Shown: one piece after another, positions 1-25,703 of the stretch
Layout: the number at the start of each line of letters is the position of its first letter
Position numbering within the stretch: the stretch's first letter is position 1
Source of the DNA: a virus
Lineage: Duplodnaviria > Caudoviricetes
DNA length: 25,703 nt
Reading direction: 5' to 3' (one strand)
IMG/VR virus record: IMGVR_UViG_3300009159_000282
Coordinates: 1-25,703 of that record
Made by a program: the position numbers and the translations under genes
The notes under the pieces: generated by a model
Told to the model about the DNA's origin: nothing
Seen by the model: the letters and a program-made list of their open reading frames with translations, nothing else
The model's database searches: none

Positions 1-6
1 GGCTCC

Positions 7-273
7 TTAGATAGAAAGTTCGTAAAAAGAAACAGTAGGGTCGATACTGATCAACTCTTCTGCACAACGGAAAAGGTAACGCTGTTTGTCACGCAGGGCT
101 TGCCCACGCACTTCACCGTCACAAGTCAAATTCTCTTGGCTCAGTTCGCTGTCTAAACCGTTAGCGATATCCTGACGATCTCGTGCGTTCAACAGGCTCA
201 ACGGCTTCTGATTAAAAATGGCACGCCAGCGATTCTTATGCTCTACATATTGTTCTAGTGTTGAAATATTCAT
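7..273 (-). CDS. hypothetical phage early protein (88 aa)
   Basis: ORF with AGGAG RBS directly downstream of the promoter at 302-330. Confidence 0.8.
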   Translation of the reverse strand: MNISTLEQYVEHKNRWRAIFNQKPLSLLNARDRQDIANGLDSELSQENLTCDGEVRGQALRDKQRYLFRCAEELISIDPTVSFYELSI

Positions 274-301
274 ATATGCTCCTGTGTGTGTTTAAGTATA
301 T

Positions 302-330
302 ATTATAGCGTCTTTGGTAAAACCTGTCAA
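302..330 (-). promoter_or_regulatory. sigma70-type early promoter P1 with GGT-N3-ACC box
   Basis: minus strand TTGACA-ggttttaccaaagacgc-TATAAT, 17-nt spacer; box at 316-324. Confidence 0.9.
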
Positions 331-333
331 CCA

Positions 334-531
334 CTAGGGTTTCTTCTGTTGTTTTACTGCCACAAAGGTCCGTCCCCGTTTATCAAAGCGGATTGGCTTA
401 GAGAACACCTTAGGCTCTACTATAGGCATACGGATGTAGGCCAGCATGTTCTCCTGCTTGTCGTCCAGGCAGTAGATATGGTTTGGAGTGTTGTGATCAC
501 CCCAGTCTGTGGTTTCTTGTAGCCACTTCAT
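334..531 (-). CDS. hypothetical phage protein (65 aa)
   Basis: ATGA overlap with the upstream gene 528-734; phage-like small ORF. Confidence 0.75.
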   Translation of the reverse strand: MKWLQETTDWGDHNTPNHIYCLDDKQENMLAYIRMPIVEPKVFSKPIRFDKRGRTFVAVKQQKKP

Positions 532-734
532 GATTGCACGAACACTTCTACGGTGTTGATGAACTTAACGAACTCGTCATACTTGACAAGGCTGTATGGA
601 CTGTGATTGTAAAACTCGTAGGGCATCTTGATCTGTTTGCCGTCTTTCCAGCACTCGTGGAACGTCTTAATGTTATCTTCTTCAACATCATCCCAGGTTC
701 TGTATTCAAACCCATTGTAACTGTAATGTTTCAT
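528..734 (-). CDS. hypothetical phage protein (68 aa)
   Basis: AAGGAG RBS; follows promoter P2. Confidence 0.8.
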   Translation of the reverse strand: MKHYSYNGFEYRTWDDVEEDNIKTFHECWKDGKQIKMPYEFYNHSPYSLVKYDEFVKFINTVEVFVQS

Positions 735-760
735 ATCTGCTCTCCTTAGTGTATGTGTAT

Positions 761-789
761 ATTATAGCACAGGTTTTACCATTTGTCAA
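761..789 (-). promoter_or_regulatory. sigma70-type early promoter P2 with GGTAAAACC box
   Basis: TTGACA-aatggtaaaacctgtgc-TATAAT, 17-nt spacer; box at 772-780. Confidence 0.9.
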
Positions 790-792
790 CCG

Positions 793-828
793 AAAAAAAC
801 GCCCGGGGAGCCAAGCTACAACCCGGGC
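793..828 (-). terminator. Rho-independent terminator
   Basis: GCCCGGG/CCCGGGC stem (822-828 with 801-807) followed on the minus strand by G and U7 (793-799). Confidence 0.7.
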
Positions 829-1221
829 CAAAACGCATAAGTTGGGCAGGGATTCTCCTAAGGGACACTACCCCCTCGCCCCTGCCCGGAGCAATCGTCA
901 TGGATGGTTTTGGGAGGTGGCACCATGATTCACCCGCATCGTTTCGTAGAGACTTTGTATAGCGAAGTACCTACGGCACCCTCTACAGGATCGCACTTGA
1001 CCCTATCCGCTGATTACTGTTGGGGATGTTTGATAGAAGAAACAGTTTTGAACCTGCCCTACCGTGCCGTCCACGGACTTGTCTATCAACCACATTACAG
1101 GCCAACTTGATCCGGCGTGCTTCGCCCTTTCGGGTCTGCTTTCGTGTAGTCCTAGTAGAGCCTAGCCGTCACTAGGAAATCCTCTACTAGGGTACCTACC
1201 GGAGTTGGTAACCCCTAATTC
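793..1221 (-). ncRNA. candidate structured ncRNA 1 (about 430 nt, family unknown)
   Basis: GC-rich intergenic stretch with many nested inverted repeats, a CCC-GAAA-GGG tetraloop hairpin on the minus strand and a terminal terminator. Confidence 0.55.
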
Positions 1222-1548
1222 TTAATCTAACCTACTTGATGCGTAAGCTGTCAAACCCAACGCTCTCAAGTATTCTGCCATTGCCATCGCACCAGCTTCT
1301 TTGATGTCGATGTTCTGCACGGGCAACTCACCTGGATTCCAAATGCTCAGGCACTTTGGTTTGTAATCCTTCTTAAAGCCTGCCTTAATCAACTCTTTAG
1401 CCTGCTTGCTGTTAGTCCGATCAACGAACACGTCTACCCAAGCAAAGCCACAAGCGAACTGATCCTTACGACCCATCTTATTGTACATCTCAATAGATGC
1501 TTGCTCTGCTAGCTCTTTGCCTTTAACAATTTGATCTGCTGTAATCAT
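1222..1548 (-). CDS. hypothetical phage protein (CGFAWV motif, 108 aa)
   Basis: AAGGAG RBS; follows promoter P3. Confidence 0.85.
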   Translation of the reverse strand: MITADQIVKGKELAEQASIEMYNKMGRKDQFACGFAWVDVFVDRTNSKQAKELIKAGFKKDYKPKCLSIWNPGELPVQNIDIKEAGAMAMAEYLRALGLTAYASSRLD

Positions 1549-1589
1549 CTCTGCTCCTTAGTGTGTTAAACAATTTAAACTACATACGT

Positions 1590-1618
1590 AGTATAGCATC
1601 GGTTTTACCTTTTGTCAA
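1590..1618 (-). promoter_or_regulatory. sigma70-type early promoter P3 with GGTAAAACC box
   Basis: TTGACA-aaaggtaaaaccgatgc-TATACT, 17-nt spacer; box at 1601-1609; the TGA in TTGACA is the stop codon of the upstream gene. Confidence 0.85.
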
Positions 1619-1842
1619 CCCCATGCTTTAAATAACCCTGCTAGCGTTATGGTTACTCCCATAACGTTAACAATCATCTGTGGCTTATTTGCCACACGTA
1701 CTGTCCAAGCAAAGTAAAAGAGCCCTCCCAGGCACCCTGCCACCAAGTTCCAGGGATAAGCACCAGGGAAGAAGCTCATGATTACGTACATGCTCATAAG
1801 GCAAGCTGTCCCTGCCCATTGTAGTACTTCATTCAACCTCAT
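1615..1842 (-). CDS. small membrane protein (about 3 hydrophobic helices)
   Basis: three hydrophobic segments; ATGA overlap with the GP88-family gene. Confidence 0.75.
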   Translation of the reverse strand: MRLNEVLQWAGTACLMSMYVIMSFFPGAYPWNLVAGCLGGLFYFAWTVRVANKPQMIVNVMGVTITLAGLFKAWG

Positions 1843-2561
1843 GCTACTTCCTTCAAACGGATTACGAATCCGCTGTAGTCCTTCTTAGCACGACCCTTAG
1901 CCTTTAACCCAGCAATCACACCCTTTGGGTCTAAGAAGCGCAAGTCTGTCTCGTCTGCATTAATTACGGGCAAACCCATGTGCTCTGCGGGCATTTCATC
2001 AAACACCGCCGCAATATTGTAGCCTTGTTCAATAGCCTTAGCCACGTCTGCATCATTGCCATCAGCCTTGCTGAACGTCAAGTGGTAGTTGGGAATGTCT
2101 GCAACCTTGCGACCCAAGATCTTAGTGTAGTCGTAGAACTGTACATTAGGGAACAATTCAAAGATGTTCTTAGTGCAAAACACCGGCACTTCGTACTTCT
2201 CCCAAGTCAAGTCACTAGTACCATTCAAACGAATCACGGGCGTCAATCCCTGCTTCTTAGCGAATGCAACGGCTTTCTGAATGTCGTAAGCAAGATCCAG
2301 CATAAACTGATCGCGATCAAAGAAGAACTGTACTGTCTTACGAATGCGAGCCTTTTGGATCATGTTGGTGTTCTCACCCTTCTTGAACATGCCCCCGCGT
2401 CCTGCTGTATTGAGGCAAGCTGCCTTGCAACCTGCTGTAGCCTTTGGGCAAGTGTTCTTACCGCTCAAGTCGCTAGGTGCAAGATGCAAGATAAAGCTGA
2501 GATAGCCTAGCTTCGTACCCTTTTGGATCTTTGGGTTAGCTGTGGAAAGTAATTTAAACAT
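1839..2561 (-). CDS. GP88-family phage protein (CX6CX3C motif)
   Basis: motifs TCPKATAGCKAACL, RLNGTSD, QFYDYTK, NYHLTFS, DLRFLD and GLKAKG, recognised as the phage Gene product 88 family; AGGAG RBS. Confidence 0.8.
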   Translation of the reverse strand: MFKLLSTANPKIQKGTKLGYLSFILHLAPSDLSGKNTCPKATAGCKAACLNTAGRGGMFKKGENTNMIQKARIRKTVQFFFDRDQFMLDLAYDIQKAVAFAKKQGLTPVIRLNGTSDLTWEKYEVPVFCTKNIFELFPNVQFYDYTKILGRKVADIPNYHLTFSKADGNDADVAKAIEQGYNIAAVFDEMPAEHMGLPVINADETDLRFLDPKGVIAGLKAKGRAKKDYSGFVIRLKEVA

Positions 2562-2588
2562 AGTTCGCTCCTGTTAGTGTATGTGACT

Positions 2589-2617
2589 ATTATAGCAAGG
2601 TTTTACCTATTTGTCAA
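2589..2617 (-). promoter_or_regulatory. sigma70-type early promoter P4 with GGTAAAACC box
   Basis: TTGACA-aataggtaaaaccttgc-TATAAT, 17-nt spacer; box at 2599-2607. Confidence 0.9.
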
Positions 2618-2636
2618 CCCCTTTGACAAAGACCCT

Positions 2637-2846
2637 TTAGCAGTCAGGGTCAAAGCTATGCCACTCTTCCTGCTCAGTGGGCTGTCCGTCATCTTCATAC
2701 GGCACCTCAACTTTAAGATTGCTCAGCAGAGCTTCTAGCACATCGTAAGCCATCTGCCAACGATCACCCTCAATGTTATAGATCTGATTGGTAGCATCCT
2801 CAAGGGTTGCAATGGCTTCTAAAACCTTGTAGTGTTGGTCTGTCAT
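2637..2846 (-). CDS. hypothetical acidic protein ending in DDGQP..EW..FDPDC
   Basis: GAGGAG RBS inside the end of the upstream gene; starts 1 nt after its stop. Confidence 0.75.
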   Translation of the reverse strand: MTDQHYKVLEAIATLEDATNQIYNIEGDRWQMAYDVLEALLSNLKVEVPYEDDGQPTEQEEWHSFDPDC

Positions 2847-2847
2847 A

Positions 2848-3186
2848 TCAATCTCCTCTAGTGTCAGTGTTGAGTGCGGGTTTGACTGTTCTGCGTATAC
2901 GAACTTCTTCTTTGTGCGCTTCTGCTTTACCGCGTATCACAGCATGAACAGTGATGCCTATTTCGTCTTTGCTGTTGAGCTTACGAAGCTCTATGCACAG
3001 GGCCCAGTCCTTGTTCTCAGTCTTAGCACGATAGAAATGCTTTGCGGCACGGCTACGAACGCTCTTAAGTACTGTGGACTCAGTCTTAGCAGTCACGCCT
3101 ATATAGTTGAGCCCGTTAACATTGAGCTCGTATATAATGTGATTGCGATCGACTCGCTTTTTACGGGTTGCTTTTGTTTCCATCAT
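2848..3186 (-). CDS. GIY-YIG-like nuclease domain protein (start revised to 3186)
   Basis: HIIY...YIGVT motif with downstream R, E and N residues in GIY-YIG order; the ORF-track start at 3201 lies inside promoter P5. Confidence 0.65.
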   Translation of the reverse strand: MMETKATRKKRVDRNHIIYELNVNGLNYIGVTAKTESTVLKSVRSRAAKHFYRAKTENKDWALCIELRKLNSKDEIGITVHAVIRGKAEAHKEEVRIRRTVKPALNTDTRGD

Positions 3187-3192
3187 AAGTGT

Positions 3193-3221
3193 ATTATACA
3201 AGGTTTTACCAACCCTGTCAA
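3193..3221 (-). promoter_or_regulatory. sigma70-type early promoter P5 with GGTAAAACC box
   Basis: TTGACA-gggttggtaaaaccttg-TATAAT, 17-nt spacer; box at 3202-3210; ATG begins 6 nt after TATAAT. Confidence 0.9.
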
Positions 3222-3249
3222 CCTTTTTTGGAAATTATTTTGTTGTATT

Positions 3250-3495
3250 TAGACAACACCGGCGGCACTCCGGCCCGGAGGCCCTGGGCTCAGTCATGTC
3301 TGACCCAGATCCGTTTGCCTCTCCTCCCACATGGGCGAGTTTGAAACCGCTGACAACGGTGGGCAATTCACAGCAGACACGCACGACCCTTCACAGGGTG
3401 ATTTGGGCTAGGCCCTCAACTTAGCTAGCGGACCCCATGGGACTTGTCAGAAATCCTTCCGGCGCTGTCCATCTAATTCATCTGCTGTTACGGTT
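3250..3495 (-). ncRNA. candidate structured ncRNA 2 (about 240 nt) directly 3' of the tRNA
   Basis: 11-bp long-range stem 3459-3469/3252-3262 with two G-U pairs on the minus strand; ACCCT-GTGA-AGGGT GNRA hairpin; several more stems. Confidence 0.55.
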
Positions 3496-3502
3496 ATACA
3501 AA

Positions 3503-3579
3503 TGGTGGGCCGTGAGTGATTCGAACACTCCACCAAAGGATTATGAGTCCTCTGCTCTAACCAAATGAGCTAACGGCCC
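3503..3579 (-). tRNA. tRNA-Ile2 (CAU anticodon, lysidine type)
   Basis: 77-nt cloverleaf GGGCCGTTAGCTCA...GAGGA-CTCATAA-TCCTT...GTTCGAATC...CGGCCCACCA with encoded CCA; C4-G69 and C5-G68 pairs (TilS determinants) favour Ile2 over Met. Confidence 0.9.
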
Positions 3580-3604
3580 TGATGTTACACTTAACAGTAT
3601 AACA

Positions 3605-4516
3605 TCATTTCTTCAAGGCGTGCATGAAGTTGGTTGGAAAGCCTGTTTTATTTGTTTCAAATGGCACGTGACTGGTCATGCCCTGTTTGTATGCGGGCTC
3701 AGCGGCGGCTCGCTCACGTGCTTGTTTGTCAGCTGTGGCCTTACCCGGGTCTACACGCTGTGGTTCAGCTATGGGCAAGTTAGTGGGCACAAACTTCCAT
3801 GCTGATCCCAGTACAGGTGTTAGATCCCACGGGCTACGACGGATCCAGTATAGCTCAGGACGGTCTATGCCCAGCTGATCTACCATGTTGGCGTAACAGC
3901 TATCGATTCCCACAAAGATCTCAGCTTCTTCTATTACAGTGAGCCAGTCGAATATACTATCAGTCTTGACTGTGTCTACATCAATGATCTTTACAGCGGG
4001 GTCTATAAATTGTTTGACAATAGCTACATCAACACGAGCTGAACTTCCGTTAAGATGCGCTATACAATATCGTTTGGGTAGATCTAATCGATCCTTTAGT
4101 GCTAGCTCACGTCCGCTATTACGACTTATACAAGCACCCAACCGCCACTTCTTAACGAATGGAACTCCAGCTGTTTGATACTTGTACTGATCGAACTTGA
4201 GTATGTTAAACATCTCGGGATCAGTTAGTTCTGGATTTGAGCTCAAGTACTGATATAGATACAGAGCCTCATCTGGATCAACTCCCCACTCTCGAAATAT
4301 GGCTAGCGGGGTCTCTAGGAAATAAGCACCTTGCGGATCCGTCTTAATAGGAACCCAATTGACCCAGGGTGCATGATCCTTAAACGTAGCTAGAAACTCC
4401 TCACAGATGGGCCATACTATAGCATCACCCTGTTCGAAGTAGTGTCGGGCAATTGGCAATGCTAATAGTATATCACCTATACCTCTTGACTGTATAATCC
4501 CTCTTTGAATTCCCAT
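3605..4516 (-). CDS. glycosyltransferase, GT9 (heptosyltransferase-like, GT-B fold)
   Basis: N-terminal RGIGDILLALP and C-terminal FVGIDS motifs typical of GT9. Confidence 0.7.
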   Translation of the reverse strand: MGIQRGIIQSRGIGDILLALPIARHYFEQGDAIVWPICEEFLATFKDHAPWVNWVPIKTDPQGAYFLETPLAIFREWGVDPDEALYLYQYLSSNPELTDPEMFNILKFDQYKYQTAGVPFVKKWRLGACISRNSGRELALKDRLDLPKRYCIAHLNGSSARVDVAIVKQFIDPAVKIIDVDTVKTDSIFDWLTVIEEAEIFVGIDSCYANMVDQLGIDRPELYWIRRSPWDLTPVLGSAWKFVPTNLPIAEPQRVDPGKATADKQARERAAAEPAYKQGMTSHVPFETNKTGFPTNFMHALKK

Positions 4517-4662
4517 TAAGTAACCTTTGTATATGATAGCAAGTTACCATGACCATATTGTGCTTCTGCTAGTTGCTTACATTGGATATCATCATTAGCA
4601 TAGATGAATGTATTAGCAGTCTGAAGTTGGTTAATCCTAACCCATATAGCATATTGATACAT
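4516..4662 (-). CDS. small hypothetical protein (48 aa, not in the ORF track)
   Basis: manual translation MYQYAIWVRINQLQTANTFIYANDDIQCKQLAEAQYGHGNLLSYTKVT*; TAATG overlap with the GT9 start; fills the gap exactly. Confidence 0.75.
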   Translation of the reverse strand: MYQYAIWVRINQLQTANTFIYANDDIQCKQLAEAQYGHGNLLSYTKVT

Positions 4663-4681
4663 ATATAACTCTCTTTCTTAA

Positions 4682-4903
4682 TTATCTTACAGCGGGGTCT
4701 TTAATAGCAGATCTTGATTCTCTTAAGTATTCTTCCCAACTAGGACGAATCACTTCTGTACGTATTGCACTAGGAGCATCTGTATAAGGACAATACTGAT
4801 TCCATGTACAGCGTGGATCTTTAACACCTATAGTGGGAACACCTGAACAAGCTGTAAGAGCTGTAAGGAGAGTCAGTAGACACAGTATAAGAGTGGTTCG
4901 CAT
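4682..4903 (-). CDS. small lipoprotein (start revised to 4903)
   Basis: MR, hydrophobic stretch and LTAC lipobox; the ORF-track start at 4939 is the -35 box of P6. Confidence 0.7.
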   Translation of the reverse strand: MRTTLILCLLTLLTALTACSGVPTIGVKDPRCTWNQYCPYTDAPSAIRTEVIRPSWEEYLRESRSAIKDPAVR

Positions 4904-4910
4904 AGTTAAT

Positions 4911-4939
4911 ATTATACGGTAAAACCTGACAAAAGTCAA
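4911..4939 (-). promoter_or_regulatory. sigma70-type early promoter P6 with GGT-N3-ACC box
   Basis: TTGACT-tttgtcaggttttaccg-TATAAT, 17-nt spacer; box at 4918-4926. Confidence 0.85.
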
Positions 4940-5229
4940 CCAGAATCAGGAGTTTTTAGGCCATTATTGAGACGTTTTTGTGGCATTTTGGCACACTTTG
5001 AGCAGGATTATTAGGTAAAAAAATTTTGATAGGCTGTGGTGGAGAGAGGCTATGCTAGATAGTTCCGCATATTATACTGCATTTCTCATGATTCCCAGCA
5101 TAAGATTGTGTGACCCCCACATGCTCTAGTATAATAGTTTCGATCAGCTGCCGCAGGCCCTATCTATACAGCGGGGTCACAGCCGCCTGACTGTATACAC
5201 GCTAGATATATGTTCAAATCACTTGCAAC

Positions 5230-5265
5230 TATAGTCAATTATAGTGTATTATAGTTCTATGTAGT
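5230..5265. repeat. four T(A/G)TAGT hexamers at exact 10-bp spacing
   Basis: TATAGT at 5230, 5240 and 5250; TGTAGT at 5260. Confidence 0.7.
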
Positions 5266-5333
5266 TGATTAGCATTGTGCAGACTACTGTGGGATTTGAC
5301 TAGCGATAACAAAGCAGTTATACAGATACACAG

Positions 5334-5339
5334 TAAATA
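5334..5339 (+). promoter_or_regulatory. T4-late-like promoter TAAATA, 5 nt before ATG
   Basis: TAAATA-CTCAC-ATG(5345). Confidence 0.7.
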
Positions 5340-5344
5340 CTCAC

Positions 5345-5602
5345 ATGCGCTACTTGGTTGATCATCCTGTACAGCCTTACTTTTGTCATATAGCAACCTG
5401 TGACTGGCCAGTTGATCCACGCCACTATCAGACTGATTGGATAGCTTCAGTTACAGAATTAGAATCGTGGCTAGAGTCTTATATAGGGCATCATTACTCA
5501 CATTGGGTTTACGCTACATTAAGTGATCAGCAGTACTGGCAAGCATGTGTGGGTTTTAGTCTAGAAAAGCACAAGAGCATATTTCTCTTACGCTGGGGTT
5601 AA
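5345..5602 (+). CDS. hypothetical phage protein (85 aa)
   Basis: ORF starts at a TAAATA-N5-ATG site. Confidence 0.75.
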   Translation: MRYLVDHPVQPYFCHIATCDWPVDPRHYQTDWIASVTELESWLESYIGHHYSHWVYATLSDQQYWQACVGFSLEKHKSIFLLRWG

Positions 5603-5605
5603 ATA
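5600..5605 (+). promoter_or_regulatory. T4-late-like promoter TAAATA (leadered)
   Basis: overlaps the upstream stop codon; AAGGA follows before ATG 5632. Confidence 0.5.
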
Positions 5606-5631
5606 CAGTCATTAAAGGACATAGCTATATT

Positions 5632-5970
5632 ATGATATTAACTCACCCGCCAGAACCCAATCATAGTCAACCAATTGATCGTAAGATACTGATTCGTCAA
5701 ATAGCTCATGGACGATGGGAAATACGTCCTTTAACTCAAGATGAACGAGCAGAACACCAGCCCAGACTATCAGCGGCAACTAGAGCACAACGTGACAAGT
5801 ATCTTAGTGACAGTGATCGTCGTGTACTACCAGATCGTTGGGCCACATATAGTGAAGCTGAACGTGCTCGTTGGACTGAGTTTAGACAGGCTCTACGTGA
5901 GCTACCCAATCAACCGGGCTTTCCTTACGATCATACATGGCCCACTCATCCTTTGGGCACTTACGAGTAA
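5632..5970 (+). CDS. phage tail (fibre) assembly chaperone-like protein
   Basis: RAQRDKYLSDSD...W..FRQALRELP.QPGFP....WP motif of the Phage_tail_APC family. Confidence 0.8.
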   Translation: MILTHPPEPNHSQPIDRKILIRQIAHGRWEIRPLTQDERAEHQPRLSAATRAQRDKYLSDSDRRVLPDRWATYSEAERARWTEFRQALRELPNQPGFPYDHTWPTHPLGTYE

Positions 5971-6185
5971 CGTTGCTTTAGATACGCTATACTTGCTTGT
6001 ATAGTTTGCTGTGGGCTGAAACTAGCTCTTAAGTCGTAGTGTTCAACACTGGCTTCTAACTGGCTAACACAGTCATCAACAACCAGCTGGGCAAACTTTA
6101 GATTATACTCTTCAATCCACTTGGCTGGATCTAGACCCTGTGTGACCTGTTGTTTAGCTTGATCGCTTAATTCTTGTACGTTCAT
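5961..6185 (-). CDS. hypothetical phage protein (start revised to 6185)
   Basis: MNVQEL...KFAQLVVDDC; GAGGT RBS and ATGA coupling to the upstream gene. Confidence 0.7.
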   Translation of the reverse strand: MNVQELSDQAKQQVTQGLDPAKWIEEYNLKFAQLVVDDCVSQLEASVEHYDLRASFSPQQTIQASIAYLKQRYS

Positions 6186-6388
6186 TCTTTTACCTCTGAT
6201 ACTGAATGATAGTGTTTGAGTATAAACTCTGTATGGGTTTTGCTTTTTCTTTCTATCCAAAAACGTGTGCGATTTAGGTGTACTTCGTAGAGTATATTAT
6301 TCGTGCTAATGTACTCGAATACCTGTTTGAAGTCTGGATGACTAGTGTATACACAGTATTGAATATACGTGTGAGGGGAGGGGTGCAT
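6182..6388 (-). CDS. hypothetical phage protein (start revised to 6388)
   Basis: TAAATA-CTCAC-ATG start. Confidence 0.7.
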   Translation of the reverse strand: MHPSPHTYIQYCVYTSHPDFKQVFEYISTNNILYEVHLNRTRFWIERKSKTHTEFILKHYHSVSEVKE

Positions 6389-6393
6389 GTGAG

Positions 6394-6399
6394 TATTTA
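6394..6399 (-). promoter_or_regulatory. T4-late-like promoter TAAATA, 5 nt before ATG
   Basis: TAAATA-CTCAC-ATG(6388). Confidence 0.7.
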
Positions 6400-6480
6400 C
6401 TAGGGGCTTTCGTATAGCGAAAATTTCTGCGCTACCGCGTCGCACTTCGTGCTCAACACCTTAGGACTTTACGGGACGAT

Positions 6481-6504
6481 GGTTTTACCAATTATGTGTA
6501 AATA
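6481..6504 (+). promoter_or_regulatory. GGTTTTACC box followed by a TAAATA late-like promoter
   Basis: box at 6481-6489; TAAATA at 6499-6504; GGAG RBS and ATG 6532 downstream. Confidence 0.5.
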
Positions 6505-6531
6505 TCTTTGATTTACCCGGGAGCGAATCCG

Positions 6532-6702
6532 ATGACGCATGATATCAAGTGCTATGCCTACTACCCTGTACAGTTGACCAATGGGTCATTCGTGTGGAAT
6601 CAGGTCTACTGGATTGTGGATCTCAACGTATGGTGGGGGTCTGGTCCACGTACTAGGCTAATATCAGATCAAGACTATCTGTTTCACCTACTGGCCGCTT
6701 AA
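6532..6702 (+). CDS. hypothetical phage protein (56 aa, start revised to 6532)
   Basis: GGAG RBS before ATG; aromatic-rich small ORF. Confidence 0.65.
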   Translation: MTHDIKCYAYYPVQLTNGSFVWNQVYWIVDLNVWWGSGPRTRLISDQDYLFHLLAA

Positions 6703-6962
6703 CCTATTAGGGGCTTGCTGGGATCATCACTGCCTATGGCTTCTCTAGACACAGGGCGAGCTGGAGCCGTTTCAAAGCGGGCTAGTTTGGTTTCAAAAGC
6801 CAATATATTCTTAGTGACCCTATTAAGGCTTCTTTCGATATCGGCTATACGTTTGACGTTTTCCGGAGTGTCCCTTTTGGCTTCATTGAGATACATCTCT
6901 AGTTTGGTCTTTTCAAATGCCAGCATTTTTATATGGGCACGGATTTTGTTTAATTGGAACAT
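6699..6962 (-). CDS. hypothetical coiled-coil protein (start revised to 6962)
   Basis: heptad-like helical sequence; TAAGTA-TGACT-ATG start. Confidence 0.65.
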   Translation of the reverse strand: MFQLNKIRAHIKMLAFEKTKLEMYLNEAKRDTPENVKRIADIERSLNRVTKNILAFETKLARFETAPARPVSREAIGSDDPSKPLIG

Positions 6963-7034
6963 AGTCATACTTACCAGGGCCAGAATCTGCTGAGGGCAGA
7001 TCTGGTTCGCATACATAATAGTATAGGAGACACT

Positions 7035-7232
7035 ATGTTAAAACCCACAAGTAATTTTAAACTCAGCAAACAGACTAAACGCTTTATGGCCACGTACACC
7101 AATGCAGAAGCTCGTAACTCATTTAAACGAGATATGATCCAAGCAGAACTGCATTCACAGATACAGCCCCCACGTAAAGAAAAGCGAACATATACACAAT
7201 CAACTGGGGGTACTGACACGGACTTGACATAA
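7035..7232 (+). CDS. hypothetical basic phage protein (start revised to 7035)
   Basis: AGGAGA RBS before MLKPTSNFKLSKQTKR. Confidence 0.75.
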   Translation: MLKPTSNFKLSKQTKRFMATYTNAEARNSFKRDMIQAELHSQIQPPRKEKRTYTQSTGGTDTDLT

Positions 7233-7252
7233 TAGTTCTGTTAGTATATAAT
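7224..7252 (+). promoter_or_regulatory. consensus sigma70 promoter upstream of the cell wall hydrolase
   Basis: TTGACA(7224-7229), 17 nt, TATAAT(7247-7252); no GGTAAAACC box. Confidence 0.8.
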
Positions 7253-7386
7253 TAACAAAACGGGCTCAAAATGGCCTGTTTTCGTTTACAAATTGAAATT
7301 ATGGAGTAATTAAAACTACGCATCTCGGTTTTTTCGAGTTTGCAACACACAGATAGAGACAATTTAAACAATAGGAGGACAACGAT

Positions 7387-8061
7387 ATGTCTATGATACG
7401 CCGTGCTGTATGTGCGCTAATAGTATTATCGGTTCTGGCTTTCCAAAGTGTCAGTCAAGCCGAGACCCAAGGATTAGAGGGTCAACCCTATATCGTAGCT
7501 ACAAATTCATTTGTGGGTATGACTAGGGAACGAGTAGGTGGAGTCGTAACAGCCATCGCTACCCCTGTGGTAGATCTTAAAGAGTTACAATGTTTGGCCC
7601 GCAATATCTTTTTTGAAGCGGCGTCAGAACCAGAAGAGGGTAAGGTCGCAGTTGGCCTAGTCACTCTCAACAGAGCACAAGATTCTAGATTCGGCCGCAC
7701 TATTTGCGGAGTGGTGGATCAGAAAATGATACGCTCTTATTCCCGGGATGTGGTAGTGGAAAAACGCACTATGTTCAGAACGACCCAGGAAACCCACACA
7801 GTATGGAACCAAGTAGCCACATGCCAATTTAGTTGGGTGTGCTCCAAAGTTAAAAACCCTAAGTCTAGTGACGAGCGTTGGGAAGAAAGCCAACGTATAG
7901 CTCGTGAACTGCTAGAAGACAACGGGTCATTTTGGGAGTGGCGTGTCAAGTACGCTAAATCACTTTGGTTCCACGCAGTCACAGTTCGTCCACCATGGGC
8001 AAAGGCAAAAGAACATGTAGGCCGTATAGGCGGACATCACTTTTACCAGGAACGGATCTAA
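7387..8061 (+). CDS. SleB-like cell wall hydrolase (Hydrolase_2 family) with N-terminal signal or anchor
   Basis: CLARNIFFEA..E...G..AV..V.LNR, ICGVV.Q, CQFSW, FHA....P.W and IGGHHFY motifs; AGGAGG RBS. Confidence 0.9.
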   Translation: MSMIRRAVCALIVLSVLAFQSVSQAETQGLEGQPYIVATNSFVGMTRERVGGVVTAIATPVVDLKELQCLARNIFFEAASEPEEGKVAVGLVTLNRAQDSRFGRTICGVVDQKMIRSYSRDVVVEKRTMFRTTQETHTVWNQVATCQFSWVCSKVKNPKSSDERWEESQRIARELLEDNGSFWEWRVKYAKSLWFHAVTVRPPWAKAKEHVGRIGGHHFYQERI

Positions 8062-8066
8062 ACAGA

Positions 8067-8072
8067 TAAATA
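8067..8072 (+). promoter_or_regulatory. T4-late-like promoter TAAATA, 5 nt before ATG
   Basis: TAAATA-TTGTT-ATG(8078). Confidence 0.7.
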
Positions 8073-8077
8073 TTGTT

Positions 8078-8293
8078 ATGAGAGCCCATGAATTTATAAC
8101 AGAAAAAACAGATCCTAAACTTTGCCGTTCGGGTCGTCGACTAGGACGTTCGGACTACAGTAGTTGTGTGAGCCAAGGGCTCCGTGCTCACACTTCTAAA
8201 GGCAAAGGTCACACTGATGGCAACGGCCATTATCTCAAAGGCAAGAAAGCCAAGAGCACCAAGTACGGTGGCGACGTTCCAGACTACAGCTAG
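8078..8293 (+). CDS. putative internal head protein (basic, capsid-targeting-like N-terminus)
   Basis: MRAHEFITE resembles the T4 internal-protein leader MKTYQEFIAE; K/R/G/H-rich body; late promoter. Confidence 0.6.
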   Translation: MRAHEFITEKTDPKLCRSGRRLGRSDYSSCVSQGLRAHTSKGKGHTDGNGHYLKGKKAKSTKYGGDVPDYS

Positions 8294-8294
8294 T

Positions 8295-8942
8295 CTACCC
8301 GTGTATTACTTTTATTTTTCCGTTTTGAGTAGAATCAAACCCTAGTATATTATCGTAGACACTTCTACATACACGATTGTAGGCGGGTCTATCTTCGTAG
8401 GGAAAATGTGGACTAATTGAACAAACAAATGCTTCACGATCATTGTGATTGGCTAAAGATAACATAAGGTGATTTTGTGCCGCTTTAACACCAGCGTATC
8501 CAGCCATTTCAGTCCATGTGGTTCTTTCAAATTCTGTGGCCATACCTGTGGTCAAGAATACTATCTTACTACCCTTGGACATTTTCTTTAGAGCTTCGAT
8601 AGATAATATGTGGGCTAAGACAACAGTAAAGTATAAGTTACTATACCACATATCCGAACTTACTCTTGCAGTAGATGTGAATTGTTCAGGTCTGCCCGGG
8701 TATCCATCCATGCGTCCATTGTAAAGAAATATGTCTATGTGATCAATTGATTGGATTAGCCGATTGAAATCTTCAACCACATACTGTCTTTCATTGACGT
8801 CGGTATGCGTGTGTTGTGGGTCACCGTTGGCATAGTCTCTATGAGATAGGATAAAAACATTATGCCCTTCTCTACGAGCGATCTTACAAAAATCATTGCC
8901 AAATTTACCAGGTTGACCACCCCCAAATACAACTATGTTCAT
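8295..8942 (-). CDS. short-chain dehydrogenase/reductase (SDR)
   Basis: N-terminal Gly-rich VVFGGGQPGKFG; YAGVK (YxxxK) catalytic motif; AAGGA RBS. Confidence 0.8.
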   Translation of the reverse strand: MNIVVFGGGQPGKFGNDFCKIARREGHNVFILSHRDYANGDPQHTHTDVNERQYVVEDFNRLIQSIDHIDIFLYNGRMDGYPGRPEQFTSTARVSSDMWYSNLYFTVVLAHILSIEALKKMSKGSKIVFLTTGMATEFERTTWTEMAGYAGVKAAQNHLMLSLANHNDREAFVCSISPHFPYEDRPAYNRVCRSVYDNILGFDSTQNGKIKVIHG

Positions 8943-8969
8943 AATTGATTTCCTTTATTATTAACTAGG

Positions 8970-8987
8970 TATTTAATACTATAAATA
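8970..8987. promoter_or_regulatory. divergent pair of late-like promoters
   Basis: TAAATA on minus (8970-8975) for the SDR; full TATAAATA on plus (8980-8987) 5 nt before ATG 8993. Confidence 0.75.
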
Positions 8988-8992
8988 TTACT

Positions 8993-9613
8993 ATGAAATT
9001 TAATTGTAGTGCCGGTGGCATAGAACGTACTGTTTCAATTGATCTACCCTTAACTCCCACAAAGATCGCTATATTCATAAGTGGTGGAATGGATAGTGCT
9101 ATACTCTATTACTTGTTATTGAAGGCCAATGCTGAACAAGGTAACCTGCATCAAATTATACCCTTTACTGTAAACAGGACTGAGGGTTCTCGTTATTTTA
9201 CTCGTCCTGTTATAGCTCACGTACACTCACAGTTCAATATACCTTATAAAGACCCCCACGAAGTTGGCGATCCTAGTTTACCCGGTCACCTACAAGTTAT
9301 GAGTGGCGCAACTAGCGTTATGCATATGGGATTTAATTCTATATACGGCGGCGTAATTACTCAACTGCCTGAACACATTATTGGTTACGATCCTGCTCCC
9401 ACAGGTGATACTGAAATAATCAAGTTACCCTTCAAAGATATAACCAAGGGCTACATTATTGATCTTATTGTGCGTCATAAACAAGAAGCCTTGTTCTATC
9501 TTACACACAGTTGTTCAATATTGGAAATAGGTAAATGTAACAGTTGCAATGGTTGTAACGAACGCAACTGGGGATTTGCACAATGTGGGTTAACTGACCC
9601 TGGTACCATCTAA
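8993..9613 (+). CDS. QueC-like PP-loop ATPase
   Basis: ISGGMDS PP-loop and C-terminal THSC...CNSCNGC.ER zinc motif. Confidence 0.75.
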   Translation: MKFNCSAGGIERTVSIDLPLTPTKIAIFISGGMDSAILYYLLLKANAEQGNLHQIIPFTVNRTEGSRYFTRPVIAHVHSQFNIPYKDPHEVGDPSLPGHLQVMSGATSVMHMGFNSIYGGVITQLPEHIIGYDPAPTGDTEIIKLPFKDITKGYIIDLIVRHKQEALFYLTHSCSILEIGKCNSCNGCNERNWGFAQCGLTDPGTI

Positions 9614-10687
9614 ATCACTACGTTCAATAAACATTTCTTTAGGCTTAGATATCTTTGACGATGTTCCACACATTGCTACACACATGTTTAATTGCTTGTT
9701 ATTCCAAAATTTCTCCCAGATGTTTTGATACATCTCACTATTAATAATATCCTTAATGGAGTAGTGATAAGCATTCTGTGATATAGCACCGCCTAGAGCT
9801 TCAATTAGGCTGTGATATTCATTTAACATTTGCAACCTAATCTGAGTCATACCAACAATAGTATCTACCGGTATATATGGTATTATGCCCAGATAACAGC
9901 AAGGAAATACTTGCCCGTATGCATCGATATATAGTTCATGTTGTTCTATTGCGCCACATTTGATAATACTTTCTTTTGCAATATCTCGAAAATTAGTTAT
10001 AGCGTTTCGATCGATAAATTTAATTTCGCTGTAGCCGCTTGGCTCTAGAAGTCGTGTAGTATCCCCATTTTTATCATAAACAGGAAAAGTTGGATCAAAG
10101 AAGAAACGGCCGCTGTCCTTCATCGAAAATGATTCAAATCCTAACTCATTGGCTAATTGCTTGACTTTGGCAACTTGATGCTCATTGTGTTTAAATCGAA
10201 TAAATGCCCACTCAGCAATGCCTCCAGCTTGTATAAAATCGTAAGCATTATCTATGATCTTATCAAAGTCAGTACCTACCCGATACAAACTGTGTGTATC
10301 TTCTAATCCGTCAATAGCAAAAACTACCCTATGATTTTTTGGCAGAGCTTTGGCTAACTGTTGCCACCAGTCTTTAGATCTAAGGCTTCCGTTGGTGTAG
10401 ATCCATACGTGTAAATTGGGATTAACAGACACAGAGTATTCAATCATTGCGATTAGATCATTGTTTAATAACGGATCACCAAAGTTACCGCAGAAGTAAT
10501 ACTTGTCAATTTGATTTAGTACATCCGCAGTCATAATACTTTTAAACTGTTCCAAAGACCAACTAGATAATTTTATCAATGGATTATCTAGCCCACCATG
10601 TATGTTTCGCTGACATTGGGGACAACTGGCTTGACAGTTATTGGTAATTTCAAGATGTATTTGTTTTAATTCGTTAAATTTAAACAT
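9590..10687 (-). CDS. radical SAM enzyme with C-terminal SPASM/twitch-like domain
   Basis: CQASCPQC; GNFGDP; YTNG; IDGL; C-terminal C...G.VFPCC...CVAMC. Confidence 0.9.
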   Translation of the reverse strand: MFKFNELKQIHLEITNNCQASCPQCQRNIHGGLDNPLIKLSSWSLEQFKSIMTADVLNQIDKYYFCGNFGDPLLNNDLIAMIEYSVSVNPNLHVWIYTNGSLRSKDWWQQLAKALPKNHRVVFAIDGLEDTHSLYRVGTDFDKIIDNAYDFIQAGGIAEWAFIRFKHNEHQVAKVKQLANELGFESFSMKDSGRFFFDPTFPVYDKNGDTTRLLEPSGYSEIKFIDRNAITNFRDIAKESIIKCGAIEQHELYIDAYGQVFPCCYLGIIPYIPVDTIVGMTQIRLQMLNEYHSLIEALGGAISQNAYHYSIKDIINSEMYQNIWEKFWNNKQLNMCVAMCGTSSKISKPKEMFIERSDLDGTRVS

Positions 10688-11310
10688 ACAAGCTCTTCAA
10701 TTGATTTATCTAATGCTACAGTAACAATCAGTCTTGGGCCAGGCGTAAAATGTACTGTATGAGCGCAATCTGTTTTGACAAATGCGCTGGGAGTATAGAC
10801 ATTTCTTGCAACTAACTCTGGAGCTCCTAAAAACTCATATCTACTTTGTGTGTCATGCCCTGGAACACTCTTGTTGGTATACTCACGACCATTAGGTGCT
10901 AGGAATTTAGTTTCTACTATCCTAGGATCGTCGTATTCAAGACTACCCCACCAAATTAAAGGATCATAGGGATTTCCCATGACCATGACATTTAGTCTTG
11001 ACCGTATTCTGTAGACTGCGCCTGTTTTAGGATCAGCCTTTGTATCAATATGTGGATCCGGGTTACCCAATGTACACATAAACACGTTTATACCACCAAA
11101 TTCAGTATCACACCCGTATTGATTTAAAAAGGCATTTAATTCTTGCCCTACTATACTATTACGCCATTCAGCTTGTGCTTCCGGAGTGTATTGAGTTAGG
11201 TCAGTATTATGTCCAATGTTGCCCGTTAATCGATCTTTATATCGATTTAAAATCCATTCTCGAGCATTGTTAGAAAAATTAAACGTTAGTGAATGATAAA
11301 ATTTCTTCAA
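10666..11310 (-). CDS. putative cupin / Fe(II)-2OG oxygenase-like protein (paralog B)
   Basis: PHID...AHTV...PRLIVTV (HxD...H plus distal R); TTG start; paralog of 11279-11962. Confidence 0.55.
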   Translation of the reverse strand: MKKFYHSLTFNFSNNAREWILNRYKDRLTGNIGHNTDLTQYTPEAQAEWRNSIVGQELNAFLNQYGCDTEFGGINVFMCTLGNPDPHIDTKADPKTGAVYRIRSRLNVMVMGNPYDPLIWWGSLEYDDPRIVETKFLAPNGREYTNKSVPGHDTQSRYEFLGAPELVARNVYTPSAFVKTDCAHTVHFTPGPRLIVTVALDKSIEELVCLNLTN

Positions 11311-11962
11311 TTGACTTATCCAATGGAACTGTTACAATTATTCGAGGAACGGGACTACAGTTTACTGTATGCACACAATCTGTTTTAACAAATGCAGTGG
11401 GCATTAATATATTTCCTGCTATACAGGTAGGAGTTCCTGCTAATTTTAATCTGTCTTCTTTAGTTTTTCCCGGAATATTTCTACAGGTAAACGGAAGATT
11501 TGTGCTTAAATCAAGATATTCAACGTCAGCCAAAGCAGGATGATCCGGGCCAAAGTCACCCCACCACCACATTTCATCTTCTGGATTTCCTTGTACCATG
11601 ATGTTTAATCTTGTCTTGATAACTTTTTCGTATTTGTATGTAGTACCTAATACTTTATTGATAAGACTTTTACATAGGATATCCATATGCGGATTTCCTG
11701 GATAGTATTCTTCTCTATTACATATGAATGTAGTAATACCTGCCATACTAGTATCACACCCGTAATTTTTTAAAAAATCATTAATTTCGATACCCACTAG
11801 ACTTGAATGCCATTCTTCTTGTGCTTGTTTTGAAAAGAATTCCGATGTATCGTCGTGATGATAAAATTGTTCTTTAAATTTATCTTTGTATCTATCTAAA
11901 ACCCATTGCTTAGCCTCAATGGATAGATCAAAGTCTAGCGAGTGATAGTATTTTGTAGTCAT
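11279..11962 (-). CDS. putative cupin / Fe(II)-2OG oxygenase-like protein (paralog A)
   Basis: PHMD...VHTV...PRIIVTV; shares YHSL.F, YGCDT, RLN.MV.GNP, AFVKTDC.HTV and LDKSIEE with its neighbour. Confidence 0.55.
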   Translation of the reverse strand: MTTKYYHSLDFDLSIEAKQWVLDRYKDKFKEQFYHHDDTSEFFSKQAQEEWHSSLVGIEINDFLKNYGCDTSMAGITTFICNREEYYPGNPHMDILCKSLINKVLGTTYKYEKVIKTRLNIMVQGNPEDEMWWWGDFGPDHPALADVEYLDLSTNLPFTCRNIPGKTKEDRLKLAGTPTCIAGNILMPTAFVKTDCVHTVNCSPVPRIIVTVPLDKSIEEILSFTNV

Positions 11963-11968
11963 TTTATT

Positions 11969-12592
11969 TTAATCCCCTATTGGCATTTTTTTCCAATCCT
12001 CTTCAGTGACAGATCGTTTATCCCAGGTCGCCCATGTACCTGGAACATGTTCATAATACAGATGATATTGCCAACATTTTTGTACATCATATGGACACGT
12101 TTGTATAAAGCCTTCCCCCTTCTTAAGACCGGGGATAGCTTTACAAAATGCAGAATGATATACATTCCACCATCCCACAGTTTCTTTTTTCTCACGAGAC
12201 TGTATCGTTATAAAGTAAGCATCAAACTGTTTAATTAAATTTAAAGGTTTAATTATCTGTGCGTCTACCATACGGAATATATCTACCATTCCTCTAAAAC
12301 TTCTTTGTCTATATTTAGGAAACAGGTATGCTCGATGCAGATGTATAGCGATATTAGATGGATATCGCCCATCATTGAATAACCCGGCCATTACAACCGG
12401 TTCGTGCGTAATTTTATCGTAAACTACTACATACCCTACGTGTTTTTCCAAAATTAAAAACTTTGGAGTATATATTTCTCTAAGCCAATTATCTTCGCTC
12501 AGACATAATTCTCGTACTTCCTCAAATTCTGCACAAGATTCATAAAATATCTTATGATAAAAATTATTAGGATTTAAAGATTGTAGGTTCAT
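11969..12592 (-). CDS. hypothetical protein, possibly GNAT acyltransferase fold
   Basis: LHRAYLFPKYRQ resembles GNAT motif A; TAAATA-N5-ATG start. Confidence 0.45.
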   Translation of the reverse strand: MNLQSLNPNNFYHKIFYESCAEFEEVRELCLSEDNWLREIYTPKFLILEKHVGYVVVYDKITHEPVVMAGLFNDGRYPSNIAIHLHRAYLFPKYRQRSFRGMVDIFRMVDAQIIKPLNLIKQFDAYFITIQSREKKETVGWWNVYHSAFCKAIPGLKKGEGFIQTCPYDVQKCWQYHLYYEHVPGTWATWDKRSVTEEDWKKMPIGD

Positions 12593-12597
12593 AAAAA

Positions 12598-12603
12598 TAT
12601 TTA
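12598..12603 (-). promoter_or_regulatory. T4-late-like promoter TAAATA, 5 nt before ATG
   Basis: TAAATA-TTTTT-ATG(12592). Confidence 0.7.
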
Positions 12604-12625
12604 TTAGGGGCCTAATCAGGCTCGA

Positions 12626-13909
12626 TTATTTTTGTTTTATCTTACTTGGATCAACGGCTCCAAAGTATACTTTATCAATGCGGCTTGTTTCTCCGCAGAT
12701 ACTAGAACAGTAGGCCATCTTACCATCCTTAACACTATCCTTAGACCAAGAATCGGCATAGACTCGATCTAAATGTCCATCATCTAAAATATCTTTTAAT
12801 GAATGTTTGTTGAGATCAAAATGATCCCATCCGTAGTCGTTCATATGCTTGTGTAACTGCATTGATCTGTAGTCTGTAAATGTTCCACTAATGTGTGTAC
12901 CTATGTAACAACAAGGCAATACTCTTCCAAAATTATCAACAAATATTTCTTTATCGTCTCTAAATACATTTGCTTTACATTTAATTGTACAAGCATCAAG
13001 TTTGCTAGTATCCTGTTTATTGATTATCTCATAGACTTTATTAAACTTTTCTTCATAGTTGTCATTAGACTTGTCTGCTCTTAGTGCTTTGTACTCTTCA
13101 AATTTAAATGGGTACCAACGAGCTGGGCGGGTTTCTCCTCCTACAGGATCTCTTAAGATTCTATTATCTGGATCTTTTGGAGCATGAATCATATAATCTA
13201 ATTCTCCATCCCTAGTTACCGCAGGTAAAGTGGTTAGATAACTACCGGTATCTACTCCTAATGCTTTTTTAGGAACAAACAATACAAACCCTAGATCGTC
13301 TGCCATTTTGCGAGCTTCTTCTATTTGATGTTCGTTATGTTCAAATATCAAGTATTCCCACACAGCGTTACCGCCAGCATCTATAAATGCTTTAGCATTG
13401 GCCATTAAGTTTTTCCATTTAACATTTCTGCGATATATATGATTAGTATCTTCTAATCCGTCAATGCTAAAAATAAGTCTCCAACAGGTTAAATCTCTAG
13501 GATTGCGTTTAGCGAATACAGCACCTAACTTAGCCCACCATTCGGGATTACGCATACCTCCGTTAGTATGCATCTGTAGAACAAAATCGCTTTTCTTTTT
13601 AGGCTTCCACCAAGCTGTTTTTTGATATTGAGTATGCTCTAGAATATATTCACAAATTTCTAATGTATTGCTGGCCATACAAGGATCACCTTGTGTTCCG
13701 CAAAACATTATCTTAACTAGCCCTGATAACAAATCTGGTGGAAAGTATTCTTTGAATTTTTCTAAAGATATCTCTCCTATTTCTAAGTCAGGTCTGACTA
13801 ACGGAGAGTTTCGATAGAAACGTACACACATGGGACATGCGGCATTACATGCATTGGTTAATTCAATATGCAGTTGACGTACTTCTTGCGTCTTCCAGAA
13901 CTCAGTCAT
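12626..13909 (-). CDS. radical SAM enzyme with C-terminal SPASM/twitch-like domain
   Basis: CNAACPMC; GTQGDP; HTNG; SIDGL; C-terminal C...G.VLPCC...CSSIC; paralog of 9590-10687. Confidence 0.9.
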   Translation of the reverse strand: MTEFWKTQEVRQLHIELTNACNAACPMCVRFYRNSPLVRPDLEIGEISLEKFKEYFPPDLLSGLVKIMFCGTQGDPCMASNTLEICEYILEHTQYQKTAWWKPKKKSDFVLQMHTNGGMRNPEWWAKLGAVFAKRNPRDLTCWRLIFSIDGLEDTNHIYRRNVKWKNLMANAKAFIDAGGNAVWEYLIFEHNEHQIEEARKMADDLGFVLFVPKKALGVDTGSYLTTLPAVTRDGELDYMIHAPKDPDNRILRDPVGGETRPARWYPFKFEEYKALRADKSNDNYEEKFNKVYEIINKQDTSKLDACTIKCKANVFRDDKEIFVDNFGRVLPCCYIGTHISGTFTDYRSMQLHKHMNDYGWDHFDLNKHSLKDILDDGHLDRVYADSWSKDSVKDGKMAYCSSICGETSRIDKVYFGAVDPSKIKQK

Positions 13910-15071
13910 GTGCTAGCCCTATAATTTTTGCAAATTCCGGAAACACTTCTGCGTAATCTTGTTTTCGATAATCGTCGTGTATTTTAATTTCTTCTAGAAA
14001 CGTATCCCACATAGCCGGATCAGGTGTGCCGTTCTCAATGAATCCAATAATGCCCGGTAATTGTGTCCATACATGTCTATAGGACTTTGGTATTGAATTA
14101 AGTCTATCAAGAACGATCTTTTTAACATCTTCTGGCATAATGCTAATATTGAAATGTCTTGGGCCGTGGACTAGATTTAGAAAACTTCCAAAGTCTGGTT
14201 ATGCCCTATAGTACTCTTCTATAATCTCTGGAAGATAATAAACATTTAAATTACTCAAAGTAATAAACCAACCTATTGTTAAATTGCCTTCTTGTGTTCT
14301 AGACTTGGCCATATTAGCCTGAACAACTTCCCAGTCTGCTAGATAACGCATGTATTCAAATTGTTTACCAACTCCATCTATGCTAAAATGTACAGATATT
14401 CTTTTAAAATGTTTCCACACTTCAACCTGTTTAGGCCATAAAGTACCATTAGTAGCGTAGTGTACTTCTATATCTTTGGCATATCCTTTTTCTACAGCAA
14501 GTTCTAATATACTCCACATCTTCTTGCTCATAAAAGGTTCCCCTCCATAAAACTCTAAATGTTTTATAGTATGTAGATGGCTTTCTAGATCTGGCCAAAA
14601 ATTACTTTCTTCTTCAAAACTTTTATAAAACTTTTTGATATGGCTTCGGTAATCTTTAATAGCATAGATTTTATGATATTGTGTATCATATCCCTCGTCA
14701 ACCCATTGACTGCTTGAATGGGGATTACATGTTCTACAACGGATATTACATTGATTACCTAAACTGGCTTCAAAATAAACCAGCCCCTGTTGTTGATTAT
14801 ATCGCTCGTTATCTCTAAGTCGCTTGCTTTTTCCGCCCCCGTCTTCTTCTTCCCAACAACGAATACAACCTGTATTACGAACACCAGTCTCACAGTCTTT
14901 TTTTAGTTGTTGTAATTCGGGATGATTAAGATGTTCTTCTATAGTTTTTTCGCCCAGTATGTATTTGCTATCAGGATCTTGACTAACATACATACAACAC
15001 GGACGAGTAGTTCCGTCATTACTTGCACTTAGGCTATGGAATGCATTTATGCACCAAGTATTACTTTTCAT
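13902..15071 (-). pseudogene. radical SAM enzyme with N-terminal twitch-like domain, interrupted by one in-frame TAA (14199-14201)
   Basis: WC...RPCC...CIRC then CNIRCRTC and YGGEP; the frame continues EEYYRA*PDFGSFLNLVHGPRHFNISIMPEDV into ORF 13902-14138. Confidence 0.75.
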
Positions 15072-15072
15072 A

Positions 15073-15807
15073 TTATATTCCTTCTCGAATCATAGTCCAT
15101 TGATTTCTTTTTTCATTTAGATATTTGTAATCAGTTATTTTATCAAAATCCATATTATTTTTAAACCTTAAACAATAGTTGTCCATGTTAACTAGCTCAG
15201 ATGATATAACTTCAACTCCGCAGTCTGTAATAATCTTATACCAAATATTTTCTATATTAGCATCTTTAATATCTAGAAAACGAAGTGTATGCCATCTTTC
15301 TTTTAGTGTACGTACTCCTAGTCTATTAAAATACATAAAATGGTTGTGTAGCATATTGTTATCCGCTACCCAACCAAATGCTTTGGGAGACTCTTGCGGA
15401 ACAGATTTGGCTATTTGTTTAAAGTCTAATGAAGTTTTTTTATTAAAAACTATTTCCGGAGTTAAAAAGAATACTACATCATTTTCTTTCAAATGATTCA
15501 ACATCAAAAATAACTGTTGATATAAAAAAAATCTGCTTTTGCTAACATCAATTAAATTAATATACTTCTTCACATCAACTACTGTACAACTAGTTGGATT
15601 AATTGTTTGTTTAAAAAAATCTAAAGATTCATTAAAACTTAAATTATTGATGCTGTGTTTTGAACCTATATTGGTGTTCCATATATCGAACACTGAATCA
15701 ACGAATGCGGCATCAATTAACTCTGCTCCCTCTATATGCATTTTATGATACTGAGCACACTCAACAAATCTCAATTGACCAGCATATAACACATTAAAAT
15801 TTGTCAT
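15073..15807 (-). CDS. hypothetical protein, possibly degenerate glycosyltransferase-like
   Basis: N-terminal VLYAGQLR strand-loop motif; in an operon with radical SAM genes; no clear DXD. Confidence 0.45.
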   Translation of the reverse strand: MTNFNVLYAGQLRFVECAQYHKMHIEGAELIDAAFVDSVFDIWNTNIGSKHSINNLSFNESLDFFKQTINPTSCTVVDVKKYINLIDVSKSRFFLYQQLFLMLNHLKENDVVFFLTPEIVFNKKTSLDFKQIAKSVPQESPKAFGWVADNNMLHNHFMYFNRLGVRTLKERWHTLRFLDIKDANIENIWYKIITDCGVEVISSELVNMDNYCLRFKNNMDFDKITDYKYLNEKRNQWTMIREGI

Positions 15808-15826
15808 AGTTATGTATCAAATCTTT

Positions 15827-17185
15827 TTATTTTCCAGATTCGTATGTTTCCTTGCACAGTTGATAAAAGTCAGTGTATTCTGGGAATAGTTCTAACAAAT
15901 TAGTTCCTAATCGTTTATCATTTTCTGTAAAGAATACATAAAAGTCTCTACGACCCCTACGGATCTTATCTTGATCAACTGGATTGGTTTTCATATATTC
16001 GTGGACACGCCTAAACTTAACGATCTCTGATAATTCAAACCATTCAGCATTATCTTCCATAAATTTAAGTGTGTCATCCATATAGCTCATAAACTCTGGA
16101 GGAAGAATGTTAATCATCCAGTGCGGAGGATCTTTCAAATAAGGTATATCTAAATGTATTAGATGCGATCCGTATTGTTTGCGCCATTCAATTACTTTTT
16201 CTAATAATTTTTTATAGTTTGTCACACACAGAACATTAAACGTACACATAAAATTAACACGTTTGCCTAGCTTAACAAACTCTAGCATGTTTCTTTCCCA
16301 ATGAGCACAGTTTAATCCAGTACGCATGTACTCGGCTTGAGGACCCCAACTATCAATTGAAGTAAAAATATTGAGAGTTTTGATCTTTTTGTCTTTTAAC
16401 AATTTTTTAGCCTGTTCTATAAATCTATCAACTCTATTAAAACTAACTCCAAGATTGCTATTGATACTAATTTCTAAGTCTGGAGCAGGCTCTCGATCTA
16501 ACAGCTCAAAGAAATCCATAGCACCTTTATTCATTAATGGTTCACCTCCTGTAATGCGAAGCGTATGTAGGTCTTTGCGTAGACTTGGCCACCATTTCCA
16601 AAACGCATCGATATAGGGATTGTCATCTTTAGGACCATAGTATGTTCCGTGATCTAGGAAGCCTATACTATATTGCGGATGTGTAATATCGTAGTCACCG
16701 TATTTCTTTACTTCTTCCATCCACATGGTACTAGCTTGCGGCCCACAGTATCCGCAACGGAAATTACAGTTGTTACCAAAGCTAACTTCCAAGTACTTGG
16801 GATTAATATCAGCGTCCCAAGGTAGTTGGGCTAGTTTCTCAATAGCTTGTTCTGCCCAAGGATTGCCGCCACTATGCAATACTCTATCGCTAGAGTGATC
16901 TCCTGGTAAATCTTCAATGTTCCAGCAGTAATAACATTCTTTAGGCCGCTCACCTTCTAACATGGCCTTGCGTTGTTCTTTCTTCCACTTGGTATTGTGT
17001 AATGCCGCAGGGTTTTCTGCGATTTCGTCCAATTGGATATGATGTGGTTTAGGGTGATAACAACTGTGATTGTCGCCTGTATGTAGATACAAAGTTTGGT
17101 GTAACCATTTCATAGCACAAAATCCAGGACCTACCGAATTAAGTCGATCTTTTACATTTTTAAAAAATTGAAGTTGTTGTTCCAT
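15827..17185 (-). CDS. radical SAM enzyme with N-terminal twitch-like domain
   Basis: FC...HSCYH...ECYYCW then CNFRCGYC, TGGEP, NSNL and TSIDS. Confidence 0.9.
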   Translation of the reverse strand: MEQQLQFFKNVKDRLNSVGPGFCAMKWLHQTLYLHTGDNHSCYHPKPHHIQLDEIAENPAALHNTKWKKEQRKAMLEGERPKECYYCWNIEDLPGDHSSDRVLHSGGNPWAEQAIEKLAQLPWDADINPKYLEVSFGNNCNFRCGYCGPQASTMWMEEVKKYGDYDITHPQYSIGFLDHGTYYGPKDDNPYIDAFWKWWPSLRKDLHTLRITGGEPLMNKGAMDFFELLDREPAPDLEISINSNLGVSFNRVDRFIEQAKKLLKDKKIKTLNIFTSIDSWGPQAEYMRTGLNCAHWERNMLEFVKLGKRVNFMCTFNVLCVTNYKKLLEKVIEWRKQYGSHLIHLDIPYLKDPPHWMINILPPEFMSYMDDTLKFMEDNAEWFELSEIVKFRRVHEYMKTNPVDQDKIRRGRRDFYVFFTENDKRLGTNLLELFPEYTDFYQLCKETYESGK

Positions 17186-17190
17186 AGCTG

Positions 17191-17235
17191 TATTTAAGTA
17201 GGTAGTTAATTCAAGATTATAGTTCTGGATAAATA
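17191..17235. promoter_or_regulatory. divergent pair of late-like promoters, both 5 nt before ATG
   Basis: minus TAAATA(17191-17196)-CAGCT-ATG(17185); plus TAAATA(17230-17235)-ATTAT-ATG(17241). Confidence 0.75.
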
Positions 17236-17240
17236 ATTAT

Positions 17241-18005
17241 ATGGATGCTAATACACTTTCTCAAGCCCTACAGTCTGCAATAGATCAAAATATTTGGAAT
17301 TCTGATGATTTTAATAATCCGGATCTATTGATTAGTCCTTTAAAGGATTTTGCTATCAACTGGACTGATACCGGATACTATCAAATAGAAACCGACAAGA
17401 TCATGTTTAACGATTGTATAGAAGGACATACTTACACTTACAGAAAATCATTTGCTGGGAATCTTGATTCAACAAGGGCACCGATTTCAAATGGATCTAG
17501 AAAAGAATGGAAAATGTTTCAAGATTTGTTTATTGAGGCATCAACGTCGGGTTTATTTAGAATAGATGCTCCTATTTCAAGAGAAGAAATAGAAGTAGGT
17601 GAGGAAATTTGGGAATATACAAGGGCGGCTCGACCTGGAGCAGGCGTGGGAGAAATCGCTGGACATTACCTGTATCCTAACACAATTGAAACATTTCTAA
17701 ATAATATTATAGACCCGTACTACTATGCAATGCAGGCCGCAATTAAAGTTGCAAGAAATAATTTAGAAATCAACGGAGAAATTTACGTTCCAGAGATTGG
17801 AATTATACATATACTAGAAGACGCACAAGGTTACTATTTTGTTAAAAACTTTGATAGTTGGACTCAGACCCCTGATAAAATTATCAGGCAAAATATTAAA
17901 ATTGCTCAGTTTCTAATTCAAGAAATTGCTAAATCTGAAGTGTCGGATGATTTTTTAAATCAATGGACCACAAAAGCCTTTACTAAATGGATGTCACTAC
18001 TATGA
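17241..18005 (+). CDS. hypothetical acidic protein (254 aa)
   Basis: long ORF at a TAAATA-N5-ATG start; no motif recognised. Confidence 0.8.
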   Translation: MDANTLSQALQSAIDQNIWNSDDFNNPDLLISPLKDFAINWTDTGYYQIETDKIMFNDCIEGHTYTYRKSFAGNLDSTRAPISNGSRKEWKMFQDLFIEASTSGLFRIDAPISREEIEVGEEIWEYTRAARPGAGVGEIAGHYLYPNTIETFLNNIIDPYYYAMQAAIKVARNNLEINGEIYVPEIGIIHILEDAQGYYFVKNFDSWTQTPDKIIRQNIKIAQFLIQEIAKSEVSDDFLNQWTTKAFTKWMSLL

Positions 18006-18178
18006 ATAGAAAAGACTTTTCAGTAGAAATTAAGATTGTTGATTTTCAATCAGGAAAAGAAAAAACATTTGATGTGCCAGTTTTCTCTGATAATCTAGTT
18101 TGGTCTCAGTTACTTGTAGAACGACGTATTACCCAAAGTGTAGTACTTACAGATTCTAATATTACTCTAACACTTTAA
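18002..18178 (+). CDS. small hypothetical protein (58 aa, start revised to 18002)
   Basis: ATGA coupling to the upstream gene; fills the gap. Confidence 0.6.
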   Translation: MNRKDFSVEIKIVDFQSGKEKTFDVPVFSDNLVWSQLLVERRITQSVVLTDSNITLTL

Positions 18179-18720
18179 ACAATTCCAATAGTCATATATC
18201 TGGTAAATTGCCAATCAGGATAAACAAATTGTTTCTCTCCTGCATAAAGATATTCACTCAACGGATACTTACTCTTAAATTCTTCTAAGCTATTAATAAT
18301 AACAGTATCTTCATCATGAAGCATGTTATTACCCTGTAATACTACTTTAGTTCCTTTACTAAGATTATTAAACCAATCCATACTTTCAAAGTGTTCGGTG
18401 CTGGTATTAATTATAAGTCCCCTAAACTCTGTTTGAAAAGTATTACAGTCTCCTGTGATGGCTTTGAATTTCCAATCCTTCCATACCCAATTCTCGTTAA
18501 TCATATCAGCGATGGCTTCACAGGCAGGGTCTATATCAATACTGCGAATCTTTTGCATCTTAAAGATTCCTCTCGATAACAATAAGAAAGCGGTCATGCC
18601 ATGCCAGCCACCAAAGAGGTAAACATAATTTACATCCCAATTGGTTTTTTCCAGCTCTTCACAAAGCCAAATCTTACTGCCTATTTGTCCGCTACTAAAC
18701 GCATCTTTGTCTACATTCAT
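18175..18720 (-). CDS. class I SAM-dependent methyltransferase-like protein
   Basis: YLFGGWHG motif I, SIDIDP acidic motif, IINTSTEH. Confidence 0.7.
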   Translation of the reverse strand: MNVDKDAFSSGQIGSKIWLCEELEKTNWDVNYVYLFGGWHGMTAFLLLSRGIFKMQKIRSIDIDPACEAIADMINENWVWKDWKFKAITGDCNTFQTEFRGLIINTSTEHFESMDWFNNLSKGTKVVLQGNNMLHDEDTVIINSLEEFKSKYPLSEYLYAGEKQFVYPDWQFTRYMTIGIV

Positions 18721-19862
18721 TTTTGATCTTCTGTAAATTGAGTTAATAACCAGTCATAGTCATTTATTTTTTCTAATGCGTATGGATTGCTAATGTTTGT
18801 ACTACCATATTTGGCCCCAGCTAGTGCTCCTGCAATAGCGTACTTGCCGTACTGAGCACCGTTGTTAATATTTGTCCAAGCATATAATCTTTCTACAGTT
18901 TCTTTATTGAGTTGTTTCTTTATGAGCTTAGAACTAAGTTTAGCACATTCTCTAAATGCACTTTTCCAAGTACTAAACTCATCTGTATTAAATCTAGTCT
19001 CACAAGCAACTACGGGTATTACTTTAACATCTCCCACACTAGTCGCAGTATCAATTACTCCTGCTTGTGCTGTTTGAAAATGTGACTTAGAAAATAACTT
19101 AATACCGCCATACCCGTATTCTAAGCCGTTTACAGGGTTGTGACTATACCATATGTGAACAGTATCTCTGTCTTGGATAGGAGGTACGTAATCAAATTGA
19201 AAATCTTTAACAAACGCATCTGCGTCAACTACATAAAACATATCTGTTTGTGCTATAGTAGAGGCCGCAATGTGTGCATTATAAATGCCTTTAACTCCTA
19301 CAACTCTTTTCGCTCTAGGGCAAACAGTTTGTAATTGTTCCCAATTAGCTTGTGCATCTGTTTCGTTATATGTTAAAAATATAACATCAAATAGATTGTT
19401 TATGTATTTGTTATCAGCAACTCCGATAACCTTACGCCCGCTAGCTGACTCAATGTAAGACACAGTAACAGCATCAACTTCTGCGCCGTTAGTTAATGCT
19501 GTATTATAAGTCCATATATGTTTATACGGCAAGTCCCAAGCAGGAACTTTATAATCTAGTATTTTAGAATTGACTAGGGCATACTCATTTGTTTCAATGC
19601 GGTGCGGTGTTAACCGTAGCTGAACAATTTGAACATGCCCGTTCCAGTTTTTAGGAAAACGTTTAGCAATCCAACCTTCACCAATTTTGTACTTAATACA
19701 ATTATCACTTAACTGAACGTCAATATCAATTAGTTTTAAAATTGATTCATCTAATTCTGGATTGACAACTAGAAAATAATCTTCGTCGGTGCATAGCCGG
19801 CTTAATGCCTGGTTGCTATTCCAATCAACAGATTTAACTAATTCAGCATCAACTATTTTCAT
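18717..19862 (-). CDS. glycosyltransferase (GT-A fold) with N-terminal extension (start revised to 19862)
   Basis: FLTYNE..A..NW, VVGVKG...AH, YVVDAD (DXD), NGLEYGYGGIK, W.SAFRE..KL; C-terminal half paralogous to 20466-21539. Confidence 0.75.
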   Translation of the reverse strand: MKIVDAELVKSVDWNSNQALSRLCTDEDYFLVVNPELDESILKLIDIDVQLSDNCIKYKIGEGWIAKRFPKNWNGHVQIVQLRLTPHRIETNEYALVNSKILDYKVPAWDLPYKHIWTYNTALTNGAEVDAVTVSYIESASGRKVIGVADNKYINNLFDVIFLTYNETDAQANWEQLQTVCPRAKRVVGVKGIYNAHIAASTIAQTDMFYVVDADAFVKDFQFDYVPPIQDRDTVHIWYSHNPVNGLEYGYGGIKLFSKSHFQTAQAGVIDTATSVGDVKVIPVVACETRFNTDEFSTWKSAFRECAKLSSKLIKKQLNKETVERLYAWTNINNGAQYGKYAIAGALAGAKYGSTNISNPYALEKINDYDWLLTQFTEDQK

Positions 19863-19863
19863 G

Positions 19864-20469
19864 TTAATCCCAAGGAACAATTTGAAATGTCATCATTAAT
19901 ATCTTTCTATCTTGAGATACTTTGTTTACCCAATGCCAACTGTTTTCTGTGTTTAACCAAATTACTCCACGGCCTTTCTTTCCAGGAGCTCGATATTGTG
20001 TTTCCGTTTCTTTTCCAAAAAATGATTTTTTAGTCGAACTAATCACAGTTAACGATTCGTTATCAAATATATTTAAATACCCTGCCGCATAAACAGACCT
20101 GTTATCGATATGTTGATTCATACTATAACCTTTTAAATCTGTTATTAACGTTGAATAAATGTTAATGCGTCTAACCATAGAGCTAGCAATATTTGGCCAT
20201 CTACTTTTTGTATCAATTGTTAAAAATTTTTCAACAAGCTGAAGTTTAGACTTTTCAATTGCTTGTTCAAACAAAGTAAAATCTAAATTATCTATCTTAT
20301 TACTTTTACGAGTAAGTCGTTTATCTAATTCTTTATATTCGAGTCCCCTAGTATCATCCTCTGTTCTCCAATCTTTATAATTGTCAAACAGCATCTGTAA
20401 ATTATCTACAGGATACTCAAACTCCACTACTGGGGACTCTTCGTTAGCTGTAATAAATTCTATAGTCAT
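19864..20469 (-). CDS. putative Fe(II)/2OG-dependent oxygenase
   Basis: QHIDNR...NSWHWV...DRKIL (HxD...H...R). Confidence 0.65.
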   Translation of the reverse strand: MTIEFITANEESPVVEFEYPVDNLQMLFDNYKDWRTEDDTRGLEYKELDKRLTRKSNKIDNLDFTLFEQAIEKSKLQLVEKFLTIDTKSRWPNIASSMVRRINIYSTLITDLKGYSMNQHIDNRSVYAAGYLNIFDNESLTVISSTKKSFFGKETETQYRAPGKKGRGVIWLNTENSWHWVNKVSQDRKILMMTFQIVPWD

Positions 20470-21539
20470 AAGTCAAGTAAATCCCAATTAGTATCTAGTT
20501 CCTTAACCATATGATCGTACCTAGGCGGATTGACCCATACTTCTTTAAAGAAACGACTTTGTTCCGAACTAAAATATTGCATAGGCAAATCTAGTTCATG
20601 CTTTAATTTTTCACCTAACAGTGGAATCTGCTCTAGGGGATCATTACATGCTAGTTCTTCAAACAAGTTATTAAGATAATCAAAGTCTCGGACTTGTACA
20701 TAATCCCAATCTGTACAATTGGTCATATAGCATCCTAGTCTAGCACCGTACATTGCCCATATGCCTTGCGATACATCTGCTCCTATATTACACCATATTA
20801 ATAGTCGTTGATAATTGCGGCGAACTAGCTGATGTTTAGGATTAATAAGTTTTTGTTTAACTCCGTTGTTTAAGGTCATTTTTACACCTTCTCGGAATCC
20901 TGCTCGCCATGCTTGTAACGGACTAGCATTATTATAACTTACTGAATACAAGTTGGCCATTTGCTTGTAGTCGTCACTCCAACAAAAATCTACTTGGGAT
21001 TGTTCTGAATCAGCAAGCTCGTGGGTTTTCATATTTTGAACAAACTCTCTAGTCCAGGACTTTAACCCGCCATTACCGTAAACTAATCCGTTTATAATGT
21101 TTTTACCACACCAAGACAACTGTTTATTTCTAAGAACAGGCGTTCCAACAAAATCCAATACAACATCAAAGAACTTAGGGTCTACAATATTGTCGCCGTC
21201 TACGGTAATAAAACGTTCAGTATTGCTTAATTCAGCCGCGGCCTTGTGTGCGGCATCTGATCCTTTAACTCCGTGTACTCTTTTGGCCCACGGTGCTTTG
21301 CTTAATAAATCTGCCCAGTTACGATCAGCGTTAGGTTCATCATAACTGATAAAAATACAGTCGAGTTCGTTTAAGGTAACGTTTTTAACTATTTCTGGTT
21401 CAGAGAATTTAATTAGTGGAGCCACTCTTTCTAGTTCACCGTCGACTACTGTAAAATCTTCTACCTTCCAGTAACCTGACTCAAAACTATCAAGTTCAAT
21501 TTCTGAAAGTTCGATATTAAAATGCTTTTGATAGTTCAT
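20466..21539 (-). CDS. glycosyltransferase (GT-A fold)
   Basis: FISYDEPNAD.NW, RVHGVKGSD.AH, ITVDGD (DXD), NGLVYGNGGLK, AWRAGFREGVKM. Confidence 0.75.
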   Translation of the reverse strand: MNYQKHFNIELSEIELDSFESGYWKVEDFTVVDGELERVAPLIKFSEPEIVKNVTLNELDCIFISYDEPNADRNWADLLSKAPWAKRVHGVKGSDAAHKAAAELSNTERFITVDGDNIVDPKFFDVVLDFVGTPVLRNKQLSWCGKNIINGLVYGNGGLKSWTREFVQNMKTHELADSEQSQVDFCWSDDYKQMANLYSVSYNNASPLQAWRAGFREGVKMTLNNGVKQKLINPKHQLVRRNYQRLLIWCNIGADVSQGIWAMYGARLGCYMTNCTDWDYVQVRDFDYLNNLFEELACNDPLEQIPLLGEKLKHELDLPMQYFSSEQSRFFKEVWVNPPRYDHMVKELDTNWDLLDL

Positions 21540-22212
21540 CGACTATATCCTTATCTACGTAGTGCAAAATGCCTGTTTGTACATAATTACCTATTTTTAT
21601 CTGGTTGGGGTCAACATTCAGACTTAAGAACTTTCTCCAATTTTCTGGCTTTGAATGTGTAAATGTTGGATAGTCTAACGGAGTAAACGGAGTTATGCCC
21701 ATATATGCTACTGCTATCCCCATAGCTATATCTATACTTGGGGTAGCTTGTCTATTAACTGGAGTATACCTCCATGTCCATTCGTCCCAGTTAGAAATGA
21801 TATTGTTGAGTAATTTAAAAAATTCAATTGAAGTAGTGTTACGGTTAAAATAGGTAAAAGCACTATAGCAACTTGGCAAATCGTTACTGGTAAAGGTAAT
21901 CCTGTAGGGACTATTAATAAACCATTCGTTTCTATATGTCTTGACTTTATCAGTGATCAACAAAGGGAACTTGGTAAAATGATCCCACCAATGATCAATG
22001 TTTTCTAAAAACACCATGTCTGCATCTAACATAACTGTTTCTTCATACGGACTTAGTTCATATGCCCGGGTGCGTTCTAACATAACATTAGGACCACACT
22101 CGACTATTGTTACATTATTAATAGTCTGAGTTGACTCAATACTATGTTTGAGTAATTTGGCCATGCGAATAAACTTTTCGCCGTGTGCGAATATAATATA
22201 GCCTTTACTCAC
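21517..22212 (-). CDS. glycosyltransferase (GT8-like, GT-A)
   Basis: AYELSPYEETVMLDADMVF (DXD); C-terminal LHY. Confidence 0.7.
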   Translation of the reverse strand: MSKGYIIFAHGEKFIRMAKLLKHSIESTQTINNVTIVECGPNVMLERTRAYELSPYEETVMLDADMVFLENIDHWWDHFTKFPLLITDKVKTYRNEWFINSPYRITFTSNDLPSCYSAFTYFNRNTTSIEFFKLLNNIISNWDEWTWRYTPVNRQATPSIDIAMGIAVAYMGITPFTPLDYPTFTHSKPENWRKFLSLNVDPNQIKIGNYVQTGILHYVDKDIVDELSKAF

Positions 22213-22987
22213 AACCTAATTCCTTTAGAGCATGGGTCATTAGGCTAAACTTGTCCATAACATGAACATCTTGTCCTTGAATTTTAACACCGTTAACTAC
22301 TACGGTATCATCAGTCATCTGTATTAATGGATCGGTGCCGGTTCCAAACCAAAGAACTGCTGGAATTTCTGCGGCACCTAATTGATGTACGGCTATACTC
22401 CAAATATGATCGTTTCGAACATAGCTATCATCAAAAACATATTCCTTTGCATACTCTTTATAGTTTTCTTTTATATGATTACATAATGTAAAGAACTCGT
22501 TTGTTTGTTTGGATTTTTTAAAATAGAATAACGTAGCCCAGTAGAATTGAATTCCTGTTCTGTTCAAATATTCTAATGCAGTCCATTTTCTGTTGAGTAT
22601 GTCATTGCAATTTTTACAAACAAGATAATCTTCAACATTATTCCAAACAAGATTAAGTCTATCAGATTGAATAACGATATCAATATCCATTACTAGCGTT
22701 TCGTCATATGGGGTTAGCTCGTATGCATCTGTCCTATTGACATTTTTAAATGTTAATGCTTCCTTGGCATATACTTTTTTCTGATCAGTTTCTGCATCTG
22801 ATAAGATAATATGATCAAACTCTTGATCTAAATTATGTTGTTTAAGTGTGGCTAGAGAATTAGCATCTGTAACAATGCTAACAGGTTTGGTTAACCATTT
22901 ACGTATTCGTCTAGCTTGCCAAGCGGCAAGGAGGCTGTATTGTATTTGCTCATTATCGTGAGCAAATAATAGTATTCCCTGAGTCAT
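22205..22987 (-). CDS. glycosyltransferase-like protein (GT-A), paralog of 21517-22212
   Basis: AYELTPYDETLVMDIDIVI (DXD); RND..WSIA. Confidence 0.7.
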   Translation of the reverse strand: MTQGILLFAHDNEQIQYSLLAAWQARRIRKWLTKPVSIVTDANSLATLKQHNLDQEFDHIILSDAETDQKKVYAKEALTFKNVNRTDAYELTPYDETLVMDIDIVIQSDRLNLVWNNVEDYLVCKNCNDILNRKWTALEYLNRTGIQFYWATLFYFKKSKQTNEFFTLCNHIKENYKEYAKEYVFDDSYVRNDHIWSIAVHQLGAAEIPAVLWFGTGTDPLIQMTDDTVVVNGVKIQGQDVHVMDKFSLMTHALKELGCE

Positions 22988-23289
22988 AGGTCCAGTATCG
23001 TTTCAACAGACCGTTGTGATTTTAATTGGCTAAATGCAGTACCGTAATCGGACAAGGCTGTATAATAAACATTATACGCTTGTTCATAGAAAAACTCAAC
23101 CTGTGGAATCCATATTGGGTTTTGATTCATGTCCAATGTCCATTCTGCAGGCTGTTTGATTAATTTAAGTCCTGCTAGGAATTCTGGCGTAACTAAGAAT
23201 AGTCCCCCGTTCCAATCCATAACGCATTGGTCCATAAACTTCTGTTTGAGAATAGTACTTTGTCGTGCTAAAGTATTTCTATAATTCAT
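22984..23289 (-). CDS. hypothetical phage protein (start revised to 23289)
   Basis: ATG 5 nt after the upstream stop; ATGA coupling to the next GT gene. Confidence 0.75.
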   Translation of the reverse strand: MNYRNTLARQSTILKQKFMDQCVMDWNGGLFLVTPEFLAGLKLIKQPAEWTLDMNQNPIWIPQVEFFYEQAYNVYYTALSDYGTAFSQLKSQRSVETILDL

Positions 23290-23294
23290 TTGGA

Positions 23295-24146
23295 TTATGC
23301 TGTGTAGGCCCAAGTTCCAAAAGTAACAGTTGGCCCGTATGTAGAAATACCAGTTGTATTAGAAACTATTCGACTGGCAGTAAAAGTAAGATCTGCATCA
23401 CAGTTTGAAGCTACTTGATTATCTTGCCCTTTGTCGTTAAGGGTAATAGTGATGCTCATAGTATTACCGCTTGGAGCTCCCATAGTAACTTGAACATAGT
23501 CATTTTTGACAGCTGGAGGACTATAACCATAGGGGTTAGTACTCATATAATAAGTTGTATCGGCGGCCGATCCTGCTCTGTATGTAGACCTTGTATGACT
23601 AACGCTTACTGTTTTTACTAGATCGCGCCAATCAACTGTTTTTGGTTCAGCTCCGGTATAAGAACAACTACCTGTGATTGTTATAGTGTTGCCTTGATTA
23701 AAGAAAAAACGCATGGCTTCCGCACTGGCAAAGGTAATAGTACCAGTTTGAGTAGCGATCCTATTACCACTAGCGTTACCCCAGCCGGCTGGTAATGTTG
23801 TAGTATCTGACGGGGAACTTGCTGTTCCCCCGTTCGTATCTGAATTATTGTTAATATAAGTAACGGCTGACTGATATGTAACAAAGTTTGCCCATGTAAC
23901 TTTGCCCTTTGATACTACAGAAGCTAGTGTAGTAGCGTCACCATTAGTAATATGGCGATAACAAGTATTGATATCGGTTGCTAGTGCTGTAAATTCAGCA
24001 GAAGAAATATTACTACCTGTTGATATAGTAAAGCTAGTAACTGGGCTTCCGTACCCCTTTGTAGTAGCGCCGGTACCTAGTACATTTGCTAATGTACGTT
24101 GTATCCCATTAAAATCATTTGCTAGTGTTTTTGTATATTGTGCCAT
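23295..24146 (-). CDS. Ser/Thr/Gly-rich virion structural protein (fibre or decoration type), paralog B
   Basis: very T/S/G/A/N-rich beta-type composition; GYG, W.N and RFFFN.G motifs shared with its neighbour; AGGA RBS. Confidence 0.65.
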   Translation of the reverse strand: MAQYTKTLANDFNGIQRTLANVLGTGATTKGYGSPVTSFTISTGSNISSAEFTALATDINTCYRHITNGDATTLASVVSKGKVTWANFVTYQSAVTYINNNSDTNGGTASSPSDTTTLPAGWGNASGNRIATQTGTITFASAEAMRFFFNQGNTITITGSCSYTGAEPKTVDWRDLVKTVSVSHTRSTYRAGSAADTTYYMSTNPYGYSPPAVKNDYVQVTMGAPSGNTMSITITLNDKGQDNQVASNCDADLTFTASRIVSNTTGISTYGPTVTFGTWAYTA

Positions 24147-24172
24147 TATGTAATCCTAAATTAATCTGTAAG

Positions 24173-25021
24173 TTATGCGGAGTATGACCAGGCACCCCAA
24201 GAAACAGACGGCGTGTAAGCTGATATACCTGTAGTATTAGAAATGTTAAGCAGATTGATATAAAATGTTAGATCAATGTCAACATTTGATGCCACGCTAC
24301 CATCTCCGCCCTTGTCACGGCATTGGATAGACCCGTTGAACACATTGGTACCGATAGCAGTAATGGTTGCAAATATGCCATCCGGATCACCTCCTAAGCT
24401 ATAAGGACTTGTGCTAGTATACTGAGATTGTGTGCCCGGATCACCGGTTGTACGATAATTGGTTCGATTGTAAGCAGTAGAAACACCATTAGCAAGCGCA
24501 CCAAATGCATTGCTCTTTGGAGTACCGCCGGTGGATGCTCCAGAACCCGATAATGATATATAACCATCCCGATTAAAAAAGTAACGCTTTTCTTCTGCAT
24601 CAGTAAATGTAATAGTAAAGAGAGCTGTGGCTACTCTATTGCCGCTGGCATTACCCCAACCTGCGGGTAAAACTTTAGAAGTTTGTGAAGATGTTACAGT
24701 ACCACCGTTAGTGTCTCTATTGGTATCGATATATGTAGCCGCAGATTGATAGGTAACAAAGTTGGCCCAAGTAATTAAATTATTAGAAACAATGGTAGAG
24801 AGAGAACCGGCATTGGCGTTAGTAATATGCCGATAGCAGGCATTAATGTCACTGGCCAATGCTGTAAATTGTGTAGCAGTGATTATTGCTCCAACAGATA
24901 CAGTATTACTAGTCACAGAACTTCCGTACCCTCGGGTACTAGATCCTGTTCCTAACACATCAGCCACAGTATTTCTTACTGTATTATAATCGCTTGCTAA
25001 TGCTTTTGTGAATTGTGCCAT
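24173..25021 (-). CDS. Ser/Thr/Gly-rich virion structural protein (fibre or decoration type), paralog A
   Basis: as paralog B; GGAG RBS; TAAATA at 25042-25047. Confidence 0.65.
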   Translation of the reverse strand: MAQFTKALASDYNTVRNTVADVLGTGSSTRGYGSSVTSNTVSVGAIITATQFTALASDINACYRHITNANAGSLSTIVSNNLITWANFVTYQSAATYIDTNRDTNGGTVTSSQTSKVLPAGWGNASGNRVATALFTITFTDAEEKRYFFNRDGYISLSGSGASTGGTPKSNAFGALANGVSTAYNRTNYRTTGDPGTQSQYTSTSPYSLGGDPDGIFATITAIGTNVFNGSIQCRDKGGDGSVASNVDIDLTFYINLLNISNTTGISAYTPSVSWGAWSYSA

Positions 25022-25041
25022 TCTTTACTCCGTTATCTGTC

Positions 25042-25047
25042 TATTTA
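25042..25047 (-). promoter_or_regulatory. T4-late-like promoter heading the structural plus glycosyltransferase operon
   Basis: TAAATA in the intergenic gap, followed by GGAG RBS and ATG 25021. Confidence 0.6.
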
Positions 25048-25076
25048 TTAAGAAAATATTCCGTACATTAAATTCT

Positions 25077-25403
25077 TTATACCCTAAAACTTTCTCCGCA
25101 CCCACAGCGATCGCGCTCATTTGGGTTACGGAATTCAAATCCTTCGTTAAGGCCGTTGCGTACCCAATCTACCGTCATATTGTCTAAATATGCTAGGCTT
25201 TTTGCATCAACTAGCACACAAAAGTCCTGCTGGGCAAAGTTGGTAACGCCGGCTTCTGCTGTATACTCGTCTACATACTCTAAAGTATATGCTAGACCTG
25301 AACAGCCTGTTGTTTTAACACCTAAACGTATGCCTGCACCTTTACCTCGTTTTTCCAGTAAAGATTTAATCTTTTTGTAGGCCTGTTCATTAATTGTTAT
25401 CAT
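25077..25403 (-). CDS. iscA: iron-sulfur cluster A-type carrier IscA (start revised to 25403)
   Basis: MITINE.A...IRLGVKTTGCSGLAY...GFEFRNPN...CGCGESF. Confidence 0.95.
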   Translation of the reverse strand: MITINEQAYKKIKSLLEKRGKGAGIRLGVKTTGCSGLAYTLEYVDEYTAEAGVTNFAQQDFCVLVDAKSLAYLDNMTVDWVRNGLNEGFEFRNPNERDRCGCGESFRV

Positions 25404-25408
25404 ACCAA

Positions 25409-25424
25409 TATTTAACGTTAAATA
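25409..25424. promoter_or_regulatory. perfect 16-bp palindrome forming back-to-back late-like promoters
   Basis: TATTTAACGTTAAATA is self-complementary and gives TAAATA on each strand, facing iscA and iscU. Confidence 0.75.
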
Positions 25425-25432
25425 CATGCTAT

Positions 25433-25703
25433 ATGTCCTATTCAGAAAAAGTAATTGATCATTATGAAAATCCACGTAACGTGGGTAGCTTTGCTAAAGA
25501 CGAAGATGGCGTAGGCACGGGTATGGTTGGGGCCCCAGCGTGTGGGGATGTTATGAAGTTACAAATTAAGGTAGATGAACATGGTATTATTAGAGATGCT
25601 CGTTTCAAGACATATGGATGCGGTTCAGCAATCGCCAGTAGTTCGTTGGTTACAGAACTTATTCGTGGGATGCATATTGATGATGCTTCTAATATACGCA
25701 ACA
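25433..25703 (+). CDS. iscU: Fe-S cluster scaffold IscU (3' truncated by the window end; not in the ORF track)
   Basis: manual translation MSYSEKVIDHYENPRNVGSF...GTGMVGAPACGDVMKLQIKV...RFKTYGCGSAIASSS. Confidence 0.95.
   Translation, partial: MSYSEKVIDHYENPRNVGSFAKDEDGVGTGMVGAPACGDVMKLQIKVDEHGIIRDARFKTYGCGSAIASSSLVTELIRGMHIDDASNIRN

Follow-up and report, generated by a model that had tools for sequence, protein, structure and literature searches.

Introduction

GOLLD and ROOL are phage-encoded structured RNAs that are found near tRNA islands and are stabilized by kissing loops (PMC12286853, in part). RNAC and RNAD of phage T4 (species 1 and 2; NC_000866) are small stable RNAs from the phage tRNA cluster and are classed as late RNAs (PMC9697503, in part). 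What job any of these tRNA-adjacent phage RNAs performs is an open question. The prohead RNA (pRNA) of phi29, a phage RNA of ~170 nt, uses two G-C pairs to connect two different loops, as set out in a section of PMC2241910. SL-C and SL-D of murine leukemia virus (MLV) carry two conserved GACG loops that make heterologous loop-loop contacts (PMC5874298, in part), and a title cited in that paper describes two G-C pairs for these loops. HDV-like and theta ribozymes have a nested pseudoknot strand order, sometimes lie directly 3' of a tRNA, and need a catalytic C whose change to U inactivates them (PMC10879173, in part).

We analyzed a stretch of 25,703 nt from a tailed phage, here called the window, in which positions 793-1221 of the minus strand had been proposed in an initial annotation to encode a single structured noncoding RNA of about 430 nt. 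Comparison with homologous loci indicates that this stretch is instead three separate RNAs in tandem, named A, B, and C, followed by a terminator, and that all three are real, previously undescribed structured RNAs that have no Rfam family. Like GOLLD and ROOL, A is found near tRNA islands and is predicted to be stabilized by a kissing contact, but it is far smaller (128-255 nt from GG to CC), has no Rfam match, and forms an oligomer only as a predicted possibility. It recalls RNAC and RNAD as a small and probably stable RNA in a phage tRNA cluster, although many copies of A stand behind host-type promoters, whereas the T4 RNAs are late. With the phi29 RNA it shares the predicted joining of two different loops by two pairs; it differs in having no Rfam match and no link to packaging in the loci examined, and phi29 is a small, unrelated phage. 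The likeness to MLV is an analogy of motif only, since A has one tetraloop and one five-base loop on distant arms, perhaps in contact within one molecule, and belongs to a DNA phage. RNA B resembles the HDV-like and theta ribozymes in strand order and occasional position after a tRNA but does not conserve the catalytic C and has a variable inner stem and loop; beyond these ribozymes, it has an extra conserved hairpin and a second, H-type pseudoknot.

The literature yielded no description of A, B, or C, with the proviso that a partly covered catalogue (PMC10690425) could include them; six motifs of the three RNAs were absent from the part of its supplements that was searched. The part of PMC7162821 that was covered mentions tRNAs and tmRNAs only. 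The three families would be additions to Rfam.

Results and Discussion

Genomic setting of the gene-free stretch

The source record is a linear virus of 25.7 kb with an estimated completeness of 7%, and the sequencing runs that hold the window sequence are freshwater, lake, or river metagenomes wherever the habitat is named. Among relatives, the three with a completeness of at least 90% are 353-367 kb long. The left 3.3 kb of the window is an early-type region of small genes, mostly of unknown function, with minus-strand sigma-70 promoters at 3221, 2617, 1618, 789, and 330. The third of these (1590-1618, minus strand; P3 of the initial annotation) matches 11 of 12 consensus positions and stands ahead of a 108-aa gene of unknown function (1222-1548, minus strand), which was assigned to phrog_22149 by a PHROG match. 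Co-transcription of the stretch from this promoter, as had been suggested, is probably right, judging from the promoter sequence. The next sigma-70 promoter (761-789, minus strand; 12/12 consensus) opens a separate early unit. Ahead of it, the predicted terminator was found as an intrinsic terminator at 793-828 (minus strand), made of a 7-bp GC hairpin (828-801, folding z -2.45) and a U run (799-793), with a terminator-like call at 816-801.

Much of the initial description of the stretch held. It is GC-rich (53% GC vs 39% for the window and 47% for positions 1-3600), on the minus strand every pair of the eight listed stems can form (10/10, 5/5, 6/6, 4/4, 8/8, 6/6, 6/6, and 8/8), and the CCC-GAAA-GGG hairpin is present as CCCGAAAGGG at 1134-1125 on the same strand. 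No credible ORF was seen, and indeed the four plus-strand ORFs that run over the region have no PHROG match. A coding signal on the plus-strand ORF, which had been raised as the alternative to an RNA, is missing, since homologues differ by indels of any length (12-89 nt in the P5 arm of RNA A). Evidence for the minus strand comes from the promoters, from homologues that share the orientation of tRNAs, and from retained G-U pairs such as the U-G closing helix P3 in 66/66 RNA A sequences.

Comparison of folding energy with shuffled sequences gave a divided result. The whole minus strand is unremarkable (z -0.95, vs -2.63 for the plus strand), and among the modules A reaches -2.33, B +0.55, and C -1.78. 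Folding energy alone is therefore unconvincing, and the case for structure rests on covariation.

The stretch matched no Rfam family, in keeping with the earlier failure to assign it to one. At E<=1 the window returned tRNA only, and Rfam 15 at E<=10 on positions 780-1230 returned four weak matches, the best at 14.8 bits against a cut-off of 49.5 and three of them at the terminator end. In 20 homologous loci, Rfam models marked nothing on A, B, or C and detected the GOLLD and tRNAs nearby. RNase P, group I and II introns, tmRNA, SRP Alu, c-di-GMP-I, preQ1, twister, hatchet, and pistol had no Rfam support.

Three RNAs that occur separately

Where the initial annotation did not hold was in the unity of the RNA: a structured, noncoding, minus-strand product without an Rfam family is upheld, but as a tandem of three RNAs plus a terminator. 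None of the listed stems crosses from one module into another, and each module is found alone elsewhere. When the stretch was compared by blastn with the first 155 loci, the matches split into three blocks. Relatives of the 108-aa gene were present in 35 loci, where the element directly behind is A in one (a near-identical copy), B in one, C in one, and none of the three in 32. For A, 122 distinct copies had enough flanking sequence to be counted, with 30 of 152 left out for short flanks; a tRNA lies within 300 nt in 74 of them, and B stands behind A in 7 and is missing behind the other 115. The copy in the window has no tRNA within 300 nt. The 22 members of B lie directly after A in 9 cases, before C in 5, and directly after a tRNA in 2. 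The full A-B-C order recurs in locus L283, with a distant A.

A single RNA of ~430 nt folded from all three parts would draw support from the A-B-C order here and in L283 and from the nine B members directly behind A. Each part, however, occurs without the others, copies of A and B are for the most part not adjacent, no helix connects the parts, and B is missing from all three near-complete genomes that hold A as well as from behind those 115 copies of A. This reading is hardly tenable and is largely refuted by the comparison. The individual folds of the three RNAs, and their independence, are by the same comparative evidence close to certain, and the A-B-C tandem is best described as a recurring cassette that is not an obligate unit. 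On this evidence, jumbo phages move structured RNAs in the manner of ordinary genes, between tRNA arrays and early promoter cassettes.

Downstream of A, the loci examined have tRNAs, promoters, other RNAs, or unrelated ORFs, and B and C usually close a unit ahead of a new promoter. A fixed place upstream of a conserved class of gene, as expected of a cis-acting riboswitch or leader, was not found in these loci.

Further recurring modules adjoin the three RNAs. An unannotated hairpin module lies just 3' of B in L146, L150, L277, and L278, and a structured-looking module of ~100 nt lies just 5' of A in L008, L119, L520, L535, L548, L565, and L569. A third, small module adjoins B on its 5' side (L280 and L288) or A on its 3' side (L530, L535, and L548).

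Fold, conservation, and distribution of RNA A

RNA A (~194 nt; 1022-1215, minus strand) was delimited by pattern scans, model R2, and covariation. A closing helix P1 (1215-1212/1025-1022) leads into a three-way junction of P1, P2, and P6; P2 and P3 continue to a second junction that bears P4 (1195-1146) and the variable P5 (1139-1119), and the P6-P7-P8 domain occupies 1093-1026, all on the minus strand. The number of distinct members from the pattern scans and R2 was 149-152, according to the script used, with matches left out where the P3 pairing rule failed or the sequence was cut short.

Covariation among homologues, which the initial annotation had put forward as a check, was found. In an alignment of 39 sequences, 95.7% of cells pair and 34/53 pairs change on both sides. 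In one of 66 sequences (mean identity 55%), which was fitted to the model and hence leans towards it, 91.0% of cells pair and 41/53 pairs change on both sides. Slid alignments are ~40% paired, and 0/500 shuffles reach the observed scores. A mutual-information scan of the alignment returned helix pairs and lineage signal only, with no further tertiary pair, and did not rank the L4-L7 pair described below. Positions that are at least 97% conserved cluster at the two junctions, GGUUAC/GUAAUG and UAGG/CAYGAA. An antisense role is made less likely by the lack of any long conserved single strand.

The closing helix has at least 10 bp in 97/140 members. That of the window is short, with 4 bp, and the script gives 6 for the near-identical L121. 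Where a tRNA precedes A, the gap is 14-15 nt in 22/24 cases. A promoter lies just upstream of 11 copies by script and of 13 more by reading of the printed upstream sequence. The placement, the promoters, and the long closing helix of A would fit a processed RNA that acts in trans.

Of 35 records scanned with R2, 27 gave a single match each, among them all three with a completeness of at least 90%. Twenty of the 35 had been chosen because they contain A; among the remaining 15, A is present in 7, and the 8 that lack it are at most 75% complete. Tandem duplicates of A were seen in L325 and L606.

All four RNA libraries examined have low-depth contigs over A or its relatives, at a depth of 2-5 that resembles neighboring genes, with strand and level not readable. 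One contig covers 1022-1216 with unlike flanks, which coincides with the boundaries of A drawn from comparison. DNA carry-over could account for contigs of this kind. The same libraries have little over B or C, and their contigs cannot rank expression.

Searches elsewhere found no isolated phage that carries A. Neither the window stretch nor a distant member of A had a blastn match among 50,697 phage records. R2 had no match in XacN1, Xoo-sp13, RAS14, Tunturi_5, GAP32, Atu_ph07, PA5oct, or T4, in a scan that included no positive control and whose first look scored 0 candidates, and with filters off it scored nothing above -0.3 bits at rnaC or rnaD in positions 69500-73500 of NC_000866, a comparison made for A only. 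A pattern scan of GTDB gave two chance matches, neither with the fold of A around it; the scan used a single exact pattern from one subfamily, so absence from bacteria is weakly supported.

The P8 hairpin (1042-1057, minus strand) has a T-loop-like GUUCAAAA loop, which the initial annotation singled out. In the subfamily of the window it stands beside a loop that bears GG, and together with the nearness of 74/122 copies to tRNA genes this could suggest that A mimics a tRNA elbow or a Y RNA and acts as a decoy for tRNA-cutting defense enzymes. The hairpin, however, belongs to one subfamily, is absent from distant members, and is found in only 74/127 distinct cores, so that it does not define the RNA. 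A CCA closes A in 9/140. With neither feature conserved, tRNA mimicry is not the basis of the family, and no tRNA or tmRNA call was made on A. Y RNAs have the Ro60/TROVE protein as their partner. A TROVE/Ro60 gene was found in 0/35 records, three of them near-complete, with controls detected, and a host Ro60 could still serve. On balance, mimicry of this kind is very improbable.

tRNA-Asp and tRNA-Glu are the commonest tRNA neighbors of A. A T-box-like reading, in which GAC and GAA of A would act as codons for these neighbors, was dropped because L4 is GCCG in many copies that have the same neighbors; shared gene order explains the pattern.

A predicted contact between two loops of RNA A

L4, the tetraloop at the tip of P4 (GACG; 1167-1170, minus strand), and L7, the loop on P7 (GACGG; 1067-1071, minus strand), are predicted to kiss through two C-G pairs, with CG 1168-1167 of L4 pairing with CG 1069-1068 of L7. 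From the pattern of loop variants, a physical contact is very probable. Among 149 copies of A, 138 have GNCG with GACGN (one of these, L571, has CUCGCUA as its loop and entered the count by a GACG located in a stem), 3 have GGCA with GAUGC, 8 have neither, and none has one loop alone, so that, as in the MLV type of contact, the CG bases of the two loops can pair and appear to change together. About half of the 149 came from a pattern that included L7; the 74 chosen by the 5' core alone split into 64, 3, and 7. In control windows, GACG was present in 20/141.

The three copies with GGCA and GAUGC (L598, L599, and L602) turn one C-G pair into U-A. This compensation is one evolutionary event (a single change on a rough tree whose bootstrap is not settled). 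The eight copies that have lost both loops include related sequences, and since the A sequences are related, a Fisher value for the association of the loops overstates the case. A third kissing pair is not required, with A-G the commonest combination at that place. P4 measures 45-56 nt in 148/149 copies, in contrast to 12-89 nt for P5, and the GACG of L7 is mostly 19-24 nt after GUAAUG. The kiss and the entire P7 domain are lacking in some members (L544 and L568) and are thus dispensable. In L606, one of the tandem copies of A keeps both kissing loops and its sister is changed in both.

These observations also bear on whether A works as a protein-free oligomer, in which L4 of one molecule would kiss L7 of the next and the resulting dimers or rings would be the working unit, possibly on the portal, the ribosome, or tRNAs. 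The loop pairing is heterologous, with a CA/UG variant that is not self-complementary, and the lengths of the arms are fixed. The tRNA-array setting is shared with GOLLD, which adjoins A in L169 and L181, the covarying contacts of ROOL proved to be intermolecular (PMC12286853, in part), and the phi29 pRNA likewise joins via two G-C pairs (PMC2241910, in part). Yet sequence comparison fits intra- and intermolecular pairing equally, both loops are missing in 8/149 members, and the loci examined have no link to portal or terminase genes. We regard an oligomer as unlikely, though worth keeping in view; if A does form a ring, it would parallel the GOLLD and ROOL cages, or phi29 pRNA, in minimal form.

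The Rfam GOLLD model marks a separate neighbor of A and not A itself. In L169 (3372-3837) and L181 (3328-3792), the distance from A to the downstream GOLLD match is ~800 nt, and both GOLLD matches contain a tRNA match.

RNA B

RNA B (~114 nt; 898-1011, minus strand) was defined by pattern hits and covariation. It opens with a pseudoknot (1011-1006/966-961) and a conserved AAGUGC hairpin (1004-987), followed by a stem (986-981/951-946) and an H-type pseudoknot (934-931/919-916 with 927-923/903-899), all on the minus strand. Seven of 29 pattern matches were dropped for missing flanking stems, which left 22 members. In 14 aligned sequences, 18/35 pairs change on both sides. The 5' pseudoknot has 5.3 Watson-Crick pairs with its own partner vs 3.5 with swapped partners (0/1000), S1 is fully paired in 21/22 members, and S2 has at least 4/5 pairs in 22/22. 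By this comparison, B carries two covarying pseudoknots. It was found in 7/35 records and in 0/3 near-complete genomes, all of which hold A, and is thus accessory.

The 5' half of B follows the HDV strand order, with the outer pseudoknot supported. HDV-like ribozymes also have a small inner pairing, P1.1, for which B has no visible conserved partner. The strand equivalent to J4/2 reads, for example, AUACAAAGU, UAAUAAAGA, or GAAAAACU, and across the 22 members C, U, G, or A occupies the place of the catalytic C.

The initial annotation listed a ribozyme among possible roles, and A, B, or both could be new-class ribozymes that free themselves or neighboring tRNA precursors from the transcript. 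The invariant junction bases of A, the two pseudoknots of B with their HDV-like order, and the position of B directly after a tRNA in 2/22 members and after A in 9/22 are consistent with this. The lack of a conserved C in B counts against it, as does the lack of any match to an Rfam ribozyme. The distance of 14-15 nt between A and an upstream tRNA, on a long stalk, suggests processing by the host, and an RNA-library contig from a relative joins an A-type 3' end to B, which is weak evidence against complete cutting at that point. A ribozyme role appears quite unlikely.

Compact multi-junction cores with invariant unpaired bases, together with early or tRNA-linked expression, would also suit a riboswitch-like aptamer, with A or B soaking up a nucleotide signal or metabolite in trans. 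As neither RNA matches an Rfam aptamer, has an expression platform or a conserved downstream gene, or points to a predicted ligand, we consider an aptamer improbable.

RNA C

RNA C (~51 nt; 844-894, minus strand), found by hairpin scans, consists of a single-stranded UUGCUCC leader (894-888) and a stem (887-880/851-844) that encloses an inner hairpin with a GUAGUG loop (871-866), all on the minus strand. The GCUCC of the leader is the complement of GGAGC, the ribosome-binding tag of early genes. When the hairpin core alone was used for scanning, GCUCC lay within 40 nt upstream of 48/99 distinct matches, vs ~3% by chance. These loci are rich in promoters (1.44 vs 0.16 per kb), and at promoter-proximal GGAG sites in these loci the next base is C in 158/195. 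Three of the five promoter-proximal genes in the window have GGAGC and a fourth has GAGC. Predicted duplexes between leader and tag reach -11.5 kcal/mol.

Covariation between seed and tag was not found in these loci: those with UCGCUCC have 13 GGAGCG vs 86 GGAGCA, and those with UUGCUCC have 15 vs 45. The sixth base of the tag does not follow the base that precedes GCUCC, so only five bases match. That C acts as a translational brake on early genes is a possibility raised by this complementarity, which we hold with more doubt than confidence.

The long form of C, as in the window, mostly follows the 108-aa gene family (8 loci including the window), and 21 loci, L397 for example, have a short form behind an 89-aa gene family, with the GCUCC leader near the GUAGUG hairpin. 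The 89-aa family looks helix-turn-helix by eye. L414 and L288 have the C hairpin twice in tandem. GCUCC is also present inside the terminator hairpin at 828-801, where the loop meets the stem, and a similar hairpin with a UUCGCUCC leader is found in L421, a near-identical contig, past the left end of the window.

Proposed roles of the three RNAs

The reading we put forward is that the three RNAs are shuffled between loci and that A is a stable processed RNA, held by the GACG kiss, which, acting in trans, binds protein as a decoy or scaffold in the course of infection; taken as a whole, it has somewhat less than an even chance of being correct. Host RNA polymerase would start at the 1618-1590 promoter and make one transcript that spans the 108-aa gene and all three RNAs and ends at the terminator. 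Host nucleases could then trim A out, which the closing stalk of 10-29 bp in most homologues would permit. The fixed-length P4 arm and the P6-P7 arm would be locked tip to tip by two C-G pairs, either within one molecule or head to tail between molecules, and the two invariant junctions would form the working surface to which a host or phage protein binds. B would likely belong to the same class as A, as another stable cargo RNA. For C, the likely role is that of a small RNA of the 3' UTR that would damp translation of early genes by pairing of its GCUCC leader with their GGAGC tag.

A decoy or scaffold is our best guess for A. Neither a partner protein nor a conserved neighbor gene was found in the loci examined, and this step is accordingly without direct support. 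A is small, has ~150 natural variants that include minimal ones, and offers a specific predicted tertiary contact with a natural compensatory pair, all of which make it directly testable.

A bolder version is also conceivable. A may be near-core in a large clade of ~350-kb freshwater phages and form a small RNA-only ring, closed by GACG kisses of L4 with L7 running head to tail, that neutralizes an RNA-sensing or tRNA-cutting defense of the host, with B a new double-pseudoknot class that is catalytic or binds a ligand, and C a brake on a class of early genes. We consider this combination speculative and a good deal less probable than the decoy or scaffold reading. If it were true, RNA effectors would be a toolkit that these phages shuffle and use like gene cassettes.

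Other features of the window

A second gene-free, GC-rich stretch lies at 3230-3502 (minus strand), directly 3' of a tRNA-Met (3579-3503). The sole non-identical homologue found for it is a weak one (L521/L595; nhmmer E 3.5e-5). Further along the window, four radical-SAM genes are clustered at 9590-17185 (minus strand), and a plus-strand ORF beside them (8993-9613) has a weak QueC-like match. A GP88-family gene (PF17338) is located at 1839-2561 (minus strand), and its best matches among isolated phages, ~50% identical, are in jumbo phages of Xanthomonas and Stenotrophomonas.

Follow-up and report, generated by a model that had tools for sequence, protein, structure and literature searches.

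Genomic setting

The window analysed here, the whole of a 25.7-kb virus record (IMG/VR IMGVR_UViG_3300009159_000282, positions 1 to 25,703), encodes tail-chaperone, cell-wall hydrolase and radical-SAM genes. The sequencing runs that contain this stretch are mostly freshwater metagenomes, and contigs bearing its relatives reach 353 kb. The minus strand carries, in this order, a 303-aa gene, a tRNA (3503–3579), ~260 non-coding bases that hold the RNA described below and a run of small genes, each with its own near-perfect σ70 promoter. The features of the locus are listed in Table 1. Loci are designated by L numbers.

The tRNA was called Met by ARAGORN from its CAT anticodon. It carries C4–G69, C5–G68, G27·U43 and G30–C40, which are given as Ile2 features in PMC2500205, so that its labelling as tRNA-Ile in the first-pass annotation of the window is probably right despite this call. 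The TG-n-TATACT site was missed by the σ70 scan, which requires a −35 element. In relatives such as L030, L033, L045 and L213, the same element stands ahead of either the tRNA or the RNA itself, and the site is likely to drive both the tRNA and the RNA.

The 111-aa protein encoded next downstream (2848–3183, minus strand) has 324 relatives among viral contigs but none in cultured phages and gave zero matches in Pfam and PHROG; a search of 50,697 phage records also returned no match. Its IY...YIG pattern is reminiscent of GIY-YIG nucleases. The promoter of this gene is one of four near-perfect σ70 promoters whose spacers all contain GGTAAAACC (3221–3193, 2617–2589, 1618–1590 and 789–761, minus strand), and a fifth look-alike lies near 300–330. 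Two other conserved non-coding segments are found on the minus strand. One (~1020–1220) has homologues at L040:7316–7516, L085:3571–3787 and, weakly, L079:6841–7005, with stem changes among them as judged by eye, and gave zero matches in Rfam; the other (~830–1000) stands ahead of a terminator, has a homologue at L026:6328–6488 and, over part of its length, is complementary to the GGAGC-type ribosome-binding sites of genes in the vicinity. A cluster at 8993–17185 includes four radical-SAM genes as well as a QueC-like gene, and Ralstonia phage RsoM2USA encodes a relative of one of its genes at 36% identity.

Table 1. Features of the tRNA–RNA locus in the window and the basis on which each was placed
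Feature	Coordinates	Strand	Basis and remarks
Extended −10 promoter-like site, TG-n-TATACT	3596..3604	−	Sequence; same element in relatives; presumed function
tRNA, CAT anticodon, encoded CCA, Ile2-type determinants	3503..3579	−	ARAGORN; determinants compared with PMC2500205
Structured non-coding RNA gene, ~217 nt, diverged member of the family	3280..3496	−	Best covariance-model match, descriptor, L098; 3' end approximate
P0: CCGU 3493–3490 with ACGG 3314–3311, behind the conserved 5' AACC	3311..3493	−	Closes both domains
P1: 3488–3479/3379–3370, 10 bp, nested	3370..3488	−	Per-sequence search; closes domain 1
P2/P3 arm: P2 3476–3473/3424–3421, P3a ~3471–3467/3433–3429, P3b 3456–3453/3443–3440	3421..3476	−	Family helices covary
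PK1: P3b loop 3450–3444 with P6 loop 3356–3350, 7 Watson–Crick pairs	3350..3450	−	Family covariation
P4b hairpin, NUA triloop	3405..3415	−	UA loop conserved in the family; covaries with L098
P4c, GUGA-tetraloop hairpin	3386..3399	−	Window/L098 subtype only; same loop and different stem in L098
Domain 2 three-way junction: P5 3366–3362/3319–3315, lone pair 3361/3321, P6 3360–3357/3349–3346, P7 ~3339–3323	3315..3366	−	
PK2: triplet 3344–3342 with P8 loop 3296–3294, 3 pairs	3294..3344	−	Placed by hand
P8, 3' hairpin	3284..3308	−	Covariance model; compensatory in L098
GAGTGCC motif with TGTTGT-N6-ACAACA dyad (6-6-6)	3241..3271	−	Outside the RNA; contains the 3' strand of the 11-bp helix
σ70 promoter, perfect (12/12)	3193..3221	−	Promoter scan; drives the downstream 111-aa gene; neighbour, outside the RNA

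Folding of the single sequence

The first-pass annotation had proposed a structured RNA 3' of the tRNA, built around an 11-bp helix (3459–3469/3252–3262) and an 8-bp helix (3481–3488/3370–3377) that cross each other as a pseudoknot or two-state switch. All of the segments that it named lie where it placed them and are able to pair. In full, the longer helix has 13 bp (3471–3459/3262–3250) with 3 G–U pairs and the shorter has 10 bp (P1 in Table 1). Among 1000 dinucleotide shuffles, a helix of at least 11 bp arose in 11.9%, one of at least 13 bp with at most 3 G–U pairs in 1.9%, eight Watson–Crick pairs in 31% and both kinds of helix together in 5.8%. The folding z-score was −1.1 for 3245–3502 and −0.6 for 3280–3496. 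Taken from one sequence alone, these helices are barely beyond chance and are weak evidence.

The RNA family

The starting set comprised the best 80 of the 324 loci with relatives of the downstream 111-aa gene. Many of these have the same tRNA upstream, after which there is either nothing, or further tRNAs, or a ~215-nt segment starting with AAACC. Thirty distinct family members were collected by profile iteration together with a motif scan, and the full alignment has 32 rows of an RNA of ~215 nt from uncultured phages. A working alignment of 29 members (A2; L218 and L208 excluded, L217 included) has a mean identity of 55%. RNAalifold found two-sided changes at 33 of 40 pairs in the family, and a column scan of A2 contributed two pseudoknots. 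In the resulting 67-pair model 90.6% of cells are paired across the 29 members, with a two-sided change at 59 of the 67 pairs; none of 500 shuffles scored as high and slid controls gave 35–40%. A model-refined alignment of 31 distinct rows (L208 dropped), in which the nested pairs but not the pseudoknots had been fitted to the model beforehand, was compared with 200 alignments generated on the tree under a pairing-free null. Sixteen pairs reached E < 0.05, all of them in the model, and the top 24 covarying pairs all belong to it. Only 25 positions are invariant among the 29 members, and the helices vary freely. We have very little doubt that this is a real RNA family.

The fold predicted for the family is one of two domains and two pseudoknots, backed by covariation. 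P0 closes domain 1, in which P1 encloses the P2/P3 arm and P4, and domain 2, in which P5 encloses P6 and P7; P8 follows P0. PK1 pairs the loop of P3b with that of P6, and PK2 pairs a triplet following P6 with the loop of P8. P0 is 94% paired and covaries, P5 is 100% paired in the 29 members, and the lone pair of domain 2 shows G–C/A–U covariation. PK1 is 96% paired with two-sided changes at 7 of 7 pairs, three of which are among the pairs with E < 0.05 on the tree; PK2 is 100% paired and its best pair has an E of 0.1. Alternative partners for the P8 loop (P3 or the GGAA joiner) were dropped because the post-P6 triplet covaries better.

The proposal of a new tRNA-linked structured RNA is thus supported by covariation, synteny and a lack of Rfam matches. 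The individual elements of the proposed fold fared differently. The 8-bp helix is the P1 of the family, and the GUGA-tetraloop hairpin, the hairpin at 3405–3415, the three-way junction closed by 3315–3319/3362–3366 and the hairpin at 3284–3308 (P8) are all supported by relatives. A further hairpin at 3264–3283 finds no such support and overlaps the GAGTGCC-plus-dyad motif.

The window copy

A covariance model (R1; length 214, with the pseudoknots outside the model) was built without the window or L098. It places 3277–3496 (minus strand) at the top of 19 matches in the window, with 9.8 bits and an E of 0.013; the runner-up has an E of 0.15. L098, which came from a tRNA-pattern scan of 120 of ~1300 stretches, is a direct homologue of the window RNA (E = 1.5e-5) behind the same tRNA and is itself detected by R1 at an E of 4e-5. 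Compensatory changes between the two are present in P1, P5 and P8 and in both the NUA and the GUGA hairpins. The unconstrained fold of 3280–3496 reproduces the nested fold of the family, P0 included. The 5' AACC anchor, the closure of two domains by P0 and the family positions of P1, P5, P6 and P8 are all found in the window copy, which also occupies the family locus behind a tRNA and ahead of the 111-aa gene. A six-element descriptor, composed with the window already known, gave the window a score of 28, equal to the best members. Applied to 602 sequences, it returned 35 distinct matches, of which 31 were the window, L098 or family members and four lay elsewhere with scores of 19–20; a shuffled copy of the same set gave six matches. 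Two of 20,000 trailer shuffles passed (scores 19 and 20) and none scored above 20.

The resemblance is one of structure. Plain identity between the window and the main family is 56%, against a shuffled background of 53%, and a profile-HMM search of the main family found no match in the window. No terminator-like hairpin was found after P8 in the window, though one is present in most members, and the 3' ACUG of the family is missing. The R1 score of the window is below the best score (13.5 bits) of chance-like, motif-preselected bacterial loci. The window/L098 subtype is known from two distinct sequences only; a pairwise alignment of them misplaced P2/P3, and no model was based on it. The weak model score, background-level identity and missing terminator might suggest a decaying remnant or an unrelated look-alike, which we consider very unlikely given that the core helices and both pseudoknots are intact, that the changes relative to L098 are compensatory, that the locus is the same and that the descriptor score of 28 lies beyond that of any of the 20,000 shuffles. 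We conclude with high confidence that the window copy is an intact, diverged member of the family.

Within this copy, P1 lies at the same place as in every member in a per-sequence search. The P2/P3 arm carries a window-specific insert and was poorly aligned by R1, and the registers of P2 and P3a are uncertain. The 3' strand of PK1 lands in the PK1 columns of the family. The lone pair is C–G in both the window and L098. PK2 is formed by different complementary triplets in the window and in L098 in one register, although the short length of the pairing makes this weaker. The insert in P3 contains, at 3457–3463 (minus strand), the 7-mer that forms the 5' strand of PK1 in L016, L028, L042 and L217; its partner is absent from the window, and it is perhaps a leftover strand.

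The 3' flank and the 11-bp helix

The GAGTGCC motif and its dyad are present in 26 of 59 distinct loci and lie 85–135 nt ahead of the 111-aa gene in 21 of these 26. Their position is independent of the distance to the RNA, from which they are hundreds of bases away in L045, L079 and L080, and they also occur in loci with no RNA match, such as L009. The element is likely to be a protein-binding site, a putative operator of the next promoter.

This has consequences for the longer of the two crossing helices. Its pairing stands, and even extends to 13 bp, but its conservation does not: none of the 32 other members has a helix longer than 11 bp between the matching regions, and an ~88% identical variant has three deletions within 3459–3469. 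As this helix lacks support in relatives, the crossing pair of helices in the first-pass annotation does not correspond to a conserved pseudoknot; conservation lies with two other pseudoknots. The 13-bp helix could still act in this phage alone as a two-state switch for read-through into the next gene. Its length is found by chance in 1.9% of shuffles, the window has no terminator after P8 and, with the 3' tail included and the pseudoknots left open, the structure with this helix is computed at −93.7 kcal/mol against −78.3 kcal/mol for the family fold, so that it would be favoured by ~15 kcal/mol if the tail is transcribed. Such a switch is nevertheless highly improbable in view of the 32 other members, the deletions in the close relative, the assignment of the 3' strand to a promoter-linked DNA motif and the 12/12 promoter that the next gene has of its own.

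Gene independence and distribution

A tRNA lies upstream in 22 of the 32 main-family rows, with a spacer of 4–63 nt, and none lies within 260 nt in the other ten. The RNAs of L045 and L213 begin 15–20 nt after the TG-n-TATACT element with no tRNA between. A terminator-like hairpin follows the RNA in ~28 of 32 members, as judged by eye. Five carrier contigs have one copy each; five other related contigs, including a 99%-complete one of 353 kb, gave no RNA match in a search that had no weak-member control and that a diverged subtype could escape. ORF clustering across 44 loci tied no protein family to the RNA; the cluster of the 303-aa gene occurs in 15 of 22 loci that carry the RNA, against 11 of 22 other loci. 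Neither TROVE/Ro60 nor reverse transcriptase was found in the five carrier contigs, which are 43–58% complete. The longest stop-free sense frame in the members has a median of 37 aa. In the sole sequencing run labelled as RNA, 3270–3470 had no contig and cover elsewhere was low and scattered; two other runs are probably DNA.

The ten members without a tRNA, the two placed directly behind a promoter and the near-complete relative without the RNA argue for an accessory stand-alone gene rather than a theta-like trailer ribozyme. From this arrangement, the family RNA appears to be an accessory gene that is often carried on a tRNA transcript and heads a run of genes read by host polymerase. The suggestion that the RNA is released by tRNA processing is accordingly plausible for the window copy and does not extend to the family, which is independent of the tRNA. 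The tRNA-less members, the placement in L045 and L213, the terminator-like hairpins and the separate promoter of the next gene together make it probable that the RNA acts as a free molecule in trans.

Comparison with known RNAs

Rfam searches of the window and the member loci, at the gathering thresholds and at E ≤ 10, returned only the tRNA and chance-level matches, which is also the answer to a check that the first-pass annotation had proposed. GOLLD corresponds to Rfam RF02032 and ROOL to RF03087. Like the present family, GOLLD is phage-encoded, has multiple pseudoknots, often lies beside tRNAs and is of unexplained function (PMC12286853), but many GOLLD RNAs exceed 800 nt, against ~215 nt here, and the Rfam model, which represents the conserved 3' region, is unmatched at E ≤ 10. 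ROOL is similarly a pseudoknotted phage or prophage RNA found near tRNA islands and is described as non-essential and with no known protein partner (PMC12286853); its solved example has 659 nt, and it too has no Rfam match here. The trait shared by these two, a phage RNA near tRNA genes, is seen in the 22 tRNA-linked members. The raiA RNA is similar in size, has two pseudoknots and bears a P3a–internal loop–P3b arm whose apical loop forms a 6-bp PK1 (PMC12968392), where the family here has a 7-bp PK1 on a like arm. This is a resemblance of topology only: raiA is bacterial, its 5' and 3' ends are brought together by P1 and a single linker serves both of its pseudoknots (PMC12968392), whereas in the family P8 lies outside the closing helix, the pseudoknot partners are two hairpin loops and there is no Rfam match.

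Theta (HDV-like) ribozymes are pseudoknotted and lie directly 3' of phage tRNAs, but they are minimal, come mostly from gut phages and cut at most 5 nt from the tRNA end (PMC10879173), in contrast to the ~215 nt, variable spacer and frequent absence of a tRNA here. A G1 and P1 start within 5 nt of the tRNA 3' end was not found in the window: the first base after the CCA is U, and the only nearby G (3499) opens at most two pairs in a simple test. The theta-like self-processing that had been raised for this RNA therefore failed on position. The CR-I and CR-V motifs that form P4 of bacterial RNase P RNA occur in one and none of the 32 members, respectively, and not in the window, and Rfam gave no match. 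Resemblances to motifs of cobalamin riboswitches, SRP RNA and pistol ribozymes were discarded; Rfam gave no match and the two that were scanned for occur in none of the 32 members.

A third type of RNA, of ~267 nt, lies behind the same tRNA at L008:4279–4545, L013:4276–4545 and L014:4492–4757. It has the 5' AAACC, P0 and P8 in common with the family, along with look-alikes of P4b and P7 in what seems to be another order. Natural non-circular permutations are known for hammerheads (PMC10085705). A permuted-module relation may exist here and, with three sequences, is only a lead.

Searches beyond the starting loci added little. A blastn search with the window segment and two members against the 50,697 phage records gave no full-length match. 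Scans for close relatives by exact pattern recovered the window type, the L098 type and chance matches but nothing else, apart from the contig of L210 in one scan. In GTDB, 120 of ~190 matches to the family motif were retrieved, and the 80 of these scored with R1 contained nothing convincing (best 13.5 bits). In a further set of 120 loci, the 81 that were scored yielded only repeats of known members. No published description of such an RNA was found in the literature searched, which is largely open-access. The Minerva preprint (10.64898/2026.09.22.753630) treats other RNAs. Fremin 2023 (PMC10690425) reports IMG/VR RNA candidates of 29–151 nt, among which fragments of the family could be present; a search of three of the six supplementary files gave no family match. 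The family is thus apparently uncatalogued. It is of a known kind, the ornate RNAs of tRNA operons, and is set apart from GOLLD, ROOL and raiA by Rfam, size or wiring.

Proposed function and alternatives

The reading that we favour, tentatively and at a little short of an even chance, is that the folded RNA serves as a decoy or adaptor that binds a host protein early in infection. Host polymerase would transcribe tRNA-Ile2 and the RNA together from the extended −10 promoter, and host nucleases would cut the short A/U-rich spacer between them. PK1 would then dock P1–P4 onto P5–P7, with PK2 clamping P8 back, and the target would be a host factor with a part in translation, in tRNA metabolism or in defence. 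The early timing is something we infer. Neither a trailer-cutting ribozyme nor a cis switch would be expected of a stand-alone accessory gene at the head of a gene run, and freely varying stems with few invariant bases point to shape more than to antisense pairing; binding to a protein is reached by elimination of the other modes. That phage tRNAs reportedly counter defence systems (PMC11555353) is context rather than evidence.

Other modes of action have been weighed against a protein-binding RNA. In a homo-oligomer made of RNA only, akin to the GOLLD and ROOL cages, PK1 or PK2 would pair between chains. In ROOL, one covarying pair taken for a 'tertiary' contact turned out to link separate chains, and a Met-tRNA lies upstream of GOLLD env-38 (PMC12286853); in many members of the present family the 5' strand of PK1 opens with CUAG or CCGG, both palindromic, and no partner gene travels with the RNA. 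At 215 nt, however, the RNA is a third to a quarter of the size of ROOL and GOLLD, the palindrome is missing from about a third of the members and from the window, and covariation is the same for cis and trans pairing, so that we regard such an assembly as rather unlikely. Multi-way junctions, two pseudoknots, short conserved joiners and the position of 22 of 32 members behind a tRNA would also suit a ribozyme of a new class that acts on its own ends, on the precursor of the tRNA or in trans on another RNA. This is distinctly unlikely: the spacer varies from 2 to 63 nt and the tRNA is absent in ten of the 32, as against the theta cut at most 5 nt from the tRNA end (PMC10879173), and several of the invariant bases of the family are changed in the window. 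Motifs from the cores of the hammerhead, RNase P and group I RNAs occur in at most one of the 32 members and not in the window.

An RNA serving the start of phage DNA replication, as a primer, an R-loop or an origin-linked RNA, was considered on account of DnaA-box-like runs of TTATCCACA at this locus in L015 (after 4150) and L054 (~4600–5000). We hold this to be very improbable, since L054 has the runs and no RNA, and most members lack the runs and end in a terminator-like hairpin.

Implications

To our knowledge, large and intricately folded RNAs of bacteria and phages are rare, and the ones whose role is understood act as ribozymes, as riboswitches or in core machines; raiA, GOLLD and ROOL remain, as far as we know, unexplained. 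The family described here might be the smallest of a wider class of tRNA-operon phage RNAs whose new tertiary core can be rewired, the wirings being the main type, the window/L098 type and the reordered type of L008, L013 and L014. Such a core would be catalytic or self-assembling and would provide these large lake phages with an RNA-only machine acting on host translation, a prospect that we put forward as unlikely but not negligible. Since the collection searched contains no cultured carrier, genetic work is not yet within reach. The RNA is, however, small enough to be synthesized, has a covariation-backed model and comes in natural variants that reach down to background identity, with and without a tRNA. 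Its structure, oligomeric state, catalysis and partners (by pull-down) are therefore directly testable.
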